64,000 nt of DNA, from the NCBI GenBank assembly GCA_040754655.1, contig JBFMCE010000004.1:1740-65739 (forward strand), given 5' to 3'. Both the position numbers and the translations under genes were made by a program. The notes under the pieces are model-generated. The model had not been told where the DNA came from and did not search any database. It saw only the letters and a list, made by a program, of their open reading frames with translations. The stretch is from Bdellovibrionota bacterium (GTDB lineage: Bacteria; Bdellovibrionota; UBA1018; UBA923). This document shows positions 1 to 64,000 of the stretch, one piece after another (within the stretch, counting starts at the first letter, position 1; every line of letters begins with the position of its first letter).

Positions 1-2072
1 CCCGATACGCAGGCGACTCAAACGTTCGCGCTGCGCTTGGATCGGGTGCTTCTGCGGCACAGACCTTGGGCATTCCTGCGGAAGTTTTCAAAAAAACCGC
101 GCAAGATCTTTGGGAAAGACGCGGAAAGAGCATCGTCGTAGGCGGCGGTCAGTCTGCGAAAGGTCCTCATGCGCTTCAACTCGAAGTGCTGGTGAACCTG
201 CTCAATAGCGCTCTTGAAAATGAAGGTGTCACTGTCGATGGCACGACAAACCCTGCGCGAGATCGAAGTTCTTATCAAGACCTCGCGCAACTCATTGGGG
301 AGATGAAGTCGGGTCAAGTTGGAGTTCTCTTCATCCATCGTTCGAATCCGGTTTATTCACTTCCAAAATCAATGGGTTTTACGGAAGCTTTGGGTAAAGT
401 AGGGCTCGTCGTTTATTTTGGCGACAAGTTCGATGAGACGGCGCGAGTCTCAGATCATGTTTGCGCCACCCCACACTCTACCGAAGCTTGGGGAGATTCC
501 AGCCCCTACACCGGTGTGTATGCCATTCAACAACCCACGATTTCTCCGTTGTACAAGACCCGGGGATTTGAAGAGAGCCTGATGGTTTGGGCAAAACAAC
601 TCCACCTTTCGGGTGCGATTGCAGCGCAGCCAAACTGGCATGAGTATTTGAAGGCTTATTGGCGCGACACGGTTCATCGCCAGTCGGGAAGTGGCGCTCC
701 GTTTGATTTGTTCTGGGAAGAGGCCCTGCGTGAAGGCGTGGTTCTGACATCAGCTGCAAGAGCGCAAACCAGCAGGCCGCGTAGTTTCTCGGCGAACAGC
801 CTGGGTTTTGGTGGCACCGGCAAGGTGGCTTCAGTTCAAGGCACGACCTTGGCGCTCTATCCAAAAGTTTCGCAATACGATGGCCGAACCGCCAACAATG
901 GTTGGCTCCAAGAGATGCCTGATCCGGTCACCAAAGTGACTTGGGACAACTATGCGCTCGTTTCACCTGGCATGGCCAAGCAATTGAGCGTCAAAGAGGG
1001 TGACGTGGTTCGCCTCAAAACTCAGGCTGGCTCTATTGAGCTTCCAGTTTGGGTTCAACCCGGGATGCATGACCAGACTGTAGGTGCAGCTGTCGGATAC
1101 GGTAGAAAAGGCGTTGGAAGAGTAGGCGATGACATCGGCGTGAACGTGTTTCCGCTAGCTCAGGCTTCAGAGAAGGCGTTGGCGCTTTCAGGCCTGGCGG
1201 TGACGGTTGAAAAGACGGGGGCGACCTATTCTTTGGCTGCGACCCAGAAACACCATTCTTACGAGGGACGCCCGATTATTCGAGAGGCAAGCCTTAAAGA
1301 TTACCAAAAGAATGCTCATGCCGGCAATGAACACCATGAGCACCTGACGACCATTTGGCCAAAACACCAGTACCCTGGCTATCGATGGGGAATGGCGATT
1401 GACCTCAACTCTTGCACGGGTTGCAGTGCATGCGTGGTCGCGTGTCAGTCTGAAAACAATATCCCGGTGGTGGGCAAGAAGTTTGTTCTCACCAGCCGTG
1501 AGATGCACTGGCTGCGAATTGACCGGTATTATACTGGCAAGGTGGAAGCTCCTGAAGTGGTGCACCAACCCATGATTTGTCAGCATTGTGAGAATGCTCC
1601 GTGCGAAACTGTCTGCCCCGTGTTGGCGACGATGCATGACCACGAGGGGTTGAACCAACAGGTTTATAACCGCTGCGTGGGAACTCGTTATTGCGCGAAC
1701 AATTGTCCTTATAAAGTAAGAAGATTCAATTGGTTCACCTTTACGGATGTCGCGTCTCCACTCAATCTCGCGTACAATCCTGACATCACCGTGCGTACGC
1801 GCGGCGTGATGGAAAAATGCACATTCTGCGTGCAACGCATTCGCGATGCGAAAGACCATGCGAAAGACGTGGGCGGCAAGGTGAAGGATGGCGATCTGAA
1901 GACGGCTTGTCAGCAGACCTGCCCGACGGACGCGATCGTCTTCGGTGACATCAATGATCTGAATACCCGTGTCTCACAGATTGCTTCCGATCCACGGGGA
2001 TATCACGTGCTTGAAGAACTCAACGTTCGTCCATCGGTAACGTATCTGACGAAGATCAGGAACAACACATGA
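1..2072 (+). CDS. actB: Alternative Complex III subunit ActB (molybdopterin-oxidoreductase-like domain fused to a 4Fe-4S ferredoxin domain); 5' end lies outside the window
   Basis: The reading frame is open from nt 3 to the window edge; the listed TTG at 66 is not the true start. The C-terminal half has ferredoxin-type Cys clusters ([47 protein letters not shown]). The stop overlaps the next gene start (ATGA), and that gene is NrfD-like. Confidence 0.85.
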
Positions 2073-3487
2073 GTACACCAGAGATCATCCTAAGAAATGC
2101 GGCCCAGCTGGTCAAAGAACCGCTGATCGATCCTAAGAAGAAGTATGCCGACGTCAATAATGATGTCTGCGCGCCACTCGAGCGACTTCCTAACTTCGCG
2201 TGGTGGAAGGCGTTCGGCATCGCAAACGTTTGCCTATTGATCGGCCTTACGGCAATGGGTCTCACCATCGGAACCGGTATCGGGCAGTGGGGTCTCAATC
2301 GAACCGTAGGCTGGGCCTTTGACATCACCAACTTCGTCTTCTGGATCGGCATCGGCCACGCAGGTACGTTGATTTCAGCGATCCTGTTCTTGTTCCGCCA
2401 AAAATGGCGAACGTCGATCAACCGTTCGGCCGAGGCGATGACGATTTTCGCGGTGATGACGGCGGGTTTGTTCCCGTTGATCCACGTGGGGCGTCAGTGG
2501 ATGGCTTTTTGGCTCTTTCCTTATCCCAATCAACGCGATCTCTGGGTGAACTTTCGAAGCCCACTGCTCTGGGATGTTTTCGCGGTTTCAACGTACTTTA
2601 CCATCTCTTTGGTGTTTTGGTACATCGGTCTCATCCCAGACATCGCTTCGGTGAGAGACCGTGCGAAAAATAAAATTCGAAAACTCATCTACGGCATTCT
2701 CTCATTGGGTTGGACGGGTTCTGCGCGCGCTTGGAACCATTACGAAACCGCGTACATGTTGCTGGCAGGTCTCTCAACACCGCTTGTTCTCTCGGTGCAC
2801 AGCATCGTTTCTTTTGACTTCGCAGTGTCGATTTTGCCAGGTTGGCATACGACGATCTTTCCACCTTACTTCGTCGCTGGCGCTATTTTTTCTGGCTTCG
2901 CGATGGTTGTGACCTTGCTCGTGATTGCACGAAAGGTTTTGGGGCTCGAGTCTTACATTCGCCTGGTTCATCTTGAAAACATGAACAAGATCATCATGCT
3001 CACGGGCATGATGGTGGGTTATGCGTATGCCACGGAGTTTTTCACTGCTTGGTACAGCGCAAACGAATACGAGCGTTTTGTTTTCATCAACCGGGCTTTC
3101 GGGCCATACGGTTGGTCGTACTGGACCATGGTCACCTGCAACGTGCTCATCCCGCAGCTGTTCTGGTTTAAGAAGATACGCAGGTCTCTCTCGATCATGT
3201 TTGTGATTTCGATCTTCGTGAATATCGGGATGTGGTTTGAGCGCTTTGTGATCATCGTGACCTCATTGCACCGGGACTTCCTGCCCTCGTCGTGGTCGAT
3301 GTACAAACCGTCGATCGTGGAAGTGGGCATTTTGATCGGAAGCTTTGGGATGTTCTTTACTCTGTTCTTGCTGTTCTGCAGGGTCTTGCCGACCATTGCG
3401 ATGTCAGAGGTGAAGGGCGTTATGCATGGCGAACAGCATGGCACAGGTGAAGCAGGTCATCACGCAAGCGGAGGCGCACATGGCTAA
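2069..3487 (+). CDS. actC: Alternative Complex III subunit ActC (NrfD/PsrC-like polytopic quinol-interacting membrane subunit)
   Basis: A 472-aa highly hydrophobic protein with many predicted TM helices and a NrfD-like sequence ([31 protein letters not shown]). It has an ATGA overlap with actB and sits in the canonical position of the act cluster. Confidence 0.85.
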
Positions 3488-3998
3488 GAAACCTCTAAAG
3501 GGTGTCGTAGGAATTTTTAGCGAGCCCGAGTCGCTAAAGAGAGCTGCCGCGCAGATTCGCGACAAGCAGGTGAAGGAATTCGATGCGTTCACTCCTTTTC
3601 CGGTGCATGGCATCGAAGAAGCCATGGGCTTGAAGAGATCTTTCTTGCCTTGGGTCACGTTTATCTCGGGCTTAATAGGTTGTGCGGCAGGGCTTGGGCT
3701 TCAGATTTGGACTTCGGCTGTGGATTGGCCCTTGAATGTCGGCGGCAAACCCTTTGTTTCGCTGCCTGCGTTCATTCCGATCACGTTTGAATGCACGGTT
3801 TTGTTTGCGGGGCTTGCAACGGCTGGCGCATTGATCGCTGTTTGCAAGCTGCCCAATATGAACCCTGACATTCTTCATCCCGACCTGACAAATGACAAGT
3901 TCGCCTTGTTTGTGTCGGCGGAAGATCCTAGTTACCGCGAAACAGAATTTAGCGATCTTTTAAAAAGAGCGGGAGCAATCGATGTTCGCACTCTTTAA
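3480..3998 (+). CDS. actD: Alternative Complex III subunit ActD (DUF3341-type membrane subunit)
   Basis: I chose the in-frame ATG at 3480 ([13 protein letters not shown]...), which overlaps the actC stop by 8 nt. The protein has a soluble N-terminal part followed by two hydrophobic helices. Its position between actC and the monoheme actE supports the call. Confidence 0.7.
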
Positions 3999-4035
3999 GC
4001 ATAAAGCTCGATCACCCTTTGGTCATGGATTCACA

Positions 4036-4611
4036 ATGAGAAACACCACTGTTGTTTTGCTTTCGGCTGTGGCGCTCACGGGTTGCTTCGGCGACAATAA
4101 AAAGCCTACCTACGAGTTCATGCCGCATATGATGGACACGCCTGCAGTAAAGGCGCAGCGCCCTGGCCCCTTTGGGGAAGGAATGAGGGTGCCCCCTCAA
4201 GGGACGATTTCCCAAGAGGCTGAACCTTATCGTTTTGCTAAAGATCCCGAAGGCGCGGGAAGATCTTTGAAAAACCCATTGCCGCGCACGATGGTGAACC
4301 TTGAAATGGGCAAAAAGCTCTACAATACCTATTGCATCGTCTGCCACGGTGACAAAGGAGAGGGCAATGGCTCGATCGTCCCGAAGTTTCCGCAGCCGCC
4401 TTCATTGCATTCCGACAAAGTGCGTGACTGGACCGATGGAAGGCTCTTCCACGTGATCACGATGGGGCAAAACCTCATGCCGAGTTATGCCTCGCAGGCA
4501 GAGCCCAAGGAACGCTGGGCGATCATTCATTATGTTCGAGTTTTGCAACGTGCTTTGAATCCTTCGCAGTCTGATCTCTCAGCACACGAAAAGGCAAAGA
4601 CGGGGAAATAG
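4036..4611 (+). CDS. actE: Alternative Complex III subunit ActE (monoheme cytochrome c lipoprotein)
   Basis: The internal start at 4036 gives a lipoprotein-type signal (MRNTTVVLLSAVALTGC). There is a single CxxCH heme motif (CIVCHG). The alternative start at 3982 cannot be excluded. Confidence 0.75.
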   Translation: MRNTTVVLLSAVALTGCFGDNKKPTYEFMPHMMDTPAVKAQRPGPFGEGMRVPPQGTISQEAEPYRFAKDPEGAGRSLKNPLPRTMVNLEMGKKLYNTYCIVCHGDKGEGNGSIVPKFPQPPSLHSDKVRDWTDGRLFHVITMGQNLMPSYASQAEPKERWAIIHYVRVLQRALNPSQSDLSAHEKAKTGK

Positions 4612-4615
4612 AACT

Positions 4616-5818
4616 ATGACACATCACACACACACACTTGAAGTTAAGAACCCCGGTCCATACCGTTTCTCGTCGACGCTCAAGATGGTGTTCGGAATCT
4701 GCGCGCTCGTAGGGATCGCAAGCATCGTGGCGGGACTTGCAACGGCTCCGGAACGAGCCTGGCCAAATTTCCTGCTGAATTATTTTTATTTCCTGCTGTT
4801 GGGTCTTTCGGGTGCTTTTTTCGTTGCCTTGCAACACATCACTAATGCTTATTGGAGCGTTACGGTGAGGCGTCTTGCTGAAGGATTAACCGCTTACCTG
4901 CCGGTGGCGTTCGTTCTTGGGTTGGTTTTGTTGTTTGGGCTTCACAACCTTTATGAATGGACCCACCATGACGTGGTGGTGAAAGACCGCATTTTAAGCC
5001 AGAAGATGGGATACCTGAATACCACCTTCTTCGCGATTCGCTTGGTTGGCGCTTTTGCGATCTGGATTTTGTTTACGCTGCTGATGAGGCGAAATTCTTT
5101 GGCGCAAGACAGCTCGGGCGATCACAAGTTCACGCTTTCGAATATCAAGCTTTCCGCCGTGTTTTTGCCTCTGTTCGGGCTCTCTTTCACCATGATGAGT
5201 TTTGATCTTGTGATGTCGCTAGAGCCGCATTGGTTCAGCACGATCTTTGGCATCTATTGCTTCTCAGGGTTGTTCTTCAGCGGTCTTTCCCTTTTATCGC
5301 TGCTGGTGATTTACGGCAGGAAACAGGGCGTGTTCGCCAATAACCTCGTCAACGAGAACCATTTGCATGACATCGGGAAGCTGATGTTCGGATTCACGGT
5401 GTTTTGGGCTTATATCGGGTTCTCTCAACTGATGTTGCAGTGGTATGCCAACCTTCCCGAAGAGACGTCGTATTACATCCGCCGTTTTCACGGGGGCTGG
5501 TGGCCTTTCTCGATCTTCTTGTTCGTGATCCACTTCGTGGTGCCTTTTTTCGGGCTGCTGCCGCGGGAGGCGAAACGTTGCGAGTCGTATCTGAAAGCTA
5601 TGGCCGTCTTGATGCTCGTTGCGCAGTGGTTTGATGCTTATTATCTCGTGATGCCTGTTTTCTTTAAAGAAGGGCCGGTGTTTGGCTGGATTGAAGTGGG
5701 CACCTTCTTAGGATTCTTGGGTGTTTTCGCGATTACTGTGGGAAGGTTTTTAGAGAAAGTACCCGCGGTACCCGTGAAAGATCCAAGGCTTGTACAGTGC
5801 GTTGCGCATTCTCAGTAA
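4616..5818 (+). CDS. actF: Alternative Complex III subunit ActF (second NrfD-like membrane subunit)
   Basis: A 400-aa polytopic membrane protein immediately after actE with a 4-nt spacer. This is the order typical of act clusters. Confidence 0.75.
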   Translation: MTHHTHTLEVKNPGPYRFSSTLKMVFGICALVGIASIVAGLATAPERAWPNFLLNYFYFLLLGLSGAFFVALQHITNAYWSVTVRRLAEGLTAYLPVAFVLGLVLLFGLHNLYEWTHHDVVVKDRILSQKMGYLNTTFFAIRLVGAFAIWILFTLLMRRNSLAQDSSGDHKFTLSNIKLSAVFLPLFGLSFTMMSFDLVMSLEPHWFSTIFGIYCFSGLFFSGLSLLSLLVIYGRKQGVFANNLVNENHLHDIGKLMFGFTVFWAYIGFSQLMLQWYANLPEETSYYIRRFHGGWWPFSIFLFVIHFVVPFFGLLPREAKRCESYLKAMAVLMLVAQWFDAYYLVMPVFFKEGPVFGWIEVGTFLGFLGVFAITVGRFLEKVPAVPVKDPRLVQCVAHSQ

Positions 5819-5834
5819 GAGGTTTTGTTAAGAA

Positions 5835-6770
5835 ATGAGTTCGTCCTCAAGCGTTCAAACATCAATGGCTGCCTGGACAGGATCTGGTGCTCTCGCACGC
5901 AAGTGGCTTTTCTGGGCTGCAGCCGCGCTGACAGCTCTTGTTTTTGCCCTGATCTCATTGGGCGGACTTGTTCGAAATGAAGGGGCGGGTCTTGCGTGCC
6001 CAGATTGGCCTCTGTGTTTTGGGCAGGTCGTTCCTCCAATGGATTACCAAGTTTTCTTGGAGTGGTTCCATCGTTTGATCGCTGGAACCGTGAGCGTATT
6101 TTTACTGGCTCTTTCGACCGTGGTGTTTTTCATCCCGCAATTGAGGTCAAAGGTTTGGAAGTTTTGCGCATTTGCTTTGAGCTTGTTGGCCGCTCAAGTG
6201 GTGCTTGGGGGAATGACGGTTTTGGGCTTGCTTGATCCGAAATGGGTCTCTTCTCATCTTGCGGTGGGGTTGGCTTTTTTTGGGACGATTTTGTGGCTGA
6301 CCTTGCGCCTGGGTGAAGGGGCAGAGCAAAAGACGCGCCCTCTTGTTTCTACTCGTCTTCGCAATTTCGGTGTTTTCACGACTACTGTTTTGTATGCGCA
6401 GATCTTGCTTGGCGGCCTGGTGAGTTCGAACTTCGCGGGTTTGGCTTGCGCTGGGTTCCCGACCTGCAATGGAGAGTGGCTACCCCCGTTGGAAGGCCTA
6501 GTTGGTTTTCAAGTGGTGCACCGTATTGGCGCGCTGGTGACCACGCTTCTTGTTTTAGGGTTTTCGTTTGCTTTGTGGAGAGCCGCAACCTCTGCGAGAA
6601 CGAAGTTTGTTTCGATCGCACTACCGCTTTTGGTGGTGACGCAAGTGATCTTGGGGGCCAGCAGTGTGCTTTTCGGGTTGCCGCTTTTGGTGAGTGTGGC
6701 CCATTTATCCACTGCAACGGCACTACTAGGGGCTTTATTGGTGAGTTTATATGAACTTAAGTACGCTTAG
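5835..6770 (+). CDS. ctaA: Heme A synthase (COX15/CtaA family)
   Basis: An eight-TM-like profile with two paired-Cys loops (CPDWPLC and CAGFPTC) and conserved His residues (WFHRL, VHRIGA), as expected for CtaA. Confidence 0.8.
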   Translation: MSSSSSVQTSMAAWTGSGALARKWLFWAAAALTALVFALISLGGLVRNEGAGLACPDWPLCFGQVVPPMDYQVFLEWFHRLIAGTVSVFLLALSTVVFFIPQLRSKVWKFCAFALSLLAAQVVLGGMTVLGLLDPKWVSSHLAVGLAFFGTILWLTLRLGEGAEQKTRPLVSTRLRNFGVFTTTVLYAQILLGGLVSSNFAGLACAGFPTCNGEWLPPLEGLVGFQVVHRIGALVTTLLVLGFSFALWRAATSARTKFVSIALPLLVVTQVILGASSVLFGLPLLVSVAHLSTATALLGALLVSLYELKYA

Positions 6771-7695
6771 AGCGACGGCGCAGACTGTTTCGCTCGAGGG
6801 ATCAGTCCCATCGAGTTCTATCTTCGCCAAGATCGCAGATTATGTTCAGCTGACAAAACCTCGCATTGTCTTGTTGTTTGCTTTGACGGGGCTTGCCGCG
6901 ATTGTCATGGAAGGCTCATTGCGAGCCGAGCCGTTGAAGCTTTGGGCGATCGTCTTAGGAATCGTCCTTACCGCAGGTTCAGCGAATGCGTTGAACCAAT
7001 ACATCGATCGCGACATTGACGCCGTGATGGAGCGTACGCGGAAAAAACGACCGCTTCCGGCCGGACGATTGAGTCCGCAGAGCGCCCTATTTTTTGGGTT
7101 GGCTACAGGCACCATCGCAACGGCTCTTCTCTACGGCTTTGGTAACCTTCTTACTGCGGCACTCGGCGTGGGCACCATTTTGTTTTATGTGGGTATCTAT
7201 ACTCTTTGGCTCAAGAGGCGCACTCCGTACAATATTGTGATCGGTGGAGCTGCGGGCGCGACCGCGCCTCTAATCGGATGGGCTGCAGCAACTGGACATC
7301 TGTCAGTGGGTGCGCTGGTAATGTTTCTGATCGTTTTTGTTTGGACACCACCCCACTTCTGGGCTTTGGCTCTTTGCGTGAAAGAAGAGTACGCTCAAGT
7401 TTCGGTACCCATGCTCCCTGTCGTGGCTGGCGAAGAAGCCACGCGCAGGCAGATTTTGGCATACAGTGTTGCACTCATCCCTTTGACGCTTGTCTTGGGG
7501 CTCACGAAAGATTGCGGCTGGGTTTATATCGTTTCGGCTGCTCTGTTGGGCGCGGGATTTCTTTTTAAAGCTTGGAACGTGCTAAAGAAAAAAGACACCC
7601 AGTCTTCATGGCGACTCTTTGGGTACTCGATCGTGTATCTGCTCGCACTTTATACCGTGATGATCATCGACGCGTTGGTGGGGCTTAAACCATGA
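6751..7695 (+). CDS. ctaB: Protoheme IX farnesyltransferase (heme O synthase)
   Basis: UbiA-family motif NQYIDRDIDAVMERTRKKRPLP plus WTPPHFWALA. It overlaps ctaA by 20 nt and overlaps the next gene with ATGA. Confidence 0.9.
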   Translation: MNLSTLRATAQTVSLEGSVPSSSIFAKIADYVQLTKPRIVLLFALTGLAAIVMEGSLRAEPLKLWAIVLGIVLTAGSANALNQYIDRDIDAVMERTRKKRPLPAGRLSPQSALFFGLATGTIATALLYGFGNLLTAALGVGTILFYVGIYTLWLKRRTPYNIVIGGAAGATAPLIGWAAATGHLSVGALVMFLIVFVWTPPHFWALALCVKEEYAQVSVPMLPVVAGEEATRRQILAYSVALIPLTLVLGLTKDCGWVYIVSAALLGAGFLFKAWNVLKKKDTQSSWRLFGYSIVYLLALYTVMIIDALVGLKP

Positions 7696-8570
7696 TTACG
7701 AACGAAATTAAGAGAAGAATCCAAAAGGTCTCTGAACGTTACTTCCTAGGAGGACTTGTTCTTTTCATGGTGGGAATCGCCACCGCGGTCAGCTTGTTTG
7801 CCGCTGAAAAGCTTCCGCAAGAACTTGAGAACGTTGGCATTGAGGAAAGACTGGGCGCCCAGGTCGATTTGAACCTCACTTTTCGAAATGAAAAGGGTGA
7901 GCTTGTTCCGCTACGCTCAGTGGTGAATGGCCGCAAGCCTGTGCTTCTTTTTTTGGCCTATTACGGATGCCCAAACCTTTGCAACCTGTTCCTCAACGGG
8001 GCAACGGAGTCTTTGAAGAACTTGGCTTGGACCGCGGGGAACGAGTTTCAGATCGTGACGGTTAGCATTGATCCTAGAGAAACGCCTGAGCTTGCCTCTA
8101 AGAAGAAACTCTCACACCTTAAGGCGCTAGGAAAACCGGAGGCAGCGACGGGTTGGCACTTCTGGGTTTCAGATGTTCAAGGTGACGCAGAGGCTATTAC
8201 CAATGCCAAGCGCCTTTCTGATCAGGTTGGCTTCAAATATCGCTACGACAAAGATCAAGATCAGTACGCGCATTCGGCTGCGATGATCGTTTTGACCCCG
8301 GAAGGAAAGATTTCGCGTTATCTCTTTGGAATAGAATTCCAACCCAAAGACTTAAGGCTTGCGTTGGTCGAAGCCGGCGGACGCAAGATCGGAACGCTGA
8401 TCGATCACATTTTATTGTTTTGTTATAACTATGACCCAAAGACCAAGAAGTATTCTCTTTACGCGACCAACCTGATGCGGGCGGGTGGTGGCGTGACGGT
8501 CTTAGCCGTGGGGAGCTCACTGGCCTTGGTTTGGCGCCGGAATCGGCGAAAGGGAAATGGTAAAAGTTAA
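7692..8570 (+). CDS. SCO1/SenC family copper chaperone for CuA assembly
   Basis: An N-terminal TM anchor, a thioredoxin-like fold with the CxxxC motif YYGCPNLCN, and a downstream conserved His (YAHSAAM). It lies directly upstream of oxidase subunit II. Confidence 0.8.
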   Translation: MITNEIKRRIQKVSERYFLGGLVLFMVGIATAVSLFAAEKLPQELENVGIEERLGAQVDLNLTFRNEKGELVPLRSVVNGRKPVLLFLAYYGCPNLCNLFLNGATESLKNLAWTAGNEFQIVTVSIDPRETPELASKKKLSHLKALGKPEAATGWHFWVSDVQGDAEAITNAKRLSDQVGFKYRYDKDQDQYAHSAAMIVLTPEGKISRYLFGIEFQPKDLRLALVEAGGRKIGTLIDHILLFCYNYDPKTKKYSLYATNLMRAGGGVTVLAVGSSLALVWRRNRRKGNGKS

Positions 8571-8649
8571 AGTGAAGAATAAATACTGGGTGTACTTCAG
8601 CCGAAGTGAACTTTTCGGTTCGGTTGAGTAGACGGGAGGAAGATCCAAC

Positions 8650-9666
8650 ATGTTCTGGCACAAAGCCTACGCGGGCACGATATCCCTTCCACAGGCTGCG
8701 ACGAACGCCGTTCGCATCGACGCGCTTCATGATTTCTTGTGGTGGATGAGCGTTTTCTTTTTAGCGCTGATCACATTCGCGACCCTCTACTTCGCCTGGA
8801 AATACCATCGAAGTAAGAAAGGGCGCGAAACAGCCTACATCTTGGGAAGCCACACGCTCGAGGCCATTTGGACGATCATTCCTTTGATTTTGATGCTGGT
8901 TATTTTTGCTTGGGGTTATCGTGATTACCTCTGGCTAAGGACAGAGCCCCAGAACCCAGTTGAGATCAACGTGATTGGCCGTCAATGGCTATGGAACTTT
9001 GAGTATCCGAATGGCCGGAAGACGATGAACGAGGTCTACGTGCCCAAAGGAAAAGCGGTCAAGATGATCATGACCTCGGAAGACGTGCTGCACAGCTTTT
9101 ACGTCCCGAACTTCAGACTCAAACAAGACGTTGTTCCAGGAATGTACACTTACATCGCATTTGAGGCGACTCTCACGGGTGAACACCCGGTGTACTGCGC
9201 CGAATACTGCGGAACGAGCCACTCCGACATGCTGGCGAAGCTTTTTGTGCTTGAGCCCAAAGATTATGACGAGTGGCTTGAGACCGGCAAACTCTCCGCT
9301 GCGGCAAAAAACTATATCGGTGCGGCGGCAAAGGGCAAACCTGATCAGCCGAAAGGTTCCGCTGCTCCGACCCAGTCGCTTGCCGATCGCGGAAAGGAAC
9401 TTTTCAACAGCAAGGGGTGTTTTGCTTGCCACACCGCAGACGGTACGCCCAAGGTCGGTCCAACGTTGAAGGGTGTTTTTGGAAAAACGGAAGAGCTTGC
9501 TGATGGTTCAACCGTGAAGATTGACGAAAATTACATTCGCGAATCTTTGATGGAGCCTCAAAAACGGATCACGAAGGGATTTCCCCCCTCGATGCCGCCT
9601 TTCAAGGGCTTGCTCTCGGATGAAGAAGTGAATGCTTTAATTGCCTATATCAAGAGTTTGAAATAG
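8650..9666 (+). CDS. ctaC: Cytochrome c oxidase subunit II with a C-terminal cytochrome c domain (caa3 type)
   Basis: CuA ligand motifs HSFYVPNF and CAEYCGTSHSDM, with a C-terminal CFACH heme c motif. Confidence 0.9.
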   Translation: MFWHKAYAGTISLPQAATNAVRIDALHDFLWWMSVFFLALITFATLYFAWKYHRSKKGRETAYILGSHTLEAIWTIIPLILMLVIFAWGYRDYLWLRTEPQNPVEINVIGRQWLWNFEYPNGRKTMNEVYVPKGKAVKMIMTSEDVLHSFYVPNFRLKQDVVPGMYTYIAFEATLTGEHPVYCAEYCGTSHSDMLAKLFVLEPKDYDEWLETGKLSAAAKNYIGAAAKGKPDQPKGSAAPTQSLADRGKELFNSKGCFACHTADGTPKVGPTLKGVFGKTEELADGSTVKIDENYIRESLMEPQKRITKGFPPSMPPFKGLLSDEEVNALIAYIKSLK

Positions 9667-9693
9667 CGCACGCGCTATATAAGGAGCTGACGA

Positions 9694-11310
9694 ATGGCGA
9701 CGACACACGAAGCCGCGCATGGAAATCATGCAAACTACCTCAATGAGTCCAAAGGAATTTGGTCATGGATGGTGACCCTGGATCACAAGCGCATCGGGGT
9801 GATGTATCTCTGGACCACCATGATCTTTTTCACCATTGCGGGGTTTCTGGCGCTTGCGTTGAGGCTTGAGCACTGGGGACCAACACAGAACATCATGGGC
9901 GCGGATACCTACAACAAGGTATTCACCTTGCATGGCGCGATCATGGTGTTCATGTTCATTATTCCAAGCATTCCGGCGGCTCTAGGAAACTTTCTTCTGC
10001 CTTTGATGTTGGGAACGAAAGATGTCGCGTTTCCAAGGCTGAACCTTGCGAGTTATTACGTGTTCTTGGTCGGGGCGGCGATGACCGTGGGCGCGATCCT
10101 GTTTGGAAATAGCGTCGACACAGGCTGGACTTTTTACACCCCTTACAGCATCAAGAGTGGCTCGAGTGTGGTCTTGGTTGTAATGGGCGTTTTCGTCATG
10201 GGGTTTTCGTCGATCTTCACGGGCTTGAATTTCATCGCTACCATTCACAAACTCAGAGCTCCGGGAATGACCTTCCATCGCATGCCGCTTTTCATCTGGG
10301 CGACCTATGCCACCAGTATTTTGCAGGTTTTGGCGACACCTGTAATTGGCATCACGATGTTTCTTTTGATGATGGAGCGCGTGCTTCATGTCGGTATCTT
10401 TGACCCGAAACTGGGTGGCGATCCGGTGCTCTTTCAGCATTTTTTCTGGTTCTATTCGCATCCTGCAGTTTACATCATGATTTTGCCGGGGATGGGTATT
10501 GTCTCGGAAATCATCGCGACCTTTTCAAGGAAGCCCATCTTTGGGTATCGCGCGATCGCTTACTCAAGCCTTGCGATCGCTGGCATCAGCTTTCTGGTCT
10601 GGGGCCATCACATGTTCACGAGCGGTCAGTCTGACTTTTCAAACTTTCTGTTCTCACTTTTGACGGTTTTGGTCGCCGTGCCGACCGCCATCAAGATCTT
10701 CAACTGGACTGCGACCTTGTACAAAGGTTCGATCAAGCTCGATGTGCCGATGCTATATGCTCTCTCGTTCATCTTTTTGTTCACGATTGGCGGTTTGACG
10801 GGTCTTTTCCTTGCGGCACTTTCAGTAGATGTCCACTTGCATGACACTTATTTCGTGGTGGCTCATTTTCACTATGTGATGATGGGAGGGACAGTGATTG
10901 CTCTCTTGGGTGGTCTGCACTACTGGTGGCCCAAGATGTTTGGCCGCATGTACCCGGAGTCGATCGGAAGGGTGGGATGGGCTTGCGTCTTTTTTGGCTT
11001 CAACCTTTTGTTCTTGCCGCAGTTCTGGATGGGAAGCCATGGGATGCCGCGGCGTTATTACAATTATCCGGCTGAGTTCACGTTGTCGCATCAAATCTCG
11101 ACAGTGGGTTCGTGGCTTGTGGCTCTTGGATTCTTGATTCACTTTGCGAGCCTGCTCTGGGCGTCAAAGTATGGCAAGAAGGCCTCTGAGAATCCGTGGG
11201 GAGCGAAGACGCTAGAGTGGACAGTGGAATCACCGCCCACCTTGCATAATTTTCATACGATGCCGACGGTCAATTCGTTTCCATACGAATATAAACCTGA
11301 GAAAGTTTGA
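9694..11310 (+). CDS. ctaD: Cytochrome c oxidase subunit I
   Basis: Heme-copper oxidase signatures [26 protein letters not shown] and GMPRRY. The protein is 538 aa and polytopic. Confidence 0.95.
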
Positions 11311-11313
11311 GGG

Positions 11314-11979
11314 ATGAAAATGTCACACCATACTTCAGGACATGGGGGTCATGCTTTCGCCCATCACTTCGAGAGTGCCGAACAAGAGTTTGAGACCTCG
11401 AAGTTTGGGATGTGGTTGTTCTTGGTCACCGAAATCATGCTCTTCGGTGGGCTTTTCGTGGCCTATATCATCTTCAGGGGCATGTATCCTGAGATGTTCG
11501 TCGAAGCTCACCATCACCTCGATAAGGTCATGGGCGGCGTCAACACATTGGTGTTGATTTGCAGCAGCTTGACGATGGCCCTGGCGATCGGGATGGTCCA
11601 ACGCAACAATAATAAGAAGGCCTCGATGTATTTGGTGGCCACCCTCTTGTTTGCGGCGATGTTCTTAGTCATCAAGTATTTTGAGTACAGCCATAAGTTT
11701 CATGACGGGCTGTTGCCTGGCGCGCACTTTGATGCCGCCAAGAACGGAATTCAGCACCCTAAGGCCGATCTTTTCTTCTCGATTTATTTCTTGATGACCG
11801 GATTGCACGGGGTGCACGTTTTGATCGGGATGGGCTTGATCGGTTGGATGCTCAAACGCACGATGTCCAATGAGTTCAGCTCGCAATATTTCTTTCCAGT
11901 CGAATTAGTAGGGTTGTACTGGCACTTAGTGGATTTGATTTGGATTTATCTTTTCCCACTACTTTACCTTATCGGGTAG
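11314..11979 (+). CDS. ctaE: Cytochrome c oxidase subunit III
   Basis: Hydrophobic 221-aa protein with subunit III motifs (GLHGVHVLIG, YWHLVDLIWIYLFPLLY). The start could instead be the second ATG at 11320. Confidence 0.9.
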   Translation: MKMSHHTSGHGGHAFAHHFESAEQEFETSKFGMWLFLVTEIMLFGGLFVAYIIFRGMYPEMFVEAHHHLDKVMGGVNTLVLICSSLTMALAIGMVQRNNNKKASMYLVATLLFAAMFLVIKYFEYSHKFHDGLLPGAHFDAAKNGIQHPKADLFFSIYFLMTGLHGVHVLIGMGLIGWMLKRTMSNEFSSQYFFPVELVGLYWHLVDLIWIYLFPLLYLIG

Positions 11980-11986
11980 GAGAGCT

Positions 11987-12853
11987 TTGAAAATGGAAAA
12001 GCCGACACATCAGAATTCTGGGCACGGGCATCACATCCTTCCAATGAAGGTCTACTACCTGGTTTGGATAGGCTTGATCGTGCTGACCGTGGTCACCGTG
12101 GGTTCGTCTTACATCGACTTTGGCGGTTCGATGAACATCTTGATCGCGATGATCATCGCCACGATAAAGGCGCTGCTCGTGATTCTGTTCTTCATGGGGC
12201 TCAAGTATGAGGGCCTTGAGAACAACGTCACGTTCTTTTGCACCTTCGCTTTTTTGGCGATCTTTGTGGGTCTGACGAGCGCTGATATTTTCTATCGTTT
12301 TGACACTACTCCGGTGAAAGTAGACGTGAGCGAGTTGCCGGCCTCGTCTGAACCGGTGAATGTGACGGCGCTTGCGAACGCGACGCCTGACATGATTTCA
12401 AAGGGTAAACAGCTTTATGCCCAGAATTGCGTCAGTTGCCACGGCGCTGAAGGCAAGGGCGATGGCCCAGCGGCGGCAGCGCTGAATCCGAAACCCAGGA
12501 ATTTCGTTGCCACCGAAGGGTGGAAGAATGGGCGCGGGGTCGCCGAAGTTTTTAAGACTGTGACGGAAGGGATTCCAGGAACTCCAATGCCTCCATTCTC
12601 GGGTTTAAGCCCAGACGACAGGTTTGCTCTCGTGCACTTTGTTCGAAGCGTCATGCCAAACCCTCCGGCCTCGGATGCTGCCGCTTTGGCAAGCTTGGAA
12701 AAGCAGTTTAGTGTTGCACCCAAGAAGAGGCTGCCTGTCGCATTTGCGATGAAGCTCATGGCCGAAGACGCCAAAGCCTCGGACGATCAACAAGAGAAGA
12801 AGGCCGATCGGGTTGGCTCAGCGACCGATTGCATTGGGTGCGAGACGAGGTAA
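11987..12853 (+). CDS. Cytochrome c oxidase subunit IV (prokaryotic CoxIV family) fused to a class I cytochrome c domain
   Basis: The N-terminal ~110 aa form three TM helices like bacterial CoxIV (ILIAMIIATIKALLVILFFMGLKYE). The C-terminal part has CVSCHG plus a distal GTPMPPF Met-ligand region. Confidence 0.7.
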   Translation: MKMEKPTHQNSGHGHHILPMKVYYLVWIGLIVLTVVTVGSSYIDFGGSMNILIAMIIATIKALLVILFFMGLKYEGLENNVTFFCTFAFLAIFVGLTSADIFYRFDTTPVKVDVSELPASSEPVNVTALANATPDMISKGKQLYAQNCVSCHGAEGKGDGPAAAALNPKPRNFVATEGWKNGRGVAEVFKTVTEGIPGTPMPPFSGLSPDDRFALVHFVRSVMPNPPASDAAALASLEKQFSVAPKKRLPVAFAMKLMAEDAKASDDQQEKKADRVGSATDCIGCETR

Positions 12854-12965
12854 ACGGAATCGGTTTGCAGTCAGTCGCGAACGGAGTTCACTTTACGGAT
12901 ACCGGTTGACTGGTTTACGGGTTTCGGGACTCGGTGCCGGTGAACGGGTTCAGGTTACGTTTTTC
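12854..12965. repeat. Dispersed intergenic repeat family, locus 1 (after the oxidase cluster)
   Basis: Contains the modules GGTTTACGGGTTTCGGGA, CCGGTTGAC and GGTGAACGGGTT, which are shared with the other loci. Confidence 0.5.
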
Positions 12966-13117
12966 TAGGGATCTCAACAAAAGCGCCGAAAGATGTCCAA
13001 AGTCTAGACAAGTATCTAGTTTATTGTGAACTAGAGCAAGTACAAAGCCAGTCTTTTCAATAAGATAGCGTTGGTATCTGCCATGCATTGATCTCTTATT
13101 TAAGAGAGAGAAAATGC

Positions 13118-14641
13118 ATGAAGAGACAGAGTTTTTTGAGAAGAGTATTGAGGTTGTTTTCGGTCGGGTTCCTTGTTGCTACGGCCTCAACAGTTTGTTT
13201 TTCATCCCTTTCCTTAGCGGAAGAGAATCGTACCCTTGGTGATGGCGCCGAAAAGAGAGTTCAAAAATCAGGTTTAGCCGTTCTAGAAGAATACAAAGCA
13301 AATATTGATCGAAAAATTCTGGAAGAGATCACCGCTAAAACCCAGGCTCGCGCAAATTTTGAGAAAGAACGCCATGCGGCTGAGCAAGCCGCGATGGACC
13401 ATGCCATCAAGACTTTCTTGAATTCAAACTCAACCGAGGCTGAGAGACTTAGGGCCGTTGAAGCTCTTGTTCCCCTTTCTGCGAAGTTCTTGAGTGAGCA
13501 CGCTGACTCGCTCGAGCTCATGAGGGGTGGTTATGCATCGGTCAATCCGGTGGTGCAATCGATCTTTTTCAGGTTGCAGGAAGTCAGCAAGAAGAAGATG
13601 GCCGATCCTCATGAGTACCGAGATGCTTCGAAAGTCTTGGCGTCACAAGACAAGTATGACTTGAAAGAGTCGCTTGAAGAGCTTTTCCCAATTAGGGAAT
13701 GGACGTGTTGGAAAGGAGAAGATCTTAGCGCCATTCAGGCTGATTTTGACCGACAGATTGCTGACGAAAAAGAATCAATTGAGGAAAAAAAACGTAAGAT
13801 CGCATCAATCGAACAGAGCCCTGAATTTTTGAGGGCAAAACAACTCAAGGTGATCGAAGAGAAGGTCAATGAGATTTTTGATTGCGCCACCTCTATTGGT
13901 AGCCAAGATGGCTGTGAAAGAGCGATAGCAAAACTTGTCGAGGGCTTTCCCTACGACGATTTTGATCTCGACTACAATGAAATGAGGATCGTCGATCCTG
14001 GTTACGCAAAAGACAGACTACGCGAACCTGTGTTTACCGCCGCTCAGAATGTGCATGATCAGCTAAAGTCAAAAAAGGTCAGGCTTCCCGACGAAATTCA
14101 GTCGCTCAAGGAGCTTATGGGTAAGAAATTCGGGCTTCTCTTTAATGAGAGGGTTTCGGATAAAAATCCTAAAGACCACCGTTATGCTCTGACTTCTTTT
14201 GGGCAAGATTATCTTTCTTTTTTAGTCTTTGGATATGGGCCATTTGATCCTAAACCTCGAAGCGTGCAAGTGCATCGCATTCCAGAGATCGTAGCTGAAG
14301 TTGAAAAGCTCAAGCAACTGGATAAGAAAAACTTTCCCGACGGAGTACCAAGATTACCGTTGAATTTACGTTATCATCCGATAAGCGCTGTTGAAAACTT
14401 GCAGTTTTTCAAGAAATACGGGCGAGAAGACCAACTGAAAGAAAAAAAGCAAAAGGTCACCGAGTGTTTTGCAGATAGAGCGGTGGTCGATGAAAAGATT
14501 AGGCAGCCGAAGAATGTGGGCAAGGACCTTCCTTCGGCTGGTGATGTTGCCGCATGGCGTACGGACTTGATCAAGGTTGTGAAGAAATACAGGGGCGATC
14601 TTGATGATCCGAAGGCGCTTAAGCCAAATGAGCTCTGGTAA
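13118..14641 (+). CDS. Hypothetical secreted protein, charged and coiled-coil rich
   Basis: The ATG at 13118 gives a signal peptide (MKRQSFLRRVLRLFSVGFLVATASTVCFSSLSLAEE). It is a long uninterrupted ORF with K/E-rich segments, and I recognise no family motif. Confidence 0.6.
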   Translation: MKRQSFLRRVLRLFSVGFLVATASTVCFSSLSLAEENRTLGDGAEKRVQKSGLAVLEEYKANIDRKILEEITAKTQARANFEKERHAAEQAAMDHAIKTFLNSNSTEAERLRAVEALVPLSAKFLSEHADSLELMRGGYASVNPVVQSIFFRLQEVSKKKMADPHEYRDASKVLASQDKYDLKESLEELFPIREWTCWKGEDLSAIQADFDRQIADEKESIEEKKRKIASIEQSPEFLRAKQLKVIEEKVNEIFDCATSIGSQDGCERAIAKLVEGFPYDDFDLDYNEMRIVDPGYAKDRLREPVFTAAQNVHDQLKSKKVRLPDEIQSLKELMGKKFGLLFNERVSDKNPKDHRYALTSFGQDYLSFLVFGYGPFDPKPRSVQVHRIPEIVAEVEKLKQLDKKNFPDGVPRLPLNLRYHPISAVENLQFFKKYGREDQLKEKKQKVTECFADRAVVDEKIRQPKNVGKDLPSAGDVAAWRTDLIKVVKKYRGDLDDPKALKPNELW

Positions 14642-14709
14642 ACGCAAGTCACGACATCGTTCTTAAGTGCGATTTTGCCTTAGTGAAACAAGGTTTCGAG
14701 TCTTGGGTC

Positions 14710-15279
14710 TTAAGCCGCTCTTGGTTTGTGCCGCGATTCTCCGGTAGTATCCTCTGAGACAAAACGAGGTTTCGAAGGAGTTGGCTTCAGCATTTCGTCT
14801 TCTTCCACGCTCACATGGTCATTACCAGCCATTGCTCCAAACGCCGCGGCAAAGGGAATAGGAAGCCCCATTTGCATCGCCATCCAAAGCAGGCCCTCTG
14901 GCGCCTCAGAAGGGGAATAGGTTGTGAACACCACGCCGGGGTAGACCGAGTAGCCGAAGAAACCAAGCGCCCCGCAAAGGATGACCGTCAGTACCCAGAC
15001 CATGAGACCGTTCATGGCTGCGACCACTCGCGAGCGTTCGCTCAAGACGAGGCCAGTGACATAACCGCCTGCCGCGTGGCCTAAGATGACTGAAGTAATC
15101 GCCCAGAGCGCTTTTACGACAAGCAGTGCTATAGGGTCGGTTCCACGAAACTGCAAGAGACCAAACGACATTGCAAACAAGCTTGAAATTCCCATCACTG
15201 CCGATGCAGTAGTGACCCCTAGAAAAATGGGCAACCAAGAAGGCCGGTGTGTTTCTCGAATGCGTTCTGTCATTTCCAT
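14710..15279 (-). CDS. Hypothetical integral membrane protein (about 4 TM) with an acidic or charged C-terminal tail
   Basis: 189-aa ORF with clear hydrophobic helices (WLPIFLGVTTASAVMGISSLFAM, VWVLTVILCGALGFFGY). No family is recognised. Confidence 0.5.
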   Translation of the reverse strand: MEMTERIRETHRPSWLPIFLGVTTASAVMGISSLFAMSFGLLQFRGTDPIALLVVKALWAITSVILGHAAGGYVTGLVLSERSRVVAAMNGLMVWVLTVILCGALGFFGYSVYPGVVFTTYSPSEAPEGLLWMAMQMGLPIPFAAAFGAMAGNDHVSVEEDEMLKPTPSKPRFVSEDTTGESRHKPRAA

Positions 15280-15386
15280 GAATGGAGGAGAGTTGCAAAC
15301 GACGTTCCTAATGGAATTTAAGGTAGCGGCATTCGTCGCTCGGTTGTTGGAGGCGTAAAGCAGTTACCTATGTTCTGTTACTACTA

Positions 15387-15591
15387 GTCAGCTCCGGCGC
15401 CGAAGCTGACAGTCCCACCACCCAACTTGGCTCTGCGCCGAGCATTCTGAGTAAAACAGTACGTTTTTCTATTTTGGCAAATGTGCGGAGGGCAATAGAA
15501 TTGCCGGTAATCGTTGGCCTCCAAGGCACGATTCCAAACTCCGGCGCGGGAGCTGGACGCGCGCTCTAGCAAACTCCGGCGCGGGAGTTTG
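15387..15591. repeat. Three hairpin-forming copies of a CTCCGGCGC-core motif
   Basis: GTCAGCT-ccggcgccga-AGCTGAC (15387-15410), CCAAACTCCGGCGCGGGAGCTGG (15534-15556) and CAAACTCC-ggcgcg-GGAGTTTG (15570-15591). Confidence 0.6.
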
Positions 15592-15633
15592 GTGCATGCC
15601 TCTTGCCCCACAATAATCCCAAGTCGCCCTCGG

Positions 15634-17031
15634 TTACTTCAGCGACAAAATGCCCTGGGCCGCCATCCAAGGCAAAAGAATGTACAGCGTCACATCACGT
15701 ACGAGATAATAGGCGATGAAGCCTGCGACCATCTTCCAACCATAGGTTTTCACTAGCGCTTTTAGCCCTCGCGTTCGGAAGATCTGGGTAGCTTCTTTCA
15801 CCCAGCGAAAAAAGCGAAACCTCAAAAGCCCTTTCCTAAATCCGTCTTCAGTAGCGCAAAGCGCGCTCCACCGTAAGACCGTCAAGAAGCCCGCGGTAAA
15901 CATCAAAAAGGCGGCGCTCAGAAAAGGCACTGCCATCCCAAGCGCACCATACATCCAGCCCGCGATCGGAGGACCTAATACGCGAGCGAGGCTGCCAGCA
16001 GATTGATAGACGCCCAAAGTGGCGCCGCGCCGCTCTGCCCGCGCGCCCTTTGATGCAAGACTTGAGAGAGAGGGATTCGTGATCCCATTGCCCACAGCCA
16101 AAAGACTTAAGGCAAAAATGACGATGGCCGCGTGTTGGGAGAGGGCGAAGAAAATAAGTCCAATCGCCATGAAGAGAGTCCCCAATAGAATAAGATAACC
16201 CTCTCCAAACTTCTTCGAGAGCTTGCCGATGAATCCTCCCTGAATCACGACCATCATTGTTCCCATGAAGGCAAGCAACCAACCCGCTGCTTGCGCGTCG
16301 TATTTGTAACGATCAGTCATGAAAAGAGCGAAGCATACTTCCAGCTGGGTGATGGCAAGAGTCGCGAGAAAGAAGAGCAGGGTAGCCATTCTTGTTCGCG
16401 AATCGCCCATGGTTTCGATAAAGGCCTGCTTATCAAACCGCTTGACCCTGTTCTTTTCCCTCACCGCTTTCGTTGAAGCGGGTTCAGTGAGGCGATAGTA
16501 AGCAAAGATGATGTTCACAAATGAAAGACCAGCGGCGAAAAACATCGGAGCGGAGTAGCCGTATCTCGAGAGCACTCCTCCGATGGCCGGGCCGAAAATG
16601 AATCCCAGCCCAAAAGCCGCGCCAATCATTCCCATGCCTTTTGCGCGGTTTTCAGGAGTCGTGACGTCGGAAATATAAGCGGTAGCCGTTGAAATATTGG
16701 CGCCTGAGATTCCTCCAAAGATCCGTCCAAAGAAAAGCCAGAGCAAGTCAGGAGCGATGCCTAAGATCACCATGGAAAGAGAGGTGCCGAACATGCTGAA
16801 AAGCAGAACCGGTCTTCGGCCGATATGGTCTGAAAGCCTTCCCCAAAGGGGGGCAAAGAAGAACTGAGCTGCGGAATAACACATCATCAGCCAGCCCAGT
16901 TCAGCCGGGCTCGCACCATATCGAGTCGCATAGTAGGGTAAGATCGGAATGACGATTCCGAACCCAACAAGATCGATGAAGATGACAAGAAAGATGATCA
17001 GCAGAGGGCTCTTTTTTGCATTCATAGCCAA
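15634..17031 (-). CDS. MFS transporter (drug:H+ antiporter-like) with an additional ~90-aa C-terminal extension
   Basis: MFS motif A-like GRLSDHIGRRPVLL and a 12-TM-like profile. The C-terminal extension contains an amphipathic basic stretch and one more hydrophobic helix. Confidence 0.85.
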   Translation of the reverse strand: MAMNAKKSPLLIIFLVIFIDLVGFGIVIPILPYYATRYGASPAELGWLMMCYSAAQFFFAPLWGRLSDHIGRRPVLLFSMFGTSLSMVILGIAPDLLWLFFGRIFGGISGANISTATAYISDVTTPENRAKGMGMIGAAFGLGFIFGPAIGGVLSRYGYSAPMFFAAGLSFVNIIFAYYRLTEPASTKAVREKNRVKRFDKQAFIETMGDSRTRMATLLFFLATLAITQLEVCFALFMTDRYKYDAQAAGWLLAFMGTMMVVIQGGFIGKLSKKFGEGYLILLGTLFMAIGLIFFALSQHAAIVIFALSLLAVGNGITNPSLSSLASKGARAERRGATLGVYQSAGSLARVLGPPIAGWMYGALGMAVPFLSAAFLMFTAGFLTVLRWSALCATEDGFRKGLLRFRFFRWVKEATQIFRTRGLKALVKTYGWKMVAGFIAYYLVRDVTLYILLPWMAAQGILSLK

Positions 17032-17104
17032 GGTTCACGCACTTTACCCAAGCGTGCCTGTTTTCAGAAGCCTTTTCTGCAATTCTTGATCTTAATGAGG
17101 GGCC

Positions 17105-18820
17105 TTACGCCGTTTCCCTCGATTCTTGATTTGCCAGGGCGACTTTTAAAGGCAATTCGACAATGAACGTGGAACCCTCTTTGGGTTTGCTCTCGACGCG
17201 GATCGTTCCGCCATGCGCCTCGACGATTTGAGAGGTGATCCAGAGTCCGAGGCCGGTTCCGGCGTAACTTCGAGATGAAACTGCGCGCTCGAAACGTTGG
17301 AAGATGCGCTTCTGCTGATCCGACGAGATGCCAATGCCGTGGTCACGCACCTCAATGCAAACTGTCGCAAGCCGTTGTTCGATCGAAATTTCAACGGGCT
17401 TGTTCTCCCCGTACTTGACGGCGTTTGAAATGAGGTTTGTCAGGATCTGCTCGATTCGGATTCGATCAAATCTTCCCATCAAAGACTTGGGCAACGCCAA
17501 TATGAACGCATTCTGCCCTGAGGACGAGCTTGCCCGAACACGTTTTACGACGTCGTGGACAACCTCGCAAAGATCAACGTTCTCGAGCTCTAAGCGAAAG
17601 TTCCTGTGTTCGAGGTAAGAGACGTCGAGAAGCTGCTGTACAAATTTAATGACTCGTTTGCATTGCTTCTCCGCGTTTTGCGAAAGCAGTTGAAGTTTAT
17701 TTTTTTCGACGATCTGGCTTTGCAAGGCTCTCTCAATGAGTTGGACATAGCTATACAGCGCCGAGAGCGGGGTTTTGAGCTCATGCGACGCCACTGAGAC
17801 GAATTCGTGCCTCGCGTGAATGGCCTCGTTAGCATCGCGATAAAGGATTGCGTTGTCTATCGCTAGCGCTGAACGTCCTGCGAGCCCATGAACGAGCTCA
17901 CGATCTTGCAAGCCTTGCCTTCGTTCGGGCGAAGTGACGCCCAAGGTCAGGATGCCTATGACCCTGTTGCGGGCCTCGAGCTTCAGAGACCAGGCTTGTT
18001 TGATCTTGAGTTTTTTGAACGCCTCGATGCGGCTATCGTTGAGGCTCAACATGCGAATTAGAGGCTCTTGTGTAAGATCGAACTCGATGAGGTCATCTGA
18101 ATTGAAGATTGTCTTCAACCACTGGCACGGGCCCGTGTTGCTCGTCAGAGAATTCTCTAATGCATGCAAGTCTCTTTGAATGAAAGGGTCTTGATGAGCC
18201 ACTTTCGCGCGCTCCAGGTTCCAATCGCCTTTCTTCAGGTCCAGAATGCAACAATCCGCTATTTGAGGCACCACAAGCGCGGTTACCGCGGAAATCGTCT
18301 CTCGCAAATCTAGCGAGGCATCGAGAACCGTGCTGGCATTGGCCAGGTAGGTGGCCCTCCTCCTGGCCAGTTCGGCCAGGGTGCGTGAATGTTGTTCTTT
18401 GAGCAAGAGATTAAGCCGCTCCTGCTGCAGACGATAGTGTAAACTCACATCGCGGAAGCTCCAAACCCGGCCCACTGGTTTATCGTCGATGAGTTGGGGT
18501 CTCGAATATCTTTCAAAGATGCGGTCGTCTTTGAATTCGAGAATGTCGAAGCTCTGTTCCAAGGGTTTAGAGTAAAGTTCTCGCAACTTTTTCAAGAAAC
18601 TCTCCGGGTCCTTGAGTTGCTTCACCGCGAATTCGATGGCGAGTTTGTGGTCGCGCACACGAATGATTTCTTCCGGTATATTCCACATCACGTAAAAAGG
18701 CTTATTGCAGGTGACGATCTTTCCTTCTCTGTCAGTGACGAGTATGCCGTCGATCGTTGACTCTAGGGTTGCCCGAAGTAAAGACGCGATACGTTTGGGA
18801 TCGTTGCTTTCGAAACTCAT
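17105..18820 (-). CDS. Cytoplasmic sensor histidine kinase (PAS - GAF-like - HisKA - HATPase_c)
   Basis: H-box SVASHELKTPLSAL, N-box LTNLISNAVKY, G1 DHGIGIS and G2 GTGLGLWI. The N-terminus is PAS-like (DGILVTDREGKIVTCNKPF). There is no adjacent response regulator. Confidence 0.85.
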   Translation of the reverse strand: MSFESNDPKRIASLLRATLESTIDGILVTDREGKIVTCNKPFYVMWNIPEEIIRVRDHKLAIEFAVKQLKDPESFLKKLRELYSKPLEQSFDILEFKDDRIFERYSRPQLIDDKPVGRVWSFRDVSLHYRLQQERLNLLLKEQHSRTLAELARRRATYLANASTVLDASLDLRETISAVTALVVPQIADCCILDLKKGDWNLERAKVAHQDPFIQRDLHALENSLTSNTGPCQWLKTIFNSDDLIEFDLTQEPLIRMLSLNDSRIEAFKKLKIKQAWSLKLEARNRVIGILTLGVTSPERRQGLQDRELVHGLAGRSALAIDNAILYRDANEAIHARHEFVSVASHELKTPLSALYSYVQLIERALQSQIVEKNKLQLLSQNAEKQCKRVIKFVQQLLDVSYLEHRNFRLELENVDLCEVVHDVVKRVRASSSSGQNAFILALPKSLMGRFDRIRIEQILTNLISNAVKYGENKPVEISIEQRLATVCIEVRDHGIGISSDQQKRIFQRFERAVSSRSYAGTGLGLWITSQIVEAHGGTIRVESKPKEGSTFIVELPLKVALANQESRETA

Positions 18821-18951
18821 GCTGATTCCTCGCTTTTGCCCACAGCAACGCTTCTGTGCCAGATTTCATAAAGAAGAAAGCATTAAATGAGAAAAAAACA
18901 TATAGTAGGCTAGTCGATACTGTTCTTGAATTGTAAGAATGAGAAGACTGG

Positions 18952-20298
18952 TTGTATGCTCTTAAAAAAATGAACCCAAAGAGCGCTATAAATCCAGAGA
19001 AGGCCGTTTACTTTGCCGCCGTCGTCTATACGACCTTTGTGTTTGGTTCAATGGCCATGATGAGCATCGGCGCTGGATTGGTTTTCGCTGTGTGGGTGTT
19101 TTGCAGGTTTGGGAAACTCAAGAGCGAGCTAAAGGCCTACGGTAAATCTCCCCTGGCGCTACCTTCGTTGGTTTTAAGCGCGGCTTGCTTATGGTCGTTG
19201 ATTTGGGCGTCGATTTCGGGGCTTGAGTTTTATGGCGAGAAACCGAAGATCGATTGGGTTCAAGACTCGCGCAAGCTTTGGCATATTGCATTTCCATTTA
19301 TATTCGCGGCGCTTTTATCGCGCCTTTCAGAGACAAGGCTACGCCGTGTAACCAAGATTTGGCTCTTTGCCGGTCTGGCGTCTGCGCTGCTCGGAATCGC
19401 GCAATACTATGTTCCGTTCTATAAACCGATGCTCTTACCCCATACCGTATATGAGGGTTACTCGCAAGGCGGCGGTTTATGGGGTGCGCTTCGAGGAAAG
19501 TACCATGCCACGGGGCTTGCGGGTTTCCATCTGAGTTACGCTTCGATCATGGCCTTCCCGGCGTTGGTATGGCTGTCGATCGCGGCTGTTCTTTACCGAC
19601 GAGTCGGGGTCAAGAAATCAGTTGCGATCGCCTCTGGCGTTTTTTTGCTATTCTTCCTTGCCAATATTCTTACTTATTCAAAGATCGCTTGGATCTCGAT
19701 GCCCCTTGCGGCGATGGCTACGGCTTTATTTGGATTCAAGGGAAGATCGCGAGTGGTCGTCATCGCCGCCGTCGTCGTCGCAAGCATCGCTTGGTCGACG
19801 TCTTCTGAGTTTCAGCTTCGCTTCAAAGGGCTTTATGGCGACAACTATAGCATCAAAGAACGGTTCGCAGTCTGGTCAGCCAACGTCGAGATGATCAAAC
19901 AGCACCCTTTTTTCGGCGTGGGTTGGCATCACAATGCCGCGTTGACCGAACCTTACTTTCGAAGCACTGGCGAGCTTAACCCATTCGTCTCGCACGCGCA
20001 CAACAACCTCTTAGACCAATGGGCCAGCACAGGGCTTTTGGGGATGCTCGCTTTTCTTTGGTGGAATTGCGTCGTCTTTGTGATGAGCTTTCGGATTTAC
20101 AAATTCAATCACACGCTTTTATGGCGAGGATTGGGCTTGGGTTTGATGAGCGGATGGTTGTGTTTGCACCTGAACGGATTGACGCAATCGAATTGGTGGG
20201 ATGCAAAAGTGCTTCACCAGATCACCTGGATCACGGCCCTTACCTTAGAGCTGCATCGTCGCCACCAAGCTCATGCGGCGGCCAGGCAAAAACGATAG
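18952..20298 (+). CDS. O-antigen ligase-like (Wzy_C/WaaL family) polytopic membrane protein
   Basis: About 10-12 TM helices and a periplasmic-loop motif resembling O-antigen ligases (SHAHNNLLDQWASTGLLG). The start may be the ATG at 18970. Confidence 0.65.
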   Translation: MYALKKMNPKSAINPEKAVYFAAVVYTTFVFGSMAMMSIGAGLVFAVWVFCRFGKLKSELKAYGKSPLALPSLVLSAACLWSLIWASISGLEFYGEKPKIDWVQDSRKLWHIAFPFIFAALLSRLSETRLRRVTKIWLFAGLASALLGIAQYYVPFYKPMLLPHTVYEGYSQGGGLWGALRGKYHATGLAGFHLSYASIMAFPALVWLSIAAVLYRRVGVKKSVAIASGVFLLFFLANILTYSKIAWISMPLAAMATALFGFKGRSRVVVIAAVVVASIAWSTSSEFQLRFKGLYGDNYSIKERFAVWSANVEMIKQHPFFGVGWHHNAALTEPYFRSTGELNPFVSHAHNNLLDQWASTGLLGMLAFLWWNCVVFVMSFRIYKFNHTLLWRGLGLGLMSGWLCLHLNGLTQSNWWDAKVLHQITWITALTLELHRRHQAHAAARQKR

Positions 20299-20410
20299 CG
20301 GTCTGGTTGATTAACCTGCGCTAAAGCCGTCGCGTTGCTCGGCTGCCGCGAGTCGCCTTGAACACTCTCAATTAAAAGATTTTGATGGCCGTAAGAAGAG
20401 GAGACGAGCC

Positions 20411-20647
20411 ATGAGTGCGCAACCAGAACCTAGAACTCAAGCCGATGAGACTTCCGAGACAAGTGACCTAGAGAAGTACCGCGAGCACCGGATGGAAAAT
20501 GACTCGCCTGATTTGCCATTTCGTCTGCACGGCAGACGCACCGGCAGGGACTGGGGCCTTCTCTTGTTGATTCTGGCATTGGGATTGGCGATTCCCCTGG
20601 CTTATATCGCCATCAGCCTGATCAGTGCGGTCATTAGCCAAGATTAA
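20411..20647 (+). CDS. Small hypothetical membrane protein (acidic N-terminus, one C-terminal TM)
   Basis: 78-aa ORF with a GAGGAG-type RBS upstream of the ATG at 20411 and one clear TM (WGLLLLILALGLAIPLAYIAISLI). It ends 16 nt before the CBS gene. Confidence 0.4.
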   Translation: MSAQPEPRTQADETSETSDLEKYREHRMENDSPDLPFRLHGRRTGRDWGLLLLILALGLAIPLAYIAISLISAVISQD

Positions 20648-20662
20648 GCGATGGAGGTTTTT

Positions 20663-21118
20663 ATGAAAGTAAAAGAATGTATGACGGATCAACCCGTCTT
20701 GTGCGGTTCTCTCGACAGTTTGTTTGAGTGCTCAAAGTTGATGTATCAAAAAAACGTCGGATATTTGCTCGTTATAGATGGCGACGACAAGTTCGTGGGC
20801 GTGATCACTGACCGTGATATCGTCTGCGGTTGCATAGCCCAGGGGTTTGATCCGCAAAGTACGCCGGTGACTGAGGTGATGGAACGCCGTTTTTTCACGC
20901 TCAAACCCGATCAAACGATAGATGAGGCTCTTCGCGTGATGAGTGAAAATGGGATTCGAAGGCTCCCGGTAATCGATGAGAACAGGTGCGTAGGTATTTT
21001 GTCTGTCGATGACCTCATCGTGAAAGAGGCGTGTGAGACCAAAGACATCGCGCCTATCTTCAAGCGACAGCTCTCTGAGCCGAGGTTGACACGGTCGACG
21101 GTCGGCGAGGCTGCCTGA
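20663..21118 (+). CDS. CBS domain pair protein
   Basis: GGAGG lies 6 nt upstream of the ATG at 20663. There are two CBS repeats (VGVITDRDIV ... GIRRLPVIDENRCVGILSVDDL). Confidence 0.8.
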   Translation: MKVKECMTDQPVLCGSLDSLFECSKLMYQKNVGYLLVIDGDDKFVGVITDRDIVCGCIAQGFDPQSTPVTEVMERRFFTLKPDQTIDEALRVMSENGIRRLPVIDENRCVGILSVDDLIVKEACETKDIAPIFKRQLSEPRLTRSTVGEAA

Positions 21119-21201
21119 GCGCTTCACATTCAAATCACGCTGCTTAAGACTTGTTTAGTCTGAGTTCGATGGTACCCCTTTCTGTTGGATGAGGGGGTAC
21201 C

Positions 21202-21984
21202 ATGCGAACAACCATTGTTTTCCTTACTGCCACCGTTTTGATCGGTGGTTTCGTTGCGCCATTCCATCTTCGGGCGCAACAAGCGGGCCCGGAGTATCTT
21301 GAGCTTTTGGGAATCGCCCAGCGGGCCTTGCGAGAGAAAAAGCTTCGAAACGTCGTCACGTCGGGCTCGGTTCAACCCGCAAATAGAGTCTCATCGATTT
21401 GGGCGAAACACCGTTTCTATCGAAAGGGTGAAACTTGGGTTGTCGATTTTACGTCTCGCGAAAGCGCGATCATGCGCAAGAGCAATGCGCCGGAAGATCA
21501 GGTTCTCGCGAAACGCAGGCCCTCTGCTTTTATATTCAGCGTCATCGGCGTGGAACCGAACAACAAGATGGCGCGAGTCGAAGTGAGGCAGAAGCTTGAA
21601 AAAGACGATGTGCCTGTCGATCCAAGGATCGATCACCTTGTCTTGCACATCAATGAAATCTTCGTCGTCGTAAAACAAGAAACGCATTTTCGCGATGGCG
21701 CCCCAGCCCATACCGTCGAATCCTCAAGCCTCTCAAACGTTTCAACCGGGTTTTCCGCTTATCCCGTTGATCTTCCGAACATCAACCTTGATGAGGGAAC
21801 GACGATAGCGGAGTTGCCCGAAGAACTTAGAGGAGAGGTTGATCCAAAGCAGGCGCTGGAGTTTCGTTCCACCGATCTCTACGGACGTTCGTTGTCGATG
21901 ATCTGGCGCGAAGGAGATGTTTGGCCTGTTTATGTGAAGAGTCCTACTGGAATCGCAGTACTGAGAACTGAGAGGAGAGACTAA
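21202..21984 (+). CDS. Secreted hypothetical protein, partner A1 of the transglutaminase-elicitor-like cassette
   Basis: Signal peptide (MRTTIVFLTATVLIGGFVAPFHLRAQQ). Its stop lies 1 nt before the next start. The C-terminal block ALEF..D.YGRSLSMIWREGDVWPVYVKSPTGIAVL is shared with the paralogue at 25074-25781. Confidence 0.7.
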   Translation: MRTTIVFLTATVLIGGFVAPFHLRAQQAGPEYLELLGIAQRALREKKLRNVVTSGSVQPANRVSSIWAKHRFYRKGETWVVDFTSRESAIMRKSNAPEDQVLAKRRPSAFIFSVIGVEPNNKMARVEVRQKLEKDDVPVDPRIDHLVLHINEIFVVVKQETHFRDGAPAHTVESSSLSNVSTGFSAYPVDLPNINLDEGTTIAELPEELRGEVDPKQALEFRSTDLYGRSLSMIWREGDVWPVYVKSPTGIAVLRTERRD

Positions 21985-21985
21985 A

Positions 21986-23161
21986 ATGTTCAGCAGAATT
22001 CTCTTCGTATTGTTGGCGACGATTCTTGTCGGGGTTGGATGCGGCAAGAAAAAAGACGAAAAGGCCGGTGAAAACGGCACGCAACCCGCGATGAGCCTTG
22101 ATCTTCAGAGCGGGTCAAATCTTTATGATCTCATGGCGCGTCATTCGAGGGCTGTGGTGAGCCCTCAACCGTGGGCAGGATACTGGTGGCCTTACGTAGG
22201 GCAAGGCATCGCGTCGACTTGGCGAGATGGCAGTGGGATGAGTCCTGCGGATAAATACGACGCCGCCTATAAAATCTTCCTTGAATCGCGGGGAGCAAAC
22301 ACCGCTGAATACAAATCAATGGCGGCCTGGGAAAGAACCAGGCACGGCCCGGGGCTAGCCAACGTCGAGTCATGGTGGGGACACTGCAACGGATGGGCGG
22401 CGGCCTCGTTGATGGTTCCTGAGCCGACGGCGCCCAAGGTCATCAACGGGATTCGTTTTGAGGTCAGAGATCTCAAAGCGATCTTGTCTGAGTCTTGGAT
22501 GGAGTTTTCAGGCGATTTCGTTGGCAATAGGGTGAACGCGCCGGGCGATACGGGAAGCGCCGCTTACTGGGACATTGCCCCAGCTCAGTTTCATTTGCTC
22601 TTGGCTCACAAGGTGGGAAGGCAAAATCGCGGTTTGATCCTCGACCGCCATACTGGTCATGAAATCTGGAACCAACCGCTTGTTGCTTACAAGTTCGAAC
22701 CTATCACTCCGGATGATTACTTGGGTGCTCACCCCTCGTTTCCCGAGATCCACCGAGTCAATGTCACCGCGAAGATCTGGTGGGCAAACGACAACGTCGC
22801 TCCGGACATGACTACAGGCGCCTTCAATATGGAAGAGAGTGAGTTCACTTCAAACCAATATTTCCCACGGCGTGATGCTCCCTTTCATGGGAGAAAACTC
22901 CGTTATGAATTGTGGCTCGATGCTCCCGCCGAGTTTGATGAGGCCGGCAATCTGATCCGCTCAGGCGATATCCTCATCACCGAGGAAGACGGCAGATACG
23001 TCGGGGGAGTTTGGAAAAACGGTTCGCATGGATCGATCAATGCTCATCCTGACTATATGTGGATGCCTCACGGGATACAGCATAGCAGCGGCTACAAGAA
23101 TCCTCGCCTCGATGATGCTTGGGTAAGGGAATATATTGGTACTCCGCATCATGGGAGCTGA
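21986..23161 (+). CDS. Lipoprotein resembling the GP42 / 'transglutaminase elicitor' family (putative Cys-dependent transglutaminase or protease), copy 1
   Basis: Lipobox LVGVGC. Conserved blocks are WAGYWWPY, WWGHCNGWAAAS, LILDRHTGHEIWNQPLVAYKFEP (compare Phytophthora Pep-13, VWNQPVRGFKVYE), HRVNVT, LRYELWLD and HPDYMWMP. The coding status is confident. The family assignment is from memory. Confidence 0.6.
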   Translation: MFSRILFVLLATILVGVGCGKKKDEKAGENGTQPAMSLDLQSGSNLYDLMARHSRAVVSPQPWAGYWWPYVGQGIASTWRDGSGMSPADKYDAAYKIFLESRGANTAEYKSMAAWERTRHGPGLANVESWWGHCNGWAAASLMVPEPTAPKVINGIRFEVRDLKAILSESWMEFSGDFVGNRVNAPGDTGSAAYWDIAPAQFHLLLAHKVGRQNRGLILDRHTGHEIWNQPLVAYKFEPITPDDYLGAHPSFPEIHRVNVTAKIWWANDNVAPDMTTGAFNMEESEFTSNQYFPRRDAPFHGRKLRYELWLDAPAEFDEAGNLIRSGDILITEEDGRYVGGVWKNGSHGSINAHPDYMWMPHGIQHSSGYKNPRLDDAWVREYIGTPHHGS

Positions 23162-23180
23162 AGAGGACTGCTAAAAAAAA

Positions 23181-23285
23181 TAGGGTAACGGATTTCGGTT
23201 CACGACAAACGGGTTCGGTTGACGGTTGACGGATTTCGGAGTTGGTTACCGGTCCCGTGGGATTTGGTCACCGTCGACCGCCCCA
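23181..23285. repeat. Dispersed intergenic repeat family, locus 2
   Basis: GGTAACGGATTTCGGTT, GGGTTCGGTTGACGGTTGACGG and GATTTCGGAGTTGGTTACCGGTC. The last matches 52367-52388 (GATTTCGGAGTCGGTACCGTC). Confidence 0.55.
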
Positions 23286-23345
23286 AGCCCTAGTTCATGA
23301 GTTTCCATTCCCACTTCAACTTGCGTTGGGTATCATCGAGATACG

Positions 23346-24935
23346 ATGATGCTACGGGCGAGAGTTCTTGCGGGGATAACGTTTTCAGCTTTGGTGACTT
23401 CGTTTTCCTTTCCTCCCTACCAGTTTGGGTTGCTCATGCTTGTAGGCTTGGTGCCTTTGTTCGTTGCGTTGGAAAGCGCGCAGACTTTAAGGCAAGCCGC
23501 GTTTCGCGGGTGGTTTTACGGGTTTGTCTCTAATGTTCTGGTGTGCAACTGGTTGGGAAGCGCGATTGAGACCTTTTCAAGCCTTCCCTGGCTTGCAAGC
23601 CAACTAGGAATCGTTCTTGTTTCGATCTTAGAGCAGTCTTCATGGGCAGTGTTCGCGGCGGCTAGGTTTTATGTCAATAAACGTCTCGGCATGCGGCCCC
23701 TGTTTTGGAGCGCGGCTGCCATCATGGCGCTAGATTCGATTTGGCCGAAACTTTTTCCAAACACGATGGGAAACGCTTTCTACAATGTTTCTTGGCTTGC
23801 GCAGGCCGCGGATCTCACTGGGGTCTGGGGTTTGACGGCGGTGATCGTCATTTCAAACGAAGCCTTGGCTCTGGGGTGGCTTTGGTTTGCCAAAGGAAAC
23901 CGCTTCGGTTTGAAGCGCATTGAAATCTTAAAGCATGCGTCGGTTGCGGTTCTTGTTCTCGTGGCAGTCAGTTCGTATGGCATTTACAGGAAAAAACAAA
24001 TCCAGGCCGTTCTTCTGCGGAAACCCGACAAGTCTTTTCCAGTCGCGATAGTGCAACCCAATATCAACGCGGTCGCGCAAATCCGCGGTCAGACCAACAA
24101 AGAGCTGGCGCGAAGCAAGGTCTTGACCGAGATGATTCGGCTGACCAATGCGGCTCTTGTTTTCAATCCGAAACTCGTCGTTTGGCCTGAAACGGCTTAT
24201 CCAGATACCTTTCATGGTGAGTCTCTTACCGAAAGCATCTTGGTGACTCAAACCCTTGACCGGTACCTTCGTGAGAACCAGGTCTCTCTTCTTTTCGGCG
24301 CGCGTGATCAGGTGGGCCATCGCAGGTTCAATGCGTTCATCTTGGCAAGTCCTGATCGGGGTGGCAGTCAACTCATTCGGCAAGTTTATCACAAGACGCA
24401 CCTTCTTGAGTTCGCGGAGCATGTGCCATTTGCCGACTCGTCGCCAGCTCTCGCAGAAACAGCGCGAAGTCTTGGCGCGAGCACGTTCAGCTACGGGGAA
24501 GGCCCCAAGAACCTGAGCCTTGATGGGATAAAGCTCGGGGTGATGATTTGCCTTGAGGGATTGTTTCCCGATTTCGTGAGAAGAACTGTCGCGGGCGGCG
24601 CCGAGATCCTCTTCAATGCCACAAATGACGCTTGGTTCGGCGACACGAGAGAGCCCTCCCTGCATCTTTATCTCACGGCGTTTCGAAGCATCGAGACACG
24701 GCGACCGTTGGTGCGCGCGACCAATACAGGCTATTCCACTGTGATCGGGATAGATGGGCAGCTTCGAATGAAGAGCAAACTTTTCACCGAAGATGTTATT
24801 TTTGACGACGTTCCGCTTTACAGCGGGATCAAAAGCCCATTTGTCTTTTGGGGGAACACACTTCTTCACCTCTCAGCTCTTTGGATGCTCTGGCCTTGGG
24901 CGACCACTTGGCTGCGACGGCGTAAAGCCTGTTGA
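23346..24935 (+). CDS. lnt: Apolipoprotein N-acyltransferase
   Basis: An N-terminal polytopic membrane domain plus a CN-hydrolase domain with VVWPETAYPD, YHKTHLLEFAEHVPF, the catalytic-Cys region VMICLEG, NDAWFG and VRATNTG. Confidence 0.9.
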   Translation: MMLRARVLAGITFSALVTSFSFPPYQFGLLMLVGLVPLFVALESAQTLRQAAFRGWFYGFVSNVLVCNWLGSAIETFSSLPWLASQLGIVLVSILEQSSWAVFAAARFYVNKRLGMRPLFWSAAAIMALDSIWPKLFPNTMGNAFYNVSWLAQAADLTGVWGLTAVIVISNEALALGWLWFAKGNRFGLKRIEILKHASVAVLVLVAVSSYGIYRKKQIQAVLLRKPDKSFPVAIVQPNINAVAQIRGQTNKELARSKVLTEMIRLTNAALVFNPKLVVWPETAYPDTFHGESLTESILVTQTLDRYLRENQVSLLFGARDQVGHRRFNAFILASPDRGGSQLIRQVYHKTHLLEFAEHVPFADSSPALAETARSLGASTFSYGEGPKNLSLDGIKLGVMICLEGLFPDFVRRTVAGGAEILFNATNDAWFGDTREPSLHLYLTAFRSIETRRPLVRATNTGYSTVIGIDGQLRMKSKLFTEDVIFDDVPLYSGIKSPFVFWGNTLLHLSALWMLWPWATTWLRRRKAC

Positions 24936-25073
24936 AGCGGCATTAGCGAAAATCACCTGCGCAGCCGATAGCTGGTTTCTTGCCGGTTGCGCGCTCTGAG
25001 CGCTTGTTATGCCAGTCGTCTTGAGTCTTCCATCTTGAGGCATAAGCTGGGTTTTCAAAGAGAGGGTATATTT

Positions 25074-25781
25074 ATGCCGCCCCGCCTGGTCTTGGGTTTT
25101 CTTTCGGTTCTCGGTTTTTTTTCGATGTTCTCGTTAAAGGCGCAAGAAATGAGCGACCCTCAAGTTTTGAAGGACTTAGAGGTAGCGCAGCGCCATGTTC
25201 TTCAGAAAAAGTCGAAGTTGGCGCGAATCTCAGAGCGTGGTTTGAGAGTCAATGAAGCAATCGCTCTGGATCACGTGCGTTACCAAGAGGGGCAGTCTTG
25301 GCGGCTTGCCGTGGCCTTACCCAAAGTCGATATGGCGAGGAAAGAAGCTTCCCGGTTTGAACCAGCCCCCTCTCACAGCATCAAACTTTATCAGTTCAAT
25401 GTTCTCTCATCTGATCGAGAGCGCGCCAAGGTCGAAGTGAGCGTTCCGGACCGAGATGCTTTTCTGGTCTCGATCGACTCGAAACTCAAGGTGACTCCAG
25501 AGAAGTCAGCTGCGATGCTGGGGTTTGATCTGTTCCCGGTCAGCATTCCGGCGCATTTTGGTGATGAGCTCGCAAGAATCGAAAACAAACCCAAGCTTCC
25601 CGGAATTTTTGATTCTCTACGAGACAAGATCGTTGAAATAGATGAAGGCGCAGCGCTTGAATTCAATGTTGAAGATTCTCTCGGAAGGCCCGTTCATGTC
25701 ATTTGGCAAGAAAACCATCCTTGGCCCGTCTATATGAGCGCACCCACAGGTGTAGCCGTGCTCTTAAAGGAGGATCGGTAA
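25074..25781 (+). CDS. Secreted hypothetical protein, partner A2 (paralogue of 21202-21984)
   Basis: The ATG at 25074 gives a signal peptide (MPPRLVLGFLSVLGFFSMFSLKAQE). The C-terminal block ALEFNVEDSLGRPVHVIWQENHPWPVYMSAPTGVAVL matches A1. Its stop abuts the next start (TAAATG). Confidence 0.7.
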   Translation: MPPRLVLGFLSVLGFFSMFSLKAQEMSDPQVLKDLEVAQRHVLQKKSKLARISERGLRVNEAIALDHVRYQEGQSWRLAVALPKVDMARKEASRFEPAPSHSIKLYQFNVLSSDRERAKVEVSVPDRDAFLVSIDSKLKVTPEKSAAMLGFDLFPVSIPAHFGDELARIENKPKLPGIFDSLRDKIVEIDEGAALEFNVEDSLGRPVHVIWQENHPWPVYMSAPTGVAVLLKEDR

Positions 25782-26879
25782 ATGAAGCGAATTTATCTTT
25801 CATTGGCGATTCTTCTTACTTTGATGATGGCGTCTGGTTGCGGCGACGATGACAACGAACAGACGGGCAACGGCGATTCCGAGGCCGGCGTGCCGTACCC
25901 CGACGTGCCCGATGGCATGACTGCAGGGAACGCGGCTTCAAATAAAAACTTTGCTACTCTGCAGCGCAGGGTCTCATCGGCATCGGTGAGCCCTGCTCCT
26001 TGGGCAGGTTATTGGTGGCCGTACTCAACCAATGGCATCGCAGGTGCGGCTGCAAAGCATGATCTTGCGCGCGGAACTGGAGGCTCACAGTCGTGGGAGG
26101 TCTCAAATCACGGACAGGGTCTTGCGGGAGTTGCGGATTGGTGGGGGCATTGCAATGGCTGGGCAGCTGCGGCTTTGCTGATGCCTGAACCCAAGGGGCC
26201 GAAAACAATAAATGGCGTTGAGTTCAGCATCAGCGATCGCAAGGCGCTGCTCTCAGAGGTTTTCATGGAAGTCACCGGCGATTTCCTCGGCAATCGCGTG
26301 AACAACCCCGGTGATACTTCAAGCGGGGCTTTTCGCGATATCGTGCCGGCGCAATTCTATTTGATGCTCACGAATGTCATTGGTCTTCAGCGACGCGCGT
26401 TCATCATGGACCGTTTCACGGGTGTCGAAGTATGGAACCATCCTGTGGTCGCTTACGCGAATTCCCCGGTTCGGAGCGAAGACTACCTGGGTGTTGACCC
26501 TGAATTTCCGCAAGTGCACCGCGTGAATGTGACAACCCAAATTTGGTGGGTCGAAGACAACGTGGACCCCAACATCGTCACACCCGCTTTTGACCCTTCG
26601 AATCTTGGCTCGGCGTTTAAAAGTCGCACGTTAAGGTATGAGTTGTGGCTTGATGCAGCGCCTCAATTTGATGGCGCTGGAAACCTCGCGGCGGCAGGTG
26701 ATGTTATTCTGGCCAATGACGCGGGCCGCGCTGTCGGAGGAAGCTGGAAAAACGGGGCATTGCCTCTGGTCAATTCTTATCCTGACTATATCTGGATTCC
26801 CACGGGAGCGGCGCGTTCCTCCGGGCACAAAAACCCCCGCATTGATGACGCCTGGATTCGTCAGAATCTCGGTGGTTGA
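25782..26879 (+). CDS. Lipoprotein resembling the GP42 / 'transglutaminase elicitor' family, copy 2
   Basis: Lipobox MMASGC. It has the same conserved blocks as copy 1 (WAGYWWPY, WWGHCNGWAAAA, IMDRFTGVEVWNHPVVAY, HRVNVT, LRYELWLD, YPDYIWIP). Confidence 0.6.
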   Translation: MKRIYLSLAILLTLMMASGCGDDDNEQTGNGDSEAGVPYPDVPDGMTAGNAASNKNFATLQRRVSSASVSPAPWAGYWWPYSTNGIAGAAAKHDLARGTGGSQSWEVSNHGQGLAGVADWWGHCNGWAAAALLMPEPKGPKTINGVEFSISDRKALLSEVFMEVTGDFLGNRVNNPGDTSSGAFRDIVPAQFYLMLTNVIGLQRRAFIMDRFTGVEVWNHPVVAYANSPVRSEDYLGVDPEFPQVHRVNVTTQIWWVEDNVDPNIVTPAFDPSNLGSAFKSRTLRYELWLDAAPQFDGAGNLAAAGDVILANDAGRAVGGSWKNGALPLVNSYPDYIWIPTGAARSSGHKNPRIDDAWIRQNLGG

Positions 26880-26899
26880 TTTCAACCAAATCAATCCCG

Positions 26900-26935
26900 T
26901 TGGCCTCTCGGCGGATCTTTACAATCCGTTCCAAC
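26900..26935. repeat. Dispersed intergenic repeat family, locus 3 (short)
   Basis: ACAATCCGTTCCA at 26921-26933 is identical to 44045-44057. Confidence 0.45.
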
Positions 26936-26983
26936 TGATGTGATCTCTCGAAGTCGATCGGTTCGTTCTATTTTGGGGGGATC

Positions 26984-27619
26984 ATGTTCAAAACAATGCT
27001 ATTGGCTCTGCTCTTCGGGATTCCCGTTTCTTCTTTGGCGCTGAATTCGCGTCAGCTTGCTGCGGAAGACTCTCTGGGGCGGTTTCGCAACACTTATTAT
27101 TATGTTGTCCGTGAGCAAGACTACGAGCATCTACCCAAAAACGATGTCCTGCTCGCACCTGAGGGAGAAGTGCTTGCGCGAGTGAGCAAGGCTTTTCGCG
27201 AGGCGCTGGATATCGAGGGCACAGGACGGCTGATTGATGGGCGATTGGTGAATTTCGCGCGGCTAAAGGCAGGTCGCATCCGGTATATCGTGACGACTTC
27301 ACCTTTTGGTTTGGGCGTGGGGAATTGCGAGCTTCGTCCGTTTAGGACGGTCGCAGTCGATCCCAAAACCATCCCGTTGGGCGCAACGGTGCGCATCGCC
27401 GAAACCGTAGGAATGGTTCTGCCGAACGGCGAGATTCACGACGGCATTTGGCATGCGGAAGATCGTGGAGGAGCGATTCGCGGTGATCGTATCGATCTTT
27501 TCGTCGGAGAAGGGGATCAAGGCAGCGTCCTCAAGTCGGTGGGCATCAAGACGCTCAAACCCTTGACCGTTTTTCTTATAGAGAACCCCCGGGCATCCTC
27601 ATGCGTGAACAAACGTTGA
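26984..27619 (+). CDS. Secreted 3D-domain protein (MltA-like lytic transglycosylase C-terminal domain)
   Basis: Signal peptide plus a 3D-domain signature (AVDPKTIPLGATVRI ... EDRGGAIRGDRIDLFVG). Confidence 0.7.
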   Translation: MFKTMLLALLFGIPVSSLALNSRQLAAEDSLGRFRNTYYYVVREQDYEHLPKNDVLLAPEGEVLARVSKAFREALDIEGTGRLIDGRLVNFARLKAGRIRYIVTTSPFGLGVGNCELRPFRTVAVDPKTIPLGATVRIAETVGMVLPNGEIHDGIWHAEDRGGAIRGDRIDLFVGEGDQGSVLKSVGIKTLKPLTVFLIENPRASSCVNKR

Positions 27620-28323
27620 ACTCTTCGAACTCCCAAGATCGGGATCAGAGCCATGCGCGGGCGGGCTTCTTGCCCGCTTCGGTTCGAATCGCTAAAGCGA
27701 GGGCGCGAGAATTTAGCGAGATCCGTAGAATTTGCTGTGAAACGGGAAACGCCGGAGCACCGATTGCGAAAGAACGCTGGGACTTCTTTGGCGATTTGTG
27801 GATCGGTCCGTATGAAAAACTCTTGCCGCAGTGGACTTACGTGGCCAGCGTAGAAGATCAGATTCTGGGGTACCTCACGGGATGCCCGTCTACCGCGCAG
27901 TTCGAGTCAAGAAAACGCCTAAAAATCTTTCCTCTGCTTTGGATGGGGATATTGCGGCGAAGTTACCGGAAAACTTCCGATACCCGGCGCTTTTTAAAGC
28001 GCTCGCTGGGCCTTTCGAAATCACCGGAGCGCTGCTTTTCGGGAGGATTCTTGAAGATGCTCTATGTCCGGTATCCAGCGCATCTGCACATCAATATTGA
28101 TTCCAGAGTGAGAGGGCGAAATTTAGGTAGATCGCTCGTGGAAGGGTTTCTCCGCGACTTGAAACGCGAGGAAGTTTCTGGCGTGCATGTTTTTTGCGGG
28201 GATCAGGCTCGGGGGTTTTATCGCTCATTGGGCTTTCAGGAATTGAAGCGGATCTCTTACCGTACCGATTCACGCGCGGGTGCGACGCCAGTTTACGCGA
28301 TGGGACGGTTGTTGAGGGCGTAA
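27601..28323 (+). CDS. GNAT family N-acetyltransferase
   Basis: Acetyl-CoA binding motif region VRGRNLGRSLVEGFL and a C-terminal FYRSLGFQEL. It overlaps the preceding gene by 19 nt. Confidence 0.65.
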   Translation: MREQTLNSSNSQDRDQSHARAGFLPASVRIAKARAREFSEIRRICCETGNAGAPIAKERWDFFGDLWIGPYEKLLPQWTYVASVEDQILGYLTGCPSTAQFESRKRLKIFPLLWMGILRRSYRKTSDTRRFLKRSLGLSKSPERCFSGGFLKMLYVRYPAHLHINIDSRVRGRNLGRSLVEGFLRDLKREEVSGVHVFCGDQARGFYRSLGFQELKRISYRTDSRAGATPVYAMGRLLRA

Positions 28324-28353
28324 TCTTCACGTCGCCTGATGACCGAGTCATGC

Positions 28354-28761
28354 TCATTCCGGCCGTAAAACCAGCGGATAGCGGATAGCCCGGGATTTAC
28401 GATCTACAGGCGCGGGAAAAGTGATTTTCTTCAGTCTCTTCAAGACGCAGCTGTAAAGATCAGGATCGGGAGCGCTCATCTGATCAATCTGGGCCTTGAT
28501 GACTTTTCCTTCAGGATCGATTTGAAATTTCAATTGGATGTTCTGGGTGGTGCCCGTCTGAATGCTAACGCTGTCACGGGCGCACGACACGAACTTTTCA
28601 GCGTTGCCCTGCATAGTTCTTCCTACCGGACCTTCGGTAGGAGATTCGCCCATCGAGGCGTCGGGCACTTCCCCAATGCCGGCGCAGCCCAAAAGAGCCT
28701 GGCTTGCGCCGACAAGAGTCAATAAAAGAAAGATCAAAAGCAACGGATTGCGGGCAGGCAT
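28354..28761 (-). CDS. Lipoprotein with a TonB-C / AgmX-PglI-like C-terminal domain
   Basis: The internal ATG gives a lipoprotein signal (MPARNPLLLIFLLLTLVGASQALLGC). The C-terminal pattern LKFQIDPEGKVIKAQI...LYSCVLKRLKKITFPAP resembles the TonB_C-like fold. Confidence 0.45.
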   Translation of the reverse strand: MPARNPLLLIFLLLTLVGASQALLGCAGIGEVPDASMGESPTEGPVGRTMQGNAEKFVSCARDSVSIQTGTTQNIQLKFQIDPEGKVIKAQIDQMSAPDPDLYSCVLKRLKKITFPAPVDRKSRAIRYPLVLRPE

Positions 28762-28837
28762 GCAAATAAAAGAGGTTTGACGGGACGTCATGAACTGATC
28801 TTACCATTACCATTTGCTTGCTTGAAGCATTAAGCAT

Positions 28838-29260
28838 GTGAGTTGCATATCTGGTGTGCAGCATATGCTTGCCTATCGAACGCTTGCCCAGAGTCTGCAA
28901 CAAAAGTTTGATCTCCCGCTCGAAGCGAGTTTGGTGAACTTGAGTACGGTCATGAAGTCGCTCGCCCACGAACTGACGCCAGGCGAAGTACGCGTGCTTC
29001 GAATGAATGTGGCGTCTGAGCTGCATCAAGTGATGTTGGAAGGGCACCCTCGAGGTTCGCACCGCCTTGAGCGCATGATAGAAACGGTGAGCTCTCTTCT
29101 TGAAATTCCCTTTGAAGATGCAAGAAATCGGATTTTGGCGGTGCTCGGGACGCTGCGCGACTCGACTTCACCTTGGGACAACATCAAATATATTGAGCTT
29201 CTTGACCGGTTGCATGCCGAAGTGTTGGCCGTACGCTCGCACCAGACGGAAGTTGCTTGA
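28838..29260 (+). CDS. Hypothetical protein (possibly DUF2267-like)
   Basis: 140-aa ORF. It is helical with a two-part repeat character. The start is uncertain (ATG at 28864 also possible) and the motif support is weak. Confidence 0.4.
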   Translation: MSCISGVQHMLAYRTLAQSLQQKFDLPLEASLVNLSTVMKSLAHELTPGEVRVLRMNVASELHQVMLEGHPRGSHRLERMIETVSSLLEIPFEDARNRILAVLGTLRDSTSPWDNIKYIELLDRLHAEVLAVRSHQTEVA

Positions 29261-29335
29261 GTCGCCTGTAACGCATCGTCAATTGGCCAGGCGCACGGGG
29301 AATAGGGTTTGCACAAGCACGGGAAGGAGGCTTTT

Positions 29336-29848
29336 ATGGTCCCAGAAAATAAACTTCCCGAAAACCCAGAAAACCGTCAGCAAGACCAGAGCTCGTCAAG
29401 AGGGGCTGAATCCCAAGGTAAAAGTAAAAGACCAAGGGGACTTGCTGCCGCTGATCCTGAGACGCGGCGAGCCGTGGCAAGAAAAGGCGGCGAAGCCGTT
29501 TCAAGAAATAGAAAACACATGGCCGAGATTGGTCGAAAGGGCGGTGAAGCCGTTTCGCAAGACCGCAGGCATATGGCCGAGATTGGTCGAAAGGGCGGTG
29601 AGGCTGTAAGCCAAAATCGCGAGCACATGGCTGAAATCGGTCGTAAAGGCGGCGAAGCGCGCAGTGGGCACGGACACCCGGAGGATCAGGAAACGTCAGA
29701 TGAAAGAAGCCCTGGTTCAGTCCATCCTATCCGTCAACAACAACAGCAAGGAGAATTGAGTTCAGACGAGACAATGCAAAATCCGCAGGGCGAAGCAGGA
29801 GTAGGCTCACCCAGCGAGTTTCAAAAGAAGACTGCGGCCGAAGGTTAA
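29336..29848 (+). CDS. KGG-repeat general stress protein (YciG/GsiB-like)
   Basis: GGAGG lies 6 nt upstream of the ATG at 29336. There are four KGG motifs (RKGGEAVS), three of them in near-perfect 18-aa tandem repeats HMAEIGRKGGEAVSQxRx. Confidence 0.75.
   Translation: MVPENKLPENPENRQQDQSSSRGAESQGKSKRPRGLAAADPETRRAVARKGGEAVSRNRKHMAEIGRKGGEAVSQDRRHMAEIGRKGGEAVSQNREHMAEIGRKGGEARSGHGHPEDQETSDERSPGSVHPIRQQQQQGELSSDETMQNPQGEAGVGSPSEFQKKTAAEG
29462..29662 (+). repeat. In-frame 54-bp tandem repeat (one degenerate and three well-conserved units) encoding the KGG motifs
   Basis: The nucleotide string atggccgagattggtcgaaagggcggtga recurs with a 54-nt period (starts near 29519, 29573, 29627). Confidence 0.85.
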
Positions 29849-32184
29849 CCCACCGCAGAGAGCTTGTTCGTGTTTGCAAGTTTCAGGTTCAGTGCTTCGA
29901 ATACGACGTCTTCAGCGGTTTCAATAAATTTAATTTGCAGTTTCGAAACTACATCTTGAGGGATTTGCTTCAAATCGGTCTGGTTGCGCTTGGGCAAGAG
30001 AATGGTTTTTATTCCTGCCCGATGCGCAGCCAGAACTTTTTCCTTTATCCCCCCGACTGGCAATACAGCTCCCCTAAGCGTGATCTCCCCGGTCATCGCA
30101 AGCTCTGGATTCAGGGTTTTCCCCGTGAGAAGGGAAGCGATCGCGGTAAGCATGGTAACCCCGGCCGAAGGGCCGTCCTTGGGTATTGCGCCCGCGGGCA
30201 CGTGCACGTGTAAATCGTTTTTATCGAACTTGAACTCAGGCGCAAGCCCCGGAGTGGCTGCCCTGATGTAACTCAATGCGATGTGGGCTGATTCCTTCAT
30301 TACCTCGCCCAATTGCCCGGTGAGAGTGACCTTCCCGCTGCCGGGCATGAGGCTTGCCTCGATGAACAAGATGTCGCCTCCATGCGGCGTCCACGCCAGC
30401 CCGGTGGCAACGCCTGGCCGCATGGTTCTTTCGGTGACTTCAGGCTGGAATTTCTCCGGACCCAGGATCTCAGGGACTTGCTCGGCGCCAAGCTGGATCG
30501 GAGGAATTTTCCCCATTACGATCGATTCGGCGCAGGCACGGAAGAGAGCTGCGATCTCACGTTGAAGTTCCCTGACGCCGGCTTCGCGAGTGTAACCGTG
30601 AACCAGCCTGAATATGGATTCATCCGGAAGCACGATGTCATTGGCTTTGAGTCCGTGCTCTTGAAGCTGCTTGGGGATCAAATACTGGCGCGCAATGTGA
30701 AGCTTTTCAATAGTCGTATAACCCGTGACCTCGATGATCTCCATGCGATCTCTCAAGGGTGCCGGGATCGTGTCGGCTACGTTCGCCGTCGCAATGAAGA
30801 AAACATTTGAGAGATCAAAAGGCACATCAAGGTAATGGTCGACGAAAGATTTGTTTTGCTCAGGGTCAAGAACCTCAAGCATCGCGCTTGCCGGGTCGCC
30901 TTGAAAGCTGATCCCGAGTTTGTCGATCTCATCGAGCATGAAGAGCGGGTTATTGGTGCCCACTCGTTTGATGCTCTGAATGATGCGTCCGGGCATCGCG
31001 CCGATGTAAGTTCTCCTGTGCCCTCGGATCTCGGCTTCATCTCTCACCCCGCCAAGGCTGGTTCGAATGAACCTTCGACCCAATGATCTCGCAATACTTT
31101 GGCCTAAACTTGTTTTCCCGACGCCGGGGGGGCCAATCAGACAGAGAATCGGCCCGTGGAGGTCGTTCTTTAGTTTTGCAACGGCAAGGTATTGCAAGAT
31201 CCTCTTTTTGACGTGTTCAAGCCCGTAGTGATCTTCATCCAGGATTTTCCGCGCCATCTTGAGATCAAGGTTGTCGTGAGTCGATTTCTTCCAGGGCATG
31301 TCGGCCAGCCATTCGAGATAAGTTCGAATCACGTGGTATTCGGCTGAAGCCGGGGGCAGCGACTCAAGCCTGTGCAATTCGTCGTTCACGACCTTTTGAA
31401 CATCCTCGGGCAGATTCGCCTGATCCAGGCGCCTTTCGATTTCGTCGCTGACTTGAGATCCTTCCTCACCCAGCTCTTCACGAATCGTTCGCATTTGCTC
31501 GCGCAGAAGGGCCTCGCGCTGAGCTTTATTGAGGCGCTCACTCATTTTTTCTTGGATGTCGCGCTGAAGGTTCAAGATCTCACGTTCCTTTTGCATGAGC
31601 GCTAAAAGGGTTTGCATTCGGCTCTCAACGATCACGTCTTCAAGCAGTTCTTGTTTTTGAGGGGTAGGCAGATTCAAATACGCCGAGCAGAGGTTCGTAA
31701 GGTAACCGGCGTCGTCAAGCTTCTCGACAAGCCTCGCTAAAGGCTCGCCGGCGCCGGGCAAGAGATCGAGGATCTCGCGCGCCATGGTTTTCAGGCTATT
31801 GAAAAGCGCCTGGGTTCTCACGGAGTCGGTTCCGTAGATGTCGGCGACATTCTCGCCACGCACGCTCAAAAAACCTTCATCTGAAATGTAATCTTCCACC
31901 CGGTAACGTGAAATGCCGGTGATGACGAGCTGGTAACCTCCGCTTTCGGTCTCGATCACGCTCTCAATTTTCGCGAGCGTTCCGATGCGGTACAAATCGC
32001 CCGTTTCTGGGTCACCATTGCTCATGATGCGTTGGGTGATCACGACCACCAGGTTCTCGTTCTCGCGCGCATGCAGTAGCGCGCGCACGCTGCGCGGCCG
32101 CCCGATCACTAGCGGCATCGACGCGCCTGGAAAGACGACTGCGTTTCGAATGGGGAGAACGGGAAGCGTGGTGGGTATCTTCAT
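29845..32184 (-). CDS. lon: ATP-dependent Lon protease (LonA)
   Basis: An N-terminal LON substrate-binding domain, Walker A GPPGVGKTSL, and the catalytic Ser region PKDGPSAGVTM with the downstream Lys (EKVLAAHRAG). Confidence 0.95.
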   Translation of the reverse strand: MKIPTTLPVLPIRNAVVFPGASMPLVIGRPRSVRALLHARENENLVVVITQRIMSNGDPETGDLYRIGTLAKIESVIETESGGYQLVITGISRYRVEDYISDEGFLSVRGENVADIYGTDSVRTQALFNSLKTMAREILDLLPGAGEPLARLVEKLDDAGYLTNLCSAYLNLPTPQKQELLEDVIVESRMQTLLALMQKEREILNLQRDIQEKMSERLNKAQREALLREQMRTIREELGEEGSQVSDEIERRLDQANLPEDVQKVVNDELHRLESLPPASAEYHVIRTYLEWLADMPWKKSTHDNLDLKMARKILDEDHYGLEHVKKRILQYLAVAKLKNDLHGPILCLIGPPGVGKTSLGQSIARSLGRRFIRTSLGGVRDEAEIRGHRRTYIGAMPGRIIQSIKRVGTNNPLFMLDEIDKLGISFQGDPASAMLEVLDPEQNKSFVDHYLDVPFDLSNVFFIATANVADTIPAPLRDRMEIIEVTGYTTIEKLHIARQYLIPKQLQEHGLKANDIVLPDESIFRLVHGYTREAGVRELQREIAALFRACAESIVMGKIPPIQLGAEQVPEILGPEKFQPEVTERTMRPGVATGLAWTPHGGDILFIEASLMPGSGKVTLTGQLGEVMKESAHIALSYIRAATPGLAPEFKFDKNDLHVHVPAGAIPKDGPSAGVTMLTAIASLLTGKTLNPELAMTGEITLRGAVLPVGGIKEKVLAAHRAGIKTILLPKRNQTDLKQIPQDVVSKLQIKFIETAEDVVFEALNLKLANTNKLSAVG

Positions 32185-32252
32185 ACCCCTATGATGGGAA
32201 GTTACTCAATTGGGTCAAGGATCGGTGCAGTGGCGGGGTGGTCTGTCGAGTT

Positions 32253-32708
32253 TCAGGTTTTGTTTTTGGCCGCGGCCAACCGTGGATTTGAATCACACAC
32301 ATCGCGTTCAAGCGCTTTTATCAAGCCTTTGTCAAAACCCCAGCTGATGGCGATGCGGTCGGCTTCAAGGTCGTTTGCGATCGGATCGCTACTCAGGTTT
32401 TTCGCGCAACGATGGCCCAATTCATGCGCAAGAATTGCGACTGCCTCGTCTCTGGGGCGATCAAGCAAGCTGCGATTCATCTGCAGAAGAAAAGCTCCCT
32501 GTGGAAGAGCATGCTCGATGCGCACGATTTGGCTCATTTCAACCGGCGGAAGGATCACCAAGGGCTGAGGACTCGCAAGGATCTGCGAAAGCGCGGGTTC
32601 CGGAATTTTGCTCCAAACCTCGGCCCACAGGCGAAGCCACTGGGGCTGCTCTTTCAACCACGCATGCCAGGGTGCTGAACACCAATTCGCGAGAAGGGCG
32701 TATTTCAT
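32253..32708 (-). CDS. Small hypothetical protein with an HExxH zinc-metallopeptidase-like motif
   Basis: 151 aa with motif AILAHELGHRCAK and no signal peptide. Its start overlaps the stop of the upstream 728-aa ORF by 4 nt (ATGA). Confidence 0.5.
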   Translation of the reverse strand: MKYALLANWCSAPWHAWLKEQPQWLRLWAEVWSKIPEPALSQILASPQPLVILPPVEMSQIVRIEHALPQGAFLLQMNRSLLDRPRDEAVAILAHELGHRCAKNLSSDPIANDLEADRIAISWGFDKGLIKALERDVCDSNPRLAAAKNKT

Positions 32709-34891
32709 CGCGTATCCCCTAGCATTTCGCGCAAGCGCTGGTTGAGGAGGGGGCGGTCTTCAAACCACTTCCGATCTTGGGTTGCTTTCAAAACTTCCAA
32801 GTAACCTTTCTCATGCTTCGTGCCGCGCCAAGCATCTTGGTTTTTATAAAGCGCATCGATATATCGCACTCTCTGGCTTGAGCTGCCAGAGCGCGCTTCT
32901 CTTTCAAGAAAGTTCAAAATTTGCTCTCGGTGGGTCTCAGGCCATTTTCCCAAGGCAGCGATGCTTATGATCTCCCTTTCTTGGTTTCGTTTAAGGTGAT
33001 CATTCTGCAAAAGGATGTCCCAAAGCTCAGAAACAAATTCTTTGGGAACTTCTCGGCCTGAGTTGGCCAAGGCCCTGACGGCTTTGACGTGGTGCAGACC
33101 CTTTTTTTGTCTTAGCCATTTCATCATCGCTACCCAGAGGCGCTTGTGTTGTTTCGGATCTTTAGGCCAGGGCACCTTGTCTAGAAGGCCGCTGATTTCA
33201 GGATTTTTTACGAGAGCAGCGATGTATTTCGGCCAAAACTTCTTCTCAAGTCTCTCGGGAATAGCGGTCTTCGCCGCATGAGGGACAAGTTTATCAAAGA
33301 ACCGCGGAATTTCTTGTGTGAACATTGCCCACGCTTCTTCGTTGACGCTTTCTGGCCAAGCCTTCTCTCTTTCGAGAAGGTCATTGAAGATGCGGTGTCG
33401 AGGCGTATCGGTTTCTCGGAATGATGGGACAGCAGCACTCCAAAGCGCCGCCCTTCGTTCTTCCGACACCCTATTGAATCCGCCACGCGTGATAAGCGAT
33501 TGGATGAACGCTGCCTGGCCTTTTGAGAGCTCTTTTGTTTGCCCCAGAAGCCGCACTGCCTCTTCCTGAATTAGAGGATCATAAGTATAGCCAGGACGTT
33601 GAAAACGAACGAAGAGTTCATCTTCCAATGAGGGCGAAAATCCTCTTCGGTACTCAGGCTCAGCCATCCAGGTCCACGCCTGTCGGATGTAGCTCTCGGC
33701 GCCTCCATAATAGGCCTCTGCAAGGCCAGCGATGGCGGCAAAGTTCTGATGCCCCTTAAGTGCTGCAGCTTTGATGAAGTTTTCGATGCGTTTTTGATCG
33801 TGAGGCTTCCACTGCGCCCTTTTTTGAGCAAGGCGCTCTGCTGCTGCCTTGGCCGAGTTTAGATCTCCTTGCTGGAGCAGGCTAAACAGATGTCCAATCT
33901 TTTGCGGTAGTTTTGTTTTTGGATTTGATTTGCCAGACTTCTGTGGAGGTTTGCCGCCTTTAGCGAGAATGGCGGCTGACACTAGCGTGTTTTGGATATA
34001 AGCCCTTCTTCTGACTTCATAGGGCCAAGCACTGTGCCAATCTACGATCAGCCACTCTTGTGTGTTTGGCTTGCGTCGGATGTCGCTAAAGTTTGCATTG
34101 AGAATACGCGCCAGTGCGATTCTGTCTTCATATTCTTCTCGATAAAGAGGCGAGGTTTGAAGTTCTTTGGGATCTTCAAAACGCCTGAATTTATTCTCTT
34201 CGGGGATGGCGACAGTCAGTCGAGTTTTTGCTTCGGAATTGCTATTCTCATCGATGGCCTGCGCACTTCGATAAATTGATAAGATGTCTTTCTCTTTTCC
34301 CGGAGTGTGCAACCGACACCAGTCTAAATATTCGGTGAGCATGCCTTTTTTTTCGGCAAACTTCACTTCTATGAAAGTGGGAAGATAGTGGTGACCTACC
34401 AAAGACTCCATCGCCTCATGCACTCCGATGATATCAATGATGTGGGGCGGGTACTTGTCGCCATCAACTACCGCAAGTGGAGTCTCTGGAGAACCAAATG
34501 CCCCGCCATAATCGTCACACAGTTCAGCAAGTTCTAAGACTGCAGGGTCTTTCTGCTGTTCGGCAGGAATCTTGCTTTTTCGAAAGACGTAGTAGGTGAA
34601 TTCTGGCACGTTCTCGGCAACCCTGACTTTACGGCTTTCGACAAAACCCTGCTTCTCATATCGTTTGAGTAACGCTAAAATTGTCGCTGCTTTTGCGCCA
34701 TCGATTTGACTTTCGAGCCGAAGTGAGAGGGTGCTCCTCATGCGGGGAGCATGGTCCGCAAAAACTCGTAGGAGGGGACCAAGGCAGAAGCGGTCGGCCG
34801 CAGTCGCTTGAGAAGGCGAACCCGCCAAAAACACCAGACACAGTAGGGCTCTAAGGCTCGAGGGCCTTGAAGTAAAAAGGGAAATCCCCAT
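32705..34891 (-). CDS. Large hypothetical secreted protein (728 aa), helical-repeat-like C-terminal half
   Basis: A long uninterrupted ORF with a signal peptide (LLCLVFLAGSPSQATA-AD). I recognise no catalytic motif. The C-terminal 400 aa are W/K/E-rich and helical. Confidence 0.6.
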   Translation of the reverse strand: MGISLFTSRPSSLRALLCLVFLAGSPSQATAADRFCLGPLLRVFADHAPRMRSTLSLRLESQIDGAKAATILALLKRYEKQGFVESRKVRVAENVPEFTYYVFRKSKIPAEQQKDPAVLELAELCDDYGGAFGSPETPLAVVDGDKYPPHIIDIIGVHEAMESLVGHHYLPTFIEVKFAEKKGMLTEYLDWCRLHTPGKEKDILSIYRSAQAIDENSNSEAKTRLTVAIPEENKFRRFEDPKELQTSPLYREEYEDRIALARILNANFSDIRRKPNTQEWLIVDWHSAWPYEVRRRAYIQNTLVSAAILAKGGKPPQKSGKSNPKTKLPQKIGHLFSLLQQGDLNSAKAAAERLAQKRAQWKPHDQKRIENFIKAAALKGHQNFAAIAGLAEAYYGGAESYIRQAWTWMAEPEYRRGFSPSLEDELFVRFQRPGYTYDPLIQEEAVRLLGQTKELSKGQAAFIQSLITRGGFNRVSEERRAALWSAAVPSFRETDTPRHRIFNDLLEREKAWPESVNEEAWAMFTQEIPRFFDKLVPHAAKTAIPERLEKKFWPKYIAALVKNPEISGLLDKVPWPKDPKQHKRLWVAMMKWLRQKKGLHHVKAVRALANSGREVPKEFVSELWDILLQNDHLKRNQEREIISIAALGKWPETHREQILNFLEREARSGSSSQRVRYIDALYKNQDAWRGTKHEKGYLEVLKATQDRKWFEDRPLLNQRLREMLGDTR

Positions 34892-34955
34892 AAGGGATTC
34901 ATCGGTTTTTTTTACCGAAGCAGAACCTGGTTCAAGTCACCACGACCGTGCAACC

Positions 34956-35531
34956 TTAAAAATAATACCTAGCTCCAATCGATCCATCTAGGAAGGTGAA
35001 TGTAGAAGGCGCAAGCCCGACGCCAGGAGCGATTTCAGCAAAGACACCGAGAGGCACTTTTTGAGGTAGGAATTCAATGCCTACAGGGACACGCACCCCA
35101 AAGCCCACGCTGCGCCTTGTGTCTGAGCGAAAAAAACGATTGTTCGAGGATCTCGGTTCTGAGGTATCGAAAAAGAGAACGCCTCCTGCGCCCAGGTAAG
35201 GGATGAATTGGTCGCTCTTGAAGACTCTTGGAAAGTGCCACAGATAATCACCCAAAATTTCAAAAAATCCGAAGAACGAATAGCTCAGCGCCAGATCAAA
35301 CGCAGTGGTGGGTGAGTTCCAAGATTTGAGCGTGATGCCAGAGGGTTCTCCAAACATCACGCCAAGGCCCAGGTCTTGGCTCTTGGCCGTGTCGTTTGGG
35401 CGAGAGTGGTCTTTTCGCGTGAGGGTTTGCCTAGGCTGAGCCTTGCTTTCAGCAGCAGCGGCGGGCTGCAGGGCGGTCGGGAACGCGTTCAAGAAAAACA
35501 GGGACCACAAAAGCATTCGAAGTGAGTGCAT
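34956..35531 (-). CDS. Small outer-membrane beta-barrel protein (OmpW/OprF-N-like, 8-strand size)
   Basis: The ATG at 35531 gives a signal peptide (MHSLRMLLWSLFFLNAFPTALQPAAA). There are alternating hydrophobic strands and an aromatic C-terminus (IGARYYF). Confidence 0.6.
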   Translation of the reverse strand: MHSLRMLLWSLFFLNAFPTALQPAAAAESKAQPRQTLTRKDHSRPNDTAKSQDLGLGVMFGEPSGITLKSWNSPTTAFDLALSYSFFGFFEILGDYLWHFPRVFKSDQFIPYLGAGGVLFFDTSEPRSSNNRFFRSDTRRSVGFGVRVPVGIEFLPQKVPLGVFAEIAPGVGLAPSTFTFLDGSIGARYYF

Positions 35532-35743
35532 GGCTTCTCCTCTCAAAATCTCAAAATGGGCCTGAGCAAAAATATCAAAGAAACTGGGGACGGGAAGGCT
35601 GCTTTAAAGGCGTTTGCAAGCTCTTCACTCTCATCATGGAACCTTTGCAACGACTTGAAATGCGCAAAAAGCAGCTGTAACTCGCGGTAATTCCGCATAA
35701 AATCATCGCTAAAGTTTTTTCCTAGTTCGTCCGAAGAGCATTT

Positions 35744-36568
35744 ATGCCGCGAAAAATACCCGTCAATGACCTGTTCCAACGTAGGATCGACAAGTGGATC
35801 GACGAAGACCCTTCGTCGTTGCTCACAAGGCAAGTAGAGAGGGCTACCGCCCCGTTGCATCAGCTCGTTGCCTTGTTATTGCCCAATCTCTTGATCAAAG
35901 AAGTGGTCGATAAAACGCTTTGGGCGGCCGAAGTGTTGACCGATCGAGATGATATTCTGGATAGCCTGAAAGCGGGCTCGGTGGAAGAGATCAAAACGGC
36001 GAAAGTTGATCGTTGCGATGCCTTGGCCGATGGCGTGCATGCATGGGCGATTGGCGCCGCCGCAGCCCTTGGGGCTTGGGATTTGGTAGGTCCTCTCGGA
36101 ACCGCTCCGGCGCTGGTGTCTCTTTTTACATTATCGTTTCGAACAATAAAAAAGATTGGCCTTTGTTATGGCTACGCTACCGACAGCCATTTCGAGAACC
36201 TGATCGTGCTTGAGATCTTCGCTTCCGCGAGCAGTCTGTACCATCGCGACAAAGTCCAAGCCATCAAGACCATCGAAACTTTGATGCGCCAACCTACGGT
36301 AGATTTGACGAACCTTTCTAAAGAGGCCGTTGAGGCGACGATTGAACGCTTGTCGCACAACTTGAGCAGCAACCTCACACGCAGGCGCTCTCTTTCGTCG
36401 GTTCCGGCGATGGGAGCATTGGTCGGTGGATCAACCAACGCCTGGCTTTTAAAAGACGTAGGATGGGCAGCTCGGAACATCTATGCGCTCAGGCGTATTC
36501 ACGAAGACAAAATGCGAGAGACCGCTACAAAGCAGTCCGAAGAAGTCATTCTTCCGAAAGCAGCTTGA
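35744..36568 (+). CDS. EcsC family protein
   Basis: A Gly/Ala-rich central block followed by KKIGLCYGY, and a C-terminal VPAMGALVGGSTNAWLLKDVGWAARNIY. This matches the pattern I recall for B. subtilis EcsC (GG.SG.GG...IA.TYGF ... VGAGVNYQLTRKV). Confidence 0.6.
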   Translation: MPRKIPVNDLFQRRIDKWIDEDPSSLLTRQVERATAPLHQLVALLLPNLLIKEVVDKTLWAAEVLTDRDDILDSLKAGSVEEIKTAKVDRCDALADGVHAWAIGAAAALGAWDLVGPLGTAPALVSLFTLSFRTIKKIGLCYGYATDSHFENLIVLEIFASASSLYHRDKVQAIKTIETLMRQPTVDLTNLSKEAVEATIERLSHNLSSNLTRRRSLSSVPAMGALVGGSTNAWLLKDVGWAARNIYALRRIHEDKMRETATKQSEEVILPKAA

Positions 36569-36701
36569 TCGAGTGCTTCTGCCTTGGCCTTGGGGTTGGT
36601 TTTCTCGGCAAAGTTCGATTCAACCAATACATTTAAGCAAGGTTGACCATGTCCTGACCGTCTGGTAGTTGCATCGCGTCATAGCGCTATGAGGTGATGC
36701 A

Positions 36702-38615
36702 ATGTCAGGTGAGAAAAAACCAGTTTTTGGCCATGGGAGCGACTCTTCGGGGTTGAGCCGACGTGACTTTGTTGAAACGGCGTTAAAAGCGGTGGCCGGC
36801 TGTGGGGTGGCGGCTGTTGCGCCTTTAAAGTTCGCGAGCGCGTCCGAAAATCCTCGCAAATCACCGCAGATTGAAAACCCCGCCCTCGCAAAAAGAACAT
36901 CGCTCCGCGAGCGAGCTCTGGTGACGCCGCACCACTTGCTTCAGTCTCATTATGAGGTCGTCGTCATTGGTTCAGGTTATGGTGGTTCGATCTTGGCCGC
37001 GCGTCTCGCGCAGAAGGCAAAATCGATCTGTATTCTCGAACGTGGGGCCGAATGGAAGCCTGGCGATTTCTTAGAGGAAAAAAACGAGTGGAAGTCGGGC
37101 GATTTCCCCACCAATGGTTTTGCGCTTTCAACGCGCGCCCTGAGATCGCCGCTCAATCCGTTGGGCCTGCTTGACATGCATGCGCCCCTTCAAGGGGACG
37201 TCGATGTCATCTCAGGCTCTGGTCTTGGCGGAACGTCGCTGATCAATGCTGCGATCTCGATTCGCCCTGAGCCATTGGTTTTTGAGCAAAAGGAATGGCC
37301 CAAAGCAATTCAAAAAGATTACGACAGCGGGGTGCTCGATGCGTACTACTCTAAAGCTGAAGTCATGTTAGGCGCGACTGAGTATGATCAAAATGACGAG
37401 TTCGCGAAAACCTCTCTTCACAAGAAGAACTGTGAGGCCAGAGGGGTCAAGACCGGTAACCTCAAGCTGAATGTGAATTACGATAAGTTTTCAGGCGGCT
37501 TGAACGCCCTGAATGCGAGGCAAGACGCCTGCACTTTCTGCGGTGACTGCGTCTCTGGATGCAATGTCGGCGCCAAAAACACGCTCACGACAAATTATCT
37601 TCCGCTGGCGTCAAAACTTGGCGCTCAGATTTTCACCGGCATGGAGGTGCGTGAGATTGAAAAGGGCCGAACGGGTTATCGCATCCACTATACTTATTAT
37701 TCAGGCAATCCGGGCCTGCCAAGCCTGTCAAAAAAGGGCTCGATCACGGCTTCCAAAGTCGTTTTGGCCGCGGGCTCAAAGGGGACTACCGAAATTTTGC
37801 TGCGCTCGCAAAATTCCGGGTTTCGTTTTTCGAAGCTTTTGGGTTCAAGATTTTCGGCTAATGGAGATGTCTTGGGATTCAGCTACAACGGAAATACTCG
37901 AACCAATATCGTGAGCTATGGCGATACGATTAGGGGAGTTCGAGAAGGCTGGCCTGTGGGCCACTCAATCACGTGTTACGGAGACTATCGTGAAAAGGGG
38001 CGCAATCTCATGGAGCGCTATCTCTTGCTCGACGGAACGATTCCCACTGCGCTGCTTGAGTTGGTGGGCAAGAGCCTTGCCTTCTATGCTTTGCAACAGC
38101 CGTGGAAGTTTTCACTAGAGCAACATGCGCGCATACAAAGAGACTTGTTGAGCCTGCACCCGAAGGAAGACGGCGCCCTCAACCATTCGATGCTCTACCT
38201 GGCTTGTGGGCACGACAGTGCAGGTGGAAGGTATGTGCTTGAAGACAAGGCTGGCAGCGTGCACGTCAAGTGGCCTCGGGTGACGGAAGAACATTCTTTC
38301 AAGACGATGGATCGCGAGATGGCGGAACACGCCAAACTCAATGGCGGGATGTATGTTTCCAACCCGCGAAGCACTGTTTTTGGAGGCAAGCGCATTCAAG
38401 CGACCCATCCTCTCGGAGGCTGTCCGATGGGGGAAACCGTCGACCATGGCGTGGTTGACCATCGAGGCAGGGTTTTTACAGCAGAGGGTTCTTTTCATGA
38501 GGGGCTTTTTGTCGCGGATGGATCGATGATTCCGCGCTCACTTGGGGCAACCCCATTGATCACAATTTCGGCGTTCTCAGAGAGAATTGCGGATTACATC
38601 TTGGGCCAGAGCTGA
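36702..38615 (+). CDS. Tat-exported GMC family FAD oxidoreductase (cholesterol-oxidase-like)
   Basis: Twin-arginine motif SRRDFVETAL, Rossmann FAD motif VVVIGSGYGGSILAARLA, and the C-terminal GMC active-site region HPLGGCPMG. Confidence 0.8.
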   Translation: MSGEKKPVFGHGSDSSGLSRRDFVETALKAVAGCGVAAVAPLKFASASENPRKSPQIENPALAKRTSLRERALVTPHHLLQSHYEVVVIGSGYGGSILAARLAQKAKSICILERGAEWKPGDFLEEKNEWKSGDFPTNGFALSTRALRSPLNPLGLLDMHAPLQGDVDVISGSGLGGTSLINAAISIRPEPLVFEQKEWPKAIQKDYDSGVLDAYYSKAEVMLGATEYDQNDEFAKTSLHKKNCEARGVKTGNLKLNVNYDKFSGGLNALNARQDACTFCGDCVSGCNVGAKNTLTTNYLPLASKLGAQIFTGMEVREIEKGRTGYRIHYTYYSGNPGLPSLSKKGSITASKVVLAAGSKGTTEILLRSQNSGFRFSKLLGSRFSANGDVLGFSYNGNTRTNIVSYGDTIRGVREGWPVGHSITCYGDYREKGRNLMERYLLLDGTIPTALLELVGKSLAFYALQQPWKFSLEQHARIQRDLLSLHPKEDGALNHSMLYLACGHDSAGGRYVLEDKAGSVHVKWPRVTEEHSFKTMDREMAEHAKLNGGMYVSNPRSTVFGGKRIQATHPLGGCPMGETVDHGVVDHRGRVFTAEGSFHEGLFVADGSMIPRSLGATPLITISAFSERIADYILGQS

Positions 38616-38905
38616 GATAGTCAACTGTCCGTATCGTAATCTTCGATCGATTCCATTCGCCCGCACTCGACGAGCCGGGCCAAGCCAAGAAAATGGGGCG
38701 GCCCGCATGCGGTACAAAAGGTCTATCATTTGCAGCATGTGAAGCCTTAGACGGAAAGGTTCTATGGCGCGCCTCGCTGGTTTATTTGCAGCGGCAATGC
38801 TCACGGCCGTAAGCTCGCTCAGTGAAACGGGTGGCGGCGGTAAGTAAGGACCGACATGAAGTGATTAGAGCTAGAGTCATCACACAAACATCAGGAGAAG
38901 TGGAA

Positions 38906-39484
38906 ATGCCCAAAAATATTGCGGTACTCGTCGGGAGTCTTCGAAAGGATTCTTTTAATAGAAAGGTAGCGAAACAACTTATTGCCCTTGCTCCTGAAAC
39001 AATGAAGTTCGATCTCGTCGAGATAGGTCAGCTCTCACTTTATAATCAAGACCTCGATGACAATCCGCCCGAAGAGTGGCTTGAGTTTCGTGATCAAATA
39101 AGAAAGTCTGACGGTGTCTTGTTTGTTACGCCTGAATACAACCGTTCCATTCCCGGTGTCTTGAAAAACGCCATTGATATCGGATCTCGCCCCTATGGTG
39201 AAAGCGCCTGGGAAAGAAAACCAGCTGCCGTGATCAGTGTCACGCCCGGCCGTACCGGCGCATTTGGCGCCAACCATCATTTAAGGCAGTGCCTTGTGTT
39301 CCTTGACATGCCTTGCATGCAACAGCCAGAGGCTTATATTGGCGGAGCCGGAAAACTATTCAATGCGAACGATGAGATAGAAGATGAGTCGACGCGTGAA
39401 CTTCTCAGAAGCTTCATCACGTCATTTTCTGAATGGGTGACGGTATTGTCAGAAACACGCGGCTCAAAACCTCAAGCAGCGTAG
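38906..39484 (+). CDS. NADPH-dependent FMN reductase
   Basis: AGGAGA RBS upstream of the ATG at 38906. Motifs are IAVLVGSLRKDSFNRK and FVTPEYNRSIPGVLKNAID. Confidence 0.8.
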   Translation: MPKNIAVLVGSLRKDSFNRKVAKQLIALAPETMKFDLVEIGQLSLYNQDLDDNPPEEWLEFRDQIRKSDGVLFVTPEYNRSIPGVLKNAIDIGSRPYGESAWERKPAAVISVTPGRTGAFGANHHLRQCLVFLDMPCMQQPEAYIGGAGKLFNANDEIEDESTRELLRSFITSFSEWVTVLSETRGSKPQAA

Positions 39485-39547
39485 CGCTTAAAGTTTAAAC
39501 GCCGCCTGAGGCCTTCATGCCGCTCGGGCGAATTAAAGAGTTAGGCC

Positions 39548-39961
39548 GTGCTAAAGCTCAATTTTCACCATCTGTATTATTTTTTTGTGATCGCGGAAGA
39601 GCGGCAAATCGCGCGCGCAGCCAGGCGACTAAGAATTGGCCAGCCAGCCTTGAGTACCCAGCTTAAAAATTTTGAACGATTTTTGGGAGTGAACCTTTTC
39701 AATAGAAAGCGCGGGCAAGCGATTACGCTCACCAGGCACGGCGAGATTCTTTACAGGTATAGCAAAGAGATATTCCATCTTTCTGACGAAATGCTTTCTT
39801 CCGTAAAAGGGCTTACGACCGAGAATACTCTGCATTTGAAAGTGGGCGCATTGGACTGGCTGCCGAAACGCGAAGTAAGCGAATTGATATCATCGGATCG
39901 GCGGAATAAATTATCCGCAATCCGGTGTTATCGCACCACCACAAAACCGATCGCCTCTTGA
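39548..39961 (+). pseudogene. Truncated LysR-family (NhaR-like) regulator: HTH and linker only, effector-binding domain missing
   Basis: The N-terminal 90 aa form a typical LysR wHTH (HHLYYFFVIAEERQIARAARRLRIGQPALSTQLKNFERFLGVNLFNR). The ORF stops at 137 aa, against about 300 expected. Its last 34 nt overlap the 3' end of convergent trpS. Confidence 0.55.
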
Positions 39962-40926
39962 ACCTTGCGCAAAGTCACTTGCGCGCGGGCGCGAGCTTGC
40001 TCGGCGCTTCGTTTGAACATTCGGTCAAGCTCGCCCTTGTCTTTCAGAAGCTGTTGGTATTTTTCGCGAATTGGTTTGATGCATTCCACGACAAGTTCAG
40101 CGGTTTCAACCTTCAGGTGACCATACTGTTTTCCACGGTAACCTTCGACGATCTGTTCCGCGGCCTTTCCAGTGATTGCGGATTGAATCGCGATGAGGTT
40201 CTTGATCCCGGGTTTCTCATCGGTATAGGCAATCTCGCTGCCCGAATCCGTCACGGCGCGTTTGAGCTTCTTTAAGATCGTAGAATCATCATCAGAAATA
40301 TAGACGACCGCATTGGGATCAGGATCAGATTTCGACATCTTCGCAGTGGGGTCGGTCAAACTCATGATTTTTGCGCCCACAGGCGGAATGAAAACCTCAG
40401 GCACGACGAAAAGCTCGCCATAAGCGTTGTTCATCCGCATCGCGAGGTCGCGGGTCAGCTCAAGATGCTGTTTCTGGTCTTGTCCCACGGGAACCAAGTT
40501 CGCTTGATAAAGCAAGATATCGGCTGCCATCAGAGCGGGATAGCTAAATAATCCCACTCCGATATTTTTCTGTTTTGCGCTCTTGTCCTTGAACTGCGTC
40601 ATGCGACTCAGTTCCCCCATGTAGCTCTGGCAACTTAAGATCCATCCCAGCTCGGCATGCTCTGGTACGTGGGATTGAATGAAAACCAGGTTTTTTTGAG
40701 GATCGATCCCAGAGGCCAAATAGATGGCTGCTGCTTCGTAACTGAGCGAGCGCAAAACTTCAGGATCACGACGGATCGTGATGGCGTGCATATCGACCAC
40801 GCAGAAAAGGCAGTCGTAATTTTTCTGCAGCTGCACCCAGTTTTTCAGCGCCCCAAGGTAGTTTCCCAGCATGAGGCCGCCCGAGGGTTGAACACCCGAT
40901 AAAATAATCTGACGCTTCTCAGTCAT
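39928..40926 (-). CDS. trpS: Tryptophan--tRNA ligase
   Basis: Class I signatures: a HIGH-region equivalent (SGVQPSGGLMLGNYLG) and KMSKS (AKMSKSD). The size of 332 aa is typical. Confidence 0.95.
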   Translation of the reverse strand: MTEKRQIILSGVQPSGGLMLGNYLGALKNWVQLQKNYDCLFCVVDMHAITIRRDPEVLRSLSYEAAAIYLASGIDPQKNLVFIQSHVPEHAELGWILSCQSYMGELSRMTQFKDKSAKQKNIGVGLFSYPALMAADILLYQANLVPVGQDQKQHLELTRDLAMRMNNAYGELFVVPEVFIPPVGAKIMSLTDPTAKMSKSDPDPNAVVYISDDDSTILKKLKRAVTDSGSEIAYTDEKPGIKNLIAIQSAITGKAAEQIVEGYRGKQYGHLKVETAELVVECIKPIREKYQQLLKDKGELDRMFKRSAEQARARAQVTLRKVQEAIGFVVVR

Positions 40927-40945
40927 TTTCCCTTTTTATGGTAAG

Positions 40946-41488
40946 TTGGCGCCGATGGCTAGGGTTCATTTTACATTGCCAACCCCTGATTGGAGCCCTT
41001 TCAGGGTCGAACGAAATATCTTGATCGCCCCACGCCCTATTACAGCGCCCGGGTTCAAGGGCGTAGGCGATCGTTTGCGAACCGCTGCTTTTGCCGAGGT
41101 TCAGGCCGAAGCCGCGTTTCTTTGGGCCACCCAAAACTATCCTGACGCTCAGCCCGAGCTGCGTGAATCTTGGCGTCTGTTGGCAAACGAAGAAAAAAAG
41201 CACCTTCACTGGTTGTTAGGGCGGATGCAGGAACTTTCGATCGACATTGCCGAAAGACCAGTCAGCGATATACTTTGGCATTCATTGACGCGTTGTCAAA
41301 ATGCACGCGAGTTCTGTCACCACATGGCCGGCGCGGAAGAAAGAGGGTGTCGGGCTGGAGAGAGGTTTGCCCAAACTATTTTACGAGTCGACCCTGAAAG
41401 CGCGCGCGTCTTTGGGCAAATTGCTGTTGAAGAAAAAAGTCACATTGAACTTGCGTACCGATTTTTCCCGCTTGAGCGCAAAGCTTAG
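40946..41488 (+). CDS. Ferritin-like di-iron-type protein (DUF455/MiaE-like)
   Basis: Two ExxH motifs in helical context (LANEEKKHLHWL and IAVEEKSHIELA). It is divergent from trpS with only a 19-nt spacer. Confidence 0.45.
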   Translation: MAPMARVHFTLPTPDWSPFRVERNILIAPRPITAPGFKGVGDRLRTAAFAEVQAEAAFLWATQNYPDAQPELRESWRLLANEEKKHLHWLLGRMQELSIDIAERPVSDILWHSLTRCQNAREFCHHMAGAEERGCRAGERFAQTILRVDPESARVFGQIAVEEKSHIELAYRFFPLERKA

Positions 41489-41556
41489 CACCAGAGTTGC
41501 ATCTGCCTTGACCTCCAAAGCGTTTTGAAAAGCAAACTAAAGTAAGGAGTCAAATT

Positions 41557-41973
41557 ATGCCGTTGCGCGACATCATCAAAGAAAAGGTCCATGCTTGCTC
41601 TAAAGAAACTTCGGTTCTTGACGTGGCGGATCTGATGAAGAAAAAAGATATTGGAGCGGTGCTCGTGGTTGAAGACGGGCGTCCGATCGGTATTGTGACT
41701 GATCGTGACATCGCTGTGCGCTGTATTGCTGACCGAGTGGATTTTTCGATTCCAGTGCATCGGATCATGACGGCAACACCTGTCGTTATCGATGAAAACA
41801 AAGGCCTTCAAGACGTCATTGTGCTCATGAAAAAGCATCAAGTGCGCAGGATTCCTGTAGTCGACCCAAGCGGGCAAGCGATTGGCCTGATTTCGTTTGG
41901 AGATGTTTTTGGTTTGATCGCCAAAGAAATGAGCGATCTTTCGTACGACACTCCGGTCATTGCCGCAGCCTGA
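41557..41973 (+). CDS. CBS domain pair protein
   Basis: Two CBS repeats (IGIVTDRDIAVR ... QVRRIPVVDPSGQAIGLISFGDV), with an AAGGAG RBS upstream. Confidence 0.8.
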   Translation: MPLRDIIKEKVHACSKETSVLDVADLMKKKDIGAVLVVEDGRPIGIVTDRDIAVRCIADRVDFSIPVHRIMTATPVVIDENKGLQDVIVLMKKHQVRRIPVVDPSGQAIGLISFGDVFGLIAKEMSDLSYDTPVIAAA

Positions 41974-42072
41974 TGAGATGCAAACTGCATTTTGAATTGC
42001 ACGGTTGACCGCCATGATGGGTCCGACATTTGCACCCCTTCTTGCCCGCATACGGCACGGAAGGGGTGTACA

Positions 42073-42690
42073 ATGAAAAATATTCTTTATTACAGTCTTA
42101 TAATCTCAGCAGTCCATTGGTTGGTTCCCGCTCAAAACTTCAATATCGTTGAAGCGAATGAAGAGCATGACAAAATGTCGCAGTCCTCTATCAGCGAAGG
42201 TGAGTCACGCGGGGGGATGGAGTCGGATCAAGGTAAACAAGCCTCAGAGAAGTGGAAGCCAGAATACATGGCCCATACTTACATGACGCGCACGTACCTT
42301 GACGCGGCGTCAAGATTTTTGGATGGGCTCGAGCAGCAAAGCAATGCAGATGTTTCGTTGAGCTCAGAGCAGATTCAAAAGCATCTCAAGCATTATGGCG
42401 ATGAGTCGCTCAAGAACCTCAAGAGCGCAAGAGTGCACTTGATCGAATTGTCAGGAACTCTCTCGAGGTCACCTGCATCAGAAAAAAGCAAAAGCACCGA
42501 CCACTTCAGCAAGACCAAGCAGAACCTCGACCAAGCGATCAACCTGAATTCGAAACTGAATTCGACATTAAACAGTGGGTCAAAGAGTTGGAATCGTGAA
42601 CAGCTAAAGAGCCAGGTTTCTCAACTCCAGGAACAACTCAAGTCTGCTTCTGAAAGCCACAGTGAGTTGATCTCGTCTCTAGGTGTCTAA
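42073..42690 (+). CDS. Hypothetical secreted protein (Ser/Lys/Glu-rich, helical)
   Basis: The ATG at 42073 follows GGAAGGGG and gives a signal-like N-terminus (MKNILYYSLIISAVHWLVPAQN). A strong intrinsic terminator follows. Confidence 0.5.
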   Translation: MKNILYYSLIISAVHWLVPAQNFNIVEANEEHDKMSQSSISEGESRGGMESDQGKQASEKWKPEYMAHTYMTRTYLDAASRFLDGLEQQSNADVSLSSEQIQKHLKHYGDESLKNLKSARVHLIELSGTLSRSPASEKSKSTDHFSKTKQNLDQAINLNSKLNSTLNSGSKSWNREQLKSQVSQLQEQLKSASESHSELISSLGV

Positions 42691-42775
42691 AAGAAAGGTG
42701 CAAGGAGCGGTGAGGGAATTGCAGCCTCTTCCGCTGCCTGACTCAAGTAAGTTGAGCAAAGAGTTTGGTTGCGCT

Positions 42776-42820
42776 AAGCCCAAAGAGGTTTGAATTTGAA
42801 CTTCTTTGGGCTTGGTTTTT
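42776..42820 (+). terminator. Rho-independent terminator downstream of 42073-42690
   Basis: An 11-bp perfect stem, AAGCCCAAAGA (42776-42786) paired with TCTTTGGGCTT (42803-42813), followed by GGTTTTT. Confidence 0.75.
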
Positions 42821-42862
42821 CATTTCTTTCAATCAATCTTCAAAGGCGCGCAAGCCGAATGC

Positions 42863-43906
42863 TCATTCCGGCAAAGTACACTGAAACGGGCTAAGGCATC
42901 GCACTCTCGCCCCGAACGAGGCGCCTGCGTAAAGCACGGATTGCAGGTCAGGAACCCCTTTCGGAGGTCGAGCATCCAAAACAGCGGTAGTGACGCCCAC
43001 CACGCTTCCTCGCTCAAGTGAGAACATCGGACCTCCGCTGAAACCTGCGATGATATCAAGATCAGTGTAGAGCACTTCGCCGTAAACCATCGAGAGATTG
43101 CCGACAGTTGCCACAAGGCTTTCTTCCCCCGAAGGCAATCGCGTGACATCGTCATAATTTTTAGGGGAACGGCCTTTGTAAGGCCTGTTCAGAGCTCCCA
43201 TCATGCAGGGGATACCAGGTCTTGATGCTTCGGGCAGTTTGACATTCAGAATTTTGACTCTACCAAATAAATTCCGTTTTAAGTTGCAGGCGGCCAGATA
43301 GTGGGTGTCGAGACGCCTCCTGTCTTTGGCGCTGAAAGCCTTTCTTCGCGTGGGTTTGGGATATCCCAAGGCGATCAGCCGTTCACCTTGAGACAAAGGA
43401 CCTGATTCGACGGCGAGGTAATCTGGCGATTTGAATAAACGGATTTGGCCAAGCGAAATATCTGTACCCCCATAGTGCCGTGTGGCCGCAATCTCAAACG
43501 AAACTTCATAGGATCTTGGTAAATAAACCATTCCCGCGACCGTCTGAGTGAGTTCATTGAGGCTGATCTTGCATGGAGCGCTGCTGCTAAGAACGTGGGC
43601 CGCCGTGATGAATTCACCTGTTGGTCCAATGAAAAAACCTGTTCCACGCAGGTTCTTGCATGAAATTTGAAACGTAGATTGGATCAATTGCGGAAGAAAT
43701 CGGTCGAGTTGGATCGTTTCCTTCTGGTTCAGTCTGTAAAGTTTTTGTAGTTTTTGCGAAACTTGCGCAAGGTCTCTCTGAGAGAGGATGTGAAACCCCT
43801 CATCTGCTTTTACGGGCGTCGTGAAAAATGAGAACGAAAGAGCAAGGATGACTAAAGACAAAACCGAAAATAGGGACCCCTCCCCATTTTGTTTGATATA
43901 CCCCAT
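42863..43906 (-). CDS. Secreted trypsin-like (S1 family) serine peptidase
   Basis: An N-terminal hydrophobic signal. The catalytic triad context is His in GEFITAAHV, Asp in GGTDISLGQI and Ser in GFSGGPMF. Confidence 0.7.
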   Translation of the reverse strand: MGYIKQNGEGSLFSVLSLVILALSFSFFTTPVKADEGFHILSQRDLAQVSQKLQKLYRLNQKETIQLDRFLPQLIQSTFQISCKNLRGTGFFIGPTGEFITAAHVLSSSAPCKISLNELTQTVAGMVYLPRSYEVSFEIAATRHYGGTDISLGQIRLFKSPDYLAVESGPLSQGERLIALGYPKPTRRKAFSAKDRRRLDTHYLAACNLKRNLFGRVKILNVKLPEASRPGIPCMMGALNRPYKGRSPKNYDDVTRLPSGEESLVATVGNLSMVYGEVLYTDLDIIAGFSGGPMFSLERGSVVGVTTAVLDARPPKGVPDLQSVLYAGASFGARVRCLSPFQCTLPE

Positions 43907-43980
43907 AACTTACCCCCACTCGCGGCCTACCATAGGGAAAGATGAGAGGGAAGAGGGATTTGAACCCAGGCCTGAAACCA

Positions 43981-44060
43981 GATCCGGATCCGGACCAGAA
44001 ACGGCAGCGGATTCGGTTAACCGTCAACGGCTAACGGTTTGACCACAATCCGTTCCATTT
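43981..44060. repeat. Dispersed intergenic repeat family, locus 4
   Basis: GGATTCGGTTAACCGTCAACGGCTAACGGTTTGACCACAATCCGTTCCA. Confidence 0.5.
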
Positions 44061-44129
44061 GCGATTTCAATTGCGCGACCGAAGAAGGTGTCGACAAAAG
44101 TTTAAGAGAGGCTTAGCCTAAGAATTCCT

Positions 44130-45398
44130 ATGAGACGAAACTGGATCATGGGTGTGCTGACCATCGCGACGGCGATGATTGGATGCGCACCATTTTTGGC
44201 CCAAGCTCAATACACCCTACAGCAAAGTTTTGAGGCTGCTCGCAATCAGGCAGAGACCGTGGCTATTCAACAGGCTCTGCTTGATCAAGCCGAAGAGCGG
44301 TACAATGCTGCAAAGGGAGGCTTGTTCCCGAATCTTCAGGGCATAGCTTCGTATACCCAGTTACCGCGCCCCAGTGGCCCTCAATCAGCATTTACCCGGC
44401 CTGATCGGCCTGAAGTGCGTTTAAATGCCACGCAAGCCGTCTTTCGAGGCTTGCGTGAATATGCGGCGATACGCCAGCGCAGGCTTGACGCTGAGGCGCA
44501 GCAAGATGCAAAGAGGCGTGCAGAGCTGCAGTTGTATCAAGATTTGGCAGACACTTTCTTTTCGATCCTTTCTCTTGAACAAGACTTGAAGAACCTGGAA
44601 ACCCAGATCGAGTTGAACCGAAAACGCGTTCGCGAACTCGGCGCCAGGCGGCGCATCGGTCGATCACGGGTGAGCGAGGTTCTCACCGTGGAATCAGCGG
44701 TGGCTAGCCTTGAGGCTCAAGCTGCGTCGGTGAAAGCTGAGCTGGGTACAGTTCGAGAGGTCTTTGCACTTCTGACGGGGCTCAAACAAGATTCGTCTTT
44801 GAAAGACGATGCACGAGCTTCTCAAGCCCTAGAGCGGCTAGAGCATTACTTAAAGCTCATAGAGCAGCGCCCAGATATCCAAGAGCGTGTCAAACGCGTG
44901 AAAGCAGCCGAAGAAGGGATTGCGATCGCCAGAGGCGGCCACTTCCCCTCGATTGATCTCGCGGGCAACTACTACTTGAAAAGGGTGGGGGTGCTTGAGA
45001 GTCAAAAGTGGGATTTTCAGGCCGTGCTCACGCTTCCTATTTACTCCGGCGGCGTCATTCAATCGCAGCTTCGCGAAGCGAGCGCCGTGGCTAGGCAGAA
45101 CGATCTTGAGCTCAATCGAATCCGCAGGGAAGCAGAGCGGGAAGTGCGCACGCACTACCAGAATGTCGTGGCTGGGCAGAATCAAATTCAAGCGCTCACG
45201 AGAGCTACCGAGCTTGCCGAGAGGAATTTCAGGGAACAATCGCGCGAGTATGGATTTGGATTGGTCACCAACCTCGATGTTCTGCAGGCACTCAACGTCT
45301 TTCAAGAATCAAGGCGCGCTCTTGACCGCACTCGCTACGGGCTTCGCCTCAACCTAGCAAGGCTTGAATCGGCGGTGGCTCTTAGAGGTGTTCGGTGA
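44130..45398 (+). CDS. TolC-family outer membrane efflux protein
   Basis: A signal peptide and two OEP repeats with typical coiled-coil heptads (ARNQAETVAIQQALLDQAEERYNAAKGGLFPNL...). It overlaps the RND gene by 4 nt. Confidence 0.85.
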   Translation: MRRNWIMGVLTIATAMIGCAPFLAQAQYTLQQSFEAARNQAETVAIQQALLDQAEERYNAAKGGLFPNLQGIASYTQLPRPSGPQSAFTRPDRPEVRLNATQAVFRGLREYAAIRQRRLDAEAQQDAKRRAELQLYQDLADTFFSILSLEQDLKNLETQIELNRKRVRELGARRRIGRSRVSEVLTVESAVASLEAQAASVKAELGTVREVFALLTGLKQDSSLKDDARASQALERLEHYLKLIEQRPDIQERVKRVKAAEEGIAIARGGHFPSIDLAGNYYLKRVGVLESQKWDFQAVLTLPIYSGGVIQSQLREASAVARQNDLELNRIRREAEREVRTHYQNVVAGQNQIQALTRATELAERNFREQSREYGFGLVTNLDVLQALNVFQESRRALDRTRYGLRLNLARLESAVALRGVR

Positions 45399-48300
45399 AT
45401 CTTTCCGAAATCTCGATTCGGCGTCCAGTGCTTGCGTGGATGCTGATGGGGGCGCTGATCATTCTTGGCGGCATCTGTTTCATGCGCATGCCGGTGAGCC
45501 AACTCCCTGATGTTGATTTCCCGGTAGTGACTGTGAGCGCTTCGCTTGAAGGGGCTGCACCCGAGGTCATGGAGACCGATGTCGTCGATGCGATTGAAAA
45601 CGCGGTGATGACCGTGCAGGGCGTGCAATCGATCACCTCGGTCGCGCGGCAGGGCAGCGCTTCGATCTCGATCGAATTTGACCTCGATCGCAATATTGAC
45701 CTCGCTGTGCAGGAAGTGCAGACCAAGATCGCGCAAGCACAGCGCAATTTGCCCACAGATCTTGATCCGGTCACAGTGAATAAGACCAACCCTGAAGACC
45801 AGCCCATCATGTGGCTCACCGTGCGCAGCGATAAGTATCCAACCAAAGACATCATGGCCTATGTGCGCGACTACGTCCGCGACCGATTCACGACCTTGCC
45901 TGGCGTCGGTGACGTCTTGCTCGGGGGTTACATTGAACCCAATCTTCGAGTGTGGGTGTCGAATGAGGGCCTCAAGAAATATTCGCTTACCGTTACGGAT
46001 GTCTTGAACACGGTCCGAAACGAACACCTCGAGCTTCCAGCGGGTCGCATTGAGACCGCCACCAAGGAACTCAATGTGCGGATGATGGGAGAGGCGAAGT
46101 CGGTCGAAGATTTCAGCCAGATGATCATCAGCACGCGGGGCGGGATGCCCAATTACGCCCCCATCCCCTTAAAAGAGGTCGTTCGCGTCGAAGAGGGTTT
46201 GGCCGATCTGCGGCGGCTCAGTCGTTCGATGGGCCTTCCCGCGGTAGGGCTGGGGATTCGAAAACAAAGAGGCTCGAATGCGGTTGAAGTCTCGCACGCG
46301 GTGAAGAAGCGTTTGGCGGAGGTGCAGAAGACGTTGCCCGAGGGCATGCAGATCGCCGTGAATTTCGATGGAACGAAATTCATCGAAGAATCGATTGGTG
46401 AACTCAATTTCACTCTTGTCCTCTCGGCTCTTCTCACGGCGCTGGTTTGTTGGGGATTTCTAGGGTCGTGGTCGTCAACGGTAAACGTTGTTTTGGCGAT
46501 TCCCACCGCGATCGTGGGCACGTTCATCGTGCTTTACTTCTCGGGGTTCACGCTCAACACCTTCACTCTCTTGGGACTGAGCCTTGCCATCGGGATCGTG
46601 GTCGATGACGCGATCATGGTCCTTGAGAATATCGTGCGGCACTACGAAAACGGCAAAGACAGGGTCGATGCCGCGCTTACGGGATCAAAAGAAATTTATT
46701 TCGCGGCTCTTGCCGCTACCATCGCCATCGTGGCGATCTTTCTGCCGGTTGCTTTCGTCAAAGGCATCATCGGGAAGTTCTTTTATCAGTTCAGCGTCAC
46801 GATGACGGTAGCTGTTCTTCTCTCGCTGCTCGAAGCGCTGACGCTCACTCCGATGCGTTGCTCGCAATTCCTTTCGGTGGGCGAGCGGCGCACGCGAATC
46901 GGCAAGGCGATCGAGCATTCGTTTGAACGCATGAATGGCTGGTACCGAAGGGTGCTGGAAGTGACTTTGAACCACCGCTTGAAAGTCATTGCGGGCTCGC
47001 TGGTTTTTTTCTTTCTCACCCTGGTTTCAGTTAAGTTCTTGAACAAAGAGTTCATGCCAGCCCAAGATCAGGGCCGGTTCATGGTGCGTATCCAGACCCC
47101 GGTGGGCTCATCTCTTCAGTTCACTGATGCGAAATTTAAAGAAGCTGAAAAATTCTTCGCGAGCCATCCGGACGTTGACCGTTACTACACCGCAGTCGGC
47201 GGTTTCGGCGGAGGGCAGGTGAATTCAGGCATTGTCTTTATCACCTTGAAAGAGCGTCCCGAGCGAAAGTTGAGCCAACATGAGCTGATGGATGTGACTC
47301 GAAAAGAGCTTGCGAAAATTCCCGACGCGAAAGTCTTCCTGCAAGACCTTTCGATGCGAGGCTTCACGGCGTCGCGTGGTTTTCCGGTCGAATTCACGGT
47401 GCGCGGGCCTGATTGGGAAAAGCTTGGCGGCCATTCCCAAGAGATCATGAAACGCCTTGAGGCCACCGGGCTGGTGAGTGACCTTGATAGCGATTACGAG
47501 ACAGGGATGCCAGAGGTCCAAATCACGCCTGACAGGCGAAAGGCCGCGCTCAGAGGCGTGAGCGTGCGGGCCATCAGCGAAACGGTGAATGCTTTGGTGG
47601 GTGGCGTGATCGTAGGCAAGTACCCCAAAGGAGGTCATCGGTATGACGTGCGGGTGAGTTTGACGCCCGATCAACGCGCTAGCTCGGACCAACTCAAAGA
47701 TCTTTACGTGAGAAACAATCGGGGCGAGCTGATTCGCCTCTCAGACGTCGTGAAGATTGATCAAAAACCCACCTTGCAAGTGATCGGGCGCAGAGATCGA
47801 GAGAGAGCGATCACGGTTTTTGCGAACGTCGCGACCGGAAAATCGCAATCGCAGGCCCTTGAGAAAGTGGAAGCCATTGCGAAAGAAGTGCTGCCCGAAG
47901 GTTACCGCGCGGTCTTGAGCGGCAGCTCTCAGACCTTTCGCGAGTCGGGCCAAAGCCTTTTGTTTGTCTTGTTGCTAGGCATTCTGGTCTCGTACATGGT
48001 GCTTGCTTCGCAGTTCAACAGTTTCATTGATCCGGTGGTCGTGTTGATGGCGTTGCCCTTTAGCGTTTCAGGCGCGTTTTTGGCGCTTTTGATCGCGGGG
48101 CAATCAATAAATATTTACAGTTTAATCGGGCTTGTCCTATTGATGGGGATCGTCAAGAAAAATTCGATTCTGTTGGTCGACTTCACCAACCAGCTCCGCG
48201 ATCAAGGGGTTGGGTTGAGGTCGGCTCTGCTTGAGGCCTGTCCGGTGCGATTGCGCCCAATCTTGATGACCTCGTTTGCGACGATCGCGGGTGCCGTTCC

Positions 48301-48454
48301 ACCGGCGCTTGCCATCGGACCTGGCGCTGAAACGCGCATCCCCATGGCTGTTGCGGTAATCGGGGGTGTTCTGGTATCTACTCTGCTTACTCTAGTCGTT
48401 GTACCATGCGTCTATAGCCTGGTAGCCCGAGAGCGGCGTGCGAAGGTTGTGTGA
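45395..48454 (+). CDS. RND family efflux transporter permease (AcrB/HAE1-like)
   Basis: 1019 aa with a typical N-terminus (IRRPVLAWMLMGALIILGGI..LPDVDFPVVTV), 12 TM helices and two large periplasmic loops. Confidence 0.95.
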   Translation: MNLSEISIRRPVLAWMLMGALIILGGICFMRMPVSQLPDVDFPVVTVSASLEGAAPEVMETDVVDAIENAVMTVQGVQSITSVARQGSASISIEFDLDRNIDLAVQEVQTKIAQAQRNLPTDLDPVTVNKTNPEDQPIMWLTVRSDKYPTKDIMAYVRDYVRDRFTTLPGVGDVLLGGYIEPNLRVWVSNEGLKKYSLTVTDVLNTVRNEHLELPAGRIETATKELNVRMMGEAKSVEDFSQMIISTRGGMPNYAPIPLKEVVRVEEGLADLRRLSRSMGLPAVGLGIRKQRGSNAVEVSHAVKKRLAEVQKTLPEGMQIAVNFDGTKFIEESIGELNFTLVLSALLTALVCWGFLGSWSSTVNVVLAIPTAIVGTFIVLYFSGFTLNTFTLLGLSLAIGIVVDDAIMVLENIVRHYENGKDRVDAALTGSKEIYFAALAATIAIVAIFLPVAFVKGIIGKFFYQFSVTMTVAVLLSLLEALTLTPMRCSQFLSVGERRTRIGKAIEHSFERMNGWYRRVLEVTLNHRLKVIAGSLVFFFLTLVSVKFLNKEFMPAQDQGRFMVRIQTPVGSSLQFTDAKFKEAEKFFASHPDVDRYYTAVGGFGGGQVNSGIVFITLKERPERKLSQHELMDVTRKELAKIPDAKVFLQDLSMRGFTASRGFPVEFTVRGPDWEKLGGHSQEIMKRLEATGLVSDLDSDYETGMPEVQITPDRRKAALRGVSVRAISETVNALVGGVIVGKYPKGGHRYDVRVSLTPDQRASSDQLKDLYVRNNRGELIRLSDVVKIDQKPTLQVIGRRDRERAITVFANVATGKSQSQALEKVEAIAKEVLPEGYRAVLSGSSQTFRESGQSLLFVLLLGILVSYMVLASQFNSFIDPVVVLMALPFSVSGAFLALLIAGQSINIYSLIGLVLLMGIVKKNSILLVDFTNQLRDQGVGLRSALLEACPVRLRPILMTSFATIAGAVPPALAIGPGAETRIPMAVAVIGGVLVSTLLTLVVVPCVYSLVARERRAKVV

Positions 48455-49416
48455 AATCAGCAAAAATCGAAGTTTTAGATGGGTTCCTTTTCCTAGTCTT
48501 GAGCCTTTTTTGGGCGGGTTCGTTTCCGGCGATCAAAGTCATCGTAAGCGAAGTGTCTCCTTATACGGGCGTATTCTTGCGTTTAGGCCTTGCGACGGCG
48601 CTCCTCACTGTTTTTTACAAGGCCATGCGCTGGCCGATGAAAGTGAGCAAGGCGCAACGCCTTAGAGTTTGGATAGGCGGTCTTTTTCTGCAGGCCTTTC
48701 CGTTCTTGCTCTTGTTTTGGGGTGAACAATACGTATCACCTGGTCTTTCTGGCGTATTGAATGGAACCACGCCGATGTGGACGCTTGTTCTGGGTGCAAT
48801 CTTCTTGAGAAAAGATGAACCCATCACTGTCATCAAGCTTTTGGGATTGGTTTTAGGGATCTCTGGCCTCGTGGTCGTTTTTCTTCCAAGCTTAACGGTG
48901 ATGGGCAGCCAGTTCTGGGGCGTTTTCGCGGTCGCTGTGATGGCTCTTTCTTACGCCGTGGGCACATTGATCAACCGTTCCGTCTTGCTGCGTGACCCCG
49001 GTACGAAGCTTCAGGCTTGTTTGTATCAACAACACCTTGCAAGTTTCGTTTTCATCGCTTTTGTCGTCGTTGGCCTCATGCTCGAAGGATCTCTTGCGCC
49101 CTTTTGGGAATGGAAGTGCTCGGCCGCTGTTTTGAGCGCGATCGGTTACCTGGCTCTTTTCTCAAACTGCATCGCTTGGGGGATTTATTTCCGGCTTTTA
49201 AAGAAGTGGGGGGCGCTGAGGGCGAGCGCGGTGAATTATTTGATCCCAGCTTTGGCTGTCGGGCTTGATTTCTTGTTTTACGGCAATGTTCCTTCTGCCA
49301 CCCAGGCGTTAGGAATCGTGATGATTTTCGGAGGCATCGTCTTGATTCAAAGCGCCGCTATTGTCGCCGCGAAAGGCGCTCAAAAAAAACGAGCCTCCGT
49401 CTTGACCGCTTCATAG
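48451..49416 (+). CDS. EamA/DMT superfamily transporter
   Basis: A ten-TM profile with two EamA-like halves. It overlaps the RND stop by 4 nt. Confidence 0.8.
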   Translation: MKSAKIEVLDGFLFLVLSLFWAGSFPAIKVIVSEVSPYTGVFLRLGLATALLTVFYKAMRWPMKVSKAQRLRVWIGGLFLQAFPFLLLFWGEQYVSPGLSGVLNGTTPMWTLVLGAIFLRKDEPITVIKLLGLVLGISGLVVVFLPSLTVMGSQFWGVFAVAVMALSYAVGTLINRSVLLRDPGTKLQACLYQQHLASFVFIAFVVVGLMLEGSLAPFWEWKCSAAVLSAIGYLALFSNCIAWGIYFRLLKKWGALRASAVNYLIPALAVGLDFLFYGNVPSATQALGIVMIFGGIVLIQSAAIVAAKGAQKKRASVLTAS

Positions 49417-49504
49417 CAGGTTGGGTGCCATCCTCTCTGCGCGGCCTCCCTTGAAGACCATGAATTTCGCGATACGGTGGTCTTGAAGAAAAAGGAGATT
49501 CGCC

Positions 49505-50344
49505 ATGAAGCAATCGGCTTTTGTTGTGGTTCTAGCGGGCCTAGTGCTTTCGGGAGCAGGTTGTGACCGAAACCGGGATGATAGCAATCTTGTACCAAGG
49601 GTTCCGAGCCAGGACTCTTCGTCTCATTCACGGGAAGAGGCGGGCGGAACGGAGCAGGAATCAGCGGATCTGTCGGAGAGCGACACGGTCCAGAGTGATT
49701 CCCAGTCTACTGAAGAATCGCAAGCTTTGAATGAGCAGGAGATCAGCCCCGGCTCATCAGAGAGGCGCGAGGTCACCACTCAAGCCCAAAGAACCGCGCG
49801 TGAAGGAAAAAAACGCGCGAAAAAAGCCGAAACAGAGCTGAAGCGAAAGAAGGATCAGGCCCGTTCTCAGTTTGAATCGCTAGAGGAAGAGCGTATTGGA
49901 AGATCCGAGGCCGAGAAGACCAGCCAAGGAATGGAAGAACCGCCCTCGGTGGAAACTACTGAAACCTTCGGTTCAATCGACGAAGAGAGCATTGAGCGAG
50001 AACCCGCTTCCGAACAGATGCTCTCAATGGAAGAAAAGAGAAGGCGATACTGCTCGGATACAAAACATCCGACCGCGCATTTTTTACGCCAAGATCTCGC
50101 TTATTCGATCTTGGGAGTGGATTGCCACGGTGATCCTGCGACGAGCTACACGATCAGGTACGGACTTCCTCACGGAGTTCAAAACTTAAGGGAACCTGCC
50201 GCCGCTTCGAAGGATCAATGCGATAGCTCTCCTCATGCGCATCCCATGGGACTGCGCTCTGATTTTGAGTATCACGTGACAGGACGGGATTGTCAGGGAG
50301 ACCGTCCGATGAACGCATTTGATTTGGGCTTGACCCGAGACTAA
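49505..50344 (+). CDS. Acidic hypothetical lipoprotein with a duplicated Cys-containing C-terminal module
   Basis: Lipobox LSGAGC and a long S/E/D-rich disordered region. Two 28-aa modules of pattern C....H....LR.D..Y...G.DC.GD follow (aa 183-210 and 239-266). Confidence 0.55.
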   Translation: MKQSAFVVVLAGLVLSGAGCDRNRDDSNLVPRVPSQDSSSHSREEAGGTEQESADLSESDTVQSDSQSTEESQALNEQEISPGSSERREVTTQAQRTAREGKKRAKKAETELKRKKDQARSQFESLEEERIGRSEAEKTSQGMEEPPSVETTETFGSIDEESIEREPASEQMLSMEEKRRRYCSDTKHPTAHFLRQDLAYSILGVDCHGDPATSYTIRYGLPHGVQNLREPAAASKDQCDSSPHAHPMGLRSDFEYHVTGRDCQGDRPMNAFDLGLTRD

Positions 50345-50384
50345 AGGTTGGGCTTGCGACTGGTAATCTGCTAAGAAGAGGCTT

Positions 50385-51494
50385 ATGTTGCGATCGCCGA
50401 AGCGCGTTTTTCGAAGCATAAGCCTTTTTCTTTTTCTTTCGTCCCTGGCCGTTTTTCTTTCAGACTGGCGGTTTTTTGCCAGGCTTGCGACTTATCCGAA
50501 GGAATCGCCCATCACCAGTTCGCAGTGGTACTCGCCGCTCGAGAGAGTAGACGCAAGCGCCCTGAATGAGTTGCCAAAGGTCTCGCAGACAGAGGGCCGC
50601 TTTCGCGAGCAAACGCTTGAGCAAGCCAAAGGCTACGCAAAAGAAAAGAACTCGTCGGCGTTGATTGTTTTGCATGAAGGAAAAGTGGTTCTTGAATATT
50701 ACGCGGATGGTTTCGATGCGCGTAGCCTCACCAATTCGATGTCGATGGCAAAGACGGTATTGGCCATTCTCATTGGGATTGCGATCGACGAAGGCGAGAT
50801 CGGGTCAGAGGAAGATGCGGTCGCGAAATACCTTCCGGAGTGGGTTCAAGACTCACGCAGTCAGATCAAGATCAAACACCTCTTGCAGATGTCGTCCGGG
50901 CTTGAGTTCAATGAAGATGGCGGGGATGTTTTTTCCGCTCTGACCAGGATGCATTTGGGCTCGAACCTCCTGCCGTTGGTTTTCGGCGCAAAATCCAAGC
51001 AAGCGCCTGGATTGACCCACGAATACATGAATGTGAACGCTCAGATTCTTGGCATTCTTCTCGAGAGAGCGACAGGCCAGAGGTTTTCGCAGTACCTTTC
51101 TCAGAAGCTCTGGAAACCTTTGCAAGCGAGCGAGGCTTTCGTATGGCTTGATCGCCCAGGGGGAAGCGCAAAAACATACTGTTGTATTTTCGCCTCGGCG
51201 CAAGATTGGGCGAGAGTGGGCCAACTGATGCTGGATCTCGGAAAAACAGCGGGTCAGCGTGTTGTGTCTGAAAAATGGGTGAAGAAGATGGTCACTCCAT
51301 CGCCTTACAACAAAGAGTATGGCTTTTTGACATGGCTAGACTCAGGCTTTTACTACCTCGATGGTAAAGGAAGGCAGCGCGTCTATGTGTTGCCGAAAGA
51401 GAGCTTGGTCATCGTACGGTTGGGTGAGCATGCGAGAGGGTGGGATCATCTCAGATTGCCGGATCTATTTCGCAAAGACCTTCAAATTTTTTAA
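50385..51494 (+). CDS. Serine hydrolase of the beta-lactamase/PBP4* (class C-like) family
   Basis: An N-terminal anchor or signal and an SxxK motif (SMSMAKT). The length and the downstream YxN-like region are consistent with the family. Confidence 0.7.
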   Translation: MLRSPKRVFRSISLFLFLSSLAVFLSDWRFFARLATYPKESPITSSQWYSPLERVDASALNELPKVSQTEGRFREQTLEQAKGYAKEKNSSALIVLHEGKVVLEYYADGFDARSLTNSMSMAKTVLAILIGIAIDEGEIGSEEDAVAKYLPEWVQDSRSQIKIKHLLQMSSGLEFNEDGGDVFSALTRMHLGSNLLPLVFGAKSKQAPGLTHEYMNVNAQILGILLERATGQRFSQYLSQKLWKPLQASEAFVWLDRPGGSAKTYCCIFASAQDWARVGQLMLDLGKTAGQRVVSEKWVKKMVTPSPYNKEYGFLTWLDSGFYYLDGKGRQRVYVLPKESLVIVRLGEHARGWDHLRLPDLFRKDLQIF

Positions 51495-51598
51495 AGGATT
51501 TTTCGATAGTCTAGTCCCTTGGTTTAAGTTAATCACTCTACGAAACCACGAAATTGTGGCATGCATTTAGTCAAAGATTCGGGAGCTACGTACAAGCG

Positions 51599-52333
51599 AT
51601 GCGTTACAAGAGAGTTTTAATCAAGTTGAGTGGTGGTGCTTTGGCCGGAGAAGAAGAGATCGGCTTTGATCGGCTTTCAGTCGAGCACATTGTTGAGGAA
51701 CTCTTAAGCGTTGCAAATGAAGGCCTTCAAGTCGGTATCGTGATCGGCGGCGGAAATATCTTTCGAGGCAATGTCTCAAGAAATTGGGGTATCGAACGCG
51801 CTGAAGCCGACAATATCGGAGTCTTAGGAACTGTGATCAACAGTTTGATGCTTCGGGGCGCGATTCAGGCGCGCAGCAAGTTTGAGGTTCGTGTGATGAC
51901 TGCGGTGCGCATGGAAACGATTGCAGAACCCTTCATTCGGTTGCGCGCGATCCACCATCTTGAAAAAGGTTATATCGTCATTTTCGCCGGAGGCATTGGT
52001 CAGCCTTATGTGACCACAGACTACCCTGCAGTCCAACGGGCGATCGAAACTCGTTGTGATGCCATCTTAGTGGCAAAACATGGTGTTGACGGGGTGTATA
52101 CCGCCGATCCCAAAAAAGATCCGAACGCGAAACGTTATAAGAGTTTGGCCTACGACGACATCATCCTAGAGAAGTTGCACATCATGGACCACTCTGCGCT
52201 CTTGCTTGCGCGAGATTACGGAATGCCCGTGCACATCTTTAACTTTGACAAAAAAGGCACGATGAAACGCATTTGCTCAGGCGAGGATGTTGGAACATTC
52301 ATTTCGCCTAAGACCTTGATGCAAACCATTTAG
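51599..52333 (+). CDS. pyrH: UMP kinase
   Basis: The ATG at 51599 gives MRYKRVLIKLSGGAL. Motifs are GGGNIFRG and IFAGGIGQPYVTTD. Confidence 0.9.
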   Translation: MRYKRVLIKLSGGALAGEEEIGFDRLSVEHIVEELLSVANEGLQVGIVIGGGNIFRGNVSRNWGIERAEADNIGVLGTVINSLMLRGAIQARSKFEVRVMTAVRMETIAEPFIRLRAIHHLEKGYIVIFAGGIGQPYVTTDYPAVQRAIETRCDAILVAKHGVDGVYTADPKKDPNAKRYKSLAYDDIILEKLHIMDHSALLLARDYGMPVHIFNFDKKGTMKRICSGEDVGTFISPKTLMQTI

Positions 52334-52403
52334 TATCGCATATCGGTTTAACGTTTACGGGTCACAGATTTCGGAGTCGGTACCGTCAACCGCAATCCGG
52401 TTT
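52334..52403. repeat. Dispersed intergenic repeat family, locus 5 (fills the whole pyrH/grxD convergent spacer)
   Basis: CGTTTACGGGTCACAGATTTCGGAGTCGGTACCGTCAACCGCAATCCGGTTTTT. The 3' end can fold as AACCG-CAATC-CGGTT followed by a T-run. Confidence 0.55.
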
Positions 52404-52733
52404 TTACTGTTTGTTCGTCTTCGCGATCATCGTCTGAAGTTCTCCGCGCTCGTAAAGCTCAGAGACGATGTCGCATCCGCCGATAAATTCCCCATTGATG
52501 AAAATCTGAGGAACGGTAGGCCACTGGGTGTACTGCTCAAGCGCATCCCAAAGCGGATCATCCGAAAGGACGTCCACTGAAGCGAAGTTCTGAGCGCCAG
52601 CTGCGCGCAAAACTTGGCAGGCACGAGCTGAAAATCCGCATTGAGGGAAGTTCGCAGTCCCTTTCATATAAATGATGACGGGGCTTGATTTCACTTGTTC
52701 TTCGATCTTTGAAACCAAAGGATTATTGGCCAT
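52404..52733 (-). CDS. grxD: Monothiol glutaredoxin (Grx4/GrxD family)
   Basis: CGFS active site (FPQCGFSARA). The second ATG at 52733 is preferred because of an AAAGGA RBS 7 nt upstream. It overlaps the bolA stop. Confidence 0.9.
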   Translation of the reverse strand: MANNPLVSKIEEQVKSSPVIIYMKGTANFPQCGFSARACQVLRAAGAQNFASVDVLSDDPLWDALEQYTQWPTVPQIFINGEFIGGCDIVSELYERGELQTMIAKTNKQ

Positions 52734-52998
52734 GATGGATCCTTTCATATTGTTCGGGGGTATAAGTTTTTAAGGTCAAAGCGTGAACTTCATTGGATTC
52801 GACCTCAGTTTTCAATAAACCAAAGACCATGCGGTGCTGTTCCATCATGCTCTTGCCAGCAAATGCCGGAGAGACGACAATGGCTTGCCAATGGTCTTGA
52901 GTACCTGTGAGGTCGATTAATTGTGCTTGAGTGCCGGGAGCCAACGACTCAATGCGTGCTTTTAGTTCAGTTGCTGTCATAAGGGGTCTATAGCACAA
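52723..52998 (-). CDS. BolA family protein
   Basis: 91 aa with the conserved His region (NEVHALTLKTYTP) and the canonical pairing with monothiol glutaredoxin. Confidence 0.8.
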   Translation of the reverse strand: MCYRPLMTATELKARIESLAPGTQAQLIDLTGTQDHWQAIVVSPAFAGKSMMEQHRMVFGLLKTEVESNEVHALTLKTYTPEQYERIHHGQ

Positions 52999-53010
52999 GA
53001 GGATAAGTTT

Positions 53011-53781
53011 ATGAACCGTCAGAAAAGCGCAGTTGAAATAAGTCGCTTGCAGTTTGGTTTTGAAAACACCCTCGTTTTCCGCGACCTGACCCTCAATATC
53101 CCTGAGTTTTCACGGTGCTTGCTTTTGGGGGCCAATGGCATTGGCAAATCCACTTTGTTGCGTGTTTTAGCGGGAAAACACCTGGTCAGGGCAGATTCTG
53201 TGAAGATTTTTGGCGAAGATCCCTTCTCCGGAAACCTTGGCGTTCATGACGTCACTCTGGTCGCAGAGCGATTCCCATTCAATCTCGATGTGAGTGTCGA
53301 GGAGTTGTTACAGAGGCAACGAGCCTCTCAGGAAGTGAAAACAGAGCTTCTTGAGCTCTTGCAGATCGACCTCGCCTGGCGCATGCACCGAGTGTCAAAT
53401 GGGCAGAGACGCAGGGTAGACTTGTTGCTTTCATTCCTGAACTCGCCGCGACTTGTGTTGCTGGATGAAGTGACGTCTGATCTCGATATCTTAAGCCGCC
53501 AGAGGCTCTTGCGCTGGTTGAAAAGCAAGGCAATCAAGCGGCAGATGACCACGGTCTTTGCAACTCATATCCTTGACGGAATGGAGGATTGGGCGACTCA
53601 TCTCGCATTCTTGAGCCCAGTGGGCCTAAGCGGCGAAGGGGCAACGCTACGTACAATGGGTGTTCTAAAGCGAAATAAAGATTTTATCGAGGCAAAGAAA
53701 AAGCATCCCAAGGCGCCTCTCTTATGGCTGTGTGAGAAATGGCTTAAGGAGGATGAGCGTGCCGCCGTCAAAAAAAACTGA
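53011..53781 (+). CDS. Orphan ABC-type ATPase (CAF16-like; no permease gene adjacent)
   Basis: Walker A GANGIGKST, signature variant VSNGQRRR, Walker B LVLLDEVTSDLD and H-loop FATHILDG. No membrane component flanks it. Confidence 0.85.
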   Translation: MNRQKSAVEISRLQFGFENTLVFRDLTLNIPEFSRCLLLGANGIGKSTLLRVLAGKHLVRADSVKIFGEDPFSGNLGVHDVTLVAERFPFNLDVSVEELLQRQRASQEVKTELLELLQIDLAWRMHRVSNGQRRRVDLLLSFLNSPRLVLLDEVTSDLDILSRQRLLRWLKSKAIKRQMTTVFATHILDGMEDWATHLAFLSPVGLSGEGATLRTMGVLKRNKDFIEAKKKHPKAPLLWLCEKWLKEDERAAVKKN

Positions 53782-54472
53782 CACTTCTTCTCCATTTAGC
53801 GCGCTCAAAGGACTCAAAGAAAAGCTGGTTCAAGAGCAACACGAGAAAGAGAGAAGGCTCGCCGAGGAGAAAAGACCTGCCAAGACAAAGAACACACCAC
53901 CCAGCTCGCCTGAAAATGACGCCTCCCTCTTTGCTGCGGCAATGAAAGGGGTGAAGCCCTTAGAGCCCGAAGCTGTTCGCCTGCCTAGAAAACAAGACAA
54001 AGTCGGCGCTATCGTCGAGTCAAAGCCTTCCGGGCTCAGCCAAGACGATGAGGAGGTTTTAGAAGAGTTGCAAGGCATGGTCGAGGGCGCGATTCCGCTC
54101 GATTACACTTTTAGCGATGAGTTCGTAGAAGGGCGCGCTTCTGATTGCAGCAGGCTTGATTTAGCGAAACTTCGCAAGGGTGAGTTTGCGGTTCAAGCTT
54201 ACTTTGATCTTCACGGTAAGAATCGGGATGAGGCCAAAGTCGAAATCGCCCAGTTTTTCAAGGAATCGATGTCAAAGAACCTGAGGTGTGTTCTAGTCAT
54301 TTCCGGACGTGGGCTGAGATCTCCGGGCGGCCGCCCTATCTTAAAAGAGCTCTTAGTGCGATGGCTTGTGGCCGGCCCACTAAGCCGCTGTGTGCTTGCT
54401 TTTTCGACCGCACTTCCGCACGACGGTGGGCTAGGGGCGTTGTATGTGCTCTTGCGACGTAAACCAAAATAA
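53753..54472 (+). CDS. Smr (small MutS-related) domain protein
   Basis: A C-terminal Smr domain (DLHGKNRDEA ... VLVISGRGLRSPGG ... LKELLVRWL). The start is uncertain (53732 or 53753), and either overlaps the ABC gene's 3' end. Confidence 0.75.
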   Translation: MSVPPSKKTDTSSPFSALKGLKEKLVQEQHEKERRLAEEKRPAKTKNTPPSSPENDASLFAAAMKGVKPLEPEAVRLPRKQDKVGAIVESKPSGLSQDDEEVLEELQGMVEGAIPLDYTFSDEFVEGRASDCSRLDLAKLRKGEFAVQAYFDLHGKNRDEAKVEIAQFFKESMSKNLRCVLVISGRGLRSPGGRPILKELLVRWLVAGPLSRCVLAFSTALPHDGGLGALYVLLRRKPK

Positions 54473-54577
54473 AGCTCTGTTGAAATCCCCGCATCTGCTT
54501 TGTTGCCCGTCTCGTTGCTCCCGCCTTGGTCACAGCCGCATCGGGCGCCTCGCACCTGCGGGGATTTGAACAGAGCT
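54473..54577. repeat. 105-bp element closed by a 21-bp terminal inverted repeat (one mismatch)
   Basis: The left arm AGCTCTGTTGAAATCCCCGCA (54473-54493) pairs with the right arm TGCGGGGATTTGAACAGAGCT (54557-54577). It begins immediately after the smr stop codon, between convergent genes. Confidence 0.8.
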
Positions 54578-54623
54578 AAAGCTATTTTACTTCACTACTT
54601 ATATCCCAGCAGTAGTTCTCCGG

Positions 54624-55289
54624 TCAGGCGTTTTTCTTCTCTGTCTCAGCGGCTTGATAACGCTTGAGCAGGGTTGAAAAGTGGGTGCGCAGCGCCTGAA
54701 TAGTTTGCGGATCTTCGTGAAGTCCTTCCAAAGTTTCCGCGATGGCCTCCAGAGTTGAAAGGCATTCTCGCCTAGGTTCGCGGCGCAGTCTTCCATAGAG
54801 CGAGCGATTTTGAGGGTTCAAGACGATGCGTTTTAATTTCAGGAGCCAAGGGTTTCGCCACCAAAGGGCTTTTGCCTGGGCCCACGTCCCGTCTAAGATG
54901 ACAATGCCTTCGATCAAGGTTTCATCGATTAAGAGTTCTTCCCCATTGCGCAAGGCGACTTTGAGTCTGTCTGCCGACCCGCGGCTTTGTCGAGAACCCT
55001 TCCTCGGTCCGAGGTAAAGCACGCCCCAGTTTGATGCGTTGACCTGCTTGCCAAGTGCTTTTCCCAGGTTCGGCCATGAAAGGCCCGTTTTTAGGGTCGA
55101 ATTTTTCAAGCAAAGGTGAGCAAGCCTCGCTGAACCTAGAAGTTTATCCGGTTCTCTTGGGTGTTGAAGGATGAGAACAGGGGTCTTGTTCTCAAAAGCC
55201 TTCAGTTCGGAACAGAGGCACAAGAACTCAGGCTTTTGGCATTGAGCGCAAGGTTCAACTTCGGGAGTGGTGGCTGACGGGTTTTGCAT
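54624..55289 (-). CDS. DTW domain protein (tRNA-uridine aminocarboxypropyltransferase family)
   Basis: An N-terminal Cys cluster (CAQCQKPEFLCLC) and the DTW motif (ILDGTWAQAK). Confidence 0.8.
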   Translation of the reverse strand: MQNPSATTPEVEPCAQCQKPEFLCLCSELKAFENKTPVLILQHPREPDKLLGSARLAHLCLKNSTLKTGLSWPNLGKALGKQVNASNWGVLYLGPRKGSRQSRGSADRLKVALRNGEELLIDETLIEGIVILDGTWAQAKALWWRNPWLLKLKRIVLNPQNRSLYGRLRREPRRECLSTLEAIAETLEGLHEDPQTIQALRTHFSTLLKRYQAAETEKKNA

Positions 55290-55371
55290 GGCGAAATTTA
55301 ACTACCATATAGACTCTCTCTGACGCCAGAGATAAACTGCGCCGATCAGAGCATCAAAGGAGAGTCTTGAT

Positions 55372-55953
55372 ATGAGCAAGTTCGCATTGTTTTTCAGTTT
55401 TTGCTTCTTATTCATTTCGGCTTCGGTATTCGCGAAGACGGCCGTCATCCAAACTACGGCGGGAGATATTAAAGTAAAATTATTTGAGGATAAGGCCCCT
55501 GAAACAGTGAAGAATTTCGTAGGGCTCGCCAAGGGAGAACGTGAGTGGGTCGATCCTAAGACCAAAAAGAAGGTCAAAGGGCGCTCTCTTTACGACGGTA
55601 CGATCTTCCACCGGGTGATCAAGGATTTCATGATTCAGGGCGGAGACCCGGAAGGCACGGGAATGGGTGGGCCTGGTTACACATTCCCAGATGAGTTCAA
55701 GCCAGACTTGCGATTTAACCGACCAGGACTGCTTGCCATGGCGAATGCGGGTCCTGGCACCAACGGCAGCCAGTTTTTCATCACCACGGTTCCTACGCCG
55801 CATCTCAACGATCGCCATACGATTTTTGGCGCCATCGACCCTGATGACAAGAAGAGCATGAAGGTTGTCGACAAGATCATCAGCGCTAAAACCAACTCCG
55901 AGAACAGACCCCTTAAGCCTGAGAAGATCAAAAAGATCAAAATCATCGATTGA
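55372..55953 (+). CDS. Periplasmic cyclophilin-type peptidyl-prolyl cis-trans isomerase
   Basis: A signal peptide plus [36 protein letters not shown] and HTIFG. Confidence 0.9.
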
Positions 55954-57355
55954 GGACTTGGGATCTGGGCAGGAAAGTTTTTTGAAAAGCCTCGATCACG
56001 GGGAATGAGAATCCATCGAATACCTTCGTTTGCATTTCCACAAAAGGGTCAATCGAGGGTGTTTCGATGGATTTCGAAATCAAGTGCACGAATTCGTCGG
56101 CGATACCAATGATCTCAGCGACACGTGAGATGTGGGTCGTCAAAACTTTGCCGGGGAATCCGCTTCCATCTCGTCGTTCGTGATGTTGTTCAATGGCCTG
56201 CAGCGTGATGTGGTCGATTTGAGGGAGGTTTGACAGAAGGTGGGCAGCTGCGCGGGGATGATCGTGAAAAAGATGGAGGTCCGCAAGGCTCATGCGTGAA
56301 GGGTCGAGATCCTCAAGTTGAGGCGCCGTTTTCAGAAGACCTATGTCGTGGAAGAGAGAGGCGATCCCAACTGTTCTTTGCATGCGTTCGGATTCAAGCC
56401 CAAGCGGGCGCAAGAGAAGGGAGCTGACAAGAGCCGTCGCGACGCCGTGTTCGTAGAGGTGAAGGTTTCGCGTGAATTCACGCAGTATCGGAATATGGTC
56501 GTAGTGGAGGCCTTTGACGATTTTTTGCAGATTTGAGACGAACCGGGTGGCGTGCCTCAGGGCCTCATCGTCGAGGTCGTTCCGTCGTAAAAAGTTTAGG
56601 ACCTCTTGCCCGAGATTGAGTGTTTGGGAAGTCTTGAGCGTCGCGGGTATTTTGGTTGAATCAGTCAGTGCCGAGCTGAGGTGGTCGCAATAGTTCAGAT
56701 ACGACGCTTGCATTTCTTTGCGCAGGTAGAAGTGCGTCACTCCTTTTTTGAGATAATTGACCAGGCGCTCTCCAGAGAAACTATCGCCGGCTTGCAAGAT
56801 CTTGATGTATTTCCCCGAGCGAAGGCGAAGGTAGAGATCGAAGAAAGACTGTCGCCCAGAGAAGAAATTGGCAGCTAGTATCGCGGCAAAGTCTACGTCG
56901 TTTGCCGAGAACTCTTGATTGATCGGATCTTCACTGCGTTTGGCTTGCGAAATCAGCCCGGGCACATCCAAGGCTTGTATCACTGGCGCCACCAGAGCTA
57001 CCATTTCGCTGTATTTCAGGGGCTTCTTTAAAAGCCGTTGTATGGCCAAGCGCTTTAGCGATTGCTCTGAAAAGGGAATTTCTTCAGAATCGCTGATCAA
57101 GTACAGAGGGGTTCCAATGCGATGTTGATGAGCGCATCGGATTACCGAGAGTCCACCGGGATAAGAGACTTTGGGATTTACGAAAATTCCTGAGTACCAT
57201 TCACTGCGGTCGCACAGTTTGATCTGCGCGTCCCGACCTGTCTGAGCAAAGGCTGGAGGAGTGAGTGTGGCGTAGGGATCTCGCCTTAATGATTCTAAAA
57301 ATTCAGAGTCTGGATCAATGACCAACGGCCGATACGCTTTGTCGATAAGGTACAT
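55943..57355 (-). CDS. HD-GYP-type phosphohydrolase with an N-terminal receiver-like (apparently non-phosphorylatable) domain
   Basis: HD motif (LFHDIGLL) and [11 protein letters not shown], a GYP-to-GFP variant. The N-terminal ~120 aa have a REC-like layout but Asn (FVNP) where the phospho-acceptor Asp is expected. Confidence 0.7.
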
Positions 57356-57674
57356 ACTTGTCCTTACCCCCTGTCAGTATCTTCTAGAGCAAGTAAGACA
57401 CCAAAACCTGAGTATAAAAATACGTGTAATATTCGACATGTTCCGACTCTTTTGCCTGTGTATTTTCAACCCATGAGTGTGTTTTGACTGTGGCGAGTAT
57501 TGGATTTTGGTTAACTGGTAATCAGTGAGTTTGTAAAAACTGCCAGTGTGATTTCGGCGAGACCGTGAACTTTTTTTATGGTGTTCTTGATTTTAGTATA
57601 AAAATATTTTACTCAAGAATGGTCAAAACTATTAACTTTCAATGAGTTATCTTTACCAAGGATAGAAGGCGCTT

Positions 57675-57690
57675 TGGCACATGACTTGTA
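57675..57690 (+). promoter_or_regulatory. Sigma-54-like -24/-12 element
   Basis: TGGCACatgacTTGTA against the consensus TGGCACG-N4-TTGCW. The GG and TTG spacing is correct, but the -12 C is replaced by T. Confidence 0.3.
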
Positions 57691-57875
57691 CTTAGATAGA
57701 GCAGGGTTTTTATAGTAGTTGGAAGTAGGGACAGACCGAAAGACAAGTCAAGTGACCGGCACGGCCGGGATTAGGGGTAACTTGAAAAGTTTCCTTATAG
57801 GGGTATAGGGGAGCTCTTCAAAGGGAGTGTGAGGCCTACGGCAAGAACGTAGGCCTCACTGATTTCAATCTTTTT
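57691..57875 (+). ncRNA. Candidate small RNA (between the sigma-54-like element and a strong hairpin)
   Basis: No ORF of 60 aa or more is present. The candidate ends in a 12-bp perfect hairpin and lies inside a 570-bp non-coding spacer. This is purely structural inference. Confidence 0.25.
57829..57875 (+). terminator. Strong hairpin with a T-rich tail (putative intrinsic terminator)
   Basis: GTGAGGCCTACG (57829-57840), loop GCAAGAA, then CGTAGGCCTCAC (57848-57859), followed by tgatttcaatcttttt. The T-run is 11 nt from the stem, which is not ideal. Confidence 0.45.
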
Positions 57876-57924
57876 CCATTTTTAAAGTTTAATCGCATAT
57901 TTTTCTCTCCATAAACGTTGCTCT

Positions 57925-58563
57925 GTGTTACAGAGGCGCCGACAGTTTACTTTTGCAAAGGAGATTCCTTTGGATCAGAAGCACCCTCTGCCTAAGCAGA
58001 AACTTGTAGAGACGGCGGCCCAACTTATTTATCGCCAAGGATGGAATGCGACCGGAATAAACCAAATCCTTGTGCAAGCGAAGGTACCTAAGGGGTCTTT
58101 CTATTATTACTTCCGATCAAAAGAAGATCTTGGCGCGGCGATCGTCGACCACTATCGCGATTTTTCCGAAAGCGTATACCGACAGACGTTTTTGAATGAG
58201 TCGCTGACTCCGCGAGAAGCCATTGAGAGTTATTTCAAACAAAAGTCTGAAGCGATGGAAAAGCAATTGTGGCGTTGGGGCTGCCCGGTGGGAAGTTTTG
58301 CAAACGAGGTTGCGGATACCGCGGAAGAAAAAATTGCGACTGCTTGCAGAGATTTCTTGCGGCGTTTTGAAGAAGTGCTCGAGACCGCGATAGCGCGTGC
58401 GCAAAGAGAGGGCGTCGTGAGCTCAGGCAAGACGAGTTCAGAGCTGGCCATGCAAGTGAGTTCGGTTTGGCAGGGGAGCTTGCTTTGCATGAAGACGCAT
58501 CAATCGAGCAAGCATCTTTCGACGGGAATTAAGCTGATTAATGCGACGCTCTTTGCGGATTGA
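57925..58563 (+). CDS. TetR/AcrR family transcriptional regulator
   Basis: An N-terminal HTH (LVETAAQLIYRQGWNATGINQILVQAKVPKGSFYYYFRSKEDL). A GTG start is listed at 57925 and the true start is uncertain. Confidence 0.8.
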   Translation: MLQRRRQFTFAKEIPLDQKHPLPKQKLVETAAQLIYRQGWNATGINQILVQAKVPKGSFYYYFRSKEDLGAAIVDHYRDFSESVYRQTFLNESLTPREAIESYFKQKSEAMEKQLWRWGCPVGSFANEVADTAEEKIATACRDFLRRFEEVLETAIARAQREGVVSSGKTSSELAMQVSSVWQGSLLCMKTHQSSKHLSTGIKLINATLFAD

Positions 58564-59084
58564 TGCGGCGCGCTTCCTGAATTGACGTCGCGTCAAGAAG
58601 CGACTAAACGGCTTTAGTTTACAAATTGATACAATCTTGCGTTTTGCGCATGCGCACTCCCATGCTATCGGTGAAAATTCATGTTGCTTTTGCTGTCACT
58701 GATACATGCGACTTACCTGCAGTTTGAAAAACTTTTTCGCGAGACGCTGAAATACGCCGCGCAAGCGTCGCTCATCAGCGGTTTTATCACGAGCATGGTC
58801 TTGGTCGCGGTCTCGCCCTATCACAAGCACTTCGGGCTCAGGCGTTACCTCCGATTGTTTTACTTGAAACGCAAGTATTGCCTTCAGGCGAAACTCACGG
58901 TGCTCGTCCTTCATCGAACAAGGAGAATCCTCGCTCCGGTGGCCTGGATCACTCGATTTAAAATCACCTGCCGTCAATTTGCCCGCCTGGTGCCCTGAGT
59001 TCCGCTCCGTCCGCCTTATGATCTCTCGTTATTGAAAATGAAATAGTCCAATCCAACTAGACGAATACGGAAGTGAGAATTTAC

Positions 59085-59837
59085 ATGGAATGTAAGCTTA
59101 AAGTTTTAGTGTGTGTATGTGTGTCTTTAATGTCTGTTTATTTCACAGGCTGCGCGAGTGAATCGGGCTCAGGTTCGGGAACGGGCGGGGTAAACGCAGC
59201 TGGCGCTCGCAGAGAGTTGCCCTCGGCCGAGGACGTCGCCAACGGCTCTGATCTTCTTACGATCGCAGTGCGATACCTCTCATTTCGCGATTCCAGTGGA
59301 ACCGCGGTCGCAAGCGAATCAAAAGTCCGGAATATGATCGACAATGATGTCGCGGCGGTCTGGAGGCAATGCGGGATTTCGTTTAAGCTTGAGCGTTACG
59401 AAGCAGTTGACGCCAGCTACGCAAACGCGCGTTATAGCCCGGCCAACTACTCAGAGCTCAATCAGATGCGCATCAATACCCAATCTGAGAATGACCTTGT
59501 CATCATCGGAACAGGAACCTGGAACCGGGCGGGCGATTTGGGGAACAGCGGCAGCAATTGTTACAGCTCCTTTCCGGGCGATCGGGCTGAAGGCATCGTA
59601 TGTGAGAAGAAGTCGGCCGGCAGCTCTCTAATCATGGCGCACGAGGTAGGGCACTGGCTCAATCTTCGCCATACCAATAGTCCGACCACCGATGCGGTCA
59701 ACGACACCACTTCGCGAAACGTCGCCTATAATTTGATGGACCATATTGTGCGCCCATCAAATGATGAGCTTACCAAAGGACAGTGCGTACGCGCTAGAAC
59801 CGCAATTGGGGAATGGCGAAGAAGGGCAGTGCTTTAA
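59085..59837 (+). CDS. M43 (pappalysin/cytophagalysin-like) zinc metalloprotease lipoprotein
   Basis: The ATG at 59085 gives a lipobox (SVYFTGC). The extended zinc motif is IMAHEVGHWLNLRHT. Confidence 0.7.
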   Translation: MECKLKVLVCVCVSLMSVYFTGCASESGSGSGTGGVNAAGARRELPSAEDVANGSDLLTIAVRYLSFRDSSGTAVASESKVRNMIDNDVAAVWRQCGISFKLERYEAVDASYANARYSPANYSELNQMRINTQSENDLVIIGTGTWNRAGDLGNSGSNCYSSFPGDRAEGIVCEKKSAGSSLIMAHEVGHWLNLRHTNSPTTDAVNDTTSRNVAYNLMDHIVRPSNDELTKGQCVRARTAIGEWRRRAVL

Positions 59838-59870
59838 AAAAGCTTGGAGTCGCACGAGCAGCTCGCGGCG

Positions 59871-59925
59871 CTCTGTTTACGGGCACGGGTAACGGAATTC
59901 GGTACAAACCGCAATCCGTTCACCC
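59871..59925. repeat. Dispersed intergenic repeat family, locus 6
   Basis: TGTTTACGGGCACGGGTAACGGAATTCGGTACAAACCGCAATCCGTTCA. Confidence 0.5.
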
Positions 59926-59940
59926 GGCGGTCCCTAAGGC

Positions 59941-61179
59941 TTAGAAGATAATTTCTTCCACGATTTCACTCAATACCCCGGTGATAGCATCCGCCGCGAG
60001 GTCGCCCAACATAGACGAACCTCCTCCTTTACCCTTTATTTTCTGCTTGCTCAGGGCGTCGGCGACGGCCATTTGTTCCTCACTTGGCTTGACAACGAGT
60101 TTACGAGCCAATGTTTCGATGAAAAACTTTCTGACGGCAATGGGTTCCCTTTTGAGTTGATCAAGAATAAAGAGAATGTCGTCAAATGTCGCTACCTTCA
60201 TTGCTTCCACTTTTTGTTCAAATTGCTTGTAAAGTTTCTCGGGGAAAAAGAATTTTCGGTTGTACTCTTTGATGATCCTTGCCAGGTCATCGTCGACGTT
60301 TTTCAAGTGGGTCGGAGTGTCGCCGAAGAATCCTTCAGTGACTACGGTATGGGCGGTGTTCTTTTTCGCGAGATCAGCAAGGCCACCTACGGGGATACGT
60401 TGCCACCTCTGTACTGTGATCGTCGTTTCGGGAAGGCGGTCTTTAAAAAGAGCGAGCAAATAAGCGTCTTTCTCTGTCTCGCTCAATTGTTGCCAGGAGC
60501 GTGAATACCGGCGGGTCGCGTGCAGGTCTAACCCCACTCTTGAAAGAATTCTTTCAGGAATCTTGTCAGCCAACCGGATGGCATCGCTGGTGTCAACGAT
60601 CTTGATCAGCTTTCTTATCTCCTCCTGCTTTTCCGTCGGAGATAGAGCCGGCCATCTTTCTACATACTCGTTAAAGCTTTTCTCGCTATCAAGCAAGGTG
60701 GTGCGTCGGAATTCGCTGAGATGATAATTCCAGAAACTGCAACTCATGTCTGTGCCATAGGCCGGGTGGTTGATGGTTGCTCGTAGTGCGTGGTCGGAAG
60801 GCGCTGTTGCTGCGACCTTCTCTAGCTCGCCAAGCGCGTCGGAAAGGATTTTCCCTTCTCTAAGGTTCTCGGCGAGTCGTGCTATTGAGTTTTTGTACTG
60901 GATAAGTTGAGCCACTTGATCGACAGCTTCGACGGTCTTCTTGCCGGCTTCGATAACGGCATCCGAGGCGCTAAGAGCCCCTTTTGTTACTTTATTGCCT
61001 ATATTCGATGACGTTTCTGCAATTTGGCGCGCGCTATTCTGCAGTTTTTTTACGAACCGGTTTACGGCGGGCCCACAAGGGGGAGTAGAGTCGATTGGGT
61101 CTTTTTTGTCGTCTGCGGCAAGGCAGACCGAGTGGCATAGGTAGAATGCGAGAACTATGACAGCCGGAAGTAGCCTCAT
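59941..61179 (-). CDS. Hypothetical secreted protein (412 aa)
   Basis: A signal peptide (MRLLPAVIVLAFYLCHSVCLAADD) on a long ORF that is helical and K/E-rich. No motif is recognised. Confidence 0.6.
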   Translation of the reverse strand: MRLLPAVIVLAFYLCHSVCLAADDKKDPIDSTPPCGPAVNRFVKKLQNSARQIAETSSNIGNKVTKGALSASDAVIEAGKKTVEAVDQVAQLIQYKNSIARLAENLREGKILSDALGELEKVAATAPSDHALRATINHPAYGTDMSCSFWNYHLSEFRRTTLLDSEKSFNEYVERWPALSPTEKQEEIRKLIKIVDTSDAIRLADKIPERILSRVGLDLHATRRYSRSWQQLSETEKDAYLLALFKDRLPETTITVQRWQRIPVGGLADLAKKNTAHTVVTEGFFGDTPTHLKNVDDDLARIIKEYNRKFFFPEKLYKQFEQKVEAMKVATFDDILFILDQLKREPIAVRKFFIETLARKLVVKPSEEQMAVADALSKQKIKGKGGGSSMLGDLAADAITGVLSEIVEEIIF

Positions 61180-61370
61180 AGATATCTATTCGTTATATAC
61201 GTGAAAACCTTGAGCAGAGTTCCGAGTAAAGGGTTTACGATAACCGACACCAAATCCGAATCCAAACCTCGGCTCCCGCGCGGGCAAGGCTTGCTTTAAG
61301 AGGAAACCCGCGGGATGGGGATGATATCCCCCTATACGGAGTCTACATTTATCCGTTCGTAGTATACGCC

Positions 61371-64000
61371 TCAATGCCGCGTCGGAGGGGATTCTTCCTC
61401 GGCAGAATAGTCTTCTGCCGCGCTTGCTTCGCCCTCGGTTTCTGCCACTTCATTGAGCGCGCTTCGCGAAACCACGATTTCTTCGCTTGCAGCTTGCTCA
61501 AGCATCGCAACTGCGGTCTCGGCGATCGAAGCGGGGTCAATATGATGGTACTGATAAACGTCGACAGGCCTGCCAGATTTGCTGTGTTTTCGAACAGCAA
61601 GCGTATCTTGCGGAACGCCGACGATGCTTCCGATGTTGTCTAAAAGGCCAGGTTCTCCGTCGCACACCGCAACCACTGGAATGCGTGAGCCGCGCAGAGA
61701 GAGCAGGTCCGCCCGTGTTGAGAGCTCTAGGCGATGTTGAGAGCCATTCCCATTGACGTTGATGGCGCCAACCGGAATCGTCGTGGCGCGATTGAGATGC
61801 AAATTCGCGTTTACTCCCAAGTTTTGTTTGAGGTGCTGATATCCGGTTTCCCTCCCCAAAGTTCCAATCAAAAGATCGGGCGAGGTGACCAAGATGACGT
61901 TGGCGTAAATACCTTGTTCAAGAAGCTTGTCACTCGCTTGAACCGCCTCAACGCCCAATGCCCCCATCGCGAAGATGTGCACGACATTGTCACCAGGGGC
62001 ATAACCCTCATGACCTTCGTAGTTGACGAGCCAATACCCGCCTTGAAGCACGTCTTGGCGGGTGTGCTCTAAGACCTCTTCGTCGCTCATGCCTTGAAAG
62101 CGCAGCTGCCGCTTCAATCGATCGAGCATGGTCTTTTGCTCAATCCCTCGAGTGACGGCGCGAATGAGCACGCCTTCGCGGTTGGTGTTTTCACCCGTGA
62201 AGTGGCGTCTGACGGCGTCTGCGATGATCCAATCCATCTCAAGAGAAAAGGTTGGTTCCCAAGTAATTCCATTGGGGATCTGCAGGTCGGATTTCCAAGA
62301 ATGCTGCGCCCCTTCAGGCGAAAGGGTCACGCCACTGGGAGTTCCCACGAGGATGAAACCGCTTTGCCAATAAACATTGTAAAAGAACTGATCGAGGGCT
62401 CTTTTGATGAAGAAGTCATAAATGGTCATCAGCGGCAGGAAAGGTACTCCGATATGATCGAGCATCTTGCCAAATGCGCCAGCACAGCTCATCGCGTTGC
62501 CTTCTTCGATTTCAAAACGCAGGTGCCGGTTGGCCTCTTTCTCGAGCGGCACGAGGTCAGGGCGGCGCTTGTCTTTGACTTCGTAGCGAGCCTCGAAGTC
62601 AACGGTCCAGTCTGGGCCAAAGATTTTTCCATCCATGCTTGGGTTGAGATTGGTGCTCGTGCCGACGTCCGGAGCCATCGTCACGACGTAAGGAGCCGCC
62701 ACGGCCCATTTTTTCTCGTCATCTGTTAAAGTCTCATTTTTCGAGCTTCCGGTGACTGCGTTTGCGATACGGATGAGTTTGGCCGCAAGCTGACCCCACA
62801 TCCATTGGGTGTTCGCCCAGGGCGCTAGCTTAAGATTGACTCCGAACTGCGTCGGAAATCCGCCTGACTGCTCAAGCTGTTGTTTGGCTTTAGCCGCGTT
62901 CTTCTGTTTCAACTCCCTTTGCGCATCGATGCCCTTTCTCAAATACTGACCGCGTTGTTTGCAGTACTTCGCTTCTTCGCTTGAGGCTGAAAAAAGCTGA
63001 AACAAATCGTTTTCAGCCACTTTCTCCGCTTTTCTCATCGCATCGATCTCTTCAGGGTCTGCCAGCATGCTGTGGTTCCCGGTCATTGCTTGGCACTGCA
63101 AGCCCCAACCTTTGATCGTATGGGCTACGATCAACGTTGGTTTCTTGCTGGTGCGGCACGAGCGCAGGGCCTCGGTGATCACATCGATGTCATGTCCACC
63201 GAGGTCTTCCAAGAACTCGACCATCTCGGCGTCAGTGAAGCGCAGAAGCTTGTTCCGAAGGCTGGGTGCGAGTTCGATGAATCGCGTGCGGATCACTTTG
63301 CCGTCGCGTTTGAGCAGCAGGGCTTGCAGCTCAAAGTCCGCTAAGCCTTCGATGAGTTTTTGTAGGACATCATTTCCCGTCTTCGTAAAGAAAGACTCGC
63401 GTTTTCTGCCATGACGAAGCTGAATGACGTTCCAGCCATTTGCCACGGCCATTTTTTCGATGCGATCAGCGTCGGTGCCTCGAATGCCTTCCTCATTTAT
63501 GATGCGAGTGCCATCGAGGTTTTGCCTGTTGTAGTCAACGATCCATGTGACGTTTCCCAGCTCTCGCTCGGCGATATCCGGCATGCATTCCGCGAGACTT
63601 CCTTCGCGAAACTCGGAGTCACCGATGATCGACCAAAAGTGCGCGTTCTTCGGGACAGCAAAATCGTGTTTCTCCGCAAAGCGATAAGCGAGCGCGGTAT
63701 AAGCGGAAACCACGGGCGGAATGCCGACTGAGCCGCTAGGAAAGTAGTTGAACGAGTCTGGATCCCAAACCGCATGGTACGACTGAAACGCCGGCTCATG
63801 ATCGGGGTCATGGGGGTCCATGAAAGCACGCAAACGGTGCATGACTTTCTTGGCTTCTTCTTCATTGAAGGGCTGGCCGTCTTTATGTGAAAACAAACCC
63901 AGCAGGTGCGAGTAAGAATGGTCCATCGGAGAAGCATGGGGTTTGATCGCGAAATAATCTTGTGGTTCTCGTACCAGCAAGTGCAGAGCCGCCATGAGAT
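61371..64000 (-). CDS. aceE: Pyruvate dehydrogenase E1 component, homodimeric AceE type; N-terminus lies outside the window
   Basis: ThDP-binding region IIGDSEFREGSL...VDYNRQNLDG, GWNVIQL and VAHTIKGWG. The frame stays open beyond the listed ATG at 63995 to the window edge. The C-terminal tail is acidic. Confidence 0.8.
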   Translation of the reverse strand, partial: LMAALHLLVREPQDYFAIKPHASPMDHSYSHLLGLFSHKDGQPFNEEEAKKVMHRLRAFMDPHDPDHEPAFQSYHAVWDPDSFNYFPSGSVGIPPVVSAYTALAYRFAEKHDFAVPKNAHFWSIIGDSEFREGSLAECMPDIAERELGNVTWIVDYNRQNLDGTRIINEEGIRGTDADRIEKMAVANGWNVIQLRHGRKRESFFTKTGNDVLQKLIEGLADFELQALLLKRDGKVIRTRFIELAPSLRNKLLRFTDAEMVEFLEDLGGHDIDVITEALRSCRTSKKPTLIVAHTIKGWGLQCQAMTGNHSMLADPEEIDAMRKAEKVAENDLFQLFSASSEEAKYCKQRGQYLRKGIDAQRELKQKNAAKAKQQLEQSGGFPTQFGVNLKLAPWANTQWMWGQLAAKLIRIANAVTGSSKNETLTDDEKKWAVAAPYVVTMAPDVGTSTNLNPSMDGKIFGPDWTVDFEARYEVKDKRRPDLVPLEKEANRHLRFEIEEGNAMSCAGAFGKMLDHIGVPFLPLMTIYDFFIKRALDQFFYNVYWQSGFILVGTPSGVTLSPEGAQHSWKSDLQIPNGITWEPTFSLEMDWIIADAVRRHFTGENTNREGVLIRAVTRGIEQKTMLDRLKRQLRFQGMSDEEVLEHTRQDVLQGGYWLVNYEGHEGYAPGDNVVHIFAMGALGVEAVQASDKLLEQGIYANVILVTSPDLLIGTLGRETGYQHLKQNLGVNANLHLNRATTIPVGAINVNGNGSQHRLELSTRADLLSLRGSRIPVVAVCDGEPGLLDNIGSIVGVPQDTLAVRKHSKSGRPVDVYQYHHIDPASIAETAVAMLEQAASEEIVVSRSALNEVAETEGEASAAEDYSAEEESPPTRH

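Follow-up and report, generated by a model that had tools for sequence, protein, structure and literature searches.

A 64,000-nucleotide stretch of Bdellovibrionota DNA (the window) carries, in two copies, a gene for a secreted protein of no named family (A) followed at once by a gene for a lipoprotein (B), and the locus raises the question of what A does for its neighbor. A preliminary description of the DNA had proposed an enzyme with an obligate partner. The four open reading frames lie where that description placed them (Table 1), with stop-to-start gaps of 1 and 0 nt as claimed: the TAA of A1 occupies positions 21982 to 21984 and the ATG of B1 begins at 21986, with GGAG at 21973 to 21979, and the TAA of A2 (25779 to 25781) directly abuts the ATG of B2 at 25782, with AGGAGG approximately 8 nt upstream. 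At both junctions, the Shine-Dalgarno sequence of B lies inside the end of its A gene. The longest A2 reading frame starts at a TTG codon (24987); we preferred the ATG at 25074 because the signal peptide is then N-terminal and the family HMM begins there. Signal peptides and lipoboxes were called by simple sequence patterns only, and by these A1 has a plain signal peptide (...HLRAQ-QAG) and both B proteins have the lipobox that had been described (...ATILVGVG-C in B1 and ...LTLMMASG-C in B2).

Table 1. Features of the two A-B gene pairs and the gene between them
Feature	Position	Strand	Basis and remarks
A1, secreted partner, 260 aa	21202..21984	+	ORF; A-family HMM E 4e-72
B1, PF16683 lipoprotein, 391 aa	21986..23161	+	ORF; Pfam E 1.5e-28; lipobox LVGVG-C19
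A2, secreted partner, 235 aa	25074..25781	+	ORF; A-family HMM E 2e-45
B2, PF16683 lipoprotein, 365 aa	25782..26879	+	ORF; lipobox MMASG-C20
Junction 1 (A1/B1)	21973..21988	+	GGAG, TAA, 1 nt, ATG; read from sequence
Junction 2 (A2/B2)	25767..25784	+	AGGAGG, TAA, directly ATG; read from sequence
lnt, apolipoprotein N-acyltransferase	23346..24935	+	PF20154 + PF00795; context, outside module

Both members are paralogous between the copies, far above chance, as the preliminary description had held: B1 and B2 share 47% identity over 391 columns (E = 2e-128), and A1 and A2 share 28% identity (E = 4e-19), with A2 lacking a stretch present in the middle of A1. The blocks it had listed were found in both copies alike, WAGYWWPY, WWGHCNGWAAA, HRVNVT, and LRYELWLD in the B proteins and ALEF...IW.E..WPVY..PTG.AVL in the A proteins. 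It had also seen conservation in the DNA itself; the two strings quoted (at 22172 and 26001) are real, but the match is trivial, since across aligned codons the copies have a nucleotide similarity of only 56%, and codons for identical residues share the third position in 45% of cases; it therefore reflects Trp/Gly-rich motifs and not residual DNA identity. The duplication is nonetheless old, as had been supposed, because B1 orthologues from other genomes are 56 to 68% identical to B1 and thus closer to it than is B2. The window contains two old paralogous copies of the A-B unit.

Between the copies lies lnt, and after copy 2 come a gene for a 3D-domain protein and one with a weak match to GNAT, in agreement with the identities first assigned. 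The implied link between lnt and the cassette was not upheld: among 85 sequences (L001 to L084 and the window), only the window and its closest relative, L001, have lnt near the cassette, and the 3D-domain and GNAT genes adjoin it nowhere else. These neighbors are local synteny only, and the position of lnt would be an accident of local gene order. Ordinary housekeeping genes, rather than mobile or defense genes, flank the cassette in other loci. PADLOC gave no matches and PHROGs nothing meaningful; with the housekeeping flanks, this speaks against a toxin-immunity or anti-phage defense pair.

GP42-type transglutaminases are oomycete cell wall enzymes and plant immune elicitors. Profile searches placed B1 and B2 in the corresponding family, PF16683 (TGase_elicitor), as had been anticipated, with scores of 100 and 90.4 bits, respectively (gathering cutoff, 25). 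The sequence of the structure of GP42, the Ca2+-dependent transglutaminase of Phytophthora sojae (PDB 3TW5), matched B1 with an E value of 1e-21 and the B-family profile with an E value of 7e-27; strong alignment to PF16683 is limited to the center, approximately positions 115 to 237 of the 361 in the profile. The counterpart of the C290S position in 3TW5 (Cys290 of GP42) is C134 of B1, which is invariant in 48 homologues, and B also keeps the PWAGYWWP block and the Pep-13 segment (xWNQPxxx). B is a PF16683 protein and, by its family, a predicted papain-fold cysteine enzyme. The term "GP42-like" was thus apt for the family match and the catalytic Cys, but not for the residues around it. The active-site motif described for GP42 is C-H (PMC10318531), whereas in the B family Asn takes the place of the His after the Cys. 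H133-C134-N135 of WWGHCNGW is invariant or nearly so in the 48 sequences, H133 (−1) being invariant and N135 (+1) present in at least 90% of sequences. This replacement suggests that the chemistry of B may differ from that of a transglutaminase; B could act as a transglutaminase, protease, or amidase. B further differs from GP42 in being a bacterial lipoprotein or periplasmic protein and in having a separately encoded partner, for which no counterpart has been described in GP42. A review restricts the homologues of GP42 to oomycetes and Vibrio (PMC4915311), whereas species-representative genomes yielded 346 loci of the B branch, the best of which come mostly from Bdellovibrionota. The bacterial relatives of GP42 therefore form a large and deeply diverged branch, and its different active-site motif and obligate-looking, unannotated partner bear on the origin of GP42.

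The A proteins constitute a genuine family, comprising approximately 150 clusters, which merits a name and a structure. A1 and A2 matched no Pfam, NCBIfam, or PDB sequence, and the homologues are all annotated as "hypothetical." An AlphaFold2 model of A1 (pLDDT 84.8) is beta-rich, with an N-terminal helix and an antiparallel sheet of approximately 10 strands. The best Foldseek matches of this model were LolA3 of P. gingivalis (9TP6), DUF1329 (4Z48), LolA, ependymin-like proteins, and VioE, with probabilities of 0.9 to 1.0, TM-scores of 0.30 to 0.48, and E values of 3e-3 or worse; such LolA-like matches hint at binding of a hydrophobic ligand rather than a protein. None of 90 A members matched a LolA-type Pfam family at E values up to 1, and the A family gave no LolA-type NCBIfam match and no PDB profile match. 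Its invariant or near-invariant residues include Trp, Pro, Gly, Asp, and Arg.

Is the pairing of A and B peculiar to this genome? We collected 84 nonredundant B genes from loci of species-representative genomes and the window, 82 of them with upstream sequence. A lies directly upstream on the same strand in 67 of the 82 and is fused to B in a further 2. In 38 of 40 listed pairs (a list that includes the redundant loci L004 and L007), the A stop codon lies 41 to 86 nt before the lipobox Cys codon of B, and so the tight junction is conserved. From the other side, an A-only peptide pattern retrieved 16 loci, every one of them a B locus, and B comes next in each of three further A representatives with DNA (19/19 in all). 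An upstream A also accompanies distant B homologues of approximately 30% identity, which may include one in a Planctomycetes MAG, where the gene upstream of B matches the A profile only weakly (E = 0.006). The coupled pair that the preliminary description saw twice in one window therefore recurs across genomes, as the survey it called for was meant to establish. One locus (L003) holds an A-B-B' operon, with a single A before two divergent B genes. Adjacent A is absent from one clade of nine B genes and a few others, and A is thus dispensable for some B proteins; of the nine MAGs bearing this clade, seven also bear an A-B cassette. We found no description of the pair, the literature that names PF16683 being concerned with oomycetes, and this accords with the earlier statement that no such bacterial system was known. 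The unit is hitherto undescribed and conserved across Bdellovibrionota, and is best explained as an ancestral chromosomal module that duplicates as a unit. Envelope-modifying enzymes are central to bacterial predation, and A-B offers research on predatory bacteria a conserved, multicopy envelope module.

The notion of an obligate partner was strengthened by natural fusions and by the distribution of lipid anchors. Three fusions were found (P0055, P0058, which equals L010, and L011), each consisting of a signal peptide, A, a linker of 20 to 40 aa in place of the B signal peptide, and mature B. Among separate genes, 39 pairs have a plain signal peptide on A and a lipobox on B, as in the clade of the window, whereas in a deep sister clade all 16 complete pairs have a canonical lipobox on A and a plain signal peptide on B. 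Only five pairs have a lipobox on neither or both partners; L018 and L037 have none. The swap traces essentially to a single event in the phylogeny, separating two deep clades, and does not represent repeated independent changes. Since pairing is kept where B is not a lipoprotein, the lipoprotein status of B is no defining feature of the module. Pairwise distances of A and B correlate (r = 0.78, a value reached in 0 of 999 permutations), and A evolves faster (mean identity, 23%, versus 46% for B). Co-occurrence, coupling, fusion, and co-evolution, the marks of a two-subunit unit, were all found. One lipobox per pair, together with the three fusions, argues for a physical A:B complex, and the reciprocal anchor pattern provides a simple comparative test of physical association that is applicable to other gene pairs.

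On balance, we think it probable that the product of each cassette is an envelope enzyme of two subunits, a catalytic B and a dedicated noncatalytic A, with a single lipid anchor. B, of the GP42-type papain fold, would use the invariant Cys of WWGHCNGW, and A would bind its protein body. Made in matched amounts through translational coupling and exported separately via Sec, the two would assemble in the periplasm, where one N-terminal lipid anchor, on B in the organism of the window and on A in the deep sister clade, would tether the complex to a membrane. A would most likely act like a pro-domain supplied in trans that helps B to fold, gates the active site or substrate access, or does both; we infer such a chaperone or regulatory role from the comparative evidence above. 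A more specific version appears doubtful to us, namely, that A and B form an unrecognized class of lipid-anchored heterodimeric envelope enzymes, typical of predatory Bdellovibrionota, in which A, a recruited LolA-fold protein, would be the subunit that regulates or targets a GP42-type B with a rearranged His-Cys-Asn active site. Such a complex might remodel or cross-link envelope proteins or peptidoglycan of predator or prey, with paralogous cassettes differing in substrate specificity.

A might instead act transiently, as a foldase or inhibitor resembling Lif or a cleaved pro-domain, aiding the folding of B or holding it inactive in the periplasm of the producer, and later be released or degraded, leaving B active alone. 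The upstream, coupled position of A, its pro-domain-like N-terminal place in the fusions (with a Pro-rich linker in P0058), its faster evolution, and the B clades that lack it would all fit; we nevertheless regard this as rather unlikely, because the pair's sole lipid anchor is on A in the deep clade, which suggests that A stays with B and localizes it, and no cleavage site is known. That A is a substrate of B, such as a cross-linked envelope protein, is very improbable: transglutaminase genes sometimes lie near those of their substrates, but the A family has neither a conserved Gln nor a conserved Lys. Equally improbable is mere synteny without joint function, from which one would not expect fusions, reciprocal anchoring, or a tight junction kept over divergence to approximately 30% identity.

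On the evidence of one lipobox per pair and the three fusions, A is also probably neither a LolA-type carrier nor a classic immunity protein. A dedicated carrier would shield the acyl chains of B while bringing the lipoprotein to the outer membrane or the cell surface, in keeping with the LolA-like fold matches, the lipoboxes of B1 and B2, and the selective LolA paralogues known in Bacteroidota (PMC11885536, PMC13103446). The structural match is weak, however, with no E value below 1e-3, a LolA-family sequence signal was found in 0 of 90 A members, and the comparative data contradict such a role: B is the nonlipoprotein and A the lipoprotein in all 16 deep-clade pairs, a lipobox is missing from both partners in L018 and L037, and B in the fusions has no lipid of its own. 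We therefore give a carrier very little credence. An immunity protein would protect the predator by neutralizing B, a harmful effector, before B is delivered to prey. Although the module is concentrated in predatory Bdellovibrionota, with several paralogous copies per genome, and A diverges fast and in step with B, this too is improbable: A precedes B rather than following it, the fusions would inhibit the effector permanently, the neighborhood is housekeeping without a PADLOC match, L003 has one A before two divergent B genes, and A adjoins none of the B genes in one whole clade.

Known operon-encoded partners resemble A in part. Staphopain, a papain-fold protease, is paired with the beta-barrel inhibitor staphostatin, and secreted lipase, a hydrolase, with its operon-encoded foldase, Lif. 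As with A-B, the protein cotranscribed with a Cys or Ser hydrolase-fold enzyme is small, dedicated to that enzyme, and fast evolving, and it binds the enzyme (as A would bind B); A is also, like staphostatins, predicted to be beta-rich. Staphostatins are cytoplasmic and encoded downstream, whereas A is encoded upstream and exported by its own signal peptide. Unlike staphostatin and Lif, to which it has no sequence similarity, A can also hold the lipid anchor of the complex and occurs fused N-terminally to B. In Bdellovibrio, the DD-endopeptidase Bd3459 is paired with the ankyrin immunity protein Bd3460, a precedent for immunity in that an envelope-active enzyme of a predator is encoded beside a dedicated binding protein; its folds, gene order, and logic are unlike those of A-B, whose fusions and shared anchoring point to a stable holoenzyme rather than to toxin neutralization.

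The window holds two copies of a two-gene cassette, A1-B1 and A2-B2, in which the gene for a secreted partner protein (A) is followed by that for a GP42-type enzyme of family PF16683 (B). All four open reading frames lie exactly where the preliminary description had placed them, and the proposed paralogy was borne out: B1 and B2 share 47% identity (E 2e-128), A1 and A2 share 28% identity (E 4e-19), and both copies contain every peptide block that had been quoted. The tightness of the junctions was likewise confirmed, with TAA, one base and ATG at 21982-21988 and TAA directly followed by ATG at 25779-25784, and at each of them a Shine-Dalgarno motif (GGAG or AGGAGG) lies inside the last codons of A. 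A promoter and terminator scan gave nothing exceeding shuffled expectation. The nucleotide strings cited as evidence of conservation at that level are real, at 22172 and 26001, but merely reflect Trp/Gly-rich motifs. Codon-aligned nucleotide identity between the copies is only 56% overall, and where residues are identical the third codon positions match in 45% of cases, so the duplication is old, as had been suggested.

Features of the window and of other loci (L numbers) carrying B-like or A-like genes
Feature	Sequence	Coordinates	Strand	Length	Remark
Wzy_C/O-antigen-ligase-like protein	window				upstream of the pairs; Pfam
CBS-pair protein	window	20651-21118			directly upstream of A1-B1; Pfam
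A1	window	21202-21984		260 aa
B1	window	21986-23161		391 aa
lnt	window	23346-24935	+		between the pairs
ORF within lnt	window	23928-24869	-	313 aa	antisense
A2	window	25074-25781		235 aa
B2	window	25782-26879		365 aa
3D-domain protein	window	26984-27619			downstream of the pairs; Pfam
GNAT	window	27601-28323			downstream of the pairs; weak Pfam match
ORF beyond GNAT	window	28354-28791	-	145 aa	immediately downstream, opposite strand
KGG-repeat protein	window	29309-29848	+	179 aa
Lon protease	window	29845-32184	-
RDD-family protein	L013	1661-2683	-		beside A-B
Solo A-family gene	L059	3800-4579	-
A-B cassette	L059	5118-7287
B homologue with P-domain	L102	886-2730	+	614 aa
Ankyrin-type PF16683 protein	L185	1-1902	-	~650 aa
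A-B pair	L185	2078-4317

The gene between the copies is lnt (Pfam PF20154 and PF00795), as first annotated. The idea that it is a functional partner did not hold: among 85 sequences (loci L001-L084 and the window), only the window and L001, the closest, syntenic relative of the window, have lnt close to the cassette, and the 3D-domain and GNAT genes lie near it nowhere besides the window. Wzy-like and CBS genes are also common to the window and L001, the shared order being Wzy-like, CBS, A, B and lnt. The position of lnt between the copies is local gene order, and B is presumably acylated by Lnt like any other lipoprotein. In other loci, the genes that recur beside the cassette encode an RDD-family membrane protein (24 loci), a methyltransferase, a phosphoribosyltransferase and transporters, with gpsA also among them; this is a core-chromosome setting, not an island.

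Several details of these neighbourhoods were recorded. The RDD gene (PF06271), found beside A-B in L013 and 23 other loci, lies in L013 directly upstream of A and is transcribed divergently. A CBS-pair gene is also located directly upstream of the A-B pair in L001 and L002, while the distant cassette of L183 has a CBS gene two genes downstream and, two genes upstream of its B, one for a YkuD_2 L,D-transpeptidase. In the window, the 3D-domain and GNAT genes overlap by 19 nt (27601-27619), provided that GNAT does start at the ATG at 27601. No Pfam family matches the ORF beyond GNAT, which carries a lipobox-like signal (…ALLG-C); the antisense ORF within lnt is most likely not a real gene but a shadow ORF. 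Further downstream, just upstream of the convergent Lon protease gene, a gene encodes a protein in which a ~15-aa unit, HMAEIGRKGGEAVSQ[ND]R, occurs four times in tandem, with a Pfam match to the KGG stress-induced repeat (PF10685). Compared with species-representative genomes, the Lon protein reaches at most 57% identity, its best match being in a Bdellovibrionales MAG, and the window therefore stems from a deep uncultured lineage near Bdellovibrionota.

The gene-neighbourhood survey proposed in the preliminary description revealed that the A-B pairing recurs. A pattern scan from the B side, using one genome per species, identified 346 B-like loci; the best 80 of these were examined, and nearly all belong to Bdellovibrionota (Bacteriovoracaceae, Oligoflexia, Bdellovibrionia and Halobacteriovorax), with a few from metagenome-assembled genomes (MAGs) labelled Myxococcales or “Deltaproteobacteria.” Loci were scanned with A and B HMMs, and 84 non-redundant B genes were counted. 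A lies directly upstream on the same strand in 67 cases, with weak matches (E above 1e-7) in 4 of the 67; 2 B genes are A-B fusions, 13 have no adjacent A and 2 are cut off by a contig end. In 38 of 40 pairs (redundant L004 and L007 included), the A stop codon lies 41-86 nt before the lipobox Cys codon of B, which leaves room just for a signal peptide, and the tight junction is thus conserved. Nine of the 13 A-less B genes group as a single clade by neighbour joining, seven of these nine coming from MAGs with an A-B cassette as well, and one of the 13 is the second B in an A-B-B' operon (L003).

The association was also seen from the A side. A search with an A-only peptide pattern returned 16 loci, all of which are B loci; the pattern was built from a subgroup alignment, the full A alignment having no conserved block. 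In each of three further A representatives with DNA, B comes after A. An A-family gene also precedes, by 5-36 nt, two B homologues of ~30% identity that do not belong to the top 80 loci. Upstream of a Planctomycetes B homologue, the gene product matches the A profile weakly (E 0.006) and ends with the W...WP.Y motif of the family. Pairwise distances of A and of its cognate B are correlated (r = 0.78, a value reached by none of 999 permutations), and A evolves roughly twice as fast as B. These comparisons make a strong case for the module, which occurs phylum-wide in organisms to whose way of life envelope-modifying enzymes are important. In L059, a solo A-family gene (E 2e-64) with no B downstream adjoins a normal A-B cassette on the opposite strand. 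Three A-B cassettes (L001, L009 and L018) come from a MAG labelled “candidate division WWE3” (JBBRLF01 contigs), a label that looks wrong (mis-binning or mislabelling), as the gene set is otherwise of the Bdellovibrionota type.

In the Pfam check, B1 and B2 scored 100 and 90 bits, respectively, against PF16683 (“Transglutaminase elicitor”; cut-off, 25), and the sequence of the GP42 crystal structure, 3TW5, was matched by B1 at E 1e-21 and by a 48-sequence family profile at 7e-27. The Cys of WWGHCNGW is invariant and aligns with the C290S position of 3TW5, and the Pep-13 region of GP42 is recognizably kept in B1 (IWNQPLVAYKFEP). The active site of GP42 has an unusual “CH” motif, with a His immediately after the Cys (PMC10318531). 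In contrast, B has Asn at this post-Cys position, and an invariant His (H133) directly precedes the Cys (C134); H120 and the Asp residues D196, D220, D312 and D356 are invariant as well. The label “GP42-like” is therefore apt for the PF16683 score and the nucleophile but not for the “CH” active-site feature. Judged from these residues, B is a divergent member of PF16683 with a conserved nucleophile, and its general base may be rearranged. Papain-fold enzymes include proteases and amidases too, and thus transglutaminase chemistry of B is not to be assumed.

Some B homologues carry additional regions. The homologue in L102 has a C-terminal proprotein-convertase P-domain (PF01483) and is followed by genes for a 643-aa unannotated protein and a PLD-like protein, and Pro/Thr-rich C-terminal tails occur in many others (P0062, P0074 and P0087). 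On an 856-kb metagenomic contig (L185), the gene for a second PF16683 protein, with faint to moderate ankyrin-repeat matches, is divergent from the A-B pair. Ankyrin proteins are self-protection partners of envelope enzymes in Bdellovibrio.

A had no match in Pfam, NCBIfam, PADLOC or PHROGs, a Pfam scan of each of 90 A members individually gave nothing, and PDB sequences were matched neither by the single sequence nor by the 90-member family profile. Word-indexed protein searches gave few matches (3 and 15), and the size of the family became visible only when 1.84 billion representative proteins were searched exhaustively by HMM, which returned 150 proteins at E ≤1e-3 and 122 at E ≤1e-10. The homologues are nearly always 220-300 aa long, and each one with a source name is labelled “hypothetical protein.” Three long repetitive proteins with multi-stretch matches (P0169, P0232 and P0249), VWA repeats among them, were rejected as spurious. 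This search gave no long oomycete-type proteins, and homology of A to the N-terminal precursor region of GP42 was not detected. AlphaFold2 gave a confident model of A from the 90-sequence alignment (pLDDT 84.8, pTM 0.76), compared with a pLDDT of only 46 from a 4-sequence alignment, and predicted a signal peptide, a long helix (residues 30-55) and ~10 beta strands. Near its C-terminus, A has a conserved block (residues 218-258 of A1). The best Foldseek matches in the PDB were LolA3, a DUF1329 protein, LolA, an ependymin-like carotenoprotein and VioE, that is, a LolA-like half-barrel fold, at weak scores (E 3e-3 or worse; TM-scores of 0.30-0.48); for the predicted model, they offer a lead on the fold, not family membership. 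Viral structures yielded nothing informative with Foldseek. A is outside any described family and resembles the LolA fold weakly.

Three natural fusions (P0055; P0058, which is L010; and L011) consist of a signal peptide, A, a 20- to 40-residue linker and mature B, so that the linker stands in place of B's own signal peptide; the closest relative of the L011 fusion is a split pair, L018. Signal peptides and lipoboxes were called from simple patterns, by which B1 and B2 both have the lipobox-type signal peptides attributed to them. A plain signal peptide on A is combined with a lipobox on B in 39 pairs, both window pairs among them. The arrangement is reversed in the deep sister clade (L062-L084), where all 16 complete pairs have a canonical lipobox on A (for example, MKSKKNLLLLLFAVAATS-C in Halobacteriovorax L067) and a plain signal peptide on B. 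Five pairs have a lipobox in neither or both partners; L001, with an atypical VIEG-C, is among these five. A single anchor per pair, on either partner, is what would be expected from a physical A:B complex, with the caveat that the anchor switch coincides with a single deep split, making it essentially one evolutionary event.

The best-supported reading, and probably the correct one taken as a whole, is that A and B form a heterodimeric, lipid-tethered envelope enzyme. Both proteins would be exported by Sec, in amounts matched by translational coupling, and would assemble in the periplasm, B serving as the Cys-dependent catalytic subunit and A as a dedicated non-catalytic subunit that binds the protein body of B. 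That A precedes B in the fusions, that it evolves faster and that some B clades have no A together suggest that A behaves as a pro-domain provided in trans, helping B to fold and/or serving as a gate, although we hold this chaperone or gate role with less confidence than the complex model as a whole. A transient foldase or inhibitor would likewise be consistent with the gene order and the fusions but gives no account of A bearing the sole anchor in the deep clade, and we consider it unlikely.

The predator context would suit an immunity protein, a role for A that we find more doubtful still, given that the fusions and gene order speak against it, as do the housekeeping neighbourhood and zero PADLOC hits. 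The Foldseek matches prompted the idea of a dedicated LolA-type carrier; this is contradicted by the reciprocal lipobox pattern, in which non-lipidated B has lipidated A partners, as well as by the pairs without any lipobox and by the fusions, and we give it very little credence. It would be just as surprising if A were a substrate of B, as A has no conserved Gln or Lys, or if the pairing were mere synteny of two genes, against which the coupling, fusions and anchor pattern speak.

PF16683 homologues have been reported in oomycetes and Vibrio only (review PMC4915311). Our literature search on PF16683 and the transglutaminase elicitor, Bdellovibrio included, returned oomycete work only. With the A-B module, a known enzyme family gains a large bacterial branch, so far undescribed, that has an obligatory, unnamed partner. 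Operon-encoded partners of secreted hydrolases are found in the staphopain-staphostatin and lipase-Lif systems, which are the closest functional analogies to the A-B module but differ from it in sequence, gene order and shared-anchor logic.

What the first reader, a model, noticed from the sequence alone, without database searches (positions are those of the whole stretch)
21986..23161. Pep-13-like motif: bacterial lipoproteins resembling the Phytophthora GP42 transglutaminase (plant immune elicitor) family
Copy 1 contains HEIWNQPLVAYKFEP and copy 2 (25782-26879) contains VEVWNHPVVAYANSP. As I remember it, the Pep-13 elicitor epitope of Phytophthora GP42 is VWNQPVRGFKVYE, so the W-N-Q/H-P core and the downstream basic or aromatic positions line up. 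Outside oomycetes, the GP42 family has been reported mainly in marine Vibrio. A strictly conserved Cys in WWGHCNGWAAA, together with a conserved Asp (DR.TG) and His (HRVNV), could form a Cys-His-Asp triad of the kind described for GP42. A lipid-anchored, duplicated version in this lineage would extend the family. It would also raise the question of which substrate is cross-linked or cleaved.
Basis: partly seen in the sequence, partly recalled or inferred. Interest (0 to 1): 0.7.

Follow-up and report, generated by a model that had tools for sequence, protein, structure and literature searches.

The report
GP42-type enzyme lipoproteins with partner genes

Summary
ORFs 21986-23161 (TG1) and 25782-26879 (TG2) are 47% identical paralogues. 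Both match Pfam PF16683 TGase_elicitor (E 1.5e-28 and 1.3e-25) and the GP42 crystal structure 3TW5 (E 1e-21). The AlphaFold model (pLDDT 90.5) hits only 3TW5. The Pep-13 stretch aligns residue for residue, and the Cys of WWGHCNGW aligns with GP42 Cys290.

The proposed triad is only partly right. The His of HRVNV is not conserved (35 of 227). GP42's own catalytic His, directly after the Cys, is Asn here. An invariant His sits directly before the Cys instead. All 234 family members examined have a His at one or both of these positions.

The family is not rare: 3,659 clusters at 50% identity, and the window's type is the most common in my sample.

The new element is a conserved secreted partner gene of about 235-260 aa with no Pfam match. 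It lies immediately upstream of each enzyme gene and is translationally coupled to it. It is present at 55 of 80 genome loci and fused to the enzyme in two MAGs. Its fold is tentatively LolA-like.

The chemistry (cross-linking or hydrolysis) and the substrate are unresolved. Verdict: a new variant of a known kind, of moderate interest.

The parts
21202..21984 (+). Partner 1: a 260-aa secreted protein with a signal peptide, no Cys and no Pfam match, from a conserved orphan family.
   Evidence: ORF; no Pfam or NCBIfam match. It is 27% identical to partner 2 and 33% identical to the gene upstream of the TGase in L002. A family profile finds it directly upstream of the TGase gene in 55 of 80 genome loci. 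The AF2 model has pLDDT 67.5 and gives weak LolA-superfamily fold hits.
21973..21977 (+). Shine-Dalgarno AGGAG for TG1, inside the 3' end of partner 1, 8 nt before the ATG. The partner's stop codon and the TG1 start codon are 1 nt apart.
   Evidence: Sequence read.
21986..23161 (+). TG1: a 391-aa lipoprotein of the GP42 / TGase_elicitor family, 'HCN' subtype.
   Evidence: PF16683 E 1.5e-28; 3TW5 E 1e-21. AF2 pLDDT 90.5, pTM 0.87. Foldseek finds only 3tw5_A below E 0.001, at E 2.9e-16 with TM 0.54/0.61.
22028..22042 (+). TG1 lipobox VGVGC (aa 15-19). Cys19 is the predicted lipidated residue. Residues about 20-44 are a low-confidence tether in the model.
   Evidence: pLDDT profile.
22373..22396 (+). 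TG1 active-site motif WWGHCNGW (aa 130-137). Cys134 is the predicted nucleophile at the N-terminus of helix 134-143. His133 is the proposed general base. Asn135 replaces the GP42 His.
   Evidence: Alignment to 3TW5; secondary structure. Conservation: C 234/234, H133 222/234, N135 209/234.
22643..22702 (+). TG1 hairpin DRHTGHE-IWNQPLVAYKFEP. It holds Asp220 (231/234) and the Pep-13-equivalent strand with Trp228, Asn229 and Pro231 (near-invariant).
23346..24935 (+). lnt (apolipoprotein N-acyltransferase), lying between the two cassettes. This position is conserved in related contigs.
   Evidence: LNT_N plus CN_hydrolase. Same gene order in L086 and L087.
25074..25781 (+). Partner 2: 235 aa if counted from the ATG that precedes the signal peptide. 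The mechanical ORF starts at TTG 24987.
   Evidence: family profile E 1.1e-56.
25768..25773 (+). Shine-Dalgarno AGGAGG for TG2, 8 nt before the ATG. The partner-2 stop codon abuts the TG2 start codon.
25782..26879 (+). TG2: a 365-aa paralogous lipoprotein. Lipobox MASGC at nt 25827-25841; WWGHCNGW at nt 26139-26162; Pep-13-like VWNHPVVAYANSP at nt 26430-26468.
   Evidence: PF16683 E 1.3e-25; 3TW5 E 4.2e-20; 47% identity to TG1; coordinates.
26984..27619 (+). A 3D-domain (MltA/RlpA-like cell-wall-binding) secreted protein. It follows TG2 in all three syntenic contigs. Whether it belongs to the module is uncertain.
   Evidence: PF06725 E 2.5e-13; synteny.

Best explanation
The locus holds two copies of a two-gene module. 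In each copy a secreted partner protein (about 235-260 aa, an orphan family, tentatively with a LolA-like half-barrel fold) is translationally coupled to a lipoprotein with the GP42 / TGase_elicitor fold. That fold is a divergent papain-like thiol enzyme.

Shown:
- Homology to GP42 and a shared predicted fold.
- An invariant Cys at the N-terminus of a helix. It is the only Cys in the mature protein.
- A His next to the Cys in every family member.
- Tight genetic coupling to the partner.

Inferred mechanism:
- Cys134 (TG1) or Cys124 (TG2) attacks a carbonyl, either a Gln side chain or a peptide or isopeptide bond, and forms a thioester acyl-enzyme.
- His133 or His123, directly before the Cys, serves as general base. 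It takes the role of GP42's His directly after the Cys.
- It would be oriented by the conserved acidic and amide residues (Asp220, Asn229, Asp196, Asp356).
- The acyl-enzyme is resolved either by a Lys amine (a transglutaminase cross-link) or by water (a protease, amidase or deamidase).
- The enzyme is tethered to a membrane of the cell envelope by its lipid anchor. The partner, exported to the same compartment, binds it as a chaperone, inhibitor, pro-domain in trans, or carrier.

My sub-probabilities:
- True PF16683 homologue with the GP42 fold: 0.97.
- Catalytically active thiol enzyme: 0.8.
- His at position -1 is the base: 0.55.
- The chemistry is protein Gln-Lys cross-linking rather than hydrolysis: about 0.4.
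- The partner physically binds the enzyme: 0.7.
For: Homology and fold:
- Pfam and PDB sequence matches.
- A high-confidence model whose only significant structural neighbour is 3TW5.

Active site:
- Cys 234/234.
- His at -1 and/or +1 in 234/234: 222 have His at -1, 17 have His at +1 (5 of these at both), none lacks both.
- GP42's 'CH' catalytic arrangement is described in PMC10318531.
- TG1 and TG2 have no second Cys apart from the lipobox Cys, so the Cys cannot form an intramolecular disulfide.
- The Trp-Asn-x-Pro strand and Asp220 are near-invariant. This agrees with the published link between the Pep-13 region and TGase activity (PMC6770897).

Lipoprotein:
- Lipoboxes.
- lnt lies in the same conserved gene block.

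Partner:
- Shine-Dalgarno sites inside the partner's 3' end, with 0-1 nt between stop and start.
- 4-nt overlaps at the same junction in other contigs.
- Present directly upstream at 55 of 80 loci.
- Apparent N-terminal fusions in P0055/L008 and P0052/L009.
- Signal peptides throughout the family.
Against: - No member of the 'HCN' subtype has been characterised, so the activity is extrapolated from one oomycete enzyme whose catalytic His is not conserved here.
- No model coordinates were available. The positions of His133, Asp220 and Asn229 relative to the Cys were not checked.
- The HPD His (His354, 205/231) and His120 (204/230) are alternative bases. TG2 has Tyr at the His354 position.
- The partner model has modest confidence (pLDDT 67.5) and its LolA-like hits are weak (E 7e-3 to 5e-2).
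- The partner also accompanies family members that lack a lipobox (for example P0049/L004), which argues against a pure lipid-anchor-carrier role.
- Each fusion rests on a single MAG contig and could be a frameshift artefact.
Confidence: 0.72

Rival explanations
1. One reading: GP42-like Ca2+-dependent transglutaminases that use a triad of Cys (WWGHCNGW), His (HRVNV) and Asp (DR.TG) to cross-link envelope or surface proteins.
For: Family membership and the equivalence of the Cys are confirmed. Asp220 is near-invariant and is present in GP42.
Against: His256 is His in only 35 of 227 homologues and Tyr in 113. GP42 itself does not use a strand His; it uses the His directly after the Cys (PMC10318531), and that position is Asn here. 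Neither Ca2+ dependence nor transamidation can be tested from sequence.
Confidence: 0.05
2. The enzymes are hydrolases rather than cross-linkers: envelope cysteine peptidases, amidases or deamidases. They would be comparable in logic to periplasmic transglutaminase-like proteases such as LapG. They would act on envelope proteins or peptidoglycan-linked peptides, and the partner would act as an inhibitor or pro-domain.
For: The fold is papain-like, and the same superfamily contains both hydrolases and transferases (PMC10318531). The changed residues around the Cys (H-C-N rather than x-C-H) could alter how the acyl-enzyme is resolved. A cell-wall-binding 3D-domain gene is syntenic. The gene order and the fusions look like an N-terminal pro-domain.
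Against: The only characterised family member is a transglutaminase. No substrate is indicated by the gene context. The synteny with the 3D gene is restricted to the window's own lineage.
Confidence: 0.35
3. The partner is a dedicated LolA-like carrier. It would shield the acyl chains of the lipidated enzyme and ferry it across the periplasm to the outer membrane or cell surface, or release it.
For: Foldseek hits of the partner model are almost all LolA-superfamily proteins: 3bk5, 4z48, LolA 7z6w, 4ki3 and 7tpm, with probability up to 1.0. The enzymes are lipoproteins. lnt lies between the cassettes.
Against: The fold match is weak (E at least 7e-3, TM 0.35-0.49) and comes from a model with pLDDT 67.5. 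There is no sequence-level link to LolA families. The partner also occurs with enzymes that have no lipobox and as a covalent fusion, where a shuttle role makes little sense.
Confidence: 0.2
4. The proteins are catalytically inactive structural or adhesive lipoproteins that merely keep the GP42 fold.
For: GP42's catalytic His position is Asn. TG2 also lacks the HPD His.
Against: The Cys is invariant and the neighbouring G-H-C-N-G-W residues are invariant or nearly so across hundreds of sequences at 25-60% identity. That pattern is typical of an active site, not a relic.
Confidence: 0.05

Closest known systems
Phytophthora sojae GP42 transglutaminase (PDB 3TW5; Pfam PF16683 TGase_elicitor), the source of the Pep-13 elicitor
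   Same: - Homologous by profile and by predicted fold.
- The Cys nucleophile sits at the same helix N-terminus.
- The Trp-Asn-x-Pro strand (Pep-13), Asp220, the HPD motif and the PWAGxYWP motif are conserved.
- Both are secreted.
   Different: - About 21% identity overall.
- The catalytic His of GP42's 'CH' motif is Asn here, and an invariant His precedes the Cys (GHCNGW against GICHAW).
- The window proteins have a lipoprotein anchor, where GP42 is a cell-wall glycoprotein.
- There are no additional Cys residues, whereas the oomycete-type sequences carry flanking Cys.
- A separate partner gene is present.
- The related sequences come from groundwater and freshwater bacteria, so there is no plant context.
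Bacterial GP42 homologues reported from marine Vibrio (Reiss et al. 2011, as cited in PMC4915311)
   Same: They are bacterial members of the same family, and none has a known function.
   Different: I could not retrieve the Vibrio sequences. The bacterial sequences in my sample that share GP42's xCH motif are a minority (12 of 234, plus 5 with His on both sides), and they differ from the window's HCN type. The window's relatives are mostly labelled Bdellovibrionota.
Papain-like / transglutaminase-like cysteine enzymes with relocated catalytic residues, such as Streptomyces MTG, Atg4B and BTLCP/LapG (PMC10318531)
   Same: A thiol nucleophile at a helix N-terminus. The catalytic His has moved to different positions in different members. 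Some are periplasmic, Ca2+-dependent and act on envelope proteins.
   Different: There is no significant sequence or Foldseek match to any of them: only 3TW5 passes. A His at position Cys-1 is not among the variants mentioned in the passages of that survey that I read.
LolA / LolB / LolA-like superfamily (for the partner)
   Same: A predicted open beta-barrel of about 10 strands with N-terminal helices. The partner is periplasmic and encoded next to a lipoprotein. The best Foldseek hits all fall in this superfamily.
   Different: Sequence methods detect no similarity. The structural scores are weak. The partner's conserved motifs (Y..G..W.V, P.DLP, DDFFGRP..W..GDPWP) are its own.

Membership tests
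Pfam PF16683 TGase_elicitor (GP42 family) | Significant match to the family profile above the gathering score | tested here: met
   100 bits and 90.4 bits against a cut-off of 25; E 1.5e-28 and 1.3e-25.
Pfam PF16683 TGase_elicitor (GP42 family) | GP42 fold (the unique fold of 3TW5) | tested here: met
   The AF2 model (pLDDT 90.5) matches 3tw5_A at Foldseek E 2.9e-16, probability 1.00, TM 0.54/0.61. The next hit has E 0.06.
Pfam PF16683 TGase_elicitor (GP42 family) | Nucleophilic Cys equivalent to GP42 Cys290 | tested here: met
   Cys134 and Cys124 align with residue 128 of the 3TW5 chain, which is Ser; from memory that Ser is the C290S mutation. The Cys is invariant in 234/234 and lies at a helix N-terminus.
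GP42-type catalytic site ('CH' motif) | Catalytic His immediately after the Cys (PMC10318531) | tested here: not met
   Position +1 is Asn in TG1, in TG2 and in 209 of 234 relatives. His is at position -1 instead.
GP42-type catalytic site ('CH' motif) | Asp or Asn partners of the His (an Asp on a non-core helix, an Asn on strand beta2) | tested here: inconclusive
   Candidates are conserved: Asp162, Asp196, Asp220 and Asn229. Without model coordinates or the Reiss 2011 text (not held) they could not be mapped.
GP42 family | Pep-13 core, with Trp and Pro required for activity | tested here: met
   Trp228 230/234, Asn229 231/234, Pro231 227/234. The stretch aligns in register with VWNQPVRGFKV. 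That Trp and Pro are the critical residues is from memory of Brunner 2002, which is not held.
GP42 family | Ca2+-dependent protein-glutamine gamma-glutamyltransferase activity | not testable with these tools
   Needs enzyme assays.
Bacterial lipoproteins | Signal peptide ending in a lipobox Cys | tested here: met
   VGVGC (Cys19) and MASGC (Cys20) fit the PROSITE-type pattern, as do 52 of 102 homologues. This is a pattern match only; no dedicated predictor was available.
LolA-like superfamily (partner protein) | Unclosed beta-barrel fold with a hydrophobic cavity | tested here: inconclusive
   Foldseek gives consistent but weak LolA-superfamily hits (E 7e-3 to 5e-2, TM 0.35-0.49) from a model of pLDDT 67.5.
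LolA-like superfamily (partner protein) | Match to LolA, LolB or LolA_like sequence profiles | tested here: not met
   None of 23 family members matches these Pfam families even at E up to 10. There is no PDB sequence hit.
Anti-phage defence systems | Match to PADLOC models | tested here: not met
   No hits for the enzymes or the partners.

The most novel reading that the evidence does not exclude
The partner and enzyme form a dedicated two-component envelope-remodelling system characteristic of Bdellovibrionota. A LolA-like periplasmic protein would hold, inhibit or deliver a lipid-anchored GP42-fold thiol enzyme that cross-links or trims envelope proteins of the cell itself or of its prey. 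The 'H-C-N' active site would be the ancestral bacterial form. Intermediates with His on both sides of the Cys (HCH) would then lead to the oomycete 'C-H' site. This would reverse or refine the published picture of a transfer from Vibrio to oomycetes.
Probability: 0.15. Interest if true: 0.6.

Novelty: new variant of a known kind. Interest (0 to 1): 0.42.

Why it matters
The published literature I could search still describes GP42 relatives as confined to oomycetes and a few marine Vibrio. The sequence data here show a family of several thousand bacterial clusters. Most of those I sampled have a different arrangement of residues around the catalytic Cys, and none of that type has been studied. 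The either/or placement of the His (before or after the Cys, never absent) is a tidy natural experiment on how catalytic residues migrate in papain-like enzymes.

The conserved, translationally coupled and occasionally fused partner protein offers a concrete handle on regulation or trafficking. It also offers a first step towards finding the substrate in Bdellovibrionota, whose envelope biology is of interest because cultured members of the phylum are predators.

For plant immunity the practical message is negative. The Pep-13-like stretch is a conserved core strand of the fold and is found widely in environmental bacteria.

Tried and rejected
- I tried to read Reiss et al. 2011 (PMC3234954) and Brunner et al. 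2002 (PMC139088) for the exact GP42 triad and the Pep-13 mutagenesis. Neither is held. A search for 'Cys290' found nothing.
The structure tool returns no coordinates and /data holds only FASTA files. Only secondary structure, confidence values and Foldseek scores were usable.
- Searching for the partner in the 5.8-billion-protein index returned only 3 and then 6 proteins. The alignment for its structure prediction was therefore shallow (9 sequences) and the model is mediocre. The 55 genome loci that show the partner's conservation could not be used in that prediction.
- Partner against Pfam at E up to 10, and against PDB sequences: nothing relevant.
- NCBIfam gave no match for the enzymes or the partners. 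PADLOC gave none. A defence-system reading is rejected.
- The window's own contig could not be looked up for provenance. Rfam and tRNA scans of the window were empty. The organism is therefore inferred only from the labels of related MAGs.
- I considered claiming that the family is enriched in predatory bacteria. I rejected this because the 80 loci shown are ranked by similarity to the query, which biases them.
- I looked for partner-like domains in the N-terminal regions of oomycete-type and other long family members. Only the two fusions were found.
- No papers were found on PF16683 members in Bdellovibrio or other non-Vibrio bacteria.
Full report
**1. The observation**

The quoted peptides are at the stated places:
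- HEIWNQPLVAYKFEP in TG1 and VEVWNHPVVAYANSP in TG2.
- WWGHCNGWAAA, DR.TG and HRVNV in both.

The two proteins are 47% identical along their whole length (E 2e-128).

**2. Family membership**

- Both proteins match Pfam PF16683 (TGase_elicitor) at 100 and 90 bits against a 25-bit cut-off.
- Both match the only solved structure of the family, P. sojae GP42 (3TW5), at E 1e-21 and 4e-20.
- In those alignments IWNQPLVAYKF lies exactly opposite VWNQPVRGFKV. The Cys of WWGHCNGW lies opposite Ser128 of the crystallised chain. From memory, that Ser is the C290S substitution of the inactive mutant that was crystallised.
- An AlphaFold2 model of TG1, built on 89 homologues, has mean pLDDT 90.5 and pTM 0.87. 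It places Cys134 as the first residue of helix 134-143, the hallmark position of papain-like nucleophiles.
- Foldseek against the PDB finds one significant neighbour, 3tw5_A (E 2.9e-16, probability 1.00, TM 0.54/0.61). The next hit has E 0.06.

Homology to GP42 is therefore established by sequence and by predicted fold.

**3.

A survey of papain-like enzymes describes GP42 as lacking the canonical strand His. According to that survey, GP42 uses a His directly after the Cys (a 'CH' motif). That His interacts with an Asn on strand beta2 or with an Asp on a non-core helix (PMC10318531).

In 3TW5 the motif reads G-I-(C/S)-H-A-W. In TG1 and TG2 it reads G-H-C-N-G-W. I aligned 234 family members to a family profile:

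| Position (TG1 numbering) | Conservation |
|---|---|
| Cys134 | 234/234 |
| His133 (Cys-1) | 222/234 |
| Position 135 (Cys+1) | Asn 209, His 17 |
| His at both -1 and +1 | 5 sequences |
| His at neither | 0 |
| Asn229 (in the Pep-13 strand) | 231/234 |
| Asp196 | 228/231 |
| Asp356 | 230/231 |

- His256 is rejected as the catalytic base.
- TG2 has only six His residues. Only two of them, the equivalents of His120 and His133, are conserved across the family.
- Each mature protein has a single Cys besides the lipobox Cys.
- The geometric check could not be done, because no coordinates are returned.

My inference is that His133 does the job of GP42's His directly after the Cys. This rests on the strict either/or pattern and is not demonstrated.

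**4. How common the family is**

A profile search of 1.84 billion representatives (50% identity clusters) finds 3,659 clusters at E up to 1e-3 and 1,350 at E up to 1e-30.

Among the 249 proteins retrieved, counted by a simple motif pattern:
- GHCN[GA]W: 190.
- GP42-type G[ILVF]CHAW: 15. These are oomycete-looking sequences plus some bacterial ones.
- GHCHAW: 5.

This sample is biased towards my query.

A pattern scan of 185,579 species genomes for WWGHCNG found 263 relatives. The 80 most similar are mostly labelled Bdellovibrionota (Bacteriovoracaceae, Oligoflexia, Bdellovibrionia). They are followed by Planctomycetota, Acidobacteria, Myxococcales, Bradymonadales and Desulfosarcina, from groundwater, lakes and similar sources.

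All close hits already carry the PF16683 label and are named 'hypothetical protein'. The literature I could search still states that GP42 homologues occur only in oomycetes and some marine Vibrio (PMC4915311). I found no paper on the bacterial branch.

**5. Lipoprotein status**

Both N-termini fit the lipobox pattern (VGVGC, MASGC). So do 52 of 102 close homologues, including nearly all of the closest 33 or so. A sister clade has ordinary signal peptides. Residues about 20-44 of TG1 have low confidence in the model, consistent with a flexible tether.

**6.

Each enzyme gene is preceded by an ORF for a secreted protein with no Cys and no Pfam or NCBIfam match:
- 21202-21984.
- 24987/25074-25781. 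The likely true start is ATG 25074, just before the signal peptide.

The two are 27% identical.

Evidence for coupling to the enzyme gene:
- Stop and start codons are 1 and 0 nt apart, with AGGAG and AGGAGG sites 8 nt upstream of the enzyme ATGs.
- The same arrangement, often with a 4-nt overlap, occurs in other contigs. The upstream proteins there are homologous.
- A profile of the family finds it directly upstream of the enzyme gene in 55 of 80 genome loci.
- Seven of the loci without it carry Bdellovibrionota-type labels. At least five of these are second paralogues in MAGs whose other copy does have the partner.
- In two MAG lineages the partner appears fused to the N-terminus of the enzyme (P0055/L008, P0052/L009). 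The fused locus L085 has the same neighbours as the unfused L004.
- A weak relative that keeps the three family motifs lies upstream of the enzyme in a non-Bdellovibrionota MAG (hhalign E 6e-4, probability 28%).

The family motifs are Y..G..W.V, P.DLP and DDFFGRP..W..GDPWP.

The AF2 model of partner 1 is only moderate (pLDDT 67.5, nine sequences). Its Foldseek hits are consistently LolA-superfamily proteins, but weak: 3bk5, DUF1329 4z48, and LolA 7z6w, 4ki3 and 7tpm, with E 7e-3 to 5e-2. Sequence methods do not support the link. I treat 'LolA-like fold' as tentative.

**7. Wider context**

The order CBS gene, partner, enzyme, lnt, partner, enzyme, 3D-domain gene, then Lon further on, is shared by the window and by two contigs whose enzymes are only 49-59% identical. 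The duplication and the embedded lnt are therefore old in this lineage. Other Bdellovibrionota carry a single cassette, or partner-enzyme-enzyme, in different surroundings. There is no match to defence-system models.

**8. Mechanism and rivals**

Best supported: envelope-anchored thiol enzymes with the GP42 fold that form a Cys134 acyl-enzyme, with a neighbouring His as base, and that work together with a co-exported partner.

What I cannot decide:
- Whether the acyl-enzyme is resolved by an amine (cross-linking, as in GP42) or by water (peptidase, amidase or deamidase). I give about 0.4 and 0.35.
- Whether the partner is an inhibitor or pro-domain in trans, a chaperone, or a LolA-like carrier. 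The N-terminal gene order and the fusions favour the first. The tentative fold and the lipid anchor favour the last. The presence of the partner beside family members without a lipobox counts against a pure carrier.

A pseudoenzyme reading is unlikely, given the invariance of the G-H-C-N-G-W block.

**9. Verdict**

The specific triad is wrong for the His. The 'rare family' framing reflects the literature rather than the sequence databases.

These are members, by homology, of a known Pfam family. They belong to an uncharacterised subtype with a relocated catalytic His and a dedicated partner protein. I rate this as a new variant of a known kind, with interest about 0.4.

Noticed in passing
window 20651-27619; L086 6278-13529; L087 6414-16335: The gene order CBS-domain gene, partner, TGase, lnt, partner, TGase, 3D-domain gene is conserved at only 49-59% TGase identity. 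The lipoprotein-maturation gene lnt sits between two lipoprotein cassettes.
   Followed up: partly
L008 3146-4936 (P0055, also L085 5001-6686); L009 3164-5038 (P0052 appears to be the same type of fusion): Apparent natural fusions of the partner domain to the N-terminus of the TGase domain in two groundwater MAGs. Each rests on a single contig, so a frameshift artefact is not excluded.
   Followed up: partly
window 24987-25781: The mechanical ORF for partner 2 starts at TTG 24987. The signal peptide begins at ATG 25074 (MPPRLVLGFLSVLGFFSMFSLKAQE), which is probably the true start.
   Followed up: partly
window 29309-29848 (tandem repeats at 29464-29658): A 179-aa protein built of KGG stress-protein repeats (PF10685, E 1.2e-10), encoded by a 54-bp tandem repeat of 2.6 copies. 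A KGG gene lies at the same relative place in L086.
   Followed up: partly
window 28354-28791 (- strand): A 145-aa ORF with a lipoprotein-like N-terminus (…ALLGCAG…) and no Pfam match, between the GNAT gene and the KGG gene.
   Followed up: no
L071 2184-6207 and L079 3098-7046 (Acidobacteria MAGs): TGase_elicitor proteins of about 850 aa. Each is preceded by two small secreted proteins (132-164 aa, no Pfam match) with overlapping starts, and followed by a small secreted protein that in L071 is a PEBP-family member (PF01161). This may be a different accessory set for the same enzyme family.
   Followed up: partly
L070 1653-5806 (Planctomycetia MAG): A 685-aa family member lies directly downstream of a 678-aa protein with a caspase domain (Peptidase_C14) plus DUF4384.
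   Followed up: no
L065 3128-3826: A 232-aa lipoprotein upstream of the TGase in a non-Bdellovibrionota MAG aligns weakly with the partner profile (hhalign E 6e-4) and keeps its three motifs. The partner family may therefore reach beyond Bdellovibrionota.
   Followed up: partly
window 1-64000: No tRNA genes and no Rfam family at gathering score in the whole 64 kb. GC is even at 0.48-0.55. The content looks chromosomal and housekeeping (Lon, AcrB-type pump, histidine kinase, MFS transporter).
   Followed up: yes
window 13088-14641 (+) and 32705-34891 (-): Two large ORFs (517 and 728 aa) with no Pfam match at E up to 0.001.
   Followed up: no
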